This document shows, piece after piece, positions 1 to 64,000 of a DNA stretch of 64,000 bases (position 1 is its first letter; each line of letters opens with the position of its first letter). This stretch comes from an uncultured Planctomycetota bacterium (GTDB lineage: Bacteria; Planctomycetota; Planctomycetia; Isosphaerales; Isosphaeraceae). The translations under genes and the position numbers were made by a program. A model generated the notes under the pieces. That model made no database searches. It worked only from the letters and a program-made list of their open reading frames with translations, and was not told the origin of the DNA. The DNA lies in assembly GCA_963823665.1 (NCBI GenBank), contig CAWGMQ010000008.1, positions 1,888,001 to 1,952,000 on the forward strand. The letters are read 5' to 3'.

Positions 1-3000
1 CGAGGTCGATGCGATCTTCCCGTCGTCCGAGCCAGCGGACGGCCGCGGCGCCGCGGACCCGCTGACCGCCGAGCTGCCACGGATCGCCGGCTACGAGGTG
101 CAGGAGGTACTGGGGCGCGGCGGGATGGGTGTCGTGTACCGGGCGCGGCACCTGCGGCTCGATCGCCCCGTCGCCATGAAGATGCTCCTGGCCGGCTCCT
201 ACGCCGGTCAAGAGGAGCGCGAGCGCTTCCAGCGGGAGGCGGAGGCGGTGGCTGGCCTTCGCCACGCGAATATCGTGCAGTTGTACGACGCCGGCGAGCT
301 GGACGCCCGGCCGTACTTCACCATGGAATTCGTCGAAGGTGGCAGCCTCGCTCAAAAGATCGCCGGCATGCCGCAACCGGCACGTCCGTCCGCCGCGCTG
401 CTTTCGCAGGTGGCGGAGGCCGTCCATTTCGCGCACCAGAGTGGCATCGTCCACCGCGACCTGACGCCGGCCAACATCTTGCTCGCCACCGACGGCACGC
501 CCAAGGTGACGGACTTCGGCCTGGCCCGCCGGCTCGAGCGAGGCAGTGGATTGACGCTCAGCGGCGTGCCGATGGGTACGCCGAGCTACATGGCCCCCGA
601 ACAGGCTCGGGGCGAGAAGGGGGCGGTCGGGCCGGCGACCGACGTGTATGCGCTGGGGGCCATCCTGTACGAGATGCTGACCGGGCGGCCGCCCTTCCGG
701 GCGGAGACGTCGACGGGGACCTTGCAGCAGGTGCTCCACGATGATCCGGTGCCGCCGTCGCGCCTCAACCCCGGGGTGCCGCGCGACCTCGCAACCATCT
801 GCCTGAAGTGCTTGTCCAAGGAGCCGCAGCGGCGCTATGCAAGCGCCGCCGCGCTGGCGGAAGACCTCCGCCGCTTCCTTCGGGGGGAGTCTATCGCGGC
901 ACGTCCGGCAGGGCCGCTGGAGCGCCTCGCCCGGTGGGCGCGGCGTAGCCCGGCGGCCGCGGCGCTGCTCGGCGTCACGTTGCTCGTGGCGACCACCGTG
1001 CTGGGCGCCGGGGGCTGGCTGATCGGTGGGCAGATTCTCACCGCGCGGGCGGTGAAGGCGGACTTGCGGGATGCGGACCGGTGGCAAGAGCAGTCGGCCC
1101 TCCCCGAGGCCGGCGCCGCGGTGGAGCGGGCCAAGTCCCGGCTCGGCGAAGGCGGGCCCTTCTGGCTGTACCCGGTTGTCGAGGCGGCCCGCCGCGATCA
1201 TCAGTTCCTGGTCCGGCTCGAGACGATCCGCCTGAATCGATGGACGCTGGTCGAGGGGCATTATAACCATGCCGCCCTGCTGCGCTTCAGCAAGGCGCGG
1301 GCGGATCGGGACTACGCCGAGGCTTTCCGGGACCACGGGCTGGGCGAGCCTCCCAACGACCCGCAGGGAGTCGCGGCGCGAGTCCGGGCCTCCAAATGGG
1401 CTGCCCACATTGTCGCCGCGCTGGACGACTGGGCGGTGTGTGCCGTCGACCCGGCCCGGCAGTATTGGCTGCTGGGCGTGGCCCGCCGGGCGGACCCCGA
1501 CCCCTGGCGCGACCGGGTGCGCGACCCGGCGGTTTGGAGAGATGGGAAGGCCCTGGCCGAGCTAGCGCGGGCGGTGCCACTGGCGGAGCAGCCCCTAACG
1601 CTGCTGCTGGCGCTGGGCGAACGGCTGTCCGCGACCGGTGAGGACGGTCTCGGCTTTGTCCGGCGCGTCCAGGAGCACCATCCCGAAGACTACTGGGCCA
1701 ACTTTACGCTGGCCCTGGCGCTGCACAACGCGGGAAGGCGCCGGGGGGTGATTCTGCACCGGCACTCGCCTATTACGAGAGGGCTCTGAAAATCCGCCCT
1801 GACGCGCTCCCCGTTCAGAACGATGTCGCCCTCGTACTGATTGACAAGAACTGGCTTGGGGACAATGAACGCCCGGGGAGGGGACCCGGGGGCGTTACTG
1901 TCTTTCATCAGCTGGTGAGGAACGCTCCGCACTTCGCTCCAGGCTTCAACAACCTCGGCGTGGCGTGGAAGAATAAGGGCGATTGGCAACAGGCGGGGCT
2001 GGCGTTCCAGGACGCCTTGTGGAACGATCCCGGGCTGGCCCCCGCGCATATCAACCTCGGCGAAGTCCGGGCTGGTTCGGGAGACCTCATCGAGGCGATC
2101 CCCGACTACCGGCGGGCCCTGGAGCTTGACCCCGATAATGCCCGGGCCCACCACTTACTCGGCGTCGCCCTGGTCGCCACGGCTCGCGGGGACGAGGCTA
2201 ACGACTTCTACCCGGAGGGCGTCCAATCCCTCGCCCAAGCCCGTGGTCAGGCCTTGACAGAGGGGGTGGCTCATTATTGGCAAGCACACGACTGTGATCC
2301 CAGGTGGATCTCGGCCCGGAACCCGCTCCGCATCCCTCCGCAGGGCGAACTCCGACTGACGGAAGCCATCGACCACTTCCGCGAAGCCGTCCGGCTGGAA
2401 CCTCAATTCGCCCAGGCCCATGGGTCGCTGGGCCAGGCGCTGCTCGCCCGGCGGGAGTTCACCGAGGCCGAGGCTGAGATCCGGCGCGGCCTCGCCTTGG
2501 TCCCCGAGGGGGACAAGCAGCTCCGCGCCAACCTGGAACGCCAACTGCAGCGCTGCCAGCGCCTGCGCACCCTGGAAGGTCGTATCCCTGCCGTCGTCCA
2601 GGGGAAGGACGGGCCCGCCGCTGCCGACTGCCTGGACTTGGCGGAACTCTGTTTCGTCAAGAAACACTACGCCACGGCCGCGCGCCTGTATGCCGAGGCG
2701 CTCGTGGCCACACCACAACTGACCGAGGACCTGCGCCGGCCAACGATTCAACGCTGCCTGCGCCGCGGCCCTAGGCGGAGGCGGTCATGGCGACGACGTG
2801 GACGGACTCGGGGAGCCGGAGCGGGAAGCGTTGCGCAAACAGGCGCGAAACTGGTTGCGCCTCGACCTGGCCGCCTGGGCCAAGAGGGTGGACACCGGCA
2901 CGGACGCGGATCGCATCCAGGCTTGGAAGACGTTGGCGCCCGGCGGGACGACCCCGACCTGGCTGGGCTGCGCGACGCGGAAACCCTCGAGAAACTGACT

Positions 3001-3078
3001 CCGTCCGAACGGCGGGAATGCCGAGCGCTGTGGCAAGACGTTGCAGCCCTACTCCGCCGTGCTCAAACGACCAAGTGA
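1..3078 (+). CDS. Ser/Thr protein kinase with TM segment and C-terminal TPR region; 5'-truncated by the window and split by about 3 frameshifts (~1745, ~2740, ~2945)
   Basis: GRGGMG, HRDLTPANILL, DFGLA and GTPSYMAPE in ORF 98..1789. An alternate frame after the G run at 1743-1748 reads ALAYYERALKIRP into TPR ORF 1915..3078. A second alternate frame reads RFNAACAAAL..LRKQARNWLRLDL (2798..2998). Confidence 0.85.
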
Positions 3079-3121
3079 GCATGGGGTTATGCTCAACTCA
3101 ACAGGCGTCGCGCGGAACTGA

Positions 3122-3601
3122 CTACGGCGCCTGGTTCCCGGCTGCCTCGCTCCGGTACCCGGTTTCGGTGCGTAGGCGATGGGCGACCAACTGGCTCATG
3201 ATCGCGAACAACACAGCTGTCGACATTCCGAAAAACAGAAGGCCGTTGGTTGCCTCGAGGGGGCTGAGCAACCGCCACCTCTCAGGCAGCGTGACGTCGC
3301 CATAACCGAAAGCCGTGAAATTCTGGGCGGAAAGGCAGAAAGCCGTCTCGAAGGTCGAGACCTGCCCGCACACAAGAAAGGCCACCGCCCAGAGGGCGAT
3401 CTGGATGAGGTGCGCAACCGCCGTGATCAGCGTAACGATCGCCAAGACGGCGGTGCCCCTCCAGAATCCCAGATCGCTGGAACCGCGTCGGAAGACCTTC
3501 ACCATCACACGCACGATAAGTTGCATCGCCGCGCCGTAGGCGAGCAGACCGCCGAAAAGCAGGACGGTGGCGACCGCGAGGGGCAAGATCATTTGCGGCA
3601 A
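3122..3601 (-). CDS. Small two-TM potassium channel family protein (Ion_trans_2-like)
   Basis: Hydrophobic helices flank the pore motif FTAFGYGD, followed by WRLLSPLEATNG. Confidence 0.85.
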   Translation of the reverse strand: MPQMILPLAVATVLLFGGLLAYGAAMQLIVRVMVKVFRRGSSDLGFWRGTAVLAIVTLITAVAHLIQIALWAVAFLVCGQVSTFETAFCLSAQNFTAFGYGDVTLPERWRLLSPLEATNGLLFFGMSTAVLFAIMSQLVAHRLRTETGYRSEAAGNQAP

Positions 3602-3619
3602 CTCCCCTTGAATCCATTG

Positions 3620-5155
3620 TCACTTCCGCCTTGCGCCCGATGCGGGTGAGGGCGTGGGGTTCGTCGGGCCCGCCGGAGGAGGGACGAGGGGTCGCAAGAC
3701 GGCTCCGGCGTGTGGGCCGGTCGGCGGCTCCTTGTAATACACGTAGGGGACGACCGACAACCCGATGAACAACGGCACCTTGTCCGGGTCGTAGTCGGCC
3801 AGCTCGATGCGGACCGGCAGCCGCTGGACGATCTTCACGTAGTTGCCCGTGGCATTCTGCGGCGGCAGCAGGGCGAGGGTTTGACCGGTGCCCATCGTAA
3901 AGCCGGTGATGCGGCCATCGAATTCATGCCGGCTACCGTACATGTCGAACTCACAACGCACCCGTTGGCCGATGCGCAAGTCAGCCAGTTGAGTCTCCTT
4001 GAAGTTGGCGTCAATCCAGATCTCGGTGAGCGAGCGCACAGCCAGGAGGCTTTGCCCGGCCTGGACATTGTTGCCGGGGTTGACGTTGCGGCTGGTCACG
4101 ACGCCGTCGATCTCGCTCCTGACGTCGCAATAACGGAGGTCGAGCTCGGCCAGCGCGAGGTCGCGCCGGGCCTGTTGAAGCTTCGTCTCGGCCTGCTTGA
4201 TGGACGGCGCCCGGGCGATTAGATTGGCAAAGATGCGATCGAGATTGCGCTCTGGGTCTTGCCTCTCGAATATGTCGAGGGCTTGCTTGGGGCTCAAGAC
4301 CCACGAAGGGGGAGCGAACCCCAGCAGCGAGGCGCTGCGATACACTTGTCCCAGCGCCTGCCGGATCGCCGAGTAACTCTGGTCGAGGTCGTCGGGAACC
4401 TCGCCCAGGTCGTGGCCCGTGGGAGGCTGGGCTGGCAGACCCAGGCCGACTCGCGACGCCCGCACTGCCTCGAGCGCTTGATCGAGAGCCGCCTGAGCGA
4501 CCTTGACCGACTGGCGCCGCTGGTCGAGCTCCTCCTTGCTGATGCCTCCACTCGGCAAGAGCTCCTCGCCCCGCCTGGAGTTGTTCCCCGCCAGCTCCAG
4601 AGTCGCCTGCCTGCTCTTCAAGGTCGCGATGTTGGACCGCAGGTTGGCGACCTGAGTGTGGACGTCCTCGATGGCGCGCTCGAGCTGGAACCGATCGGTC
4701 TGAAGCTGAGCTATCAGACCGCGCGTCTGCGCTTGGGCGGCCGCCAGGTCCGCCTCGGCCGCCGTCACGGCGGCCTTCTTGACCGCAACCAGGTCCTCGA
4801 AGGGTTCCGTGTCGAGCTGGACCAGCAAGTCCCCCTTCTTCACGCGGTCGTTGTCATCGACCAACACCCGACTCACCTGGCCTGACACGCGGGGAGCAAC
4901 CAGGGTCACGTGGCCGTTGACGTAAGCGTCATCGGTGGAAACCGTGTTCAGCGCCGTTTCCACCGCCGGCTTCAGGAGATATCCCCCCACCGCCAATCCG
5001 CCCAACGCTCCCAGCCCCAGCATTAGTTTTCGCCAGCGGTGGGATGGCGGCCTGGCCTCGGCTGGTTTGGGCGTTTCATTCGTCGCCAGCGTCTTGGGAG
5101 GGTCCGTCCTGGTATCCGTTACCGTCTCCGAGATCTCGTCATGCGTGCTTGCCAT
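3620..5155 (-). CDS. HlyD/EmrA-family membrane fusion protein
   Basis: N-terminal TM, STDDAYVNGH, APRVSG, ANFKETQL, LLPPQNATGNYVKIVQRLPVRI. Confidence 0.92.
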   Translation of the reverse strand: MASTHDEISETVTDTRTDPPKTLATNETPKPAEARPPSHRWRKLMLGLGALGGLAVGGYLLKPAVETALNTVSTDDAYVNGHVTLVAPRVSGQVSRVLVDDNDRVKKGDLLVQLDTEPFEDLVAVKKAAVTAAEADLAAAQAQTRGLIAQLQTDRFQLERAIEDVHTQVANLRSNIATLKSRQATLELAGNNSRRGEELLPSGGISKEELDQRRQSVKVAQAALDQALEAVRASRVGLGLPAQPPTGHDLGEVPDDLDQSYSAIRQALGQVYRSASLLGFAPPSWVLSPKQALDIFERQDPERNLDRIFANLIARAPSIKQAETKLQQARRDLALAELDLRYCDVRSEIDGVVTSRNVNPGNNVQAGQSLLAVRSLTEIWIDANFKETQLADLRIGQRVRCEFDMYGSRHEFDGRITGFTMGTGQTLALLPPQNATGNYVKIVQRLPVRIELADYDPDKVPLFIGLSVVPYVYYKEPPTGPHAGAVLRPLVPPPAGPTNPTPSPASGARRK

Positions 5156-5185
5156 CTAAGTAACTCCCCTTCGGACTGCCAGACA

Positions 5186-6136
5186 TCATGTCCGACCTCC
5201 TTTGATCGAAGCCTGCCCCGCCGCCGAGCCTGTCGACTCGAAGATGTCCACCCACTCTCGATAGCGGCGCGCGATTTCGCTGACCGCGACCTCCCGCGTA
5301 ATCCGACCATCCTTCCAGTCAGCCAGCGGGCCCCAGAAGCTCGTCCGGCCCACGGCGAAGCCGATGAACCCCGTCACGGCCGCCGCGGTCTGCAGCCACT
5401 GGCGGACCTTCGCGTCATCCTCACCGCGGCCGAGGACGATGCAGCCGACGTGGTCTCGCCCACCCCGCCGCACCGAGGCGACGACCTTCAGACAATCCTC
5501 GGGCCCGTCGATCCCCTCGATCTTCCAGACGTCCGGCTCGACACCCGCGGCCTGCAGCTTCGTGATCGCCCGCACCATCAGCTCGGGCCGAAGTCCCCGA
5601 TCGTATTCCTTCTTGTCACCGCCGGAACGGCTGAGCTGCCCCGGCGTCGGGGGCACCAGCAGCTCGAACATGAAGCGGCTGCGACTCCGAGAATGAAGAT
5701 GGTCCGACAATCGCCTCAGCCGCTCGGCCTGGCGCCGATTCAGAGACGCGTCGCCCTCGGGGTTGTATCGCACGAGGACCTTGCAGAAGGTCGGACAGAA
5801 CTCCTCGATGTGACGGGCGAAGTCGTCGCCGTACTCGAAGTCAAAATCGTCCTGGCCGCTCTTCTCGGCCGGGCAGGCGGTGATGTATCCGCGGGTCGCC
5901 GCGTCGCGCAGGATGTCGGCGCCGAACTGCTCGTCGACCAAGATGCCGGCGCGATCCCCTGGAACCCCGAGGGCGAGCGCCTCCTTGAAGCCGTCGTAGA
6001 TGACGAGCTTCATGGCGGTGATCTGGCCGGCCTGCCCCGGGGTCAGCGACCCGTGCCAGCCGAACATGTTCTTCTGGAATGTCCCCCGGTGATCGAAGGG
6101 CAGCACGTAGAGCGGTCGGTCGTATCCGATAGTCAT
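5186..6136 (-). CDS. DUF2090 / IolC C-terminal-like class I aldolase-fold protein (stand-alone)
   Basis: PFDHRG, PDVWKIEG, VLGRG and GFAVGRT motifs. Start moved to ATG at 6136 (MTIGYDRPLY). Confidence 0.75.
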   Translation of the reverse strand: MTIGYDRPLYVLPFDHRGTFQKNMFGWHGSLTPGQAGQITAMKLVIYDGFKEALALGVPGDRAGILVDEQFGADILRDAATRGYITACPAEKSGQDDFDFEYGDDFARHIEEFCPTFCKVLVRYNPEGDASLNRRQAERLRRLSDHLHSRSRSRFMFELLVPPTPGQLSRSGGDKKEYDRGLRPELMVRAITKLQAAGVEPDVWKIEGIDGPEDCLKVVASVRRGGRDHVGCIVLGRGEDDAKVRQWLQTAAAVTGFIGFAVGRTSFWGPLADWKDGRITREVAVSEIARRYREWVDIFESTGSAAGQASIKGGRT

Positions 6137-6219
6137 GATGATCGGTTCTCCTCGGGTTGGGTTCGGGATGCTGAAGCGGGCGCGAAGGAGCCCGCCGGGC
6201 TGTCCATTCCACCGGGTCG

Positions 6220-8358
6220 TCACGCAGAACCGTCTCCTCCCACAAGGACGACAATAGAGCGTGATAGGACCCGGTATCGCAGCGAGGCCACCGCGGCCTC
6301 CTCGCCTGGGTCCGCGATGTCGAGGGGGCTATCGAGCCCTGTGTCGATCGCACGGCGCCAGCCGCCCGGAGGGCTCTCCTGGATCTCGAAGTCGAGCGGC
6401 TCGTGGTACGCATTGATCATGACGTAGAGGTCGCGGTCACCCAGGGACGCCCCGTGCAAGCAATAGGCAAGGCTGTGCGATTCGAACGACAGGTCGACGT
6501 CCGGCCCGACGCCGTACCAGCGGACATCCTCGCGCCAGAAGGACAATCGGCCGAGACTCGGATGAGCCTTGCGGAAGGCGACCATCCGCTTCGCGAAGCG
6601 GTGAAAATCGGCATGCCGCTCGATGCACGACCAGTCGAGCCATGATGTCTCGTTGTTCTGGTTGTAGGGGTTGTTGTTGCCGCGCTGCGTTCGAAGAAAC
6701 TCATCGCCGGCGGCGAACATCGGCACTCCGTTGGCCAGCAACAGGAGGCAGAAGATGTTCTTCGCCTGGCGCTGGCGCAGGTCCATCACCGCGGCGGGCA
6801 CATCCTCGTCTCCCTCCCAGCCGCAGTTCCAGGTCAGGTTGTCCGCGGCTCCGTCGGTGTTGCCGTGGCCGTTGGGCCAGTTGCGTTTCTCGTTGTAGGA
6901 GACGGCGTCGTAGAGGGTGAAGCCGTCGTGGCAGGTGACGTAATTCACCGACTCGAAAGGCCGGTGCGCATTGCGGGAGTTGTCGGGGAACAGGTCGTCG
7001 CTGCCGTAGAGCCGGAGCATGAGCGCCCCAACCATGCCGGGATCGCCGCGGACGAACCGGCGGATGTCGTCCCGGAACCGGCCGTTCCATTGGGACCACC
7101 CCGGCCCGGGGAACTGAGTCCCGAGCTGATAGGCCCAGCCGGCATCCCAGGGCTCAGCGATCAGGTGGACGTGGCGCAGGACCGGATCGGTGCGGATGGC
7201 GGCCAGGAGCGATGTGTCGGCGGCCTCGAGCGCGCCGCCGGGCCCACGGCCCAGCACGGAGGCGAGGTCGAAGCGGAAGCCGTCGACGTGCATCTCCGTC
7301 ACCCAGTAGCGCAGGCTCTCGAGGATCAACGTCCAGGTGCAGATGCTGGCGCAGGCCAAGGTGTGGCCGCAGCCGGTGTAGTCGCGGTAAATCGCTCGCG
7401 GGTCGTCGGACATCATATAGAAGGCGACGTTGTCGATTCCGCGGTAACTGTAGGTGGGCCCGTCCGGGCCGGCCTCGGCGGTGTGGTTGTAGACGACATC
7501 GACGATGACCTGGATGTCTGCCGCGTGCAGGGCGCGGACCATCGCGCGGAACTCGTCGCGGGCTTCACGGGCATCCGACGCATAGCCGGCGTGCGGGGCG
7601 AAGAAGTTCAGAGGCATGTAGCCCCAGTAATTGCCCTCCTGCGGGTCGAACTGCTGCACGGGGAGCAGCTCGACGATGGTGATCCCCAGCTCCTTCAGGT
7701 AGGGGATCTTGTCGATCACACCGGCGAAGGTGCCCCTGCGCTCGGGCGGGACGCCGCTGTTGGGATTCCGCGTGAAGCCGCGGAGGTGCATCTCGTAGAT
7801 GATCATGGTGTCCGGCTGAAGTGGCGGCGTCCGGTCGGGAACCGGGCCGGGGCTCGGCCCTGGTCGTGGCAGGACACCCAGTGGCGCCCGCCCCAGGTTC
7901 GAGCCCGGCCGCCTGGCGGCCTCGCGATCGAAGTCCGGCGGGAAGAAGACCTCCTTCGCGCAGGGGTCGAGCAGGATTTTCTCCGGATCGTACGCGTGCC
8001 ACATCCCCGGCCCGGCGGCGCGGGGCCCGTCGATCCGGTAGGCGTAGTACCGCGCCGCGCCGATATCCCCGCCGACCCGGCAATGCCACATCACCCAGGT
8101 CTTGTTCACCCGCGGATCCAGGCGAAATTCGAGGAGCGGGCGGCCGAGGTCGTCCTCGGCGAATAGCAATAACACCACGCTCTCGGCGTGCTTGGCATAG
8201 AGCGAGAAGTTGTAGGCTTGCTCCGCCTCGATCCATGAGGCTCCCGGCGGAAGGATCTCCCCTTGGGACCGGGCAACGATCGCCGACGGGGGATGAACCT
8301 GACCGCGGCGTGCCTGCCGATTCGACGTGATGAGAGTGGTTTCCGCTGTCATGAACAT
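6220..8358 (-). CDS. glgX: Glycogen debranching enzyme / isoamylase (GH13)
   Basis: IIYEMHLRGFT, NYWGY, DVVYNHTAE, GFRFDLAS, LIAEPWD, TCHDGFTL, GNNNPY. Confidence 0.93.
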   Translation of the reverse strand: MFMTAETTLITSNRQARRGQVHPPSAIVARSQGEILPPGASWIEAEQAYNFSLYAKHAESVVLLLFAEDDLGRPLLEFRLDPRVNKTWVMWHCRVGGDIGAARYYAYRIDGPRAAGPGMWHAYDPEKILLDPCAKEVFFPPDFDREAARRPGSNLGRAPLGVLPRPGPSPGPVPDRTPPLQPDTMIIYEMHLRGFTRNPNSGVPPERRGTFAGVIDKIPYLKELGITIVELLPVQQFDPQEGNYWGYMPLNFFAPHAGYASDAREARDEFRAMVRALHAADIQVIVDVVYNHTAEAGPDGPTYSYRGIDNVAFYMMSDDPRAIYRDYTGCGHTLACASICTWTLILESLRYWVTEMHVDGFRFDLASVLGRGPGGALEAADTSLLAAIRTDPVLRHVHLIAEPWDAGWAYQLGTQFPGPGWSQWNGRFRDDIRRFVRGDPGMVGALMLRLYGSDDLFPDNSRNAHRPFESVNYVTCHDGFTLYDAVSYNEKRNWPNGHGNTDGAADNLTWNCGWEGDEDVPAAVMDLRQRQAKNIFCLLLLANGVPMFAAGDEFLRTQRGNNNPYNQNNETSWLDWSCIERHADFHRFAKRMVAFRKAHPSLGRLSFWREDVRWYGVGPDVDLSFESHSLAYCLHGASLGDRDLYVMINAYHEPLDFEIQESPPGGWRRAIDTGLDSPLDIADPGEEAAVASLRYRVLSRSIVVLVGGDGSA

Positions 8359-8417
8359 CGCCGGACGCTGCCGGCTCCTACGAGGATTGTGGACATCTCG
8401 GATCGAGGGATTGCCGC

Positions 8418-9017
8418 CTACAGCTTCCCGAGCGGCCCCGCGGGCGACGGGTCAATCGGCTGGCCGACGTCCGGATAGACGCCCAGCCCGAGTTTCAGGA
8501 GCGTTCGATAATCCTGCATGGAACCCTTGATGAACTCGTCGCCGAAGCCGGCCGCGACGGCCGCATCCACGGCCGCGGTGAAGGCGTCCCGCGCCGCCAG
8601 GTCCGCCCCCACATTCGCCAGTTGCGAAAAGGAGTTCGGTTGTCGCGTGCCCATCAAGTCGACTTCCGCCGGCTCGTCGCGCAGGCCAAGGGATTCCATC
8701 GCGGCCGCGGCCGCGTGGGTCGTCCACACGACCGCCCCGACCGCCGTCTCGCGCACGTACTCGCCCTGCGCGATCGCCCGACAGGCCTCGACCTCCTGGA
8801 TCGCGGTGGGCACATCACGGCAGGGCGAGCACCTCGCGAAGTCCTCCGCCAGGCGGATGGCACCGTCGATGGCCGTCCGGCATCGATCCCTGTCCGGGTG
8901 GCCATCGGGCAGGAGGCCGAGGGATTCCACGCGCCGAGTGCAGCGGGCGGCCAGGGCGACGATCGCCCGGAGCGGTAGCTTCTTCAGGTCTTCTGTCGAA
9001 ATATTCGGGACGATCAT
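8418..9017 (-). CDS. Hypothetical Ala-rich helical protein
   Basis: 199-aa ORF co-oriented inside the operon, with GAGGTG RBS. No recognisable catalytic motif. Confidence 0.7.
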   Translation of the reverse strand: MIVPNISTEDLKKLPLRAIVALAARCTRRVESLGLLPDGHPDRDRCRTAIDGAIRLAEDFARCSPCRDVPTAIQEVEACRAIAQGEYVRETAVGAVVWTTHAAAAAMESLGLRDEPAEVDLMGTRQPNSFSQLANVGADLAARDAFTAAVDAAVAAGFGDEFIKGSMQDYRTLLKLGLGVYPDVGQPIDPSPAGPLGKL

Positions 9018-9130
9018 GATTCACCTCTCACGGATGGGGCTGGCATGGTTTGGTCGCTCCTCGATGAGTTGTGGATGACGGATAACGGAGACGGATTCAC
9101 CTCGGCCCGATATCTTACCGGCCGACTGGC

Positions 9131-11665
9131 TCAGGGTTGGTCCACGGGGCACGGCTCGGCGCCCCAGATGTCGCGGGCGTATTCCTGGATCGTGCGATCG
9201 CTGGAGAACGTCCCGGAGTGTGCCACGTTGATGATCGCCCGCCGCGACCAGGCGTCGGGTTGTCCATAGAGCCGGCCGACCTGCTCATGGGTCGTCAAGT
9301 AAGCCGAGAGGTCGGCCAGGTGCATGTAGTAGTCGCCATGGGTCAGCAAGGCGTCGCGGATCGGGCCGAAGACGCCCGGATCGCCCCGGTCGAAGGTTCC
9401 ATACTGGATCAAGTCGAGCGCCCGGCGCGTCTCGGGCTCGTTATCGTAATGGCAGCGGGGGTTGTACCAGCCGCGGCTGCTCTGGACCTGCTCGGCGGTC
9501 AGCCCGAAGAGGAAGAAGTTCTCCTCGCCGGCCGCCTCGGCCATCTCGATCGTCGCGCCGTCGCGGGTGCCGACGGTCAGGGCGCCGTTCATCATGAACT
9601 TCATGTTGCTGGTGCCGCTGGCCTCGAATCCGGCGGTGGAGATCTGCTCCGAGACGTCGCTGGCCGGGATCAGGCGCTGGGCCAGCGTGACGTTGTACTC
9701 GGGTAAGAACAGCACCTTGAGCCGCCCGCGGACCGCCGGGTCGGCGTCGATGACCGCCGCCACGTTGTTGATGAGGTGGATGATGAGCTTCGCCAAGGTG
9801 TAGGCCGGCGCCGCCTTGCCGGCGAAGAAGACCGTGCGCGGGGTCACATCCAGGCCAGGGTCGTCGCGCAGGCGGTTGTACAGCACCACCAGGTGCAGCA
9901 CGTTGAGCAGTTGCCGCTTGTACTCGTGAATCCGCTTGATCTGCGAATCGAAGATCGATTCCGGGTCGATCACCTGGCCGGTCGCATCGCGCAGCCAGCC
10001 AGCGAACCGCACCTTGGCCGCGCGCTTGGCCAGCCGAAAGGCATCGCGGAACGAGGGGTCTTCGGCCAGGGGGAGGAGCTTCTCGAGCAGCGCCAGGTCG
10101 ACAACCCAATCCTCGCCGATGACATCGGTGATGAGCTTCGCGAGGTCTGGGTTCGCCAGCAGGAGCCAGCGCCTCGGCGTCACGCCGTTGGTCTTGTTGT
10201 TGAAGCGGCCAGGGAACTGCTTGGCCAGGTCGCGCATCACGGTCGTCCGTAGCAGTTGCGAGTGGAGCGCGGCGACGCCGTTGGTGCTGTGCGAACCGAC
10301 GACGGCCAAGTGGGCCATCCGGACCCGCTTTTCCGCCTCTTCCTGGATCAGGCTGACGCGGCGGACGCGCTCCTCGTCGCCGGGGTGGCTCCGGCGCACG
10401 TCGTCGAGGAAGCGGCGATTGATCTCGTAGATGATCTCGAGATGCCGGGGAAGGCCGATCTCGAAGAGGGTGATCGGCCAGGTCTCCAGTGCCTCGGGCA
10501 GAAGGGTGTGATTGGTGTAGGCGAGCGTCCGGACCGTCAGGTCCCACGCGTCGTCCCAGCCCAGTCTGGCTTGATCCAGTAGGATCCGCATCAGCTCGGC
10601 GACGGCCAGCGCCGGGTGGGTGTCGTTGAGCTGGATCGCGACCTTATCGGGTAGCGCGTGCCAGTCGTTGCCCCGGCGGCGGAACCGCGCGACGATATCC
10701 GCCAGCGAGCAGGCGACCAGGAAATACTCCTGGACGAACCGCAGGCCCTTGCCGCGGGGCGTCGAGTCGTCGGGATAAAGGACCCGTGTGAGCGACTCGG
10801 CGGCGACCTTTTCGTGGACGGCGTCGAAGAAGTCACCGCGGCTGAACTCCCGGAAGTTGAAGTCCCGATGCGTCGCCGCGCCCCAAAGCCGCAGCGTGTT
10901 GATCGTCCGGCCGCCGTAGCCGACAATCGGCCGGTCGTAAGGCAAGCCCACGAGGGTCGTCGGGACGTCCCGGACGACCTCGAGCCAACCCTCCTTCAAC
11001 TGGAAGTCGCAATTCAGCCCGACTTCCACCGCCTCGCCCGGTCGGCCAACCTCCCAGGGATCGGGGCGGCGGAGCCAGTGGTCCGGGTGCTCGACCTGGC
11101 GGCCGTCGGCGATCTCCTGGCGGAAGATCCCGTACTCGTACCGCAGGCCGTAACCGATCGCGGGGAGCTGGAGCGTGGCCATCGAGTCCAGGAAGCAGGC
11201 GGCGAGCCGGCCCAGTCCGCCGTTGCCCAGGCCGGCGTCGGGCTCCGTCTCGGCAAGTTCCGCCCACTCCAGACCCTCGCGCTCGATGAACTCCCTCGCC
11301 ACCGATTCGGCCCGGAGGTTGAGGATGTTGTTCGTCAGCGACCGGCCGATCAGGAACTCCAGCGAGAGATAATACACCTGCTTGGGGTTGGCCTGATGGT
11401 ACGACTCGTCGGTCTTCAACCAGCGTTGCGAGAGCAGGTCGCGGAGGGCCCCGGCCACGGCCTCGAAGCGCTGGCGCGGGTCGGACTTCTCCGGACGGAC
11501 GACGTGGTCGAAGATGAGGTGTCGCTCGTAGGACGCATCGGGCGTCCCGCAGATCGCGACCGGCCCGCATTCGTATTGATCGAGGAGGGCCTGGGTGAGC
11601 GTGAGGGCCGGCTGGGCTGCCGCCTTTCCCTTGGGCCCCGCGGCGGTGGTGCGTTGCGTCTTCAT
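9131..11665 (-). CDS. glgP: Glycogen/starch phosphorylase
   Basis: YYLSLEFL, DAGLGNGGLGRLAAC, QLNDTHP, KRIHEYKRQ and the PLP motif EASGTSNMKF. Start set at 11665, an ATGA overlap with the upstream stop. Confidence 0.95.
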   Translation of the reverse strand: MKTQRTTAAGPKGKAAAQPALTLTQALLDQYECGPVAICGTPDASYERHLIFDHVVRPEKSDPRQRFEAVAGALRDLLSQRWLKTDESYHQANPKQVYYLSLEFLIGRSLTNNILNLRAESVAREFIEREGLEWAELAETEPDAGLGNGGLGRLAACFLDSMATLQLPAIGYGLRYEYGIFRQEIADGRQVEHPDHWLRRPDPWEVGRPGEAVEVGLNCDFQLKEGWLEVVRDVPTTLVGLPYDRPIVGYGGRTINTLRLWGAATHRDFNFREFSRGDFFDAVHEKVAAESLTRVLYPDDSTPRGKGLRFVQEYFLVACSLADIVARFRRRGNDWHALPDKVAIQLNDTHPALAVAELMRILLDQARLGWDDAWDLTVRTLAYTNHTLLPEALETWPITLFEIGLPRHLEIIYEINRRFLDDVRRSHPGDEERVRRVSLIQEEAEKRVRMAHLAVVGSHSTNGVAALHSQLLRTTVMRDLAKQFPGRFNNKTNGVTPRRWLLLANPDLAKLITDVIGEDWVVDLALLEKLLPLAEDPSFRDAFRLAKRAAKVRFAGWLRDATGQVIDPESIFDSQIKRIHEYKRQLLNVLHLVVLYNRLRDDPGLDVTPRTVFFAGKAAPAYTLAKLIIHLINNVAAVIDADPAVRGRLKVLFLPEYNVTLAQRLIPASDVSEQISTAGFEASGTSNMKFMMNGALTVGTRDGATIEMAEAAGEENFFLFGLTAEQVQSSRGWYNPRCHYDNEPETRRALDLIQYGTFDRGDPGVFGPIRDALLTHGDYYMHLADLSAYLTTHEQVGRLYGQPDAWSRRAIINVAHSGTFSSDRTIQEYARDIWGAEPCPVDQP

Positions 11666-12339
11666 GCGATGTGGTCCTTCTGCAGAGGGGAGGCTCTTCG
11701 ATCGTGACCGACGGCGGCGGCCATGCCGGGGCATCTCGCCTCGGCCGGCACGGCATGACGATCGTCGTTCCAGAGGCAGATGGCCGGATCCTCCGGCCCG
11801 TGCTCGTAGCCCAGGATCGACAGCGCGGCGGTGCCCAGCACGAAGCGGCAGGCGTCGCCCGGCGGCAGTCCCACCCACTGCGCGGCCAGCACGCGGAAGA
11901 AGTGGCCGTGCCCGAAGATCAGCGTGCGGCCCGGCATCGGACGAAGCCGCGCGATGACCCGATCGGCACGGGCGCCGACCGCTACGACCGATTCGCCGCC
12001 CGGGCAGCCGTCGCGGAAGAGGGACCAGCCCGGACGCTTGCTCCGGATCTCGGCCGTCGTGAGGCCCTCGTACTCGCCGTAATCCCACTCACGTAGGTCC
12101 GCGACGGGCACGGCCTGCTCGTCGAACCCGGCCAGCAGGCACGTCTGGCGCGCCCGTCGCAACGGGCTGACGAAGACCCGATCGAAGGCCAGGCCCCGGA
12201 GGCGGTCGTGCAGGCCCCAGGCGTTGTCCTCGCCGCGCTCGGTCAGGGGCAGATCCGTCCGGCCGGTGTGCTGGCGGCTGATCGTCCATGCCGTCTCGCC
12301 GTGCCGTGCCAGGTAGACTGCCGGCAGTGTCGCGCTCAT
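11662..12339 (-). CDS. Histidine phosphatase (phosphoglycerate mutase superfamily)
   Basis: RHGETAW, SPLRRARQT, EWDYGEYEG, HGH motifs. Start at MSATLPAVYLARHGE. Confidence 0.88.
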   Translation of the reverse strand: MSATLPAVYLARHGETAWTISRQHTGRTDLPLTERGEDNAWGLHDRLRGLAFDRVFVSPLRRARQTCLLAGFDEQAVPVADLREWDYGEYEGLTTAEIRSKRPGWSLFRDGCPGGESVVAVGARADRVIARLRPMPGRTLIFGHGHFFRVLAAQWVGLPPGDACRFVLGTAALSILGYEHGPEDPAICLWNDDRHAVPAEARCPGMAAAVGHDRRASPLQKDHIA

Positions 12340-12394
12340 CTTGCGGCCCTCGACGTCGGTTGTCCGGCATTCGGCCGGTCGGGGAAAGTCGCCT

Positions 12395-12441
12395 CGCCGT
12401 GAGAAATCAGTCGGAACGAGGATCTTCTGGATGGTGCTCAT
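12395..12441 (-). pseudogene. N-terminal stub of a universal stress protein (Usp)
   Basis: MSTIQKILVPTDFS is the typical Usp N-terminal strand. Similarity stops after 14 aa. Confidence 0.6.
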
Positions 12442-12465
12442 CGCGCGTCTCCATTCTGGAGGCCG

Positions 12466-14901
12466 TTACTCACCCGCCGGCAGCCTCCACTTCCAGTCGC
12501 GGATCTCCGGCATGTCCTGGCCGTACTTGCATATGTACAGCTTGTGCTCGATCAGCTTGTCGCGCACCGCCTGCTTGGCGTAGGCGGCCTTGCCCCCGAG
12601 CTGCGGCAGGCGGTCCACCACGTCGGCGACCAGGTGGAACCGGTCGAGGTCGTTCATGACCGTCATGTCGAACGCCGTCGAGATCGTCCCCTCCTCCTTG
12701 TAGCCGCGCACGTGCAGGTTATTGTGGTTCGTGCGGCGGTACGTCAGCCGGTGGATCAGCCAGGGGTAGCCGTGGTAGGCGAAGATGATCGGCTTGTCCT
12801 TGGTGAACAGCGTGTCGAAGTCGTGGTCCGAGAGCCCGTGGGGGTGCTCGGACTCCGGCTGGAGCTTCATCAGGTCGACCACGTTGACGACCCGGATCTT
12901 GAGGTCGGGGAGGTGCTCGCGGAGGAGCTGGACGGCGGCCAGGGTCTCCAGCGTCGGCACGTCGCCGGCGCAGGCCATGACCACGTCCGGCTCGCTCTCC
13001 TTGTCGTTACTCGCCCACTCCCAGATGCCGATCCCCGCCGTGCAATGCTTGATCGCCTCGTCCATCGTCAGCCACTGCGGCGAGGGGTGCTTGCTCGCCA
13101 CGATCACGTTGACGTAGTTGCGGCCGCGCAGGCAGTGGTCCATTACCGAGAGCAGCGTGTTGGTATCCGGTGGCAGATACACGCGGATGATCTCCGCCTT
13201 CTTGTTGACCACGTGGTCGATGAAGCCGGGGTCCTGGTGAGTGAAGCCGTTGTGGTCCTGGCGCCAGACGTGCGATGCCAGGAGGATGTTCAGGCTGGCG
13301 ATCGGCCGCCGCCAGGGGATATGGCGGGTGACCTTCAGCCACTTGGCGTGCTGGTTGAACATCGAGTCGATGATGTGGACGAACGCCTCGTAGGTGTTGA
13401 AGATCCCGTGGCGGCCGGTCAGGAGATAGCCCTCGAGCCAGCCCTCGCACTGGTGCTCGCTGAGCATCTCCATGACGCGCCCGTCGGCGGCGAGGTGGTC
13501 GTCGCTGGCGATGACCTCGCCGAGCCACTGCTTGTCGGTGGCCTCGAAGACGGCGGTCAGGCGGTTGGACGCCGTCTCGTCCGGGCCGAAGATCCGGAAA
13601 TTGCGGGTGTCTTGATTGAGCTTGATCACGTCGCGGAGGAACTTGCCCAAGGTGCGGGCGTCCTCGTTCATGACGCCGTCGGTCCGCGACACGGCGATGG
13701 CGTAATCGCCGAAGTCGGGCAGCCTCAGGTCGCGGAGCAGGATGCCGCCGTTGGCGTGCGGGTTGGCCCCCATCCGGCGCTCGCCCTCGGGGGCCAGCTC
13801 CTGCAGCTCGGGGATGAGCCGTCCCGTCACGTCGAAGAGTTCCTCGGGCTTGTAGCTGCGCATCCAGGCCTCGAGGATCTTCAGGTGCTCGGGATGCTCG
13901 GTTGGCTCGGACAGCGGCACCTGATGCGCCCGGTACGTCCCCTCGACCGGCAGGCCGTCGACGACCTTCGGCCCGGTCCAGCCTTTGGGCGTCTTCAGGA
14001 CGATCATCGGCCATCGCGGCCGCTCGGTGACGCCCCGCTCCCGCGCATCGGACTGGATGCGGAGGATGTCGGCGAGGACGCGGTCGAGCGTCGCGGCCAT
14101 GAGCTGGTGCATCGCCTCGGGCTCGTGCCCCTCGACGAAATGCGGGGTGTAGCCGTAGCCGCGCAGCAGATGCTCGAGCTCCTCGCAGCCGATGCGGGCC
14201 AGGACGGTCGGGTTGGCGATCTTGTAGCCGTTAAGGTGGAGGATCGGCAGCACGGCCCCGTCGTGCGCCGGGTTGAGGAACTTGTTCGAGTGCCAGCCGG
14301 TGGCCAGCGGGCCCGTCTCGGCCTCGCCGTCGCCGACGACGCAGGCCACGATCAAGTCAGGGTTGTCGAAGGCCGCGCCGAAGGCATGGCTGAGGCTGTA
14401 GCCAAGCTCGCCCCCCTCGTGGATCGAGCCGGGCGTCTCCGGGGCGACGTGGCTGGGGATGCCCCCGGGGAAGGAGAACTGCTGGAACAGCCGCTTCATG
14501 CCGGCCGCGTCCCGCGAGACGTTCGGGTAGAGCTCGCTGTAGGTGCCCTCCAGGTATGTATTGCCCACCAGGGCCGGCCCGCCGTGGCCGGGGCCCGAGA
14601 TGTAGATCATGTTCAGGTCATATTCCTTGATGACTCGGTTCAGATGGACGTAGATGAAGTTCTGCCCCGGAGTCGTCCCCCAGTGCCCCAGCAATCGGGG
14701 CTTGACGTGCTCGAGCTTCAGCGGCTCGCGCAAGAGCGGGTTGTCATAGAGGTAGATCTGCCCGACCGCCAGGTAGTTGGCGGCGCGCCAGTAGGCGTCC
14801 ATGAGGCGGAGATCGTCCGGCTCGAGGGAAGCCCGTTCGATGCTCGCGCGGGCCTCACCGTAGGCGCTCAGTGAATCTCGTTCGGTTGCGACGGTTGCCA
14901 T
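12466..14901 (-). CDS. xfp: Xylulose-5-phosphate/fructose-6-phosphate phosphoketolase
   Basis: [21 protein letters not shown] motif [33 protein letters not shown]. Start at 14901 after GGAGG RBS. Confidence 0.95.
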
Positions 14902-15019
14902 GGTTGCCTCCGGAAGGGAGCGATCTGGATGTTCTCGTCGGTGCGCTGTTAACTCGCGGGCTTCTAATCTCCTATGCGTTCGGGGAGGACACCGTGGTGC
15001 GAGGACGTAATTACGCCGC

Positions 15020-15230
15020 GAGTGCGAGTGAGCCGGCATGCTCGAGGAGCACGCCCCGACGTCCCGCAACACGTCCGGGGGTCGCAGGCACATGTCGTGG
15101 GCCCGCATCACGACCTTGGACTGGACACCGCCGACCCGGTCCCCGGCGACCGGCACGAGACCGTCGGTCGCGCCCGTGGCCGTCGGATCGCCGAGGGCCG
15201 CGATGATCAGGTGGCATCTCCGACCGTGTC
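15020..15230 (-). pseudogene. Possible C-terminal remnant of an alpha/beta hydrolase
   Basis: [29 protein letters not shown] resembles the H-S-I-I..DGVVP..H end of lipase/esterase-like proteins. Confidence 0.4.
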
Positions 15231-15300
15231 GATCGCTTGATCCCCTTTCGACGTCCGGTCGTGCCTCCCCGAGTTCTCCGGACAGTCACGTCGGGGTCCG

Positions 15301-15345
15301 AAAAACAAAAAAGCCCCGCACCGCGATATGTCGCGGAACGGGGCC
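15301..15345 (-). terminator. Intrinsic terminator in the leader of the xfp-glg operon
   Basis: Minus strand GCCCCGTTCCGCGA-CATA-TCGCGGTGCGGGGC followed by TTTTTTGTTTTT. Confidence 0.8.
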
Positions 15346-15397
15346 ACTCTAGAGCCGGGACCGCATTCCCGCCCTGAGAATGCGATAGTCACACATC

Positions 15398-15427
15398 AGC
15401 ATGCCAGGAACTGCTTTGTTTTGTCAA
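15398..15427 (-). promoter_or_regulatory. Sigma70-type promoter
   Basis: TTGACA (15427-15422), 18-nt spacer ending TGG, then CATGCT (15403-15398), in a locally AT-rich patch. Confidence 0.6.
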
Positions 15428-15959
15428 CCCATTGGATTCAGGACGGGTAACGTCCAACAAGCAAAACGTGTTGCTTCCTCTCTACACTGACCCACTGCTG
15501 TCAGTGGTGCCTCGTACGCCGCGGCTCATCAACCCGATTCCCAAGGGTACGAGCCGCCGATGAATCCTTCGACTCACATCAAGCAACGGCAGATCCTGTG
15601 GGCGCTCCGGGATGGCAAGCGCTTCGGAAGCGAGTACGGCAACCACCCGGACCCGGCCCAGCGGGCCCGGGTCGAGAGGTCGTTCGTGTACGAACTTGAC
15701 GACAACGACTTGAAGCTGCTCGGCGAAGCAGCCCGGCAGGAATTCGAAGCCGGTGATGGGGACGAACTCGCGGTCCGGCCGGCATCCAGCGCCCCTCGGC
15801 AGGCGGGCGGACAATCGCGGGCGACGCGTTTCAATTCCGCGCTGTGCGCGTCGGTTGGATCGACGAATGGCACGTGCGCGCGTTAGACCGGGCAAGGAGA
15901 CGCGTGAGTCTGGGGTCTTTGGGGAATGCCCAGCTTCTTCATGTTTCGAACTCTAAGTG

Positions 15960-16125
15960 CCATTCGTCGGATCGACCGAGGCGTTGAATGCCGGCTTGAG
16001 GTCATCATGCCGCAAGCCGAGATTTTGCTCCGTCGTCGAAACCCTCGCATAGCGGATGATCATCCTCCACCGGCTGGCCGCTGGAGTAAAGAAACCCGTC
16101 GCAGTGGGTTTTTTGAGATGATGTG
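15960..16125 (-). pseudogene. 5' stub of a serine resolvase/invertase with its upstream region
   Basis: MIIRYARVSTTEQNLGL matches the resolvase YARVST motif. Similar to copies at ~53.9 kb and ~55.7 kb. Confidence 0.7.
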
Positions 16126-16180
16126 GCTTAGCGGCCGACATGCCTGCTGGCGCGCGATGCGAATAGAAGGGGTGCTCACG

Positions 16181-16952
16181 GTAGAGTAGCGGAGGGGCAG
16201 GCAAGCCTGCCTCCTCCGCCCTCCTCAAACCGGACAGACGGATTTCCCGTATCCGGCTTTACCGACCTATCTCGCTCACAGGCAATTCACAGGGGGATCA
16301 ACTAGACATTCACAAACGCCGCAGGCCGAGGCGTTGCAGCTTGGCATAGAATGTCTGGCCTTCCGCTGGGCGGAAGGGGCGTTGACTCCTCCTGTTTGGC
16401 CTTGTGGGCCAGTTTTCTTCTCAGTTCAGAGATTTCTTCCGTAGTGGGACTTTCGTCCAAGCGGATCTCCTTACTTCTGATGGAAACGTTAGGTCGGCAG
16501 GGGTCCTTCGCTCCACGGGAGTTACCCGGCTTCATCGCTACTACGGCCCCCTCCGACTCCCGGCCGTGCCCAGTGACGGTTATTTGTTTCCGCCACTAGT
16601 TGGTTGGGCCCCATGCCATAGGGTCGTCCCACACCGTCGGGTCTCTCAGGGTTTCTCGCGGATCTTTCGACGCCCGCTGTCCCCAACCACCCCGGGTAGC
16701 CCATCCGCTGCTTCTGCTCGTTGCTTCGCGGACGGTATCAGGTTTCAACATCTTTGGGAGGCTGACCACTACCATTGAAGCGTAACGAGGCCGAATCGGG
16801 ATCGCTTTCGCTACGGCTGACGTCTTCGCCTTCTCGGACTCCGGCGAGTGGGGTCACCCCCGCCGCCGCCGAGTTGGCTTCATGGTGAACGAGCAATTGC
16901 CATGGCCAGTTCCTTTCAACTGACGAGATCAACGAGCCTAAGCCTGACGAAC
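16181..16952 (-). mobile_element. Group II intron with internally deleted RT/maturase ORF (772 nt)
   Basis: 5' end GTTCGTCAGGC. Domain V AAGCCGGATACGGGAAATCCGTCTGTCCGGTTT (16227-16259). Domain VI hairpin ending CTACTCTAC. IEP N-terminus (ELRRKLAHKAKQE) joined to its C-terminus (SQRPFRPAEGQTFYAKLQRLGLRRL). Excision restores GCTCACGCAAAGGCGCCAAGG. Confidence 0.88.
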
Positions 16953-17008
16953 CAAAGGCGCCAAGGTGGAGCAGGCGCGAATCGAACATGCAGGCTCTGT
17001 GGTCAGGT

Positions 17009-17293
17009 TCAGTTGAACGGCGGGAGTTCAATTCGACGGGTTTCAGGGATCTGAGGGATGGCATCCGGGACGTCGTTCGGGCCCAAGCTGGCACGGTGCA
17101 AGAATCGCGGGGCGGAGCGAGTCTGTTTATCGTAGCTGAGGGAGGCACGCCGTTCTTGCACGAGGTGGACGAGGTAGGCGCGGACGTCTTCAGGGCTAAG
17201 GTGCTCCGGTGAGGAATTAAAGAAACGTTTGAAGCGGGCGATGCATTGGACGTAGGTGTCGATGGTCTGCAGCGTGGAATTGCGGAGACTCAT
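17009..17293 (-). pseudogene. Truncated tyrosine recombinase N-terminal (SAM-like) domain, copy 1
   Basis: LRNSTLQTIDTYVQCIARFKRFFNSSPEHLSPEDVRAYLVHLVQER. No catalytic domain follows. Confidence 0.7.
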
Positions 17294-17389
17294 ATCCCGC
17301 TTTTCTCAGCGTCAAGGAACCCGTCGCATTATCAGAGATGTTGACAGTGTCCTTTGTGTCCGTCTTCTCCGCGTCTCGGCGTGATGCAA

Positions 17390-19432
17390 TTAACGCGGGG
17401 CTCGCGCCGACTCATCCTTTCGGTCCCCATCACGGCCGGCAAGAGCCTCGATTCGCGCTGCGGCGATCCGGGCGGCGGCCGTGTCGGGTTCATCCCGGAC
17501 GATCTCGCGGTAGAAGACGAGGGCGCCCTCGGGCTTGCTCATCCTTTCCAGAGACTCGGCCATCTTGAGCCTCGACGCCGCAAGCCGCTCCTGTTGCGCC
17601 CGGGTCTTTGCAACGCGCCGGACGGGCTGGCCGGTCTTTCCGGTCGTCGGGGAACTTGACGAAGGGCCACGCACCGAATGGCCGTTCCCAGGATCAGCTT
17701 CCAGTTCGGGTTCGGCCGAAGGCGGTGCCGCCAGCGACTTCAGGAACTCCTCGATCTCCGCTCGCTGCCTCGACGATAGACCGGCGAAGCGTGCGGCCGA
17801 GTCGCTGGCCTGGCCCTTGTGGAATTTCACCGCGTCGTAGACATTCTCGGCCCGGCCATCGTGGAGATAAGGGCCCGAGTCGCGGTAGCCCCAGAGTGGC
17901 GGCGTGCGCCACTCCGACCCGTCGGCGAGGCTGGCCGCTGTCGGGAAATCGACCACGTGCGTACCTTGATAGTAGATGTCCATCGTGACACTGACCAAAT
18001 CGGGTCCCATGTCGTGCATGAGCAGGTCGCTGTAGATCCCGTCGATGTTACCGAGACTCGGGCGGTGACAATCGGCGCACCCGATGGACAGGAACGACGC
18101 CCGGCCGGCTTCGATCGCCTCGGGATGGGGTGAATCCAGGCGCACCGGGGCGGGGAGTGATCGCACGTAGGCGACGAGGGAGTCACACTCCTCCTGAGTC
18201 AGATCCAGGGCCGTCGCCTTCACGTCCGGGGCCAGCGGAGAGATCGCCTGCTTATGTCCGGGAACCTCCAGGCCCAGCTCGCTGGCGCAGGCGCCCAGGA
18301 CGAATTCCCGCAGGCTCGTCGTCTGGGCCTTCCAGCCGAATTTCCCGATGCGTCCGCTCTTCATGGTATTGGCCCGCCCTCGAACCGGACCCGGCTCCTT
18401 CGCGGCCGTTGCGAGCAGCACCTGGTCGGGAAGAGCCTCGATCAGTCCCAGACCGAAAAGGGGTGGTGAGTTACGCTGGGAGGCGACGATACTGCCCCCA
18501 GCAAGCGTCAGTTGCGTGGTGTTCCTCGATCGCGGGGCCGGGAGCCGGGCTTTCAGGTGAGACCGCCACTTCGCGTAGCGGGGATCCACGCCGAAGTGAT
18601 GCAGCACAGTACTCGGCGTATCAACCAGCGCGGGATGGATCATCCTCAGGGCATCCTCGTCGGGTTTGAGGGTGAACGAACTGGCAGTGATCGAGCCCTC
18701 GGCGCAGGAAAGGTTGTAAACGCCACGGGCATCCGTCGTTTTGTCGATGACTTGCCCGCTAACTGCGTTCGCGGCGCTGATAAGGTCAGCAGCGCCACTC
18801 AGTTCCGTCAGGTTGATCCTCACGTCGAATTCCTGGGTTCTCAAGGTCGTGCCCTTCGCCGTGATCACAAATCCATTCCGGAACCAGCCGAAGGCGGGAT
18901 CTTTTGAAAAGTGTATATTTATCGTTTTGGCAGTTCCCCCGTTGCTCAAGAGTTGAGATTGCTCAGGGGTAAGAGGCGGCAGCGGCGAGTGACTCGAGTC
19001 CATTCTGATCTCTACTTTCGAAGTTCCGTCCTCGATGCGCGTGATCTTGGCAGCTCCGGGAATATGGAGCATCCCGGTGCCCAACTCCCTGCCGATCGAG
19101 GTCAGGACTTCGACGTTCATACCCGCCGGCCCACCGCCCCCGACACCACCCTGGCCGTGGCAGGCCACGCACGAGGTCTCGTTGTACACAGGCCCCAGCC
19201 CGTCGCCGCCGTGGCAAAGCGGGTCATTGGGCTGCCACTCGTGCGTGAAGAGGTCCAGGCCCAGCTTCAACTGTTCGCGGGATGGTCGGGACGGCTCCTG
19301 GCCCAAGGCCCCGCCCGCGACCAAAAGGCCGACGATGATCGCCAAGGGTGCCCGGGCCCGTCTCCATCGACGGCAGATCCCCCTAAGAAGTCCCACAGCC
19401 TTGGCCGCGTTCGCGCCGGAGGGGCATGTCAT
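17390..19432 (-). CDS. Di-heme oxidoreductase family (DUF1111/DHOR-like) c-type cytochrome
   Basis: Signal/TM segment, DGLGPVYN..SCVACH, PPLFGLGL, GKFGWKA, GCADCH, YSDLLMHDMG, WRTPPLWG, YLHDGRA. Confidence 0.85.
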   Translation of the reverse strand: MTCPSGANAAKAVGLLRGICRRWRRARAPLAIIVGLLVAGGALGQEPSRPSREQLKLGLDLFTHEWQPNDPLCHGGDGLGPVYNETSCVACHGQGGVGGGGPAGMNVEVLTSIGRELGTGMLHIPGAAKITRIEDGTSKVEIRMDSSHSPLPPLTPEQSQLLSNGGTAKTINIHFSKDPAFGWFRNGFVITAKGTTLRTQEFDVRINLTELSGAADLISAANAVSGQVIDKTTDARGVYNLSCAEGSITASSFTLKPDEDALRMIHPALVDTPSTVLHHFGVDPRYAKWRSHLKARLPAPRSRNTTQLTLAGGSIVASQRNSPPLFGLGLIEALPDQVLLATAAKEPGPVRGRANTMKSGRIGKFGWKAQTTSLREFVLGACASELGLEVPGHKQAISPLAPDVKATALDLTQEECDSLVAYVRSLPAPVRLDSPHPEAIEAGRASFLSIGCADCHRPSLGNIDGIYSDLLMHDMGPDLVSVTMDIYYQGTHVVDFPTAASLADGSEWRTPPLWGYRDSGPYLHDGRAENVYDAVKFHKGQASDSAARFAGLSSRQRAEIEEFLKSLAAPPSAEPELEADPGNGHSVRGPSSSSPTTGKTGQPVRRVAKTRAQQERLAASRLKMAESLERMSKPEGALVFYREIVRDEPDTAAARIAAARIEALAGRDGDRKDESARAPR

Positions 19433-19889
19433 GGAAGCCTCCCGCATCAGAGGGTGAGATCCCGGAGCTCCGACTCGAGCCGACTCGCCGGGCCTCGACA
19501 GTCTACCACCTTCTGATCATACGATGCGACTCCTGGATGGGTGCGAAAATGGCTCACGCCACCGCTCTTGGTAGACCCTCGACACTTGCTGCACTGATGT
19601 ATCGCGTGAGAAGTGATGCGCCGACTGGTTCTGTCGTCACCAGGATGTTTCCCGCCGCCACGTTGAAGCCACTCGGCCCCGACGACTATCTTCTGCTTTG
19701 CCACTTGAGGCTCGCCCCCGTGTTGGGCCTTGCCGGAGGCGTCGTCGCCCGCACCTTTGCCGGTTGGCCGCACGGACATGAGGCGACAGGCAGCGGCGAA
19801 GCATCGTCCGACTAGCCCCAGGACGTCGACATGATGAAACCGCCAGCAAGCCGGACGTTCGCTTCTCCCCCGCGTCGATAGCACGGCGA

Positions 19890-20122
19890 CTGAGTACTAT
19901 TCCAGTACGGCCCCGATTCAGTGCGGCAAATACGCGATGAAGTTTCTGATTCATCCGCCACCCGACGTCACAGCCGCCCGCCACGAAAGCGATGACAACT
20001 ATCTTCGCCGTGAACTCGCTGCTCGTTTGCGGTCGGGCGACGTCCACTTCGATTTTTCCGTGCAGTTTTTCGTGGATGCTGAACACACGCCGAAGCCAGC
20101 GTTCAAGAGAACGCAGGTTTGA
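19890..20122 (+). pseudogene. Fragment of a catalase-like protein
   Basis: YYSSTAPIQCGKYAMKF..NYLRRELAARLRSGDVHFDFSVQFFVD..TP resembles the internal part of catalase-related proteins. No N-terminus. Confidence 0.55.
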
Positions 20123-20297
20123 GCAACGGCCCCTCAGATCGAGCTCCGCCGCCCGTTCCTGAGGTCGATTAATGACTCGAGTTCCTTTCCGTCATCGCAT
20201 GGGACATCATGCGCGCGTCGGGGTCGTCGGACCGACGCGCGCAGCGTGACTGTCGCTACCGATAGGCTGCGTCCACGTGACCGCGAGCGATCCACGC

Positions 20298-23200
20298 TCA
20301 TGCGCCCGAGTCTCGCTGGACGCCCCGGGCTCGCGGCAGGATCGTGAACGTGCCGTTGTCGCCAGGCTGGCCTTCGTCGTTGCCGTCCAGAAGCACGCTC
20401 GCAGCGCTGCTGACCCCGCCAGGCGGAGTCGAGATGACGGTGATCCGGCCGCCCTGCGCAAAGGCCTGTTTTCCGCTCAGCAGCAGGCTCACCGAGTGGT
20501 CCAAGGCGTCGTAAACCACCCTGATCGGGAGGGGATGCAGGATCTGGACCTGCTTTCGCTTGACGTGTTTGGTCGAGATCCAATCGACCTGGTAGTTGGC
20601 CGCATTGCCCGCGGTGGCTGGGTCCATCGCGGCGCTGTAGTCGATCGCGAAACCCGTGAGGACGGGCTTGCCGACCGGCTTGTGCTTCTTGTTCAGCTTG
20701 CGAGTGAACACGGCCTGCTCGCCGATGATGGTCGGGCCATCGGGCGAGACGCGAATGGTCTGCGAGATCGACACGGTTGAGCTGGCGGCGAAGTTGGCGT
20801 CGCCGTTGTACAGCGCGGTGATCGTATGAGTGCCGACCGTCAGGCCGGGCAGGACGAGCGTCGCCTGATCGCTGGTGAGGACCTGCTGGAGCGCAATCGT
20901 CGTCGGTGTGCCGCCATCGATCGTGAAGGTGACCGTGCCTGTGGGCGTGCCCGTTCCCGACTGCGGGGCGACGACCGCGGTCAGGTCGACCGTCTGTCCC
21001 AATGACGACGGATTGGCCGAGGCGTGCAGGGCGATCGTTGTCGCCTGGGTCGCAGGGGTGCCCACCAACACGGAGAACTCGCCGAGCGAGCTGGTCGCGA
21101 TCGCGTTGCCGGCCAGGTCCGTGACTGGGGCGCCGGCCAGAATCACCGAGTACGTTCCCAACGGCGAAGCCGCCCACGTTCCGCCCGGCGGGCTGATCTG
21201 ATACGCGGCCACCAGCGACGGGGCATCGCCCAGGGCGTCGGCGTGCCCCGACGGCGTCACCGACTCGAGGTCGGCGTCGATCGCGACGCCGTTGGGAGCC
21301 ACGACTTGCACGTCGGCCCCGGTGAGCGAAGCGAGCGAGACCGCACCGTTGTCGGTGAAGGTGATCGTGAAGGGATAGGGGGACAGGCCCGCGGCGTTCG
21401 CGGCCGTGACCGCCGGGGCCGACAACGCGGCCGTGGGTGGCGTGGTGTCGGCCACCGCGCCAACCTGGAAGGCGCCGATGTCCGGCGCGGCGCCGCCGGG
21501 GAGACTGTAGCCGCGCTGGTCCGTGTACAGATCGCGGGGATTGCCGGCTTTGCCCAGGGCTGGGCTGGTGCTGGTCAGGGCGATCGTCTCGGTCGGTCCG
21601 CCAAGGTTCTGCAAGCCGGCGGGGTTGAGCCCGGGATTGACTCCGGTGAGGTTCTTCGACCCGGTCAGCGTGCCGGTCGGAGCGGTCTGGAACAGGCTGT
21701 TGGTGGCGTTGATGTTGCCGGCGACGTCGGCCCCGTCCGTGGCGGAATTGCCGCCGAAGAGACAGCTCGACGCCGTGACTCCGCCACTGCCCGACGCGAA
21801 CACCCCACCACCGGAGAACGATGATCCGCCGGGCGGGTCGACCGCCTTGTTCAAGGCAACCGTCGCGTGATTGAGCGTGATGGTCCCCGAGTTGATGAAG
21901 ATCCCGCCGCCGAGCGCCGCCCCCAACTTGCCGGGCACCCCGCCGTTCTGGGCTGTGCCGGTCTGCCCAATGTCGCCGCCGGCTCCGGAGGCGCCTTTCT
22001 TGCCCCTTGCTCCGGTGCCCCCACTCCTGTCTGGAATCCCTCCGAATCCACCGGTACCGCCAGATCCCGCATGGCCCCCAAGACCGTAGTTTCCCCTCGT
22101 GACGACTCCCGAGGAACCGTCGGAAAGCATGAAGATCACGTTCCCGGCGCCGCCGCCGGCACCGAACGCTCCCGCCTGAACGGTATTGCCGGCGACGGTT
22201 CCATTGACGAACGAGAGCGATCCACTCGCGACATAGATCGCGCCACCCCGGCCCGTACCGCTCATTCCGCCATCACCGCCGACACCGGCCTTACCGCCGT
22301 TTCCTCCTACTCCGCCATTGCCGCCGTTGCCCCCATCACCACCATTGGCGCCGTTAATGCCATTGCCGCCGGAACCGCCCCGGCCTCCCCGGCCTCCCGG
22401 GCCGCCCGGACCACCGGCACCACCATTGCCTCCCTGGCCGCCGATTGCACCAGTCCCGCCCGTGGCGATGTTGGTGCTGAAGGTATTTCCGATCAGCGTG
22501 ACGCTGGTGGTCTTACCATTCATCGCCATTGCACCGCCATCGCCATCACCCCCCGCGCCGCCAGCTCCACCTGCGCCACCGGCTCCCCCGGTCTTGCCCA
22601 CACCGCCGGCACCGCCAACCCCACCCTTGCCCCCAATTGCAGGCTTGCCCACGCCTGCGCCGGTTACAAGAAACTCTGGGCGGCCCGCGCTACCACCCAA
22701 AACGCCCTGCCCACCAGTTCCGCCAACTCCACCTAGTCCTCCGCCGCCGCCCTCGGCTCCCGCGCTTCCTCGACCGCCGTGACCACCGGCGGCCTCGTTG
22801 CCGGTGAGCGTCGAGGTGGTAAGGGAGAGCGTCCCTCCGCCGATGTAGATCGCGCCTCCCATCCCGTTACCACCATTTCCACCTTTTCCTCCAGCGCCGC
22901 CATTACCACCTTTACCGCCCTTACCGCCGACACCGCCGGTCCCGCCGTTGCCGCCGGTCGCACCGTCACCGCCGCTGCCGGTTTTGCCGCTGTTGTTAAG
23001 TTCACCCTCACCGCCACCGCCGCCGGCGCCCCCCTTTCCGCCAGAGCCGCCGCCACCGCCGTTACCGCCTCCGAATCCCGGATGGGCGATCCCGCCGAGT
23101 CCTCCAACTCCGCCCCCCGCTTGATTGTTCTCGAATTGGTCTGAGGTGAGGATGACGGTCCCGCCGGAAACGTAGAGGCCGCCGCCAGAGCCATTCCCGC

Positions 23201-24443
23201 CGGCCCCGCCGGCTCCGCCGGCCGCGCCATTGAATCCGGTGGCCCCCGTGCCTCCGACGCCGCCGGTGGCGCCGTTGCCGCCTTTGCCGCCGTTACCGCC
23301 ATTCGTGCCGGCGCTGCCGAGGCCGTGCCCCCCGCCGCCACCGATGCCGCCGGCTCCTCCTACGCCTCCCTGACCGCCCCTGGCGGGCAGCGAGTGCCCG
23401 TTGTCGATCCCGACGGCGCCGGCCGCGCCGCCTGCTCCGCCGGACGCGCCGAGGGCGAAGTTATTTTGGATCGAGCTTCCCGAGATCACGACGGTACCGC
23501 CCGCGACGAAGATCCCGCCGCCGCTGCCGTTGCCTCCGGCGCCCCCCGCGCCGCCGGCTCCGTACTTCAGGGGAGGCTTGGTCGCCTTCCCTGCCTTGCC
23601 GCCTTTCGTTCCATTGCCGCCGGGGCCGCCATTGCCGCCATTCTCACCATTGATGCCGGCCTTGCCGGCGGCCCCCGCGGAGCCGGCGGAGCCGGTCTGG
23701 CCGGCTGAGCTGTTTCCCGGGCCGCCGCCACCGCCGGTGCCTCCGCTGCCGCCATGGGCGGAGTCATCATTGAGGACGGAGCCAATCAGCGTGAGCTTCC
23801 CTCCGGCCAGGTAGATACCGCCTCCCTTCGCGTTTCCACCCGCGCCGCCGGGCCCGCCGGGGACGCTGCCGACGCCGGGAAGCCCGTGCGCACCGTGGCC
23901 GCCGCGGGCCGAGTTGGCATTCACCCAGACATCCTTGAGCGTCACGTTGGCACCTTGAATCAAGAGCCCGCCGCCCAGGGCCGCGGTGCCGCCGACCGCG
24001 CCGCCGTCACGCGCCCTGCCACCAGAGATCTGGAGGCTCGAGAAGACCACCGAGACGCTCGCGCCCGTCTTTCCGATGACCTGGAAGATGCGCGTCTGCC
24101 AGCTACCCGAGGCGGGCTCGATGAACGACTTGGTCTGGCCCGCCCCGATGATGTTGAGGGTCTTGCTCGGAATGCCCGCATCGTCCTGGATGAGCAGGTT
24201 CCCGTCGGTCGTATCGGTCAACTGATAATTGCCGGCCGCCAGGTTGATGGTGTTCTTGGCGTCGTTGTTGCCGTTGGCCTGATCGATTGCATACCGGAGA
24301 CTCCCTACCGATCCGTCGGTGACGGTCGGCAAGACATTGAAGATAGCCGGGGCGAGCCGCTCTTCGAGGAGCTCCGCGATCGGCCACATCGTCGGGCGAC
24401 GGCGTCTTGGGATCGTGCCTTGCCATCTCATTCTTGCGTTCAT
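20298..24443 (-). CDS. Large exported Gly-rich protein: planctomycete export motif, PGRS-like GGxGGx tracts, choice-of-anchor-Q-like region, Ig-like domain, shared C-terminal domain
   Basis: RRRR..ELLEERLAPA, GSLRYAIDQAN, long GGxG repeats, LQNLGGPTETIAL..SPA..DQRG..DIGAFQ, PTGTVTF..HTITALYNGDANF. Confidence 0.85.
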   Translation of the reverse strand: MNARMRWQGTIPRRRRPTMWPIAELLEERLAPAIFNVLPTVTDGSVGSLRYAIDQANGNNDAKNTINLAAGNYQLTDTTDGNLLIQDDAGIPSKTLNIIGAGQTKSFIEPASGSWQTRIFQVIGKTGASVSVVFSSLQISGGRARDGGAVGGTAALGGGLLIQGANVTLKDVWVNANSARGGHGAHGLPGVGSVPGGPGGAGGNAKGGGIYLAGGKLTLIGSVLNDDSAHGGSGGTGGGGGPGNSSAGQTGSAGSAGAAGKAGINGENGGNGGPGGNGTKGGKAGKATKPPLKYGAGGAGGAGGNGSGGGIFVAGGTVVISGSSIQNNFALGASGGAGGAAGAVGIDNGHSLPARGGQGGVGGAGGIGGGGGHGLGSAGTNGGNGGKGGNGATGGVGGTGATGFNGAAGGAGGAGGNGSGGGLYVSGGTVILTSDQFENNQAGGGVGGLGGIAHPGFGGGNGGGGGSGGKGGAGGGGGEGELNNSGKTGSGGDGATGGNGGTGGVGGKGGKGGNGGAGGKGGNGGNGMGGAIYIGGGTLSLTTSTLTGNEAAGGHGGRGSAGAEGGGGGLGGVGGTGGQGVLGGSAGRPEFLVTGAGVGKPAIGGKGGVGGAGGVGKTGGAGGAGGAGGAGGDGDGGAMAMNGKTTSVTLIGNTFSTNIATGGTGAIGGQGGNGGAGGPGGPGGRGGRGGSGGNGINGANGGDGGNGGNGGVGGNGGKAGVGGDGGMSGTGRGGAIYVASGSLSFVNGTVAGNTVQAGAFGAGGGAGNVIFMLSDGSSGVVTRGNYGLGGHAGSGGTGGFGGIPDRSGGTGARGKKGASGAGGDIGQTGTAQNGGVPGKLGAALGGGIFINSGTITLNHATVALNKAVDPPGGSSFSGGGVFASGSGGVTASSCLFGGNSATDGADVAGNINATNSLFQTAPTGTLTGSKNLTGVNPGLNPAGLQNLGGPTETIALTSTSPALGKAGNPRDLYTDQRGYSLPGGAAPDIGAFQVGAVADTTPPTAALSAPAVTAANAAGLSPYPFTITFTDNGAVSLASLTGADVQVVAPNGVAIDADLESVTPSGHADALGDAPSLVAAYQISPPGGTWAASPLGTYSVILAGAPVTDLAGNAIATSSLGEFSVLVGTPATQATTIALHASANPSSLGQTVDLTAVVAPQSGTGTPTGTVTFTIDGGTPTTIALQQVLTSDQATLVLPGLTVGTHTITALYNGDANFAASSTVSISQTIRVSPDGPTIIGEQAVFTRKLNKKHKPVGKPVLTGFAIDYSAAMDPATAGNAANYQVDWISTKHVKRKQVQILHPLPIRVVYDALDHSVSLLLSGKQAFAQGGRITVISTPPGGVSSAASVLLDGNDEGQPGDNGTFTILPRARGVQRDSGA

Positions 24444-24551
24444 CCGGCATGCTCCACGGCGTCGAGATCAACGAGCGCGCGGCGAGAGACGAAGCCCCAA
24501 GGAATGCGCCATGCGTCGGACGATCGAGGCGCCTCAGATGCACAGGACGGG

Positions 24552-24690
24552 ATTTGCGACCTCGACATCATCGCCGCGGAGATGCTCGGCCCGCCGTGCC
24601 GAACCCTCCGGCGCTCGTAATGTCGTCAACCATACAGGAGACGGCATCGTGACGTCCCGAACGGACACATTTTTTCCAAGATTCTTCCCG
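24552..24690 (-). promoter_or_regulatory. Conserved upstream block, copy 1 (putative ECF promoter TGTCCG-N18-CGTCTC)
   Basis: Closely similar to 34036-34175. Both copies lie just upstream of a giant exported gene. Confidence 0.65.
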
Positions 24691-24714
24691 GAGTGGTGTG
24701 CGGGCCTGGACGAA

Positions 24715-25010
24715 CCGCCCATAACTCCTTGAGTGCCTGTTGCAGGAGAGGCAGCGAGCCGTGCTCGTCCGCGGGCGTTCGGCACCGCGGTGGCAACCTG
24801 GTCGACCAAGTTCCGGAGGGGATTGGCACCGGGCAGGATCGTGATCCGAACGGCATCCTAGAGTCGAGGCAACTCTCTGACGGCGATCGGCGTTTGCAAC
24901 CCGGCACGCACGAGGGACGACTTGCCGGAACCGGAGCCGCCGATCACGGCGACGAACGGCCAGGACCTGAGCGGACCGCAAAGCTCCGCGATCTCGAGGT
25001 CGCGGCCGAA
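24715..25010 (-). pseudogene. Decayed fragments of a STAND (nSTAND1-like) NTPase
   Basis: [30 protein letters not shown]alker A, then GSLPLLQQALKELW in another frame. Confidence 0.65.
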
Positions 25011-25045
25011 CTGGCTGCGTCCCCGTGACCGCGAGCCTTCCCACC

Positions 25046-28000
25046 TCAGGTGCTCGAAGACCGATCGACGCCTCGGCCTCGCGGGAGGATCGTGAACGTG
25101 CCGTCGTCGCCGGGCTGGCCTTCGTCGTTGCCGTCCAGCAGTACGCCCGAGGCGCCGCTGACCCCGCCCGGCGAGGTGGCGGTGACAGTGATCTGGCCTC
25201 CCTGGGGGAAGGTCTGTGTTCGGCTCAACAGCAGGCTCACCGAGTGGTCCACAGCGTCGTAGACCACCCTGATCGGAACGGGATGAAGGACCTGGACCTT
25301 CTTTCGCTTGACGCGCTTGATCGAGACCCAATCGACCTGGTAGTTGGCCGCATTGCCCGCGGTGGCCGGGTCCATCGCGGCGCTAAAGTCGATCGCGAAG
25401 CCTGTGAGGACCGGCTTGCCGACCGGCTTGTGCTTCTTGTTCAGCTTGCGAGTGAACAGGGCCTGCTCGCCGGTGATTGTGGGGGGAGTCGGGGGCGGCG
25501 GGTTGTTGACGGTGGTCGTGGCTCCGGCGGCCGTCGGCGCCGGCTGGACGAGGCCGAGCGGATCGGTCGCGATGCTGTAGAAGGAGTAGGTGTGGCCGGG
25601 CTGGCCGGTGAATGTGGCCGAGGTCGTCGTCGTCGCCGATTGCCAGATGGTGTACGGGCCGCCTTGGTCGGAGACATAGACGTTGTAGCTGGCGATGCCC
25701 GGGCCGGCGCCGTCGGAGCCCGACCAGCTTACCGTGAAGGTCGTCCCCGAGGTGGCCGGCAGCGGGGCCACGCTGCTACTCGGCGTGGTAACGTCGATCG
25801 TGTTGACCACCACGGTTGTATTGATCGGCGCGTTGGTGTCGAAGACAACCGACGCTTGCTGATTGATCGCCGTTCCCGTCGCCAGGCCCGATCGGGGTTC
25901 GATTGTGTATTGAACATAGCCCTCGCCGATGCCGCTGCTGTTATCCGGCGGCAGGAAGCCATCGGTGACACCGGTCGGCGCCTGGCCGGTGATCGGGTCG
26001 AGCGAGGTGAACGTGACGGTCAATAGGCCGGTTTGAACGTTGAAATTCAGGGCGACCAGCACGTTCAGCGGCGTTCCGTCGACATTCTGATACGACACCG
26101 TCGTCTGGTAATCGGTTAGCCCAGGGGGGACATTGACATGGATCGAGCCGAAGGCGAATGAGCCGAGCTGGAATGTGGACCAGTCGAGGTTGGCGCTGAG
26201 CTGCTCGGTCACAGTGACATCCTGCGCGGCGACGCTGCCGTCGTTTTCGAAGGCGACAGTGTACGGCCAGGGACCGATCGGCTGGAGGAAGCCCTGTGTT
26301 CCGTAGCCCAAGGGGCCGATCAGGGCGTTGGGGTCATGGGGCGCATGGTTGGGAATCGGGATGGTGCCCATCGGTGTCGACGGCAACAGAGGCGGGTGTT
26401 TGGGGGGGGTGCAATCCGGCAATTGCAAGGTATAGTTGCGCAGGTAGTAAGCCAGTGACCCGGGCGACCAGACGTACGAGGGGATCTCGTACCCGCCGGC
26501 CTGCAGGACCGAAGTTACACCTTCAGCGCAATTATTTGTGAAGTAATTGAAAGCCGAGTTATTGAGCGAGTTGATCTCACTGGTCATCCCCGCGGCCACG
26601 TTGTCCGGCACGGAGAAGGAAAAGGTGGTGGCCGGGATGTGATGCTGACGCGAGCTCACATCTTCGCCAAAGCTTTTTGGATAGTTCGCCGGGCTCCCTG
26701 GATACTTCGATAGATAATTTCCGTCGACGTCGATGGTCGCGTGCATCCCAGCTTCACCAATTCCCCAGCCCCAGAGGAAAATGGTCACGTCCTTGCAATC
26801 GGATTTGGATAGGCCGAGGGGATCGCTAAAGGCGATCGGGTCGTTCGCGGCGTATTCTCGGATGTTAGTCCCTCCAGCGATTCCCAGGGGATCGTTGCTC
26901 AAGAACTGCTCCGTCGCCGGCGTGTAGACCCGCGCCCGCATGGAGAACACGTTCGTGCCGATTTGCATGACGCCAAACTGGCCGGCGAATGTGAACGAGT
27001 TGGGCAGAGCGGCCGACACAGTCGCGGTCTCACCGAACGGCAGGTAACTGTACTGGTTGACATAACTACCGCTCGAGCCGGTGAGACCAACGGTGTTGCC
27101 GCTGACATCGAAATCGTAATAACCGGTGCCACTTGGGCCAGTCTGGTTCACCAGACCGAGGCCGTAGGTGTAATCGGCGATTAGCGAGCCGCTGCCGTCG
27201 TACGATGCCACGACATTGCCGCCACCCGCGGGATCGACGAGATCATTCGTCTGCGTGCCACCGACGTTCTCGCCAACGAGAAAGCCGAGCGGGCTGTACT
27301 GGAACGTCGTCACGGTGCCGTCCGGGCTTGTGATCGATTTAAGCTGGCTCAGATCGTTGAAGCCGTAGGTCGTCGTGCCGCTGGAATCGGTGACGCTGGC
27401 CAGGTTGCCATTGGCATCGTAGGTGTAAGTCGTCGAGCCGGCCTGGGTGATCTCGTTGTCGTCGTTGCTGGAATAACTGGTCGTCGCGCCGCTGTCGTCG
27501 ACCGCGGTCAGGTCGCCGGCCGCGTTGTAGACGTAGGTGATGGTCGCGCCTCCCGGGAGATCCACCTGGATCAACTGGCCGGTAGCATCGTAGCCGTACG
27601 AGGTCTTGCTGCCGGCGGCGTCGGTCATCGAAGTCACTTCGTCGAGCACGTTATACGTATAGATGAACGAGGAATTCACGGTCTTGCCACCCGGCGCGTA
27701 GTTCACTTCGCTCGTGAGATCGCCGTCCGCATCGTATGCATAGGTCGTGGACGTACCGTTGCCATTGAGCTTATTCACCAGCTCGTTCAGATTGTTGTAG
27801 GTATACCGGACAATCAAGTTGCCTGAGCCGTCGGTGAGCTCGGAGAGCTGACCGAGCACATTGTAGGTGTAATTCACTGTGAAGCCGTCCTGATCGACGC
27901 TCTGAGTGCGCTCTCCCGCGGCGTTGTAGCTGAACTTGAGATTCAGCAGGTTCGGATAGGTGATCGAGGCCAGCTCGCTGCCGATGTCCTGCCCCTGGGC

Positions 28001-31000
28001 GTCGGTGTTATAGGTGAGTGTGGTGGTGCCGGTGAGCGTGCCCGTGGCATCGAAGGTTTCGGCAGTCAGCATGTTGCCCTGGGCGTCGTAGGTGAAGGAC
28101 TCGCCCGTCCCGTCGGAGAACGACTCCTCGGTGACCAGCCCCTGGGCATTGTACTGGTAGTTGACCGGATCGCCGTCCTGCTCGATCGTCTCGGTCATGT
28201 TGCCGAGCGGGTCGTAGCTGAACGACTGCTGGGTGCCGTCGGGAAAGGTGATCGAAAGGAGGTTGCCGGCGGCATCAGCTTTGTACTGGGTCGTGCTGTT
28301 AAGGGCGTCAGTGATCGAAGTGAGGTTGCCCAGCGCGCCATAGGTCATTTGCACCGTCTGGCCGAGCGGATTGACGGTCTCGGTCAGGTTGCCGTTGCTA
28401 TCGTAGCTGTACTGGTAGATATCGCCGGCCGCGTTGGAGTAGCTGACGAGGTTGCCGTTGTTGTCGTAAGAGAAGGTCGAGAGGCCGCCCGAGGGACCTT
28501 CCTCCCGGGCAGGCAGGCCGAGCGACTCAAACCAGATCGTGGTCTGATCGCCGGCGGCGTCAGCGGCCGTGACCTCGGCCCCGTCGCCGTATGTGTAGGT
28601 GATCGGGTCGGCGCCTCCGTTCTGGCTCACTACGCTGAGACGGCCCTGGGCATCGTAGCTGAAATCCTGCTGCGAGCCGTCGGGATTGGTGATCGAGAGC
28701 AGGGCGTTGGCGGTCTCCGGATTGCTGCCGGTGGCGTAGGTGTAGGAGGTCGTCAAGTTGCCCGGAGCTGTCACCGAGAGCAGATGGCCGGCCGAATCGT
28801 AGCTGTAAGACCAGGTATCGCCCGTGCCATTGGCAACCTGCGACACGAAGCCTTGCGGGTTGTAGGTCAGCGTCAACTGCTCGGTTGGCTCGGAAGCGTC
28901 CGAGGGATTGGAGTAGGTCAGGCCGATGAGCTGATTCTGAGAATTGTAGTCCAGCGTAATCCGGTTGCCGTTGGTGTCTTGCTCGTAATTAAGCTGGTCG
29001 TTGGGAAGGAAGACGTACTGTGCGCCGGAGGTGGCCGTGAAGGTGTAAACGCCGCCGGACTGGGTCAGTGAGCCATACTCGCCGTCGGTGTCGAGGTAGT
29101 CGCCGTTAGCCTGCTCGACGAAGTAGCCGGCGGAAGCTCCGGACGTGATCGTGACGTTGCCGGAGTCGTCCGTGCTCAAGGAGGTCTGCCAACCAGACAC
29201 CCAGCCAAGGCCGAACATTCCGGTCTGGTCCCGGCCGTTGAGCGTCGCGATAAACGTCCGGTCGACGGCCAGCGCCAGGCTGCCCGGCGTGGGCAGAGAG
29301 GCATCGATGGCCGAGCTCAGGCTGGGAGCCGGAAACACGGCGTCGGCCTGCTCGGCGAGGAACGCCCAGAGGTTGTTGACGTCGCTAACCTGGGCCGTCG
29401 TCTCACCGAGGTTGCCGAGGTAGGTGGCGGCCTGCGCCAGCGCGGCATTGTAAGAGTCGGTCGTCGTGCCGACGATCGCCATCAGGTTGCTCCAAATGGC
29501 ATTCCAGGCCGTGGTGGAAACGTTACTGGGCTGGAGCGATGATTTCTGGGCTGACCAGTCGATCGGCTGGCCGGCTTCGATCTGGTCCACCTCGATGGGG
29601 ATCGTGTCGTTATCAATGGGGTCGTTGGAGAGGATGGTCAGGCTGAGCTGGCCGCTCTGGCCGGGCCGCAATATGCCTGTGGGGCCACTCGGCGCCGCTG
29701 CCAGCACAGCAGCCAATGGCGAGAAGTAGTTGGGATCATCCGGCGTACTTAAGAGGACATTGGCATTCGTGGTCGAGATCGACAGGAACGGAGCCAGGAT
29801 GTCGTTTTGGGACGTGTTGGCGTAGCTGACCACGATCGTACCGGTCCGCCCCGGGCGCACGAACTGGGGCGCACTCACACTGATGCTCAGCGTTCCTACG
29901 GCAGCCGCAATGACGTGGAACGACGTCGTCGCCCTAAGCGCCTGGCTCCCCTGCTGAACGCTCAGGGTGTAATTGCCGACGGACGCACCGTCCAGGTCGA
30001 AGGTGGCGTAAATCTGGCTCGCGCTGACGAAGTCGATCGACGAGGCGGCGATCGATTTCGAGCCCAGGGTCAACGTGGCGGTATCCAAGGGCGCCAGGTT
30101 GGTGCCGTCGATCGCGACGGTGACATTACCGGCATTACCGCCCGAGGTGGTCGAGAGGGACGAGATGGTCGGGGCACTCCCCTGGGTGACGGTCAGCGTG
30201 TAGCCGGCTGTGGCCGCCGCGCCGGAGATGCTCTCGACCAGGATGTTGTAGGTCCCCGCCGTCAAGACTTGCGGCACCACGGCCGTCTGGCCCGGCTGAT
30301 TGGGGACGGCCGAGGAGTCCTGATAGTTGTATGGCGTCGGCAGAGTCCCCAGGCTGACATAAACCGCTAGCGAACCGGAGGCGGCCGCGCTCGCGGCGGA
30401 AACCACCAGCGAACCGCCGGCCGGCACGGTCACCTGGTAGTAGTTCTCTTGCTCGGCTTCCGTGAACGAGCCAGTGGCGGCCTTGCCGAGTGTCAGGGAT
30501 GGCAGGCTGACCGCGAGCTGTCCGCTCGCGGCCAGGGTGTTGTTCGCGCGGTCGGGGTCGGCGATCTGGTAGAGGCTGTCGGCCTCCACGATGACGTAGT
30601 AAGATCCCGGCGCCAAGGCTGGTACGGGCGCGGTCAGGCTGCCGGTGTAAGTGGCGCCGGCGCCCAGGCCGCCCGTATGCACCACCGAGCCCAGCAGGAG
30701 CGAGCTGCCGGTGATCGTCGCGGTGGGTGAAAGATAAACGCTGTCCTGCCAGTTTCCGGCGGCGGCCGTGGTATCCACGTCCGTCACATTCCAGCTTACC
30801 GCGATCGCCTGGCCGACGGCTGCCGTGGACGGAATATTCACGCTGGTGATAGCCAGGTCCGCGCCGACGGCGGCCGTGTCCAGGTCGAGCGCCGTGGCCG
30901 TCTGGGTCGCGGTCATTCCGGAAGGCAGACCCGTGACCGTGGCGAAGCTGCCGGTCGCACTCGCGAACGCCAGCACCGGATAATCGTCGCCGAACGTCGG

Positions 31001-34000
31001 GGTGAAGCCGTTCACAAAGTTAACGTTCAGGTCCCCGCCCAGCGCGGCCGAGCCGGTGACGGCGACCTGCCCGTACTCGCCGCTTGAGGGCGTGCCACCG
31101 ATTTGCAGCGCGAGCGATCCGGCCGAGGTCTGGGCGAAACCGCCGCCGACATTGAGCTCACTGCCAGCGCCCAAGGTCAGGCTGCCGCTGTTGCTGAACG
31201 CGCCATCGGTTGACAACGCGGCCCCGCCGGTGAGGCCCAGGCTGCCGCTGTTCGACGTCAGGCTGTCCAGACCGGCGATCGTGGCGCCGGCTCCGCCTGA
31301 GGCGATGGTCGCGGCACTGCTGGTGATGCTCGTGCCGTAGGGGAATTCCAGCGTGGCGCCGTCGAGTGCGTTCCAGGTGCCGCCGGTCAGGCCGCCGCTC
31401 GAGAGCTGGGCAAACGAGGTCGGCTCGAGGTCCAGCGTACCCGAGTCCGCCTCGATGGTACCGGTGTTGGTGAGGAGCCCGTAGATCGACAGCGTCGACG
31501 TCCCGCTGCCCGCCGTCTTGCGGATGGTGCCGGCGTTCACGACGGCCATCTGGTCGTCCACGCTGTCGATGCCCGAATCGGATTCAATCAGGTAGGACGC
31601 CCCCGCATCGTTCTCCAGGGTGGTGGTGGAGACGGTGTCGCGTTCCAGGTCGAGGTTGCCGCTGCCGGTCTGGATTATGGTCCCTTCGTTGTAGAGCGTG
31701 CCATCCTTGAGTGCCTTGTCGTTGGAACCGGCGAGGTTGATGGTCCCCAGGTTGGTCACGTTGCCCAGCGAGGCGTAGAAGTAGCCCCCGGTCCACTGGA
31801 ACATGGTGCCGGAAAAGTTCAGCGTCAAGCCCGCGCCGGTCGGGCCGTCACCCGAACCGATAGCGGGAAAGATCTCGCCTCCGCTAAACTGCACCGTTCC
31901 GCTCCCGGAGCCGGTGAGCGTTCCGCCGTAGCTTCCGTACATGTTCATGTTTAGGTCCGTCAGGTCGACCACGGCTCCCTGGCCGACGTTGAAGGTGACC
32001 CCGCCGGTATAGGTGCCGCTCTGAATGTCGACGGTCGCGTCCGCACCGACGTTGAAGGTCGTGCCGCCCGAGAACGTGCCGGACGGATTCAGGTACAGAG
32101 TCATCCCCTGGGGGAACTGGGGCACGTTGAGCGTGACGCCAGTCCCCGAGTCCGGCAGTGGGTCCAGGATACCGCTGCCGATCTGGATCGAAGACCCGGC
32201 GCCGGTCACCGAGACGCTGCTGCCCGTCGCTGTGAAGGCGGTCGGCGCCGGCAGGATCAGCGTGCTGCCGCCGCTGACATCGATCGTGACGCCGCCGGCG
32301 CTGGTGAGGCCGGGCAGGGTGAGCGTGCCGGCGGTGAGATTCAGCGTGCCGGTGACGGTCGTGAGCTTGGGAAGGTTCACTGTGGCTTGATTGGTGGCGC
32401 TGAAGCTGACGTCCGGAGAGGCCAGGGTGGCCAGGGCCGACAGGTCGATCTCGCTGCCGGCGCCGGCGGCGACGATCTGCAGATCCTGGTTGGTCGAGGT
32501 GACCGACGATAAAGCCGGCAGGAGCAACTGGCCCCCGTTGCTCGCGTTCAAATAGAGTGAGTTTTGCCAGCTTCCCAGGCTGGTCAAAGCCGGCAGGCTC
32601 AAGGTAGCCCCGCTGCCGGTGGCCTGCAAGATCGCCGGCTGGCCGCCGCTGGGGATGCTGACGCTGGTCACACCGGAGAGCGTGGTCGTGCCCCCGGTGA
32701 CGTCGATGCTGGTGTTGGTCAGCGTGGTCCACTGGCTCACGGCCATCGTGCCGGTGCCGTCGAGCGTCACCGTCTCGTTGGTCAGGCTGGTGAGCTTGGG
32801 GTCGAGGACCGTGGCCTGATCGGTAACGCTGAATTCGCCCAAGAAGCCGGGCGCCAGGCTGGTCAAGCCCGACAGGTCGATCTTGCTTCCTGCGCCGGCG
32901 GCGACGATCTGCAGATGCTGGTTGGTCGAGCTGACCGACGATAAGGCCGGCAGGAGCAACTGGCCCCCATTGCTCGGCTCGAAATAGAGCGTGCCTTGCA
33001 GGCTGCCCAGGCTGGTCAAAGTCGGCAGGCTCAAGGTAGCCCCGCTGGCGGTGGCCTGCAAAATCGCCTGTTCGCCGCTGGCGACGCTGACTTCGGTCAC
33101 TCCGGAGAGCGTGGTCGTGCCCCCGATGACGTCGATGCTGGTGTTGGTCAGCGTGGTCCACTGGCTCACGGCCATCGTGCCGGTGCCATCGAGCGTCACC
33201 GTATCGTTGGTCAGGCTGGTGAGCTTGGGGTCGAGGACCGTGGCCTGATCGGTAACGCTGAATTCGCCCGAGAAGCCGGGCGCCAGGGTGGTCAGGTCCG
33301 ACAGGTCGATCTTGCTGCCTGCGCCGTCGGCGAGAATCTGGATGTCCTGGCTGATCGCGGTGACCGACTCGAGCGCCGGCAGGAGCAACTGGCCCCCTTG
33401 GCTGGCCTCGAGATAGAGATAGCTCGTCAGTTGGCCCAGACCCGTCAGGGCCGGCAGGTTCAACGTGGACCCGGTACCGATCGCCTCGAACACGCCGTAA
33501 CCCGAGCCCGCGGGCATGGTGGCGGTGGTCAATTGCGGCAGGCTGAGCGTCGCCCCGGCTTCGGCCTCGAGGATCGCGCCGGCGACCGTCGTCGTCCCCG
33601 TGACGGTCAGCGAGACGCCCGAGCCGCTGGCCGTGAGCGAGCCGCCGGTCATGGTCAAGCCGCCGCTCAAGGTCGAACTCGCGGCCACGGACAGCGAGCC
33701 GCCGCTGATCGAGATCGGATCGGTACTGCTGATCGAGTTGACCGACTGCGTCCCCGAGGCGATCGCGATCGTGGGATTGCCGCTCATGCTGATCGTGACG
33801 TTGTCGCTCGGCCCCGGCACGGCATCATCCGACCAGTTGCTGGCATCCGTCCAGGTTGTCCCATCGCCTTGGCCCGTCCAGGACACATTCGAGAGGAGCG
33901 TCCGGGGCTCCAGGAATTCGACCGTCCAGTGAACCGCTCGGTGACGCGGCCGGCCGGACCGTGGAACTCCGCGACGAGCTGCTTCACGAAGTGTGCGCAC

Positions 34001-34003
34001 CAT
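25046..34003 (-). CDS. Giant exported RHS/YD-repeat protein (~2985 aa) with beta-solenoid repeats, CARDB/PPC-like domains, RHS core, internal papain-like domain, Fn3-like domain and shared C-terminal domain
   Basis: [11 protein letters not shown] export motif, many YD repeats, RHS core [42 protein letters not shown], then [16 protein letters not shown]. Start set at 34003 after GAGG. Confidence 0.9.
32440..33400 (-). repeat. Intragenic tandem repeat, ~429 bp period (~143 aa), a little over 2 copies
   Basis: GTCGATGCTGGTGTTGGTCAGCGTGGTCCA occurs at 32702 and 33131. The protein repeats [35 protein letters not shown]. Confidence 0.9.
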
Positions 34004-34035
34004 GATCCTCGCTCCCCGGGACGAAAACCCTTGCA

Positions 34036-34175
34036 CTTGCGGCCTCGACATCAACGCCGTGGAGACGCTCGGCCCGCCCTGCCGAACCCTCCGCCCCTCG
34101 TCGCGTCGTCAGCCATACAGGAGACGGCATCGTGACGTCGCGGACGGACACGTTTTTTCCAAGATTGTGTTCTCC
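34036..34175 (-). promoter_or_regulatory. Conserved upstream block, copy 2 (putative ECF promoter TGTCCG-N18-CGTCTC)
   Basis: Minus strand GGAAAAAACGTGTCCGTCCGCGACGTCACGATGCCGTCTCCTGTATGG, matching 24631-24678. Confidence 0.65.
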
Positions 34176-34236
34176 GAGGCCGTGAGACATAATCGTTTGC
34201 TGGTAATCACGCAATCAGGCATGTTCAGGCCGAGGC

Positions 34237-34830
34237 ATGTGCGAGCCGAGGGGATTCCCGGAGCTGATCCGTCTGGCCCGGTGCGGCGACGAGGACGCGG
34301 CGGCCCGACTGACGCGCGAGTTCGAGCCGTTCATCCGGCGGTTCGCGCGGTTCCGGATGCGCATCAGGCCGGACCACCAGCGGCTGAGGCCGGAACTGGA
34401 CTCGGCGGATATCTGCCAGTCGATCTTCAAAAGCCTGTTCGTGGGCCTGCGGGGTGGGCGGTTCGAGCTGGATCAGCCCGAGCAGTTGCAGAAGCTGCTC
34501 AGTGCGATGGTGAGGCTCAAGGTGGCGAACCGGGCGCGGCGGCTGAGCGTGACCCTGCGCGAGGTGCTGGAGGTGGACGCGCCGCGAGAGCGGGTGGATT
34601 CGGGGTCTGGGCCCGAGAAGGCCGTGGATGACAGGGAGTTCCTGGATACGATCCTCAAGCAATTTGCGCCGGATGAGCTGGACCTGCTGATTCGCCGGCT
34701 GGACGATCAGCCGTGGCCGGCGATTGCCGAGGCGGCCGGCGGCACGGCCGAGGCCCTGCGGAAGAAGCTGGCGCGGGCCCTGGAGCGGGTTCGGGACCAT
34801 CCGGCGCTGCACGACTTATTCACGGGCTGA
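34237..34830 (+). CDS. ECF sigma factor of the kinase-associated planctomycete type
   Basis: ARCGDEDAAARL, LDSADICQSIFKS, C-terminal HTH (WPAIAEAAGGTAEALRKKLARAL). Lies 27 bp upstream of a Ser/Thr kinase gene. Confidence 0.85.
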   Translation: MCEPRGFPELIRLARCGDEDAAARLTREFEPFIRRFARFRMRIRPDHQRLRPELDSADICQSIFKSLFVGLRGGRFELDQPEQLQKLLSAMVRLKVANRARRLSVTLREVLEVDAPRERVDSGSGPEKAVDDREFLDTILKQFAPDELDLLIRRLDDQPWPAIAEAAGGTAEALRKKLARALERVRDHPALHDLFTG

Positions 34831-34857
34831 GACGCCGCGAGGGGACGGGATTTATCC

Positions 34858-37813
<2,956 letters not shown>

Positions 37814-37953
37814 CTGGGTCCCGATCTGGACCTGCTTCGCTGGGCCGAGGAGTCGTAGGAGGCGATCGTCGGCAACAATGCGGTAGAGATGAGAGCGCGA
37901 GGGGCGGATGTTGACTCGGTTCAAATCCAGTCGCCCCGACTCGTTGTAAACAG

Positions 37954-37995
37954 AAATCCCGTCAACAGTTCCTGTTGCAACTGTTGACGGGATTT
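37954..37995. terminator. 17-bp perfect inverted repeat between convergent genes; probable bidirectional terminator
   Basis: AAATCCCGTCAACAGTT-cctgttgc-AACTGTTGACGGGATTT. Confidence 0.6.
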
Positions 37996-38128
37996 GAACT
38001 TTCAAGTACTTCTATTGCGACCAGCCAAGCGCGCGATCACGCCAGTAAGCCGCTCAAACGTCTTCTCACGACGAACTTCTGCTCCGCGGAGCTTGGCGTT
38101 CACCGGGCAGCCCTGCTGAACGCCCGCC

Positions 38129-38521
38129 CTACCAGCGCCCGAGCTGGGTGATTTGAATGAGGTTGCCGCAACAGTCGTTCAGCTTGACGATGGTCGCGCC
38201 GGTCACGTCGGATGGCGCCATGGTGAACTCGGCTCCGCGCGCTTTGATGCGCTCGTAGTCCGCCTTGACGTCATCGGAAAAGAACATGGCCGCGGGCTGG
38301 CCCTGCTGGAACATGGCCTGCTGGTAGGCCTTGGCCGCCGGGTTGTCATTGAGTGCAAGCTGGAGCTCGGTTCCGTCCGGGTCCTCAGGTGAGGCCACGG
38401 TGAGCCAGCGATACGGCCCCTGGCTGAAATCTGACTTCTTGGCAAAGCCCAGCACTTCGGTGTAGAAGCGCAGAGCCTTCTCCTGATCGTCCACGTACAC
38501 GCTTGTCAGCTTGATCTTCAT
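38129..38521 (-). CDS. VOC/glyoxalase family protein
   Basis: VYVDDQEKALRFYTEVLGF, RWLTV, D..GNLIQI. Confidence 0.9.
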   Translation of the reverse strand: MKIKLTSVYVDDQEKALRFYTEVLGFAKKSDFSQGPYRWLTVASPEDPDGTELQLALNDNPAAKAYQQAMFQQGQPAAMFFSDDVKADYERIKARGAEFTMAPSDVTGATIVKLNDCCGNLIQITQLGRW

Positions 38522-38617
38522 TGGTTTGTCGCTTTCTTCACGGTTGTTGGTGCTTTCTTCATGGATAACGTCACGCGCGCGTCACCTGGAGGGCGGTCGA
38601 CAGCCGGCTGTGCGCGG

Positions 38618-39028
38618 TCAGGCGCTCGCCTGAGTGGCGTGCAGGAGGCGCCAGAAGAAGTACGAAAACCCCCAGAGCACCCCGGTGCCCGCCGCCCAAC
38701 CCCACGCCTCCGGGCCGTCGCCGACCGCGAGGTGGGCGATGAGGGCAGAGCCGAGGTTGATGGCGAAGCCGGCGTAGGCCCACTCTTTGAGCCTCGCCGG
38801 CGCCGGCGCAAGCAGCAGCACCACGCCGAGCAGCTTGGCCCACGCAAGCTCCACGCGGAAGTAGGCGGGGAAGCCGAGGTGATTGAACGCCTCCGCCACC
38901 TGTGGCAGGCGCAGTTGCGCGTAGGCCGTGAAGCCACTCTGCAGGCAGAAGAGCGCCGTGACGATCCAGAAGCTGATGACTATCCCTTTGGTGCGAGGCA
39001 CGTGCAGGCCCGATACGACAGTGCTCAC
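38618..39028 (-). CDS. DoxX-like family membrane protein
   Basis: HLGFPAYFRVEL, RLKEWAYAGF, four hydrophobic helices. Confidence 0.85.
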   Translation of the reverse strand: MSTVVSGLHVPRTKGIVISFWIVTALFCLQSGFTAYAQLRLPQVAEAFNHLGFPAYFRVELAWAKLLGVVLLLAPAPARLKEWAYAGFAINLGSALIAHLAVGDGPEAWGWAAGTGVLWGFSYFFWRLLHATQASA

Positions 39029-39076
39029 GATTTATCTCCTTTAAAGAAAGTCTGAAGAGTCCAATGGAATGGTGCT

Positions 39077-39138
39077 TGTCACACCCTCCCCGTCTTGTTC
39101 GTCAGTATGATGACGGATGACCGCGGGAAAAGGTGACG
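39077..39138. promoter_or_regulatory. Two back-to-back ECF41-type promoters
   Basis: Plus strand TGTCACA-N16-CGTC (39077-39103). Minus strand CGTCACC-N16-CGTC (39138-39112). The ECF41 consensus is TGTCACA-N16-CGTC. Confidence 0.8.
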
Positions 39139-39154
39139 AAGATGGAGAGTCAAA

Positions 39155-40051
39155 ATGACTGAGGATGCGTGGCTGGCCGAGAAGTTCGAAGAGAATCGTC
39201 CCCATTTACGGGCAGTCGCCTGCCGGATTCTCGGTTCGAACTGGGAAGCGGACGACGCCGTCCAGGAGGCCTGGGTGCGCCTCATGCGCTCCGACGCCAA
39301 GAGTACTGAAAATCTTGGCGGTTGGCTCACGACCGTGGTGTCCAGAGTTTGCCTGGACATGCTTCGGTCGCGCAAATCCAGAAAAGAAGAATCCCTTGAG
39401 GAACAAATTCTGGAAGAATCGGAGAACCCGCGCCAGGCCAATCCCGCTGAGGAAGCCCTGCTGGCTGACTCGGTTGGCTCCGCCCTGCTGATCGTTTTAA
39501 GCACCTTGACTCCCGCCGAACGGGTAGCCTTCGTGCTGCACGACTTCTTCGACCTGGCCTTCGAGGAAATCGCCCCGATCGTGGGCCGATCGGAAATTGC
39601 CGCCCGGCAGCTCGCGAGCCGTGCCCGGCGGCGGGTGAGAGGAGGCCAGGATGGCCGGGAAGATGAAGCGAGGAAGCGGGAAATCGTCTCTGCCTTTCTG
39701 GCCGCCTCCCGCGAAGGCAATTTCAACGCCCTGCTTCAATTGCTCGATCCCGAAATCTTGCTTACCGCGGATGATGTGGCCGTCAAAGTCACCGAAGCCA
39801 ATAAGGCCAAGGGCGCGCTGCCCCTCCACAGCGAGATGCGGGGCGCGACGGTGGTGGCCGAAGCCTTCAAGGGCCGGGCGTTGGGCGCCCAGCTAGCCCT
39901 CATCAATGGCTCCGTGGGAACCACCTGGATCGGCGGTGGAAAACCCCGGGTGGTTTTCCTGTTCTCCATTGAAGATGGGAAAATTCAGGCGATTGACGTG
40001 GTCATGGACCCGGAGGATTTGAAGGAAATGGAAGTCGAGCCTTTGGGTTAG
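39155..40051 (+). CDS. ECF41-like sigma factor with C-terminal SnoaL-like domain
   Basis: EADDAVQEAW, WLTTVVSRVCLD, LTPAERVAFVLHD, QLASRARRRV, AFLAASREG..LLQLLDP, ING. Confidence 0.88.
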   Translation: MTEDAWLAEKFEENRPHLRAVACRILGSNWEADDAVQEAWVRLMRSDAKSTENLGGWLTTVVSRVCLDMLRSRKSRKEESLEEQILEESENPRQANPAEEALLADSVGSALLIVLSTLTPAERVAFVLHDFFDLAFEEIAPIVGRSEIAARQLASRARRRVRGGQDGREDEARKREIVSAFLAASREGNFNALLQLLDPEILLTADDVAVKVTEANKAKGALPLHSEMRGATVVAEAFKGRALGAQLALINGSVGTTWIGGGKPRVVFLFSIEDGKIQAIDVVMDPEDLKEMEVEPLG

Positions 40052-40416
40052 CCCGGTGTTGTCGCCGGAACCGAGCTGTTTGGGCTCACGCAAAGGCGCA
40101 TCGGCGCGTACAAGAATCGCAGGGCAGATCGTCCAGGTCGGTTGAACGGCGTTCGTCTCATGATCTTGCGCACTGCACCGAGACGCTGCGCGATCATCAA
40201 GAATGAGACGGCAAGCAGTTCACTGACAAACGTGGCTTCTCGGCCCCATCCAGCGGGGTTAACAGGTCTCCACGCGGCTCTCCGCGGCGTGCTGCAAGCA
40301 GGGTGGACGTAGGCGGGGTACGGGTCACGTCGGATGGCATTCGAGAACAGGTCGATCACCGTTTGGATCTCCCACACAAAGGGGCTTGTCCTGCCTCGAC
40401 ACCCTGCTCACGCTGA

Positions 40417-41388
40417 TCACGCGATCGCAGTCGTTTCATCGCCTGGGGTTCTGAGCAGATCGCGCAACGCGTTTTCCAAATGAGGAAACTGAAACTCGAA
40501 CCCTTCCTGTTGAAGACGTTCCGATACCACGTAACGTCCATACAACGCGAGCTCCGGGTCAGTTCGCATGAGCAACGGTGCGCCGATGCGAACCATCCAC
40601 GAAAACGCCGGCAATCCTATCGGCATTCCAACGACGCGTCGCAGCGTTTTCATGAACTCTCGCTGCGAAACCGGGTTGGGAGATGACGCGATGTAGGCCC
40701 CTTGCATGCGGTCACTCGTGAACGCGCGTTCGAAGAGGCGATTCAGATCGGCTTCATGAATCCAGCTCATCCCCTGCATGCCCGATCCAACAGTGCCACC
40801 CAAACCGAATCGCACCAGCGTGAGCAGGCGAGCCAACGCACCACCGCCCGCGCCGCGGTTGCGACCGATGACAAAGCTTGTCCGAAGAACAACTCGACGC
40901 TGCGTGGGCAACGCATTCTGTTCAAATTCACATTCCCACGCTCGGCCGACAAACGGTGCAAGACCAAAGCCGAAAGGCGAATCCTCGGTGCAGGTGATTC
41001 TGGGCGGATCACCGTAGATGTGCGCCGTACTCATCTGTACCCAGGTCTGAGGCGGTACCATTACGGACCGGACCGCGAGGCCCAGTGCCCGTGTCGCTTC
41101 CGTGCGAGAGCGGAGAATCTCATCCTGATGGTCCGGGGTCTTGATGCAATCGACGCTGCGACCGACCAGATTGACCAGACCGCACGAGCCCTCCAGTGCT
41201 CGACTCCACTCCCCCAGTGTGCGAGCGTCCCAACTGAAGTGCGACCAGGGGCCGGCGCGGCGCGGCGGATGGCGAGAGAGGATCGCGACGGACCAACCCT
41301 TGTTCGTCAGATGCGAAGCAAGGGATAACCCCAGGAATCCACTTCCTCCGGCGATAACGACGCGGCCACGATCAGCATTCGCCTGCAT
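40417..41388 (-). CDS. TIGR01777-type NAD-dependent epimerase (DUF1731 C-terminus)
   Basis: [38 protein letters not shown]. Confidence 0.85.
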
Positions 41389-41496
41389 CCCGCGGTACTC
41401 CAAGAAACGGAGAAAAAGGCGGACACCTCTCGTAACCGGACTCAGGCTGTCAGCCTTAACAAGAATCTCATGCCGATGCTGACAAACTTCAAGGCT

Positions 41497-42061
<565 letters not shown>

Positions 42062-42088
42062 AACGTAAGGCTCCCGATAGTGCATTGG

Positions 42089-42338
42089 CTACTGGTTTCG
42101 GCTCTGGAAGCGCTCGTCCAGATTCGCGAGCTGGCTCGCGAGCCCCTGAGAGGCCAGCCCTGTGAATTCGTCGTCATGCATGGGGCTGAGCGTGACCACC
42201 ATGCGCACCCATTCGCCGGACGGGAAGAAGTCGACCATGATTGCGCTTTCATAAGGCTCGACACCCGGTACAAAATCGATCATTTGAGTGAGCACCAATC
42301 GTTCCAGAGGCCGAAACTCGGAGAACCGGCCCACTCAT
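42089..42338 (-). pseudogene. SRPBCC/AHSA1 domain protein, C-terminal half only
   Basis: GRFSEFRPLERLVLT..VRMVVT..GLASQLANL. About 80 aa, located directly after an ArsR gene. Confidence 0.6.
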
Positions 42339-42685
42339 GTGTCTCGCTCCTTGTGAGAGGTTTTCGATTTCTTGCGTTTCTTTTCGAGCGCTTCTTCGAG
42401 TCGGTCAAGGCGTGCTTCCCAGAGGTCGCGGTACTGGGCCAGCCACCTGTCGAGCTCGCGAAAAGGCTCAGGCTTGAGAGAGTAGAGCCGCCGCTGTCCC
42501 TCCGGCCGCACGGAGACAAAGCCCGTGGCGTGGAGGATGTGCAGGTGACGCGACACACCCGACTGGTGAATCCCTGCCCTGGCGACGAGGTCATTGACCT
42601 GCTGCTCACCATGCCGCAGGGCTTCCACGATGCGTCGGCGCGTCGGGTCGGCGAGGGTCTGGAAGGTGTCTAGTTGCGTTGGCAT
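42335..42685 (-). CDS. ArsR/SmtB family transcriptional regulator
   Basis: FQTLADPTRRRIVEAL, QSGVSRHLHIL, GQRRLYSL. Confidence 0.9.
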   Translation of the reverse strand: MPTQLDTFQTLADPTRRRIVEALRHGEQQVNDLVARAGIHQSGVSRHLHILHATGFVSVRPEGQRRLYSLKPEPFRELDRWLAQYRDLWEARLDRLEEALEKKRKKSKTSHKERDT

Positions 42686-42710
42686 GTATATACAGTACGG
42701 TGCATATACA
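42685..42710. promoter_or_regulatory. Putative ArsR operator
   Basis: Inverted repeat TGTATAT-N12-ATATACA abutting the arsR start codon. Confidence 0.55.
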
Positions 42711-42982
42711 GGGCGCGTCAAGCCCCTTGCCGACGCGTTTTCCGCGACTTTTCATTTTGCGGGCATTTCGCCGGTCATTCGCCGCCGCCGTCGGGCTGCA
42801 ATGGCGTGGTCCCGATCGATGGACGACATTTTAGCGCGAGGACGCGGTCGACGCCGAGGGTGCCGCGCTACGCGCGGTCTTCGCTGCGTGGCCTGTCGCG
42901 GCCGGCCCGCTGCGCCGACGACGAAGTCAACGGAGTCGTGTCCATTGGGCCATCGCCGGGATGCGGGTGACGCGACCCAAGG

Positions 42983-43906
42983 TCATTGCCCCGCAGCCGG
43001 GTTGATCCGGGGGTCGTCGGCATCGAGGCCGAACCGGGCGCAGTAGCGGCGCATGCTGGCCTGCGCGTCGACGTTGTCGGGGTCCACAGCCAGCGCCCTC
43101 CGGTACTCGTGGTAGGCTGCATGGTCCAGGCCCCGGCGTTCGAGCAGCAGGCCCATCAGCGCGAGGGCCTCGGGGGCATCCGGGTGGGTGTCGATCACCC
43201 GATCGAGCAGGGTTGTTGCCAGGTCGAAGTCGCGGCGATCCATGGCGACCTTGACCGCCGTCAGGTCAACGGCCGGCCGGCCCTGGGCGACGGCGGCCGC
43301 GGGCCCGGTGCGTCCCTCCGCCGGGCGGGGTCCGGGTCCGCGGCCCCGGGCCGCCTGTCGCTCGACGACGTCCGAGACCACCCGGCGTAGGTCCACCGGC
43401 GTCAAGGGCTTGCACAGGAGGTCGACGGCCCCGAGCTTCATCGCCTCGACGGCGTCGGGGACCGTGCCGTAGGCGGTGACGATGATCACCGGAGTATCGT
43501 CGCCGATCTGTCGGAGGTGGCGCAGGGTCTCCAGCCCGTCGAGCAGCGGCATGCGGAGGTCGAGGAGGATCAGGTCCACGGGCGTATCGCGTAGGGCCTT
43601 CAAGGCCGCCTCCCCGTCCGTGGCCCCGATGACCTCGCAGCCGTCGGCCTCGAGGGTCGCCCGGGCCATCAGGTGGATGCCCGGCTCGTCGTCGACGACC
43701 ATGATCCGCGGCGCGCGGTTCGCGGTTCGGCCATCACTCCCGACTGGGCCTACGCCGGGGTTCGACGGGGAGCCACCGTCCGATCGTTGCGAGGCCGTCG
43801 CGGGTTCGACCCCGCGGCTCGCCGGCCCGTCCACGGGTGCGCTTTCGAGACGCCCCAAGACGAGGACGTCGCGGGAATGTCGTTGAAGTTGGTGCAGCCT
43901 GGCCAT
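42983..43906 (-). CDS. Response regulator: receiver domain plus C-terminal TPR-like region
   Basis: IMVVDDE, LILLDLRMPLLDG, VTAYG, KP, then a TPR-like segment (ALALMG..YRRALAVDP). Start uncertain. Confidence 0.8.
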   Translation of the reverse strand: MARLHQLQRHSRDVLVLGRLESAPVDGPASRGVEPATASQRSDGGSPSNPGVGPVGSDGRTANRAPRIMVVDDEPGIHLMARATLEADGCEVIGATDGEAALKALRDTPVDLILLDLRMPLLDGLETLRHLRQIGDDTPVIIVTAYGTVPDAVEAMKLGAVDLLCKPLTPVDLRRVVSDVVERQAARGRGPGPRPAEGRTGPAAAVAQGRPAVDLTAVKVAMDRRDFDLATTLLDRVIDTHPDAPEALALMGLLLERRGLDHAAYHEYRRALAVDPDNVDAQASMRRYCARFGLDADDPRINPAAGQ

Positions 43907-44199
43907 GTTCCACCTCGATCCGCAAGAGAGGAGCCCAGCGACGGCGTCGACCGGCCGCCCCCCCGCCCGACCGGTCCTTACACGACCGAGTATAGCTGCT
44001 GTGGGACGGCCGACAACTCGGAAGCGACGGCGAGGCCATCCGTAGCGGCACCGGACGGCTACGATCCACCGGCATCCAGTGACTTCAGACCGTATTGGTG
44101 CACGCTTCGGTCTGATCGACCGAAGCGTCGGCAGGACACATACGCCTGAGCGGTGGCCGGCGGAATCAGCACTCTCCGAACCGCATGGACCCGAGCGGT

Positions 44200-44460
44200 C
44201 GTCATCTGTCACGAGCGGCCGCGACATACTTGTAAAGCGTCGGCCTTGAGATGGTGACCGCCTTGCAGATTTCGTCAATTGTGTGTTTCTTCTGCCGGAA
44301 CAGATCGACGGCCATGGCAGGCTCCTTGTCACCAAGCTTTGCCGCCTGCCACCTTTCCTGGCGCGTGCGCTCGCGGCGGCGAGCTCCGCGTTCGTCCGTT
44401 CGCGGATCGGGTTAGGCTCAAACTCCGCGAGCGCTCCAAAGATGTGAAACACCGGCTTGC
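44200..44460 (-). pseudogene. C-terminal remnant of a serine resolvase
   Basis: FHIFGALAEFE..IRERTNAELAAASARARKGGR, followed by a frameshifted HTH region. Confidence 0.75.
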
Positions 44461-44577
44461 CGCACGGTGCGGAGAATCAGGTATGTTGTCGCCGGAACGG
44501 AGTTGTTGGGGGCTCACGCAAACTCGTTACAGCGCGGAATGAAGCACGGAGTGAAGAGATACACGGAACGAGGAAGC

Positions 44578-44889
44578 GAAAGGCGCAGAGCGATAGGCGG
44601 AGATGGGCTCACGCAAAGGCGCCAAGGTCGAGAAGGCGCGAATCGAACATGCAGGCGCTGTGATCAGGTTCTGTTGAACGGCGGGAGTTCAATTCGACGG
44701 AGTTCAGGGATCGCACTTATTCTTGTCATGCACGGAACGGGGGAGTAAAAGGCGCAGAGCGATAGGCGGAGATGGGCTCACGCGAAGTCGCAAAGGCGCC
44801 AAGGGGGAGAAGGCGCGAATCGAACATGCGGGCACTGTGATCAGGGTCAGTTGAATGGCGGGAGTTCGATTCGACCGGTCTCGGGGATC
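44578..44889. repeat. Two direct copies of a ~135-140 bp repeat containing a REP-like CTCACGCAAAGGCGCCAAG core; related copies at 16953-17051 and ~40060-40100
   Basis: AAAGGCGCAGAGCGATAGGCGGAGATGGGCTCACGC..GGCGCGAATCGAACATGC..GTTGAA-GGCGGGAGTTC at 44578 and 44748. Confidence 0.85.
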
Positions 44890-45390
44890 GGAGGGATGGC
44901 ATCTGGGACGTCGTTGGGGCCCAAGCTGACACGGTACAAGAATCGCGGGGCGGAGGGAGTCTGTAGGGTAGCTGAGGGAGACACGCCGCTCTTGCACGAG
45001 GTGGAGCGGACTTACGCGGACGTCTTCAGGGCTCTAGTGCTCCGGCGAAGACTTTGAAGTAGGATGCGAAGCGAGCAATGTATTGGACGCAGGACTCGCT
45101 GGTCTGTGGCGTGAAATTGCGGAGGGTCGCATCCTCGATCATGCGGCGGCGCAAGGGTGTCATGTGGGGCTCCTTTGCGCGTGAACCGGATTGAGTGAGA
45201 GACAATCCGTTCACGATGCCACAACTGAGCAGAGAAGGGGCACATCAAGACCAGCGCACGGAGAAGGAAGCCGCGCGCAGCGAGGCGGACGACAGCAGCA
45301 CAGGGAGAAGACAGTCGAGGAGAAGCGCAGATGCGCCCAGAGGTCGAGCTGAAGCTCGTTCTAGCCCATCGCGGAGCGGTTTAGTTCAAC
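44890..45390 (-). mobile_element. Tyrosine recombinase N-terminal stub (copy 2) with upstream element end
   Basis: MTPLRRRMIEDATLRNFTPQT.. is frameshifted. The region ends at GCGGTTTAGTTCAAC (45376-45390), which resembles ends of integrase/IS91-type elements. Confidence 0.65.
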
Positions 45391-45448
45391 ACCGATTCGA
45401 GAACGCCAAACGTTGACCAAAATTCTGGTCTGGTCTACAATTTCCCGC

Positions 45449-45772
45449 ATGGCGTGGAGCGTGGAACTGAAAGAGTCGGTGCTCGACGACCTCCGCTGGT
45501 TTGGGAAGAAGAACGCGCGTCAGCTTCTCCAGGCGGCGCTCGAGCGGCTGGAAGAAGACCCGCTAACCGAGACTCGCCAAATGAAGACGTTGCGGCCGAA
45601 TTCCGTCGCTGGACGCGAACTGCGGCTCTTCGGAAAGTACCGCGTGCTGTTCCGGGTCGATGCGCCCTCGCGGGTGGTCACGATCGTTCTTGTCGGAGAG
45701 AAGCGGGGCGAGGTGTTGCTCGTTCAAGGGAAGGAGTATGCCGAACACCATGAAACTGATACCTTTGAGTGA
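45449..45772 (+). CDS. RelE/ParE family type II toxin
   Basis: WSVELKESVLDDL..RELRLFGKYRVLFRVD..VTIVLVGEKR. Confidence 0.8.
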   Translation: MAWSVELKESVLDDLRWFGKKNARQLLQAALERLEEDPLTETRQMKTLRPNSVAGRELRLFGKYRVLFRVDAPSRVVTIVLVGEKRGEVLLVQGKEYAEHHETDTFE

Positions 45773-45989
45773 AGCCAAGGCGCACTTGAGCCAGTACGGG
45801 CGATTGTGCCACGACGAGCCCGTTATCGTCACGGTGAACGGTGTACCCTCATTCCAACTCGTTCCCCTGGAAGAGGACGACGACCTGATCGGCCGCTTGC
45901 TCGAGCATCATCCGTCGTTTCGCAAGATGTTGGAGGCCCGGCTCCGGGAGAGGAGCGTCACGGCTCGTGAGGCGCTAAAGCGGCTGTGA
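45750..45989 (+). CDS. Phd/YefM family antitoxin
   Basis: IPLSEAKAHLS..EPVIVTVNGVP..LVP. Overlaps the 3' end of the toxin gene. Confidence 0.8.
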   Translation: MKLIPLSEAKAHLSQYGRLCHDEPVIVTVNGVPSFQLVPLEEDDDLIGRLLEHHPSFRKMLEARLRERSVTAREALKRL

Positions 45990-46010
45990 AGGCGCGGGAA
46001 ATGTCACGGC

Positions 46011-46059
46011 AGTGATCGCCTAATTTTGACCCCCCATGCTCGTCTGAAACTGACCCCCT
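46011..46059. mobile_element. Solo IS21-like terminal repeat
   Basis: Tandem AATTTTGACCCCCC / AAACTGACCCCCT boxes typical of IS21 ends. No istAB nearby. Confidence 0.5.
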
Positions 46060-46142
46060 CGGTTCTTGAAATTAGCCGTTCTGGGCAAACGCGGCTGTTT
46101 GCTTCTTACTGCGATCTCTTTCCCTTCTTCTGTTTCATCAAC

Positions 46143-46685
46143 TCACAGAACCGATACGGGAAGTGTGCGCGGCTGCTTGACCGGAGGGATGGCATCCGGG
46201 ACGTCGTTGCGACCCAAGCTGACACGATACAAGAATCGCAGGGCGGAGCGAGTCTGCTGGTAGTAGCTGAGGGAGACACGGCGCTCTTGCACGAGGTGAA
46301 CGAGGAAGGCGGGGACGTCTTCAGGGCTGATGTGCTCCGGCGACGATTTGAAGTAGCGTGCGAAGCGAGCAATGCATTGGACGTGGGATTCGATGGTCTG
46401 TGGCGTGAAATTGCGGAGGGTCGTATCCTCGATCATGCGGCGGGGCAAGGGGGTCATGGGCGGCTCATTTGCGAGTAAATGGGATTGAGTGAGAGACGAC
46501 CCGTTCAGGATGCCGCATCGGAGCAGAGATGGGGCACATGATAGTTAGCGCGCGGAGAAGGAAGCCACGCGCAACGAGGCGGACGATGGCAGCACGAGGG
46601 GAGGACAGTCGAGGAAAGATGCCGGTGCTGCAACGGTCGAGCGGGAGCTCTTTCGTGCCCACCGCGGAGCGAGTTAGCTTAACCC
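46143..46685 (-). mobile_element. Tyrosine recombinase N-terminal stub (copy 3) with upstream element end
   Basis: MTPLPRRMIEDTTLRNFTPQT..SALRFLYRVSLG..KQPRTLPV. Upstream ~230 bp is similar to 45165-45390. Confidence 0.7.
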
Positions 46686-47192
46686 CGGAACCCATGATTT
46701 GTTGCCATGTTCCCTAGCGGACCTGATCCAGGTCGAACCAGTTAGCGTCTGCCCCTTCACATCTAGATGAGTGAGGAACGCCGCGTCTACCGCGGTCGAC
46801 TGACGGCGCGAAAGCCCGCTCGACTTCGCCAAGCAACGAGCCGATGTTGCGGGCGGCACAGGAGCCGTAGCGATCAGAGGACGTTGTATCTATCACAATG
46901 ACTTAGAGTCCGAGTGTGACATGCGACGTCTCTGATTGATTGCGTTTAAAAAATGCCTGCATTCCCTTTTTTTTGTGGACCTCCAGCACGATCTGATCGT
47001 AACGAGGGTCTGTGAGCTCTGGCGTCTGGATGACTTCGCTTATCCCGTGTTCTCGAAGGTTCATGGCACCATCGTGGCTTAGGGGAGAAAGGAATAAGCT
47101 GCTTACGCCAGATCGGAGACGAAGGATCGGAGTTTGCTCATTACGGCCGGAATTACCTCGGGTTGCCATATTGGACATAAAGGTAGGATAAA

Positions 47193-49829
47193 GCTGACGT
47201 TCCGCACATCTGCCCCTGATTATCTCCGAATTACCGCCGCCCAAGTCAGTCGACGAGGGCTGGGCAGCGCCGATTACACCGAGGCTGGCCCAGGGACGCG
47301 ATGTGACTCGCGGCCGCACGGCCATTGCCTCGCGCACGCGTCCGGTGTGATCGCCGCGGTTCGCGCCCGCTCGCCGGTAGGCCACTACGCCAAGACTCCC
47401 TGCCTGACATCGACATCTTCTCGTCAAGTCAAGCCTAACCGCAGTGTCCAATTCCACGAGCCAGAAATTTCTGTAATTCTTCAGTTGGCCGATCTTCGAC
47501 GTAAGTCTCGCCGAGTGTGACAACCCAAGTAGCCAGTCGAGAACATCTTTGTCCTTCCCCCAGAGAAAGAGCTGTTTTTCTCGGGAAAAAGCGCTTCTCG
47601 AAATCACCAAGCGCGATTTGACCAACCGTTTGTCGAAATCGAGTCCCGACGTAGGTCCAATTCGACGCGACTTACGTCAAATTACAACATCATACTTAAG
47701 GTGGCGGAATCCGTGGATGCCTTGAAGATTTCTCCTCCAGGACAATCATGTCCGCAGGAATCTCGGCGAGACAGTCGCTCTGCTTCATGTGTCCAGAGCG
47801 GCCCCAGCGTATCTTGTCTATGCCGATCACACGCGTTCCTAAGGAGCAACACGGATGCAGAAGCCCAAGAAACGACACGTTCCTTCTTCGACTGTCCCCC
47901 CACGCCCCGGTGAGATCGCTCGCGCCAAGGGACAGGCTCTTAGCTCGTACCGAATCGACGCCCTACCTGTCGTCAGTCAACTCCTCGAACGCATGCGCCT
48001 CGACGAGTTTCTCCGATCGTATCTCCCACGCGCCGATCGGCGCTGCCGAATCGCTCCTACGCTGGGAATCTCGCTCCTGCTCAAAAATGTTCTCCTCTCC
48101 CGCGAGCCTTTGTACGGCATCGGAGAATGGGCGGCGAGGTTTGCTCCTGAGGCACTCGGCTTCAACGACAGCCAACTGCCTTCTCTCAACGACGACCGGA
48201 TAGGACGCTGTCTCGATCGCTTGTTCCAAAGCGATATCACCTCATTGGTCCTGGCGCTGGTGGCCCATGTGATCAAAGAATTCGACGTGGACCTCGACGA
48301 GCTCCACAACGACTCCACCACCATCACCTTCCATGGTGCATACGCTGACGCGGCCAAGGAAGAAATGCGGGGCAAACGGACCAGGATGGCGATCACCTGG
48401 GGTTACAACAAGGATCATCGCCCAGACCTTAAGCAACTACTTTACATCCTCACAGTGGCCAAGGACGGTGCCGTTCCGTTGTACTTCCAGGTTGCCAGCG
48501 GCAACGTGGCGGACGATCAAACCCACCGCGCTACCTGGGATCTTCTCTGTCGCCTGACGGGAAGGCGAGATTTCCTCTACGTCGCGGACTGCAAGCTGGC
48601 CAGCGCCGAGAACATGGCCCATATCCATCAACGCCAAGGCCGGTTTTTAACCGTGCTGCCGCGGACTCGGTCAGAGGACGGCATCTTCCGAGACTCACTC
48701 GGCAGTGGCCAGATCCAGTGGCGGCACATCCATGACAAGCGAAATGACGACGGCAAGATTGTGGATAAGTACTCGATCTCCGAGCCGGGTTCGCTGAGCG
48801 TCGAAGGATACCGACTGGTTTGGTACCACAGTACGCGCAAAGCCGAGCAGGATTCCCATGCGCGTCATCAACAGGTCGAAAGAGCCTTGATCGAATTGTC
48901 GGAGCTGCGTTTGAAGCTCTCATCTCCGCGGACGCGGTTTTGACAAGAGGCGAAGGTTGTGGATGCCGTTCAGGAAATCCTCCGGGCGCGGGCGCTGAGA
49001 ATTGGATCGTCACGGAGATCAAAGAGCGAACCGAGGAGAGGTTCCGCCAGGACCGGCGAGGTCGACCGAATGATCAAACGCGATACGTCAGGAAGACGAG
49101 CACTCGCTTCGAGCTGGCGTATCACATCGATCACGAGAGACTCGTCGCGGAAACGGCGGGTGACGGAGTCTTCCCTTTGATCACGAACGACCATTCACTG
49201 TCGGGCTTGGAAATGTTGCTGGCCTACAAGGGCCAGCCGGCGCTGGAGAAACGGTTTTCGCACTTGAAGACGGACTTCGAAGTCGCCCCGGTTTATCTTA
49301 AGGAGGCCAGCCGGATTCAGGCGTTGCTCTGTGTCTATTTTCTGGTGCTCCTGGCTGAATCGCTACTCGAACGCGAGCTGCGTCGTGCCATGGACCGCGA
49401 GGCGATTGAAAGCCTGCCTCTGTATCCAGAAAGTCGGAAGTGTCGCCATCCCACAGCTCGTCGGCTGATCGACCTGTTTGAGGATGTGCAACGGCACTCG
49501 CTGCAAGTCGGACGGCGACCGTCAGTGGTTTTCACAACTCAATTGAGCCGGCTGCAACGGCAGGTGCTGCGTCTGCTTGGTATGTCGAAAGTCTACGATG
49601 GCTGATTTGGTCAGCCAGCGTGCGACTGTTCTCGACGGCGCTGAACCGCAAGACATAAGCGTGAGCGGATAACAACTCTTGCGATAGTCAAGCAGTCGAG
49701 CCCTCAAATCGACCATGGGTTGCGAGCGGTAATCGACTGCTGACTTGCGTGAGAGACCCCCAGCGCCTGCCCGATTTACCGCCGGGCGATATTCCGGGAT
49801 AATCAAGGGCAGATGTGCGGAACGTCAGC
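47193..49829 (+). mobile_element. IS1634-family element
   Basis: Terminal inverted repeats GCTGACGTTCCGCACATCTGCCCCTGATTAT (47193) and ATAATCAAGGGCAGATGTGCGGAACGTCAGC (49799-49829). No clear target duplication. Confidence 0.8.
47855..49605 (+). pseudogene. IS1634-family transposase with internal stop (48941-48943) and frameshift (~48990)
   Basis: LNDDRIGRCLDRL, HNDSTTITFHG, GYNKDHRPDLKQ, YVADCKL, YKGQPALEKRFSHLK..PVYLK..RIQAL. Confidence 0.85.
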
Positions 49830-51728
49830 ACGATCGACCCTTCCCTTCCATTTCTCGAAGCTGGCGACTCCGCTTTTGTCAGATTCTTGAACGTCGAACT
49901 GCGGGAATGTTTGTTCGACGTGCGAGTTTAGCTCGATGAGGGCTTTCTCCGCAGAGCCAACATGGTTGCGGAATTGTTCGCGCCTCTCTAATATCTCGCC
50001 GGAACTTGAGAAGTTCCGATGCAAAGTTGCTACGCCTTGCTGCTCGTAGTCATGGAAAAGCTCTTCCGACATGGACGCTGCTAGCGCCCAATCCCCGAAG
50101 AAGCGTCTGAAGAGTGTGAATAGCGTTCTGTCATAGAGACTAAACGATAGTGAGTTTACAATTTCGGCAGAAGGATCGATAACCGTGAGAATCTCAAGGT
50201 GGACTCGATCCTCCATTGCTTCCTTGAGGAAGAATTTGACCAGTGGTCCGGGTAGATTAGCGTAGATTCTCTTGACGGATCTCAGGTCGGCGACGCGATG
50301 CTCGCCGATGTCAAACGCGTCAAATCTGCTACCTAATCCCTCAACAGTTTTCTTGATGGCGGGATGATATTGCTTGATATTGTATCCGCGGAACTCCTTC
50401 AAAGAGTCAGTCGCGTATTCTGATATCATTTCGGCAATGGGGAGTGCCAGTTCAATTGTGGTCACTTTCATAAGGTAATTGCAGAAAGTCGACTGTGGCG
50501 CATATCTTCCCAGCTTGTCGGCACTGGTCATCAAGGCGCGAAGTGCGAGGACTCGTGTGGACACCGCTGCCGAATGCTCATATATCGCTTTCATCCGTTC
50601 GCAAACATCATCTGCAAAGGGGAATTGATAGCCGCCGACGCGCTCTTGAATTGCCGTCGCATAGGCGAGCAGAACGGGATTCAAAACAGAGTCACACGCC
50701 CTCGCAATGTCGGGTAGCCACTTTACAGGAACGCGATGGAAGCTCTCGAGCACTAAAGCGTGGTCCAACAAAGACGTGTACGACAACACTTCCATCAGCC
50801 CACTGAGCCGCTCATGCGATGGAATAGCATTCGGGAATGCGTCTTCTAGGGCAGTTATGATATTCTCCAATGCTTCGCGTGGGTTCGCTCTCGCGTCCAT
50901 TGAGACACGATACGTAGTCAACGACGACAACAAGCTCTTCACATCTTGATAGCGGCCTTCGGGGTTTTCCGCGGTCGCTCGGCGAACAATGTGATCGAGT
51001 CCACCAGGCAGCTTAGTGGAATCAACCCATCTGGGTGTCAAACCGGTCAGTAAGTGATACAACATTTTCCCAAGTTGATAGACGTCAGTGCGACGCTCTG
51101 TTTGAGCGCCGCCTCCCGATTGCCGCTGCTCTGGGGCAAGGTAGTCCTCGGTGCCGAGTTGCTGGATGCCTGTGGTAAGGACCGTCGTGTCCCGGTCCTC
51201 AAATGTTGCGAGGCCAAGATCCGATATGACTACGGACCCATCCAGTAGTCTTAAGATGTTCGCTGGCTTCAGATCACGATGCACGACATTTCGATCATGA
51301 ATGTCTATCACGCCTTTGCAGATTTGCTCAAACATATCTAAGACCAGCGTTTCATTGCCTTTAAAACTGGCTTTAGCATCTTCTAAGGACTCCGCGCCTA
51401 AAGGCATAACGAAGTATGGCGGCTCATGTTCCAGGTTCACATCGAGGATAGGAATTACAGATGGGCTGCTGATGCTCTTCATGATTCGCACTTCGCGGGC
51501 GAATCGCTGGCGAGACACATTTTCGCGGCAGTACTTCAGGGCGACCGCGGGATTGCCCCGAGCATCTTGAACTTTGAGAACATCGCCCATTCCGCCTCTG
51601 CCGATTTTGTCTCGAACGACATATATACCATCGACAGTGTCGCCGACCTGGAAACGATAGGGCTTCGCAGACGCCGAGTCTGCTGTTTTGCCCGCGACGT
51701 TACTACTACCCAACGCGCCTTCAAACAT
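49803..51728 (-). CDS. Soluble Ser/Thr protein kinase with long unknown helical C-terminus (lower GC)
   Basis: IGRGGMGDV, ALK, HRDLKPANIL, SDLGLA, GTEDYLAPEQ, DVYQLG. The last codons lie within the IS1634 inverted repeat. Confidence 0.85.
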   Translation of the reverse strand: MFEGALGSSNVAGKTADSASAKPYRFQVGDTVDGIYVVRDKIGRGGMGDVLKVQDARGNPAVALKYCRENVSRQRFAREVRIMKSISSPSVIPILDVNLEHEPPYFVMPLGAESLEDAKASFKGNETLVLDMFEQICKGVIDIHDRNVVHRDLKPANILRLLDGSVVISDLGLATFEDRDTTVLTTGIQQLGTEDYLAPEQRQSGGGAQTERRTDVYQLGKMLYHLLTGLTPRWVDSTKLPGGLDHIVRRATAENPEGRYQDVKSLLSSLTTYRVSMDARANPREALENIITALEDAFPNAIPSHERLSGLMEVLSYTSLLDHALVLESFHRVPVKWLPDIARACDSVLNPVLLAYATAIQERVGGYQFPFADDVCERMKAIYEHSAAVSTRVLALRALMTSADKLGRYAPQSTFCNYLMKVTTIELALPIAEMISEYATDSLKEFRGYNIKQYHPAIKKTVEGLGSRFDAFDIGEHRVADLRSVKRIYANLPGPLVKFFLKEAMEDRVHLEILTVIDPSAEIVNSLSFSLYDRTLFTLFRRFFGDWALAASMSEELFHDYEQQGVATLHRNFSSSGEILERREQFRNHVGSAEKALIELNSHVEQTFPQFDVQESDKSGVASFEKWKGRVDRADVPHICP

Positions 51729-51886
51729 TGCAATCGCCCCAACGCGCCACGATACATGTACGCACTCATCGCCGGAAGAAAATGCGGCATAGCTGGATGC
51801 TCATTTTCCAAATGACCTCTTGACCGTGCAAGCGACTGCGCTGATAAACAGTCACCGTGTCCTGTTCATCGCGCCACAATCGCCCG

Positions 51887-52633
51887 TCAACTCTTGAAAT
51901 AAACCGCCTTATCGAGTTGTCGATAGAGGAACGAGATAAAACTCAGAATGTCCAAGCAGTCGGCCATCTCGATTGGCCAGTCTGCGGCGGGCTCGTGGGA
52001 AGTTGGATTTCTAATCGCGCCCATCAGGCCCGCCGAGAGGAACTTCACTCCATCCTGAACATTCTTGTCGGTGTCGGTCTGGCACGCGGTGATCTTGAGG
52101 CAACCCTTATCCCAGCCCCAGACCTCGAGCATCAGCGATTGCCCGTCCTTCGCGCTCTGGGCTTTCTGTCGAACCGCCTTGTTGTATGCCTTCGCGGCCT
52201 CAAAGACGGCATGAAACAGGTGGCCGTCCATGAACAGGGCTCGCGCGTGCTTGATCACCTCGGCGTGGAATCCCCTCCCCATGAATAGGTTGTGGTCCTC
52301 GCGATTCAGCTTGGCAGCCGCGATGCCGCAGCTCTGCAGCACCTTCGATACGCGGGGCCAACCGTCCTCCCCCGACAGCTCTCGGAAGAACTTGATGAGA
52401 CGGCCTTCCCGCTCTTCCTGCGTTAGTTCGGCCTTGGCGAGGGAGAGCACCCAGTCGTGGACTCCCTGCGCCCGCACGGAAGTGATCGCGTCGTTCGCGA
52501 AAGCCTCCTTTCGCACTCGCAACACGGCCGCCCCGATCCGATCCACCTCGTTGACCGTGGTCGAATATTTCAGGGCATCGCCAGCTTGTACGGCGATCAG
52601 TCGGGCGTTCATGAACGGTCTGGTCCTGGCCAA
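51887..52633 (-). CDS. TIGR02391-like protein with HEPN-type RxxxxH motif
   Basis: HAVFEAAK..VRQK..DGQSLM..W, QDGVKFLSAGLMGAIRNPTSHE. Start codon (TTG) uncertain. Confidence 0.75.
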   Translation of the reverse strand: MARTRPFMNARLIAVQAGDALKYSTTVNEVDRIGAAVLRVRKEAFANDAITSVRAQGVHDWVLSLAKAELTQEEREGRLIKFFRELSGEDGWPRVSKVLQSCGIAAAKLNREDHNLFMGRGFHAEVIKHARALFMDGHLFHAVFEAAKAYNKAVRQKAQSAKDGQSLMLEVWGWDKGCLKITACQTDTDKNVQDGVKFLSAGLMGAIRNPTSHEPAADWPIEMADCLDILSFISFLYRQLDKAVYFKS

Positions 52634-52634
52634 C

Positions 52635-53501
52635 TCAACTCGGCTTTAGTGTGCTTTCGTCAATGCTATCCATCATCGCGTTTAGGAACAGCAGCCCGCG
52701 ATTAAATAACCCAATCAACTGGGCGCGGTCCATACAGGTCTGCTTAGCACCGGAGAGCTGGTCCATCAGCCTGTCGGCATCCTCCCCGAGCCGAGCAAAG
52801 TGACCGGCGGATAAGGAAGCGCGGGCGCATTGGCTACCGACCGAAACCAATTTCGCGCTCCACCGTCTAGCTTCTTCTTGTTTGGGGCGTCGCCTGACGA
52901 GTTCTGTAATCGCGGCGCCGATGCACTCGCGCAACGAAATCAGGACCGAGACCGCTCCCCCATCCCCGACCACCGGCCGTTCCATCGACCCTTTCGCCTC
53001 GTGCAGCAGGTCCAGCGCAGGCCGTGAATCTCCGCCGCGACGATCGAGCCCGATCCGACGCATCGATGACAGGGCTTTTTCAAACAGCGGAAACCGCTCC
53101 AGAGTCTGATTAATGCTCGTCATCGCCGATGCCGCGGCAGGGGGTGCTTGAAGCGCGCCGTGGAAAGGGGCGAACCACGTCACCGCGCCGGCGACTGCGG
53201 AATTGGCTGAAGACATTGCCATGGCGCTGAAAGAGTTGACGCTCGGCTGTATAGCTTGAAGGCGCGCCGCCATTCCATGCCAGCTTATCCAACCCTGCTT
53301 TTGTCGCGTCCATTCTCCCGTAGGCATCTGGTCTGCCGGGATTTCCCTGTAGACCTGAGCAAGCGGCTTGGCAATATCCTGCACGAAACGGGCGGATTCC
53401 ATGATCGCCTGGCCCATGCTTTCCACGTGTTTGGCCGCCGGCGCCGCATCGTGAAGCAGTCGGATCAGCTCTTCTTTTTCCTTCTCCGCGTCGTCAGCCA
53501 C
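52635..53501 (-). CDS. Hypothetical helical protein
   Basis: 288-aa ORF ending immediately before the TIGR02391-like gene. Confidence 0.7.
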   Translation of the reverse strand: MADDAEKEKEELIRLLHDAAPAAKHVESMGQAIMESARFVQDIAKPLAQVYREIPADQMPTGEWTRQKQGWISWHGMAARLQAIQPSVNSFSAMAMSSANSAVAGAVTWFAPFHGALQAPPAAASAMTSINQTLERFPLFEKALSSMRRIGLDRRGGDSRPALDLLHEAKGSMERPVVGDGGAVSVLISLRECIGAAITELVRRRPKQEEARRWSAKLVSVGSQCARASLSAGHFARLGEDADRLMDQLSGAKQTCMDRAQLIGLFNRGLLFLNAMMDSIDESTLKPS

Positions 53502-53656
53502 CGAATCACCCCCGCATTTCGCGGTTCAGATCTCGCCCCATCACATACGACACAAGTCTCGCGGGCGATGTTCGCCTGTACGCTTCATTCTACCAAACCG
53601 GGCAGACTCGGCGGCACGCGGACCTGCTTACGCCCAGCTAAGGTGCGAAACGCGAG

Positions 53657-54030
53657 CTAACCGCCTAGCGTCCAACTCTCGACGGGGTTAGCCAAGCTTC
53701 GTAACCCGATCTCTAGGCATCCCGCCCGCTCGGTAGCTCGATCAGTTGTATAAGCGAAACCGCGGCCGGTGGGGCCGCCAGTCCGCCAGCACGTTGCCGG
53801 GTCGGAGCGCGTCGTGCACACGCTTCGGGCCGGGGCGTTGCACCTTGCCCCCACTGGCCGTGTCCTCGATGATCTTTTCGCACCCGGTCGGCTTCAGGGG
53901 GTCACGCTGCAAGTCGGGATTCTGCTCCGTTGTCGAAACTCTCGCATGGCCGATGATCATACCTCATCCGCTTGCCGCTCGAGTTCGGAAACCTGCCGGA
54001 GTGTTTGGGAGCGGGCTTTTTGCGATCGAG
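53657..54030 (-). pseudogene. N-terminal half of a serine resolvase with upstream region
   Basis: MIIGHARVSTTEQNPDLQRDPLKPTGCEKIIEDTASG..RPG..LRPGNVL. Confidence 0.8.
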
Positions 54031-54245
54031 CAGCCAAGTCACCGGAGCAACGAAGGAAACCTCGGTTAAATTTACAGCCCCCGGTGTCGACAACCGTTGG
54101 CCGCGCCGCCATCGCACGCACCACAAGGCGCGCGTCGGTGAAGTCGGATCGAAGTGGAGAAGAGTGGGTATCAACGCGCACTGGTCAGGGCCGTGTAATT
54201 GCTTCACGGCCGTTCAATCTGGACGAGCGGCAGGCCAGTTGTCCA

Positions 54246-54837
54246 TCATGCCGTCGGCACAGCGGGAGAGAGAATTGAGATAACGGTATCTCTCAAGGCC
54301 GTTGCCTGCTCCCCCTGTGCAATGAGATCCGCTATCTCTGGATCCGCCAACTGTGTGTAAAGCATGGTCACTTTGTCCAACCGACCCTTCCGCCCGAGAA
54401 GCGCAGCCAGGGTCTTGTGCGGAATCAGCAACCCCTCGTCCACAGCCGCTGGCGGAACAGGCTCCCCAAGCAGGCGCTCCAGTGCCGGAAGTGCCTCGAA
54501 GAATATCACTTCGATTTCTGGTACGAAGGCAAAGACCCCGACCTCGCGATCCCTGCCATTCATCATGCCGGGAATGAGGCTTTCAACGGCTGCGCGTGTA
54601 GAGCGCCTTCTGCTCCTCGACCATATCGTCCATGGTCGTGTCCGCATCCATCACGATGAGGACCGGACCACCTTCGTGGAAGAACAGGTTTCGAGCAACG
54701 GTGACGAGGGAAGTGCGGCCCTGGGCGGCGAAAACGCGTGCTCGTCGGGCCAAATCGGCCCCCAAGATGGCGCGGATAGCCATCGCGTCGGTCTTGCCTT
54801 CCACCACGACTAATAGGTTGGAGTCTGCCACGCTCAT
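54246..54837 (-). CDS. Stand-alone TOPRIM-like protein, frameshift near 54600
   Basis: VVVEGKTD and IVMDAD motifs. Continues as FAFVPEIEVIFF in ORF 54246..54647. ATGA overlap with the upstream gene. Confidence 0.65.
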
Positions 54838-55394
54838 ACTTCCAACTCTTCGTAGTAGGGGGAGTGGTCGGAAAGGCCGTACTTGCACAACTGGCGGTAT
54901 TTATCCTGGAGCACACCCGCAAAGTTTCGATTCTTTAGACCGCCTTCAATATCTCCCCTTGACCACAACAGGATTCGCTGAGGAGTGGCGAAATCAGCTA
55001 CGATAACGGCTGCGGTCGTAAAATGCTCTCTCGTGAAGACACATCCGAGCGTAGTATCCGGTCTTCTCATGAGCTGATTTCGCAACTTGGCGATCGCCGC
55101 GATGTCCGTGGCCTTCTCATCCTTGCATTCCAGTAGATAGATATGGTGGGGGAGATAGATAATGCCATCGATTTGCTCAAGGGGGTTCCCCGCTGGAGGT
55201 ACGTGATAGGGATACTCCACCTCCAGACCACCAAGCTCGAAAGCGCGGACCACCAGATGCTCCAGTGCTTTGCCGTCACCCCAGCCTGGGGTGTTTCCGC
55301 TCGTGACATTCTCCCAAAGGCCATACAACTCCGGCCATTCCATCGCCCTGATCCAGCCGATGTATTCGAGATCCTTCTCGCTGGGCTTGGCCAC
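54834..55394 (-). CDS. Mrr-like PD-(D/E)xK restriction endonuclease domain protein
   Basis: GKALEHLV..EQIDGII..LLECKD, FTTAA. Confidence 0.75.
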   Translation of the reverse strand: MAKPSEKDLEYIGWIRAMEWPELYGLWENVTSGNTPGWGDGKALEHLVVRAFELGGLEVEYPYHVPPAGNPLEQIDGIIYLPHHIYLLECKDEKATDIAAIAKLRNQLMRRPDTTLGCVFTREHFTTAAVIVADFATPQRILLWSRGDIEGGLKNRNFAGVLQDKYRQLCKYGLSDHSPYYEELEV

Positions 55395-55629
55395 CGCAAC
55401 CTCGCTCCCCTAGCACCCCGCCCGTCTCTATTAACGCCATGCTCTCGCGCCAGACGGGGCTGGTCAAGGGTAGTTCCGATCCTGACGGTGACCATCGGCG
55501 CCTTCCTTTCGACCTACCTGCGGGATATCCACTACGGTGGACGACGCAATCTTCCGGTCCAAAGCCAGTGCCCATGAACGCGTCGGTCTGACCGACCGAA
55601 GCGGCCTACGGTGTGCTCAGGTAATCATG

Positions 55630-55765
55630 CTACACGCCGAGAGTTTGCTCCGTCGTCGAAACCGGTGCATCGCCAATGCTCATCCTCCGCCCCTCTTGCC
55701 GCGAGCGATAAGAAAACCGTCGCAGCGGATGGAAGTGGAGTTTTTGAGACGAAGTCGCTAAACGA
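55630..55765 (-). pseudogene. Third resolvase 5' stub with upstream region
   Basis: MSIGDAPVSTTEQ. DNA TTTGCTCCGTCGTCGAAACC is shared with 16024 and similar to 53921. Confidence 0.6.
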
Positions 55766-55848
55766 CCGGTGCAGCAAAGAAAACGGCCGTTAGCCTTTAC
55801 TGCCGCCGAAATGGCCAGCCGAGTCGCCCCGGGGGTCACTCCCTCGGG

Positions 55849-58800
55849 CTTACGCACAAATTTGCGCCATTCTGGACAATCTAGTAAACCTAGATAGTTT
55901 TACGTAGTATTGTCAAAATGGGTCGTCCGGGTTAGGTTATGCCCGCCTTGCATGACGCACAGGCCGATGAGCACGCTGCTCGATCTTCACCATCGGATGG
56001 TCCTATGCAAGAATGGATTCTTAAAGAGACCGCTGGAGTCGATCTCGGCGACGAACGCCTCGACCGACGATTTCAGACTGTGCTCGACACCATGAGCCAA
56101 AAGCCGTCCCTCAAATTTCCCGCCGGCTGCAACGGCCGCGCCGAAGTAGCGGGGGCTTATCGCTTCCTGGACAACGACAAAGTCGAGAAGGATCAAATCT
56201 TCGCCCCGCACTTCAGCGCCACGTTGGAACGAATCCGCGCGCAAAAGGTCGTGTTGATTCCTCAGGACACGACCGAGCTCGACGTGACTCGGCCTCACGA
56301 GATCATGGTGGGAGCCGGACCGCTGAGCGACGAGTCGCGCGTGGGCTTCTTCGATCACGCGCTCCTTGCCTACACGCCCGAGGGCGTTCCGTTGGGGCTG
56401 GTTGCAGCGGAAATTTGGGCGCGGGACTTCGACGCCTCCGACAAGAGCGCCGACCAAAAGCGGGCCGATCGCCGCGCCAAGTCTATCGAAGAGAAGGAGA
56501 GCCATCGCTGGCTGGAGGGATATCGCGAGGCCTGCCGCATCGCGCAGGAGCGCCCGACACGCTCGTCGTCTGTCTTTCCGACAGCGAGGGGGACATCTAT
56601 GAGTGTCTCTTGGAGGGCCAAAAGGAAACAGAGGGTCCCACGGCCCAATGGATTATTCGGGCCTGTCAGGACCGCGCCTTGATCGTAGACGACGGCGCAC
56701 CTTCCGATTGCCCGACGACGCTGCGTGCCCGACTTGCGAGCACCCCCATCCTGGGTCACCTGACGGTTAACGCCCGAGAGCGCGAGCCCAAAGTGAAGGA
56801 CAGTCGCAAACGGAAACAAGCTCGAGAGGGCGCACAGCTGAACTGACCGTTCAAGCCGCTCGGGTGAAGCTGCGCGGGCCCGCTCGCCCGGGAGGTAAGC
56901 TGCCGGACATCGAAGTCAATTGCGTGCTGGTCACTGAACCCAATCCGCCCGAGGGTGCCGAGCCGATCGAATGGCTGCTGCTGACCAGTCTGCCTATCGA
57001 TACTCTCGAGCAAGTGCTCACGATCGTAATTTTATTGCCTCCTCAGCAGAATCTGTGGGTAAATTCTGGCTCAGGCAGGGCGCCAAGGCTGTGATACAAG
57101 GCGTTTTTCACTGCATCGAACGTCCGAAAACCGTACGCCTTTCTCGTCGTCAATTTCACCTTGTTGTTCAGGCCCTCTGCAATGCCTGCGGAAATCGTCC
57201 CACGGGCCTTGAACCAATTCAGGATCAATTCTTCATGGCTGCGAAGCCTTCGAGCCACTTTCTTCATTGGCTCGATCTTTGATCGCATCGTCCTGGTGCA
57301 CCACTCGTGCAGAAATCGACTCGCCCAGCCGTGATATTGGTAAGTCCAGAAACGCTGAAAATCCTCCCGCAAAAGATAGCTTCTCACGGACTTTAGGTTG
57401 TACTGCACCAGTTCGGCCAATCTCACGGTCTGCTTCTTTGTTAGGTTCTCCGGCCGCTTCAGCAGGCACCATCGCGCCCGTTTCAGGACTGGCTCGTAGC
57501 CATCTCGCTTCAGCCGGCGCGCTTCCTCGGCACGTACTTCGTCGATCGCCTTATTCATCGCTTGCATGATGTGAAAGCGGTCGAGCACGTGGATCGCGCC
57601 AGAAACCTCTTGGGCCAGCACGTTGAGGTACGGTTTCCACATATCGCTGCATAGATAGCGGATCGAGTTCTTGGTCTCGTCGGTTATGGTTTGGAAAAAG
57701 CCACGCAGGCTTTCCTCCGTCCGGTCCAACCCAATCCAGAGCAACCGCCTGAACCCAGCGTCAATCTGGTAAACCAGCGTCAGGTAATGATGGCCCCTTT
57801 GCCACTGCACTTCGTCTACAGCGATGGCCTTGATTCCGGTCATCGTCCGTCTCGCCAAGCCCCATGCGACTGCATACTCGACCGAGCGGTACACAGTTTC
57901 CCAGGTAGTATGGAATATCAAGGCGACTTCCAGCCACGAGAGCCGCTTGGCCCAACCGGCTAGAAACCATCGGTAGGCCGTAGTCACCGGGCTCTTGCCG
58001 TCACTCCACGGGACCTCTTCGACGATCACACCGCACTTCGGGCAGTCAACGCGCCTCATTGCGTAGACAAAGAACACAGCGATCTGCCAGAGCGGCACGA
58101 ACTCGAACCTTCGTACAGGTAGTTGATCATACCCGGCTCGCTTACGGTGGCACCCGGAGCAAACAGCTCGGCTGTTGCGGCGGGCTTCAATTTCTACCTC
58201 CAAGGCAAGTTGCTTTCCTTTCGAGACCAAACTTACCTTGCCGTACACGAAGGACTTTTGCGGTGCAATGCGATTGAGGATAGTCTTGAGGAGCATCGTG
58301 TGGGGCCTCTCGATTGGGATGGTCTTGGTAACCCTTCCCTAACCGACGGCCGCGCACGATGCACTACCCTACCTTCTTCAAAAAAACCTTTCTCAAGAAC
58401 GAGTCCGCGAAGAGCTATTTAAAACTGAACCATCAAATGTGAACTTCGCCTACCCCTCCCGCCTTCACCTTCGCTTCGCCCTCAACCTAGCAGGGCGGAC
58501 CGAATGTGAAGGTGGGAGGGAGAACCCTCCTGTCGAGCCCGAGCCGAGCTGCTGCATCGTTTTTCAACCCACAAATTCTGCCGAAGACCCAAATTATTAC
58601 TGTGGCCGCTGGGGGATCGAGATCTATTTCCGGATTCTCAAATCCGGGTGCAAGGTCGAGGAGTCCCAATTGCAGACGGCCGAGCGCTTCCTGCCGTATC
58701 TGGCGTTGTGCATGGTCGTGGCGTGGCGTATCCAGTATCTGGTAATGCTTGGCCGGGAATGTCCGGACCTGCCCTGTGACGTTGCTTTCGACGACGATGA

Positions 58801-59354
58801 ATGGAAGACGGTCTACGCGGCCGTCAAAAATCAACCGCCTCCCAAAAAGCCTCCCTCGCTCAAAACGATGATCGGCCTGGTGGCATCGTTGGGGGGATAC
58901 CTGGGCCGCAAGGGGGACGGGGAACCTGGACCGAAGGTTCTTTGGGTCGGCCTTCAGCGTATGACAGATCTGGTTCGCGGATGGCGAGCTTTCGCCCGGC
59001 ACGGCCAAGTCCAAGCAGAGCCGGTTCCGGCAGCCGAGCCTCCGGCAGGCCAGCCACCAGGGTGACCGTCGGTTTTGCTGCCCGCCTGACCTGCGGCTGA
59101 TCACGCCCGCGCCGGGACGGTTGTTTCCAACCAAAGGTTGAACCGCCCTCGGCGAAGTGGCCAACCCTTCCACCCCTCCCAGTAAGCCCGACGGTCTGAC
59201 ACCCCCAGCATCGCCTGGGCCGCGGCGGTTGCGCTCCCCCCACCGCCATGGCCGCGCTCCGCGTTCATAGCACCTGGTCCCATTGCGCGCCGACCTGCCT
59301 GGCTCGGGATCGTTGAAGCGGGGGCCGCGCCGGCGCCGCGCACTTGTGCGTAAC
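55849..59354 (+). mobile_element. IS4-family element (transposase 56005..59065, frameshifted), interrupted by ISL3
   Basis: Ends TTACGCACAA / TTGTGCGTAA. DLGDERLDRRF, QDTTELD, DSEGDIYE, IEWLLLTSLP, and YCGRWGIEIYFRILKSGC (YREK motif) resuming after the ISL3. Confidence 0.85.
57037..58590 (-). mobile_element. ISL3-family element with apparently intact transposase (57043..58296)
   Basis: Zn-finger Cys pairs, IAVDEV, CSDMWKPY, LDRFHI, EGLNNKVK..RKAYGFR. Imperfect IRs GCCTCCTCAGCAGAATCTGTGGGT / GGGTCTTCGGCAGAATTTGTGGGT. AT-rich imperfect target duplication. Confidence 0.9.
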
Positions 59355-59361
59355 CCCGAGG

Positions 59362-60989
59362 TGTCTTGGTTCACCGTGAAATGGAATTTCGTCCGATTGG
59401 CGTAAATGAATGGGGAACGGCATCGTGGCCTGGATGTCGCGGCATCGTGCCGCGAAGGTTTGTCGCATTGGTGCCAATCCCGGAGCTGTCGTGCTGCGAT
59501 CGAGGAGAGAGCGCAGAGCCGAGGTATGCTCGGCTCTGGCTCCGGTCTTGGCCCCTGGCTCGGCGCTCGGGGTGCTCCTCAGCAGTGCCCTATCCTCCGC
59601 CCAGGTCAACATCGTTTGTAGCTCGTCCGCGATCTTCACGCAACCTCTTGTGACCCGTGTCTAACTGTTGCTCGACGCTCGCGCGCCTCCTCCAGCTTGC
59701 GGTCACGCTCAGCGAAGATTTCTTTTTCCAGCCCGATCAACTTGTCGGCTGGGGTCAAATAACCTAACGCGCTATGCAACCGTATATTATTGTAGTGATC
59801 CACATATGATGCAATGTGACGTAGAGCCTCATCGAACGAAGACACCGCCGCTGGCCGTACGCACTCGCGTTTCAAACTGCCGTGCCAGCGCTCAAGTTTT
59901 CCGTTCGATTGCGGATAATACGGGCTCGTCCGAACGTGCGTTATGCCCGTCAGCCGGATGAATTCCTTGAAATCCCGGGCAATGAACTGCGGGCCATTGT
60001 CACTGATGATCCGTGGCTTTTCTCCTGGATGCCGCTCCAACGCCCGCTGGATGATTGTCTCGACTTCGCGCTCGGTCATGCTCTCACGAATCTCCCAGTG
60101 CACAATGTATCGGCTGCAACCGTCCAGCACGCTCGTCAGGTAGTAAAACGTCCCCGAGACGTTGATGTAAGAGATGTCCACATGCCAGTGTTCATGAGGC
60201 ACCAGTGGTTGCACGAAGCCGGTTCCCTTCTTCGACGGTGAGAACCGCCTGCGATCGAGCCGGTTCGCTTGCTTGAGCACGCGATAGACGCTCGCTGGGC
60301 TGACGGCCACCACGTCGTCGTCGAGCATCATGAAGGTCAAGCGGCGATATCCTTCGAGAGGATGGCGATCGTGAAAATCGACGATGGCTCGTTTTTCCCA
60401 GTCCTCGAGCCACCAATCGCGCGGGACCTTGCCGTTGTGCTCGTTGACTTTGCCGTAACGGTGCTTCCAGTCGTGGAACTTACTTGTGCCCAGGCCGAGC
60501 CAACTCAGGAGCTGACGAGCCGGAAGCTCCGTGCGGTCGACCCAATGCTTGACGTAGTCGACGACCTGGTCACGCGTGTCGTGGGGAACCCAGGCTCCGT
60601 TCAGAGTTCCCCAAGTTCTTTTTTTAGCTGGACGTGCTCCTGCATCAGCTCGGCGATGACCTCGTTCTTCTTGACGAGACTGGATTGGAGCCGCTCGACG
60701 AGCTTCGCTTGAAGCCGCTCTGCGCGGGGCGGACGGCCTGCTGCGCGCTCCAAAGCATGCTCGGCCTGGTCGAGTACCTGCTTAATCCAGTTGTGGATCT
60801 GGCTGGGTTGAAGGCCGAACTCATCGGCCAAGTTGGAAACAGGCTCTTTGCCACTGATATGGCGACGGACGATTTGAGCCTTTTGCGGCGCTGAGAAATG
60901 CCGGCGCGACTGTCTCATGGAACTCACCTCCGATAGGGTTAATTATAACCCAACCGGCGCGACATTCTATTTTCAGGTGAGGCAGGACA
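59362..60989 (-). mobile_element. IS3-family element (orfA 60601..60918, orfB to 59636, probable -1 frameshift at A7G)
   Basis: TG..CA ends with related IRs TGTCCTGCCTCACC / TGTCTTGGTTCACC. rve motifs WHVDISY, SDNGPQF, PQSNGKLER. AAAAAAAG lies at the end of orfA (~60618-60626). Confidence 0.9.
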
Positions 60990-61760
60990 CATTCGGTTTC
61001 TGTCTGCTGGCAGTGATAGAAAAACTCAAAGTCGTCGGCGCCACGATCAACTACGTGAATCCAGGAGGTTCCCGACGGCGGGGATCCCATTTGGATGACA
61101 AGATCACCCCAGATCTGTGATTCGCGATCGTCACGCTGCAACCGTTCGGTCCGCGTCTCCCCCTTACGAACGCGCTGACGATGATAGATCAGTTGTCCGG
61201 CCAAGCCGTGAACCCGGTCGTCTTCGGGGGAAACCATCAAACCCGAGTGAAGGTGAAAGCCTTGTCCGATACCCGAACCAACCGGCGAAAGACCTGTGAC
61301 CTGTCGGCACGGCCCGTAATCGATTTCGGTCGTGTCTGCGATGATCAATTGACGCTCACCTGCTGTCTTCTTGGTAAGCTCCCAATGGTGACTGGCGATC
61401 GCTTGAAAGGTGACGTCCTCACAATCGAAGAAATTGTATGCGGCCCTCAGATCATTCCAGGATTCGGTTTGCTGAGGAAAACTCCCGGACGGATCTGCGG
61501 CGATCTGCGTTGCCAACAGAACGAGTCGTTTGGTACGGCGTTCGTCATGAAGATCAGTGGTGGCGAATTGGGTCATGGCCCAAGTCTGCGCATCTGAAAG
61601 AAAGGTGTCCATCCGAGGCTCCGGCGGTTGAAACGCGATCCCTCCCCCCCACCTCAGCGTGTGGCTTGGCTTGATATTACCAGGTGCGAAGCGAGAAAAG
61701 CCGGGAAAAGGCCGGGGAAGCGCACCTATGACCACCAGAAAATGATGGTAAGGACAAAGG
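60990..61760 (-). mobile_element. Second IS4-family element, transposase (start 61612) truncated by IS3
   Basis: FATTDLHDERRTKRL, ADTTEIDY, GFHLHS, RESQIW, VVDRGADDFE, cut at the IS3 end. Confidence 0.8.
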
Positions 61761-62048
61761 CTCACGCCCCGAGCTTTACGATGCCGCCCCCAACGGGGGC
61801 TTGGGTCGTCGGCAATGGCGGAGCCTCCATTGCGCAGCTTGCTTGACCGATTATTGCCCGCGTTCGTTACAACCCGCACATCCGGACGCCACCTCAGAAG
61901 TTTCCGGGACCAAGCGGGGATTTTGCGCAAAAATTTTGACCGTTTTGCAGATCGTCTTGTTTAAAGAGACCTGCTCGATCGTCGGTCGTGGGCCGGCGAG
62001 GGATTTTGGGCAGGGCTTGATCATCCCGAAGACGAAGAGGATACGATC

Positions 62049-63161
62049 ATGACTTCCGCGGCGAGAATTGCTGCTAGCCAGGCGAATGGGCGGAAATCTC
62101 GAGGGCCGGTCACTCCGGAAGGGCGCGCGGTCGCAAGCATGAATGCTTTGCGCCATGGCCGGCGATCCAAGCGGATGGCCCTTATCGAGGACATTTCTTA
62201 CTCGTACGAGGAACGCCGGCGCAAGTGGATGGCCCGGCATGATGCCAGTAATGATGTCGAGGAATTCATCATGTCGCGGTGCGCCTCGATGGCATCGAAA
62301 CTCGAACGCATCGAGCGCGCGGACGCGGAAGGGTTTCGCACGCAGATTGAGAAAGCGGACGACACGGAATACGCGGAGGTGCTCGCGCTGGGGAAATGCC
62401 TCGTTTTTAATCGCTGCGGATCCATGGGAACCTATGGACTGAAACCGAGCTTTGCACTCAAGGCCAAGACTTCCTTCAGCGGGCAGCCGCTCGAGCCGGA
62501 AGAGCCGTTCGTAATTGTCGGGAAACTGGAATCTAGCGAGATGGGGACGAGGCATTTGCTGGACATTTGGGGCGGGCTGCGCGCACGACTCGAGCCGGGT
62601 AAATTCTGGCAGGCTCCCGATCGGTTCCAGGCCATCCGCCTGCTCGGGCATCAGCCGATTGACGCGCGGTTCGACGAAGCCTGCGCCGCGATCTTTTATG
62701 CCAGCGCCAAGCTCGAGCGGGGGAAGCCCGAGCCGTTCAGTGAACTGCGCAGCGATCTTGATGCCGATCAGCTTACGGAGCTGCGCAAGGACGTGGCCAA
62801 ACGGTTTCCCGAGCTGGCGGCGCTCGAGGATCGAGCCGAGTGCAGGCAGATCTTGCTCGACATCGTCGATCAGAAAGTCGAACGGCTCGAAGAGATCTTG
62901 AAAAAGCATGAAGAGAACGCGGACGCTGAGGCCGAGCGAGTGGTCGCTCAGAAGGGATTTGATACCAGCCCGCGGGGCAAGCAACTGAGTGACTACGAGT
63001 TGAAGTACGATCGGGCGTATCGCCAATCGCTCGCTGTGTACGAGAAGCTGACGGGTGAAAGGCGTGGGGCCTGGAACGGCAAGGATGAAACTTGGCGCGG
63101 AGGGCCGGCACGCCCCGAGCCGAGGGTGCCGTCGCCTTACGGCACGAAAACTGATGAGTGA
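62049..63161 (+). CDS. Hypothetical protein with N-terminal ANGRKSRGPVTPEG..NALRHG motif
   Basis: 370-aa ORF with GAGG RBS. The motif recurs in uncharacterised planctomycete proteins. Confidence 0.75.
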   Translation: MTSAARIAASQANGRKSRGPVTPEGRAVASMNALRHGRRSKRMALIEDISYSYEERRRKWMARHDASNDVEEFIMSRCASMASKLERIERADAEGFRTQIEKADDTEYAEVLALGKCLVFNRCGSMGTYGLKPSFALKAKTSFSGQPLEPEEPFVIVGKLESSEMGTRHLLDIWGGLRARLEPGKFWQAPDRFQAIRLLGHQPIDARFDEACAAIFYASAKLERGKPEPFSELRSDLDADQLTELRKDVAKRFPELAALEDRAECRQILLDIVDQKVERLEEILKKHEENADAEAERVVAQKGFDTSPRGKQLSDYELKYDRAYRQSLAVYEKLTGERRGAWNGKDETWRGGPARPEPRVPSPYGTKTDE

Positions 63162-63300
63162 CGTCTCCGACAAAAGTTCGTCGAGTTTAGTTTTCTGCGC
63201 AAGTTAATGTAAAATTTGAGTTTATGTCCATTTCTCCCTTGACTCTAGCGAGGCGCACCTCTACATTCAAGTATCCCCTGCGAAAGGAGTTGCGCCCGCC

Positions 63301-64000
63301 ATGATCCACATCGTTGACCCGCGGCAAAACCGCCTGTTCGACCCCTTCGAGGGCGTCATACCTCCCGCCGGTCAACGGATCATCAGCTCGGGCTGGCAGG
63401 GAGTCTTTCGACACGTCCTCCTCAAACTGATGCCCGTAGGTCAACTGGCCCAGCATTTCAGCCGGGAACTGGGAGCCCCCACCAAGGAACTGTACTCGAT
63501 GGCCGGCTTGGTCTTCATGACCGACTTCTTCGACTGGACCGCCCAAGAGGCCGCCGAGGCTTACATCTTCCGCAGCGACGTCCAATACGCCCTTAACTTG
63601 GAGCCCGGCGTTGAAGTGTCGTCGCGCACGGTCGAGCGTTACCAAAAGCTCTTTCGCGAGAACGAACTGGCCGCTCAGGTCTTCCACGACGTGACGATTG
63701 GACTGGCGGAAAAGCTCGAACTCGACATCTCCCGCCAGCGGCTCGACTCGACCCACGTCTTTTCTCACATGGCCAGCTTTGGTCGCACCAAGCTGATGGC
63801 CGTGGCAATCAAGCGGTTCCTGACCCAGGTGATCCGGCATGCCCCTGAGCGGTACGCCGCGTTGCCCGCGGAGTTCTGCGGGCGCTACGAACCGGCAGAA
63901 TCGCAGTTGTTCGCCGCCGCCAAGGATGCCGAGGCTCGACAGCGGTCGCGGCAGCAAGCAGCCGAGGACTTGTGCTGGATCATCGACCACTTCGCCAATT
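63301..64000 (+). mobile_element. IS1182/IS5-like DDE transposase, running off the window end (absent from the ORF track)
   Basis: My translation: MIHIVDPRQNRLFDPF..GAPTKELYSMAG..VQYALNL..RQRLDSTHVFSHMA. AAGGAG RBS. Confidence 0.75.

Follow-up and report, generated by a model that had tools for sequence, protein, structure and literature searches.

The window analysed here is a stretch of 64,000 nucleotides (G000:C8:1888001-1952000) from an assembly, G000, of 16.46 Mb in 12 contigs that is 91.87% complete. On its minus strand, from 16952 to 16181, lies a group IIB intron of 772 nt, hereafter element D, which opens with GTTCG, closes with CTCTAC and sits at GCGCCTTTG|C in an arm of a multicopy intergenic repeat (Table 1). 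A first-pass annotation, made from the letters alone, had read this element as an ORF-deleted group II intron, and that reading is borne out by the ends of the element, by an Rfam Intron_gpII match at 16261-16181 (46.1 bits, gathering score 40), by the domains V and VI, which are intact as had been supposed, and by the surviving termini of the protein gene. The AGC triad (16258-16256), the bulged A and the AY 3' end are among the subgroup IIB features present in D. Other remnants flank the intron. Upstream, a decayed tyrosine recombinase explains a 340-nt similarity of the flank to 44789-45124 and 46184-46428 and is not part of the target; this flank repeat had been considered as a MITE or cassette, both of which were rejected. 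PF13495 N-terminal fragments in the same state of decay lie at 44850-45127 and 46161-46421, two of the three ending near arms of the target repeat; Phage_int_SAM_4 proteins are linked to mobile elements. Downstream, a resolvase N-terminal remnant at 15956-16066 gives a weak match (PF00239, E 0.04), and stretches resembling it occur at 53889-54003 and 55619-55768. Elsewhere the window holds a ParE-like toxin and Phd/YefM antitoxin pair (45449-45986) and, at 25046-34054, a 3002-aa RHS-repeat protein (CARDB, PPC, DUF7619) that adjoins a 1381-aa Ig-like protein. A search of 15400-17600 for sigma-70-like promoters found none.

Table 1. Features of element D, its flanks and its empty target sites, in window coordinates.
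Feature	Position	Strand	Basis
ORF-deleted group IIB intron D	16181..16952	-	end-to-end alignment to 1999-nt relatives apart from two gaps
5' end GTTCG (GUGYG variant)	16948..16952	-	also in L178, L189, L206 and eight G465 5' halves
EBS2 CGC, pairs with GCG at -9..-7 of 5' exon	16780..16782	-	co-variation, 64 introns
delta C, partner delta' G at 16792	16757..16757	-	62/64 Watson-Crick, C-G/T-A exchange
EBS1 CAAAG, pairs with CTTTG at -5..-1	16752..16756	-	co-variation, 64 introns
EBS3 G, pairs with first base (C) of 3' exon	16687..16687	-	co-variation, 43 introns
Domain IVa hairpin, putative protein-binding site, with TTG start at 16460; kept	16417..16484	-	fold
N-terminal protein remnant, LDESPTTEE / ISELRRKLAHKAKQE	16389..16460	-	translation
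Small deletion junction, ~72-75 nt = 24-25 codons, self-contained hairpin lost	16433..16434	-	alignments, fold
Large deletion junction, most of RT and X domains lost, one shared G	16389..16389	-	contig breakpoints
C-terminal protein remnant to stop codon, out of frame with N-terminus	16310..16389	-	translation
Domain V, AGC triad	16227..16260	-	Rfam match
Domain VI, bulged A at 16187	16184..16226	-	Rfam match, fold
5' exon half of repeat arm, CCTTGGCGCCTTTG on minus strand, IBS2 and IBS1	16953..16966	-	sequence
3' exon half of repeat arm, CGTGAGC, IBS3	16174..16180	-	sequence
Tyrosine-recombinase N-terminal remnant upstream of D	17012..17293	-	PF13495, 47.5 bits
Empty site, 16-nt match (7+9)	40084..40099	+	sequence
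Empty site, exact 22-nt match to rejoined flanks	44607..44628	+	sequence
Second arm with empty IBS2-IBS1-IBS3 site at 44789	44777..44804	+	sequence

Aligned with the full-length 1999-nt introns that reside in the same genome, D shows two gaps, both in domain IV and both sparing domain IVa. At the larger gap the annotation had seen the two protein termini joined at a GAG microhomology; both termini are present, but the overlap is the single G at 16389, because near-identical full-length contigs from the soil runs X1, X5 and X8 cease to match D at that base and because, in genome G465, a 5' piece of a relative ends and a 3' piece begins at intron position 564. The idea of a single deletion had to be given up, for a second one exists at 16434/16433: the stretch missing there folds as a separate hairpin in the resident intron, its loss leaves domain IVa closed, and the codons lost from D are kept in P0069 and P0111, the best matches to the D remnants among the 120 homologues listed. 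Domain IVa itself agrees with a resident full-length intron at 44 of 47 nt across intron positions 471-517, and its putative role in protein binding is taken over from PMC2882425.

With respect to its RNA, the fold of the whole element beats 20 of 20 shuffles (z -3.68), and when D is set against a consensus domain I structure built from 55 relatives, 5 of the 97 pairs are broken, a count shared by the full-length residents C8a and C8b (range 1-24); the D RNA is predicted to fold and to splice. The 5' end GUUCG departs from the GUGYG consensus of group II introns (a census of 68 located ends in the lineage counts 40 GTGCG, 11 GTACG and 3 GTTCG), and there is co-variation between intron positions 3 and 115 (window 16838), at which D has U.U. 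This departure, the lack of a protein of its own and the decayed recombinase and resolvase fragments on either side would suit a catalytically dead relic, in which the G3-to-U change and the loss of the maturase had abolished splicing. We hold this to be improbable: GTTCG opens eight 5' halves in G465, of which the four that were read are identical over 879 nt and differ in their flanks, so that the variant has moved there and is to be seen as natural rather than as evident decay; the ~98% identical soil relatives described below are, judging from their counts of differences, consistent with the same 5' end; and domain I is no more broken in D than in residents that have kept their gene. The 5' ends of the lineage are unusually variable, the verrucomicrobial introns L138, L151 and L172 appearing to start with GAAAGCG, two bases longer. 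As for G465 itself (L363-L366), a close relative that begins with GTTCG is present there as eight identical 5' halves and nine identical 3' halves with the same cut in the RT gene, often separated or rearranged, a pattern suggestive of recombination by a second element within the intron. L105 (G008:C24:95379-100213) is a full-length relative whose RT gene is interrupted by two insertions, one a serine-recombinase-like element and the other an insertion sequence.

Removing D from the window regenerates, as had been claimed, GCTCACG|CAAAGGCGCCAAGGT; over 22 nt, 7 on the left and 15 on the right, this agrees exactly with the site at 44607, and the right-hand similarity between the two places extends over 106 nt at 93%. 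The empty sites reported at 40085 and 44607 are both present, and a third, at 44789, which matches 2+14 nt, had been missed. Throughout the genome the repeat GCTCACGCAAAGGCGC is matched 48 times with at most one mismatch, the reversed pattern being matched 3 times, and the target-centred pattern TKGCGNCTTTGCG finds 60 exact empty sites against 6 in the control, whereas within the window alone the 11-mer is marginal (4 matches, equalled in 5 of 100 shuffles). The label REP-like is apt insofar as the repeat is multicopy and intergenic (its extragenic position was checked at the window sites only), but inapt insofar as D occupies a single non-palindromic arm with no predicted repeat hairpin, unlike the sister family of G453, which is palindromic. 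In G000 the repeat occurs alone and in tandem arrays; two such arrays of the target arm, all empty and with spacers of 90-200 nt, lie at G000:C4:1836285-1837650 and C5:1066966-1067579. Sister repeats of 8-9 nt flank several GxxExxY genes in the same genome, one resident intron (on contig C6) lying just upstream of such a gene, and this arrangement recalls the Ssn nucleases and NTS repeats described in PMC11893778. With a profile built from 5 seeds, a GxxExxY gene was nonetheless found in just 1 of 80 intron loci and in 0 of 25 metagenome loci, from which it follows that the intron uses the dispersed repeats and not the gene.

How D recognizes this site can be read from its guide sequences. The CAAAG complement that the annotation had noticed in domain I occupies, as stated, positions 16756-16752, which lie within the d3 hairpin loop, and the 5' exon ends in CTTTG. 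Pairing was assessed on 80 loci from a search with the resident protein plus 15 own or related loci (95 sources in all), in which 68 5' ends were located and 64 kept, near-duplicates having been dropped (L142, L156 and the second copies in L181 and L153; for periodicity tests also the second copy in L113) and loci without a locatable 5' end having been left out of the counts. EBS1 (intron 197-201 with exon -1 to -5) forms on average 4.62 of 5 pairs against 2.56 when shuffled (maximum 3.03 in 2000 shuffles), and EBS2 (intron 171-173 with exon -7 to -10) forms 2.41 of 3 against 1.69 (maximum 1.97; 2000 shuffles, 64 introns), statistics that overstate the significance of pairing because related introns are not independent of one another. 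EBS2 had first been placed at 170-172 (2.17 against 1.54), a placement replaced by the present one, and candidates for EBS3 at intron 220 and 214 were rejected by a column-by-column test in which position 266 is the one that co-varies: it forms a Watson-Crick pair with the first 3' exon base in 36 of 43 introns against 39% expected, all four pair types occur, and an A:C mismatch is seen in 5 of the 43. The delta-delta' pair (196 with 161) is Watson-Crick in 62 of 64. No pairing excess was detected for an EBS2a-IBS2a pair, a IIB1/IIB2 trait, between columns 168/169 and exon offsets 3-7, and a search of viral contigs with the EBS1 loop gave no match. The guide set of D spells GCG-C-CTTTG|C, that is to say, one repeat unit. 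In a prospective test, a metagenome scan for d3 hairpins with a CAAAG loop returned 25 loci, 20 of them with a locatable 5' end; the 5' exons end in CTTTG in 17 of the 20, in TTTG in 19 and in GCG-N(1-2)-CTTTG in 12.

It might be argued that a guide of five bases finds many sites and that the match to a repeat is a matter of chance, since CTTTG by itself is a common string, found at 0.2% of the positions in the loci, and the GCG part is absent in 8 of these 20 introns. We give this explanation next to no credence, for it is already contradicted at the level of the lineage. A period of 8-10 nt at the insertion site (at least 11 of 16 matches) is present in 22 of 54 members as compared with 2.4% of shuffles and none of 9 outsiders, and a motif defined post hoc in 31 of 54 as compared with a background of 2.3% and, again, none of 9; members are here all rows except 13 named outsiders, and include L154 and L174, which grouped with class D since the protein of a nested intron had been picked. 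With the 5' exon alone, 16 of 63 introns reach a periodicity score of 0.625 (controls 1.8% and 1.3%). Tandem copies fill successive repeat units in L113, L139, L181, L209, L285 and L295 and at a joint in run X1. In genome G453, all 31 copies read (7 full-length and 24 of 25 gene-less copies of 702 nt) lie at TCTG|CG of one 9-mer repeat, and in G455 (L253-L282), where 13 full-length copies were found, all 12 printed copies lie at TTGGSTTYGNNTTT|C, one position of a different repeat. By these measures some members nonetheless occupy no repeat that can be recognized. The 5' exon of D scores 0.56, below the threshold, and D also misses the post hoc motif; its arm is a degenerate one of two units.

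The same genomes bear on whether the repeat is recognized as a structure, in the manner of class IIC introns that combine an upstream DNA hairpin with a short EBS1. Most G453 sites do fall close to the 3' base of an inverted pair of 9-mers that folds into a long hairpin, usually within one of its arms, yet predictions give no repeat hairpin for D, C8a, C8b, C6, G001 or G008, none is consistent among the printed G455 sites, and EBS2 co-varies with the target, whereas IIC introns are described as devoid of EBS2 in PMC8643678 and PMC7923331; structural targeting is, in our judgement, very unlikely. The G453 copies also carry a signature of orientation. Along contig C2 (L255-L299) the strand blocks switch near 0.9 and 5-5.9 Mb, and the 26 occupied sites fall into 5 runs of like strand (p about 1e-4); the 62 free arms, by contrast, are mixed, as expected for the replication-coupled insertion described for RmInt1 in PMC5894124. 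GC skew, computed over 40 stretches of 20 kb, was too noisy for the leading strand to be told from the lagging one, and dnaA-like genes at 3.68 and 5.81 Mb of the contig offer a hint only.

The relatives of D allow its history to be addressed. In G000 there are three full-length 1999-nt introns, ~80% identical to D over the 5' 519 nt, that encode a protein of 459 aa whose only domains are RVT_1 and GIIM, with no endonuclease domain; their EBS1 sequences are CGAAG and CAGAAG, and their sites follow CCTTCG and CTTCTG in sister repeats. They are not the parent of D, because they are too distant and differently targeted. These residents (L029-L031) differ from each other in mosaic blocks (54-85 differences), which suggests, from the pattern of the differences, recombination between copies. 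A second intron family of the genome was rejected as a helper, its protein having an HNH-like tail and a distant place in the tree; it comprises 8 copies over the Rfam cut-off with near-identical 3' ends on C3, C6, C8 and C11 (L032-L039, L241-L244), with duplicated 5' segments of 550-770 nt nearby that are possibly nested copies. Much closer relatives, ~98% identical, occur in four soil runs, two of them on record as RNA, although contigs from an RNA library do not prove transcription (runs X9-X24, with small word shares, were left out). X1 record 2 (1566 nt) shows 3 differences and 1 gap against D over 210 nt and has extra letters between 16389 and 16390 and beyond 16432, and X1 record 6 shows 9 differences in 462 nt and ends at CTTTG. 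In every listed piece from the four runs these relatives are full-length at the large junction, and none of the pieces listed bridges the deletion of D; nor does any of the matches listed from 61 relatives and 121 family genomes (few candidates per genome) span that junction. The soil contigs end at CTTTG and at CG, which fits several insertion sites that share only those bases. A sister species, G001, carries an independently deleted single copy of 906 nt, with another breakpoint and another target; no full-length copy was found in that assembly, which is 84% complete.

Against this background the first-pass annotation fares differently at the two levels at which it may be read. Its proposal of homing to a multicopy intergenic repeat is upheld for the lineage, by the co-variation of the guides and by G453, whereas mobilization of D in trans is not upheld, for D is the sole copy of the deleted form in G000 (40 of 46 candidates scored); a single copy is what the annotation itself had reckoned as a point against its reading. 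An intron that was deleted elsewhere and arrived already without its gene, carried by a related protein in trans, is nevertheless a serious contender, if a rather unlikely one. D keeps domain IVa and all catalytic domains, and the genome has three related reading frames; in G453 the 24 gene-less copies sit at different sites, 15 of them identical, and since such copies are present trans action must have happened there; one gene-less intron of 713/714 nt has different 3' flanks in two metagenomes (L197/L209), and five places of ~660 nt in G465, inferred from coordinates only, may be of the same kind. Gene-less forms are, moreover, of many lengths: besides those already mentioned, 669 nt in L113, 888 in L201, 803 in G478 and 680 in G457. 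Among the traits of TeI3-type introns, D shares the presence of related protein-coding introns in the genome and the retention of domain IVa; copies with the same breakpoints at several sites are absent for D and present for its G453 relative. Speaking against arrival in trans are the one copy set beside 60 empty sites, the distance and other EBS sets of the residents, and the full-length state of every near-identical piece listed.

We therefore lean, with somewhat more than even confidence, toward D being a stranded copy, whose full-length parent homed to the repeat and whose gene was deleted on or after arrival. The observed starting points for this account are that GCG-C-CTTTG|C is matched by EBS2, EBS1 and EBS3, in pairings that co-vary across the lineage, and that the near-identical full-length soil relatives end at the same CTTTG|CG flanks. 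The target of reverse splicing by the parental RNA-protein particle would have been the pyrimidine-rich repeat strand, which was probably exposed in single-stranded form at a replication fork, given that the protein is without an endonuclease domain and that the G453 copies lie in long strand blocks. The two deletions in domain IV, which are observed and which spare domain IVa, may have been caused by slippage across hairpins during cDNA synthesis or replication. Thereafter the three resident related proteins could act on D in trans, of which the 60 empty sites and the one copy give no sign. The repeats would serve as renewable and harmless landing sites, among whose sister families changes in the EBS sequences would retarget the lineage. 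Certain considerations temper the stranded-copy account: tidy deletions that spare domain IVa resemble those of the Thermosynechococcus introns in PMC2882425 and could mean selection on a mobile form, and further copies of D may be absent from an assembly that is not complete and in which repeats often go unassembled.

The lineage to which D belongs extends well beyond its host. The closest protein relatives of the intron family are from Planctomycetota assemblies, which makes a planctomycete the probable host, and in a quick tree of 99 proteins, in which D itself was placed by the similarity of its RNA and protein remnants, the residents fall in a clade of 75 rows from many phyla (SH-aLRT 97) that is sister to a clade of 14 rows with the g3 intron Ni.ha.I1 (SH-aLRT only 80), the g2, g1 and class D references lying outside; the tree has no class C or E references and lacks So.us.I2, Ge.ur.I1 and Pe.th.I2. 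The lineage probably belongs to the endonuclease-less class F assemblage (PMC3552965), in which no group can be named for it with confidence. At the DNA level, a phylum-wide search gave matches in at least 6 of 401 genomes (best 2 candidates per genome), and searches of plasmids and of the PDB returned only ~42% relatives and general RT matches. Because many relatives in several phyla occupy sister repeats to which their guide loops correspond, it is likely that the lineage uses intergenic repeats as harmless landing sites. A more encompassing picture, to which we would grant slightly less than an even chance, is that of a cross-phylum IIB lineage without endonuclease (in Planctomycetota, Acidobacteriota, Verrucomicrobiota, Bacteroidota, Desulfobacterota and others) that is specialized on a superfamily of tandem intergenic repeats of 8-9 nt, those that also flank GxxExxY nuclease genes, that passes from one repeat family to another by altering EBS1, EBS2 and EBS3 in concert, enters DNA at replication forks, occupies neighboring units in tandem and repeatedly spawns streamlined gene-less copies, of which D would be one newly born and still mobilizable.

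If this picture holds, the targeting of terminators/attC and that of insertion sequences would be joined by a third strategy common to a whole lineage, and a naturally reprogrammed targetron scaffold of ~700 nt would be at hand. D alone is of minor importance and the lineage matters more, in that it shows how a site-specific retroelement may escape the saturation of its target without harm to the host, by means of dispersed short repeats and three re-tuned guides. The natural series of targets (CTTTG, CTTCG, ATCTG, ATTCG, GAGTTT), with full and gene-less forms in one genome, renders trans-mobilization, strand bias and EBS2 dependence directly testable, and G453 is a far better test system for this than the copy in the window. 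In addition, the lineage offers targetron scaffolds that are natural and compact, and it points to a superfamily of repeats that is apparently undescribed; a literature search that covered few subscription journals found no published description of this repeat target or of the repeat family.

Several of the ingredients have precedents. ORF-less introns with helpers, divergence of EBS sequences, homing to multicopy elements and targeting of hairpins are already published, among other places in PMC2882425, PMC5894124 and PMC4424553. With the class F assemblage g2-g5 (PMC3552965) the lineage shares an RT/X protein of ~456-459 aa without endonuclease, a YADD motif and an intron of ~1.9-2.0 kb, although in the tree its clade coincides with none of g3, g2 and g1 and that paper does not describe repeat targeting. 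The class C introns of terminators and attC sites, as described in PMC4424553 and PMC7923331, are likewise a lineage specialized on dispersed intergenic sites in many phyla; the lineage of D differs from them in that no hairpin is needed at most sites examined, EBS2 co-varies and an EBS1 of 5 bp is retargeted between repeat families. Closer in mode of insertion are RmInt1 and RmInt2 of Sinorhizobium meliloti (class D), which, according to PMC5894124, share the IIB type without endonuclease, EBS1/2/3, a multicopy and non-essential target, a replication-linked strand bias and remnants without a protein gene (FRE652). Those introns target insertion sequences, however, whereas the lineage of D takes an intergenic repeat arm with a period of 8-9 nt, and the tree places its protein apart from the class D reference. 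The nearest parallel to D itself is provided by the ORF-less TeI3 introns of Thermosynechococcus elongatus: according to PMC2882425, they too combine a large deletion in domain IVb that leaves both protein termini with a second, small one in domain IVa, and they too belong to families that differ in their EBS and whose gene-less copies are moved by related proteins. In that same source they are IIB1/CL introns, they have an endonuclease domain, and 17 copies have their breakpoints in common, whereas D is single and its lineage, which has no endonuclease domain, takes short intergenic tandem repeats as its targets.
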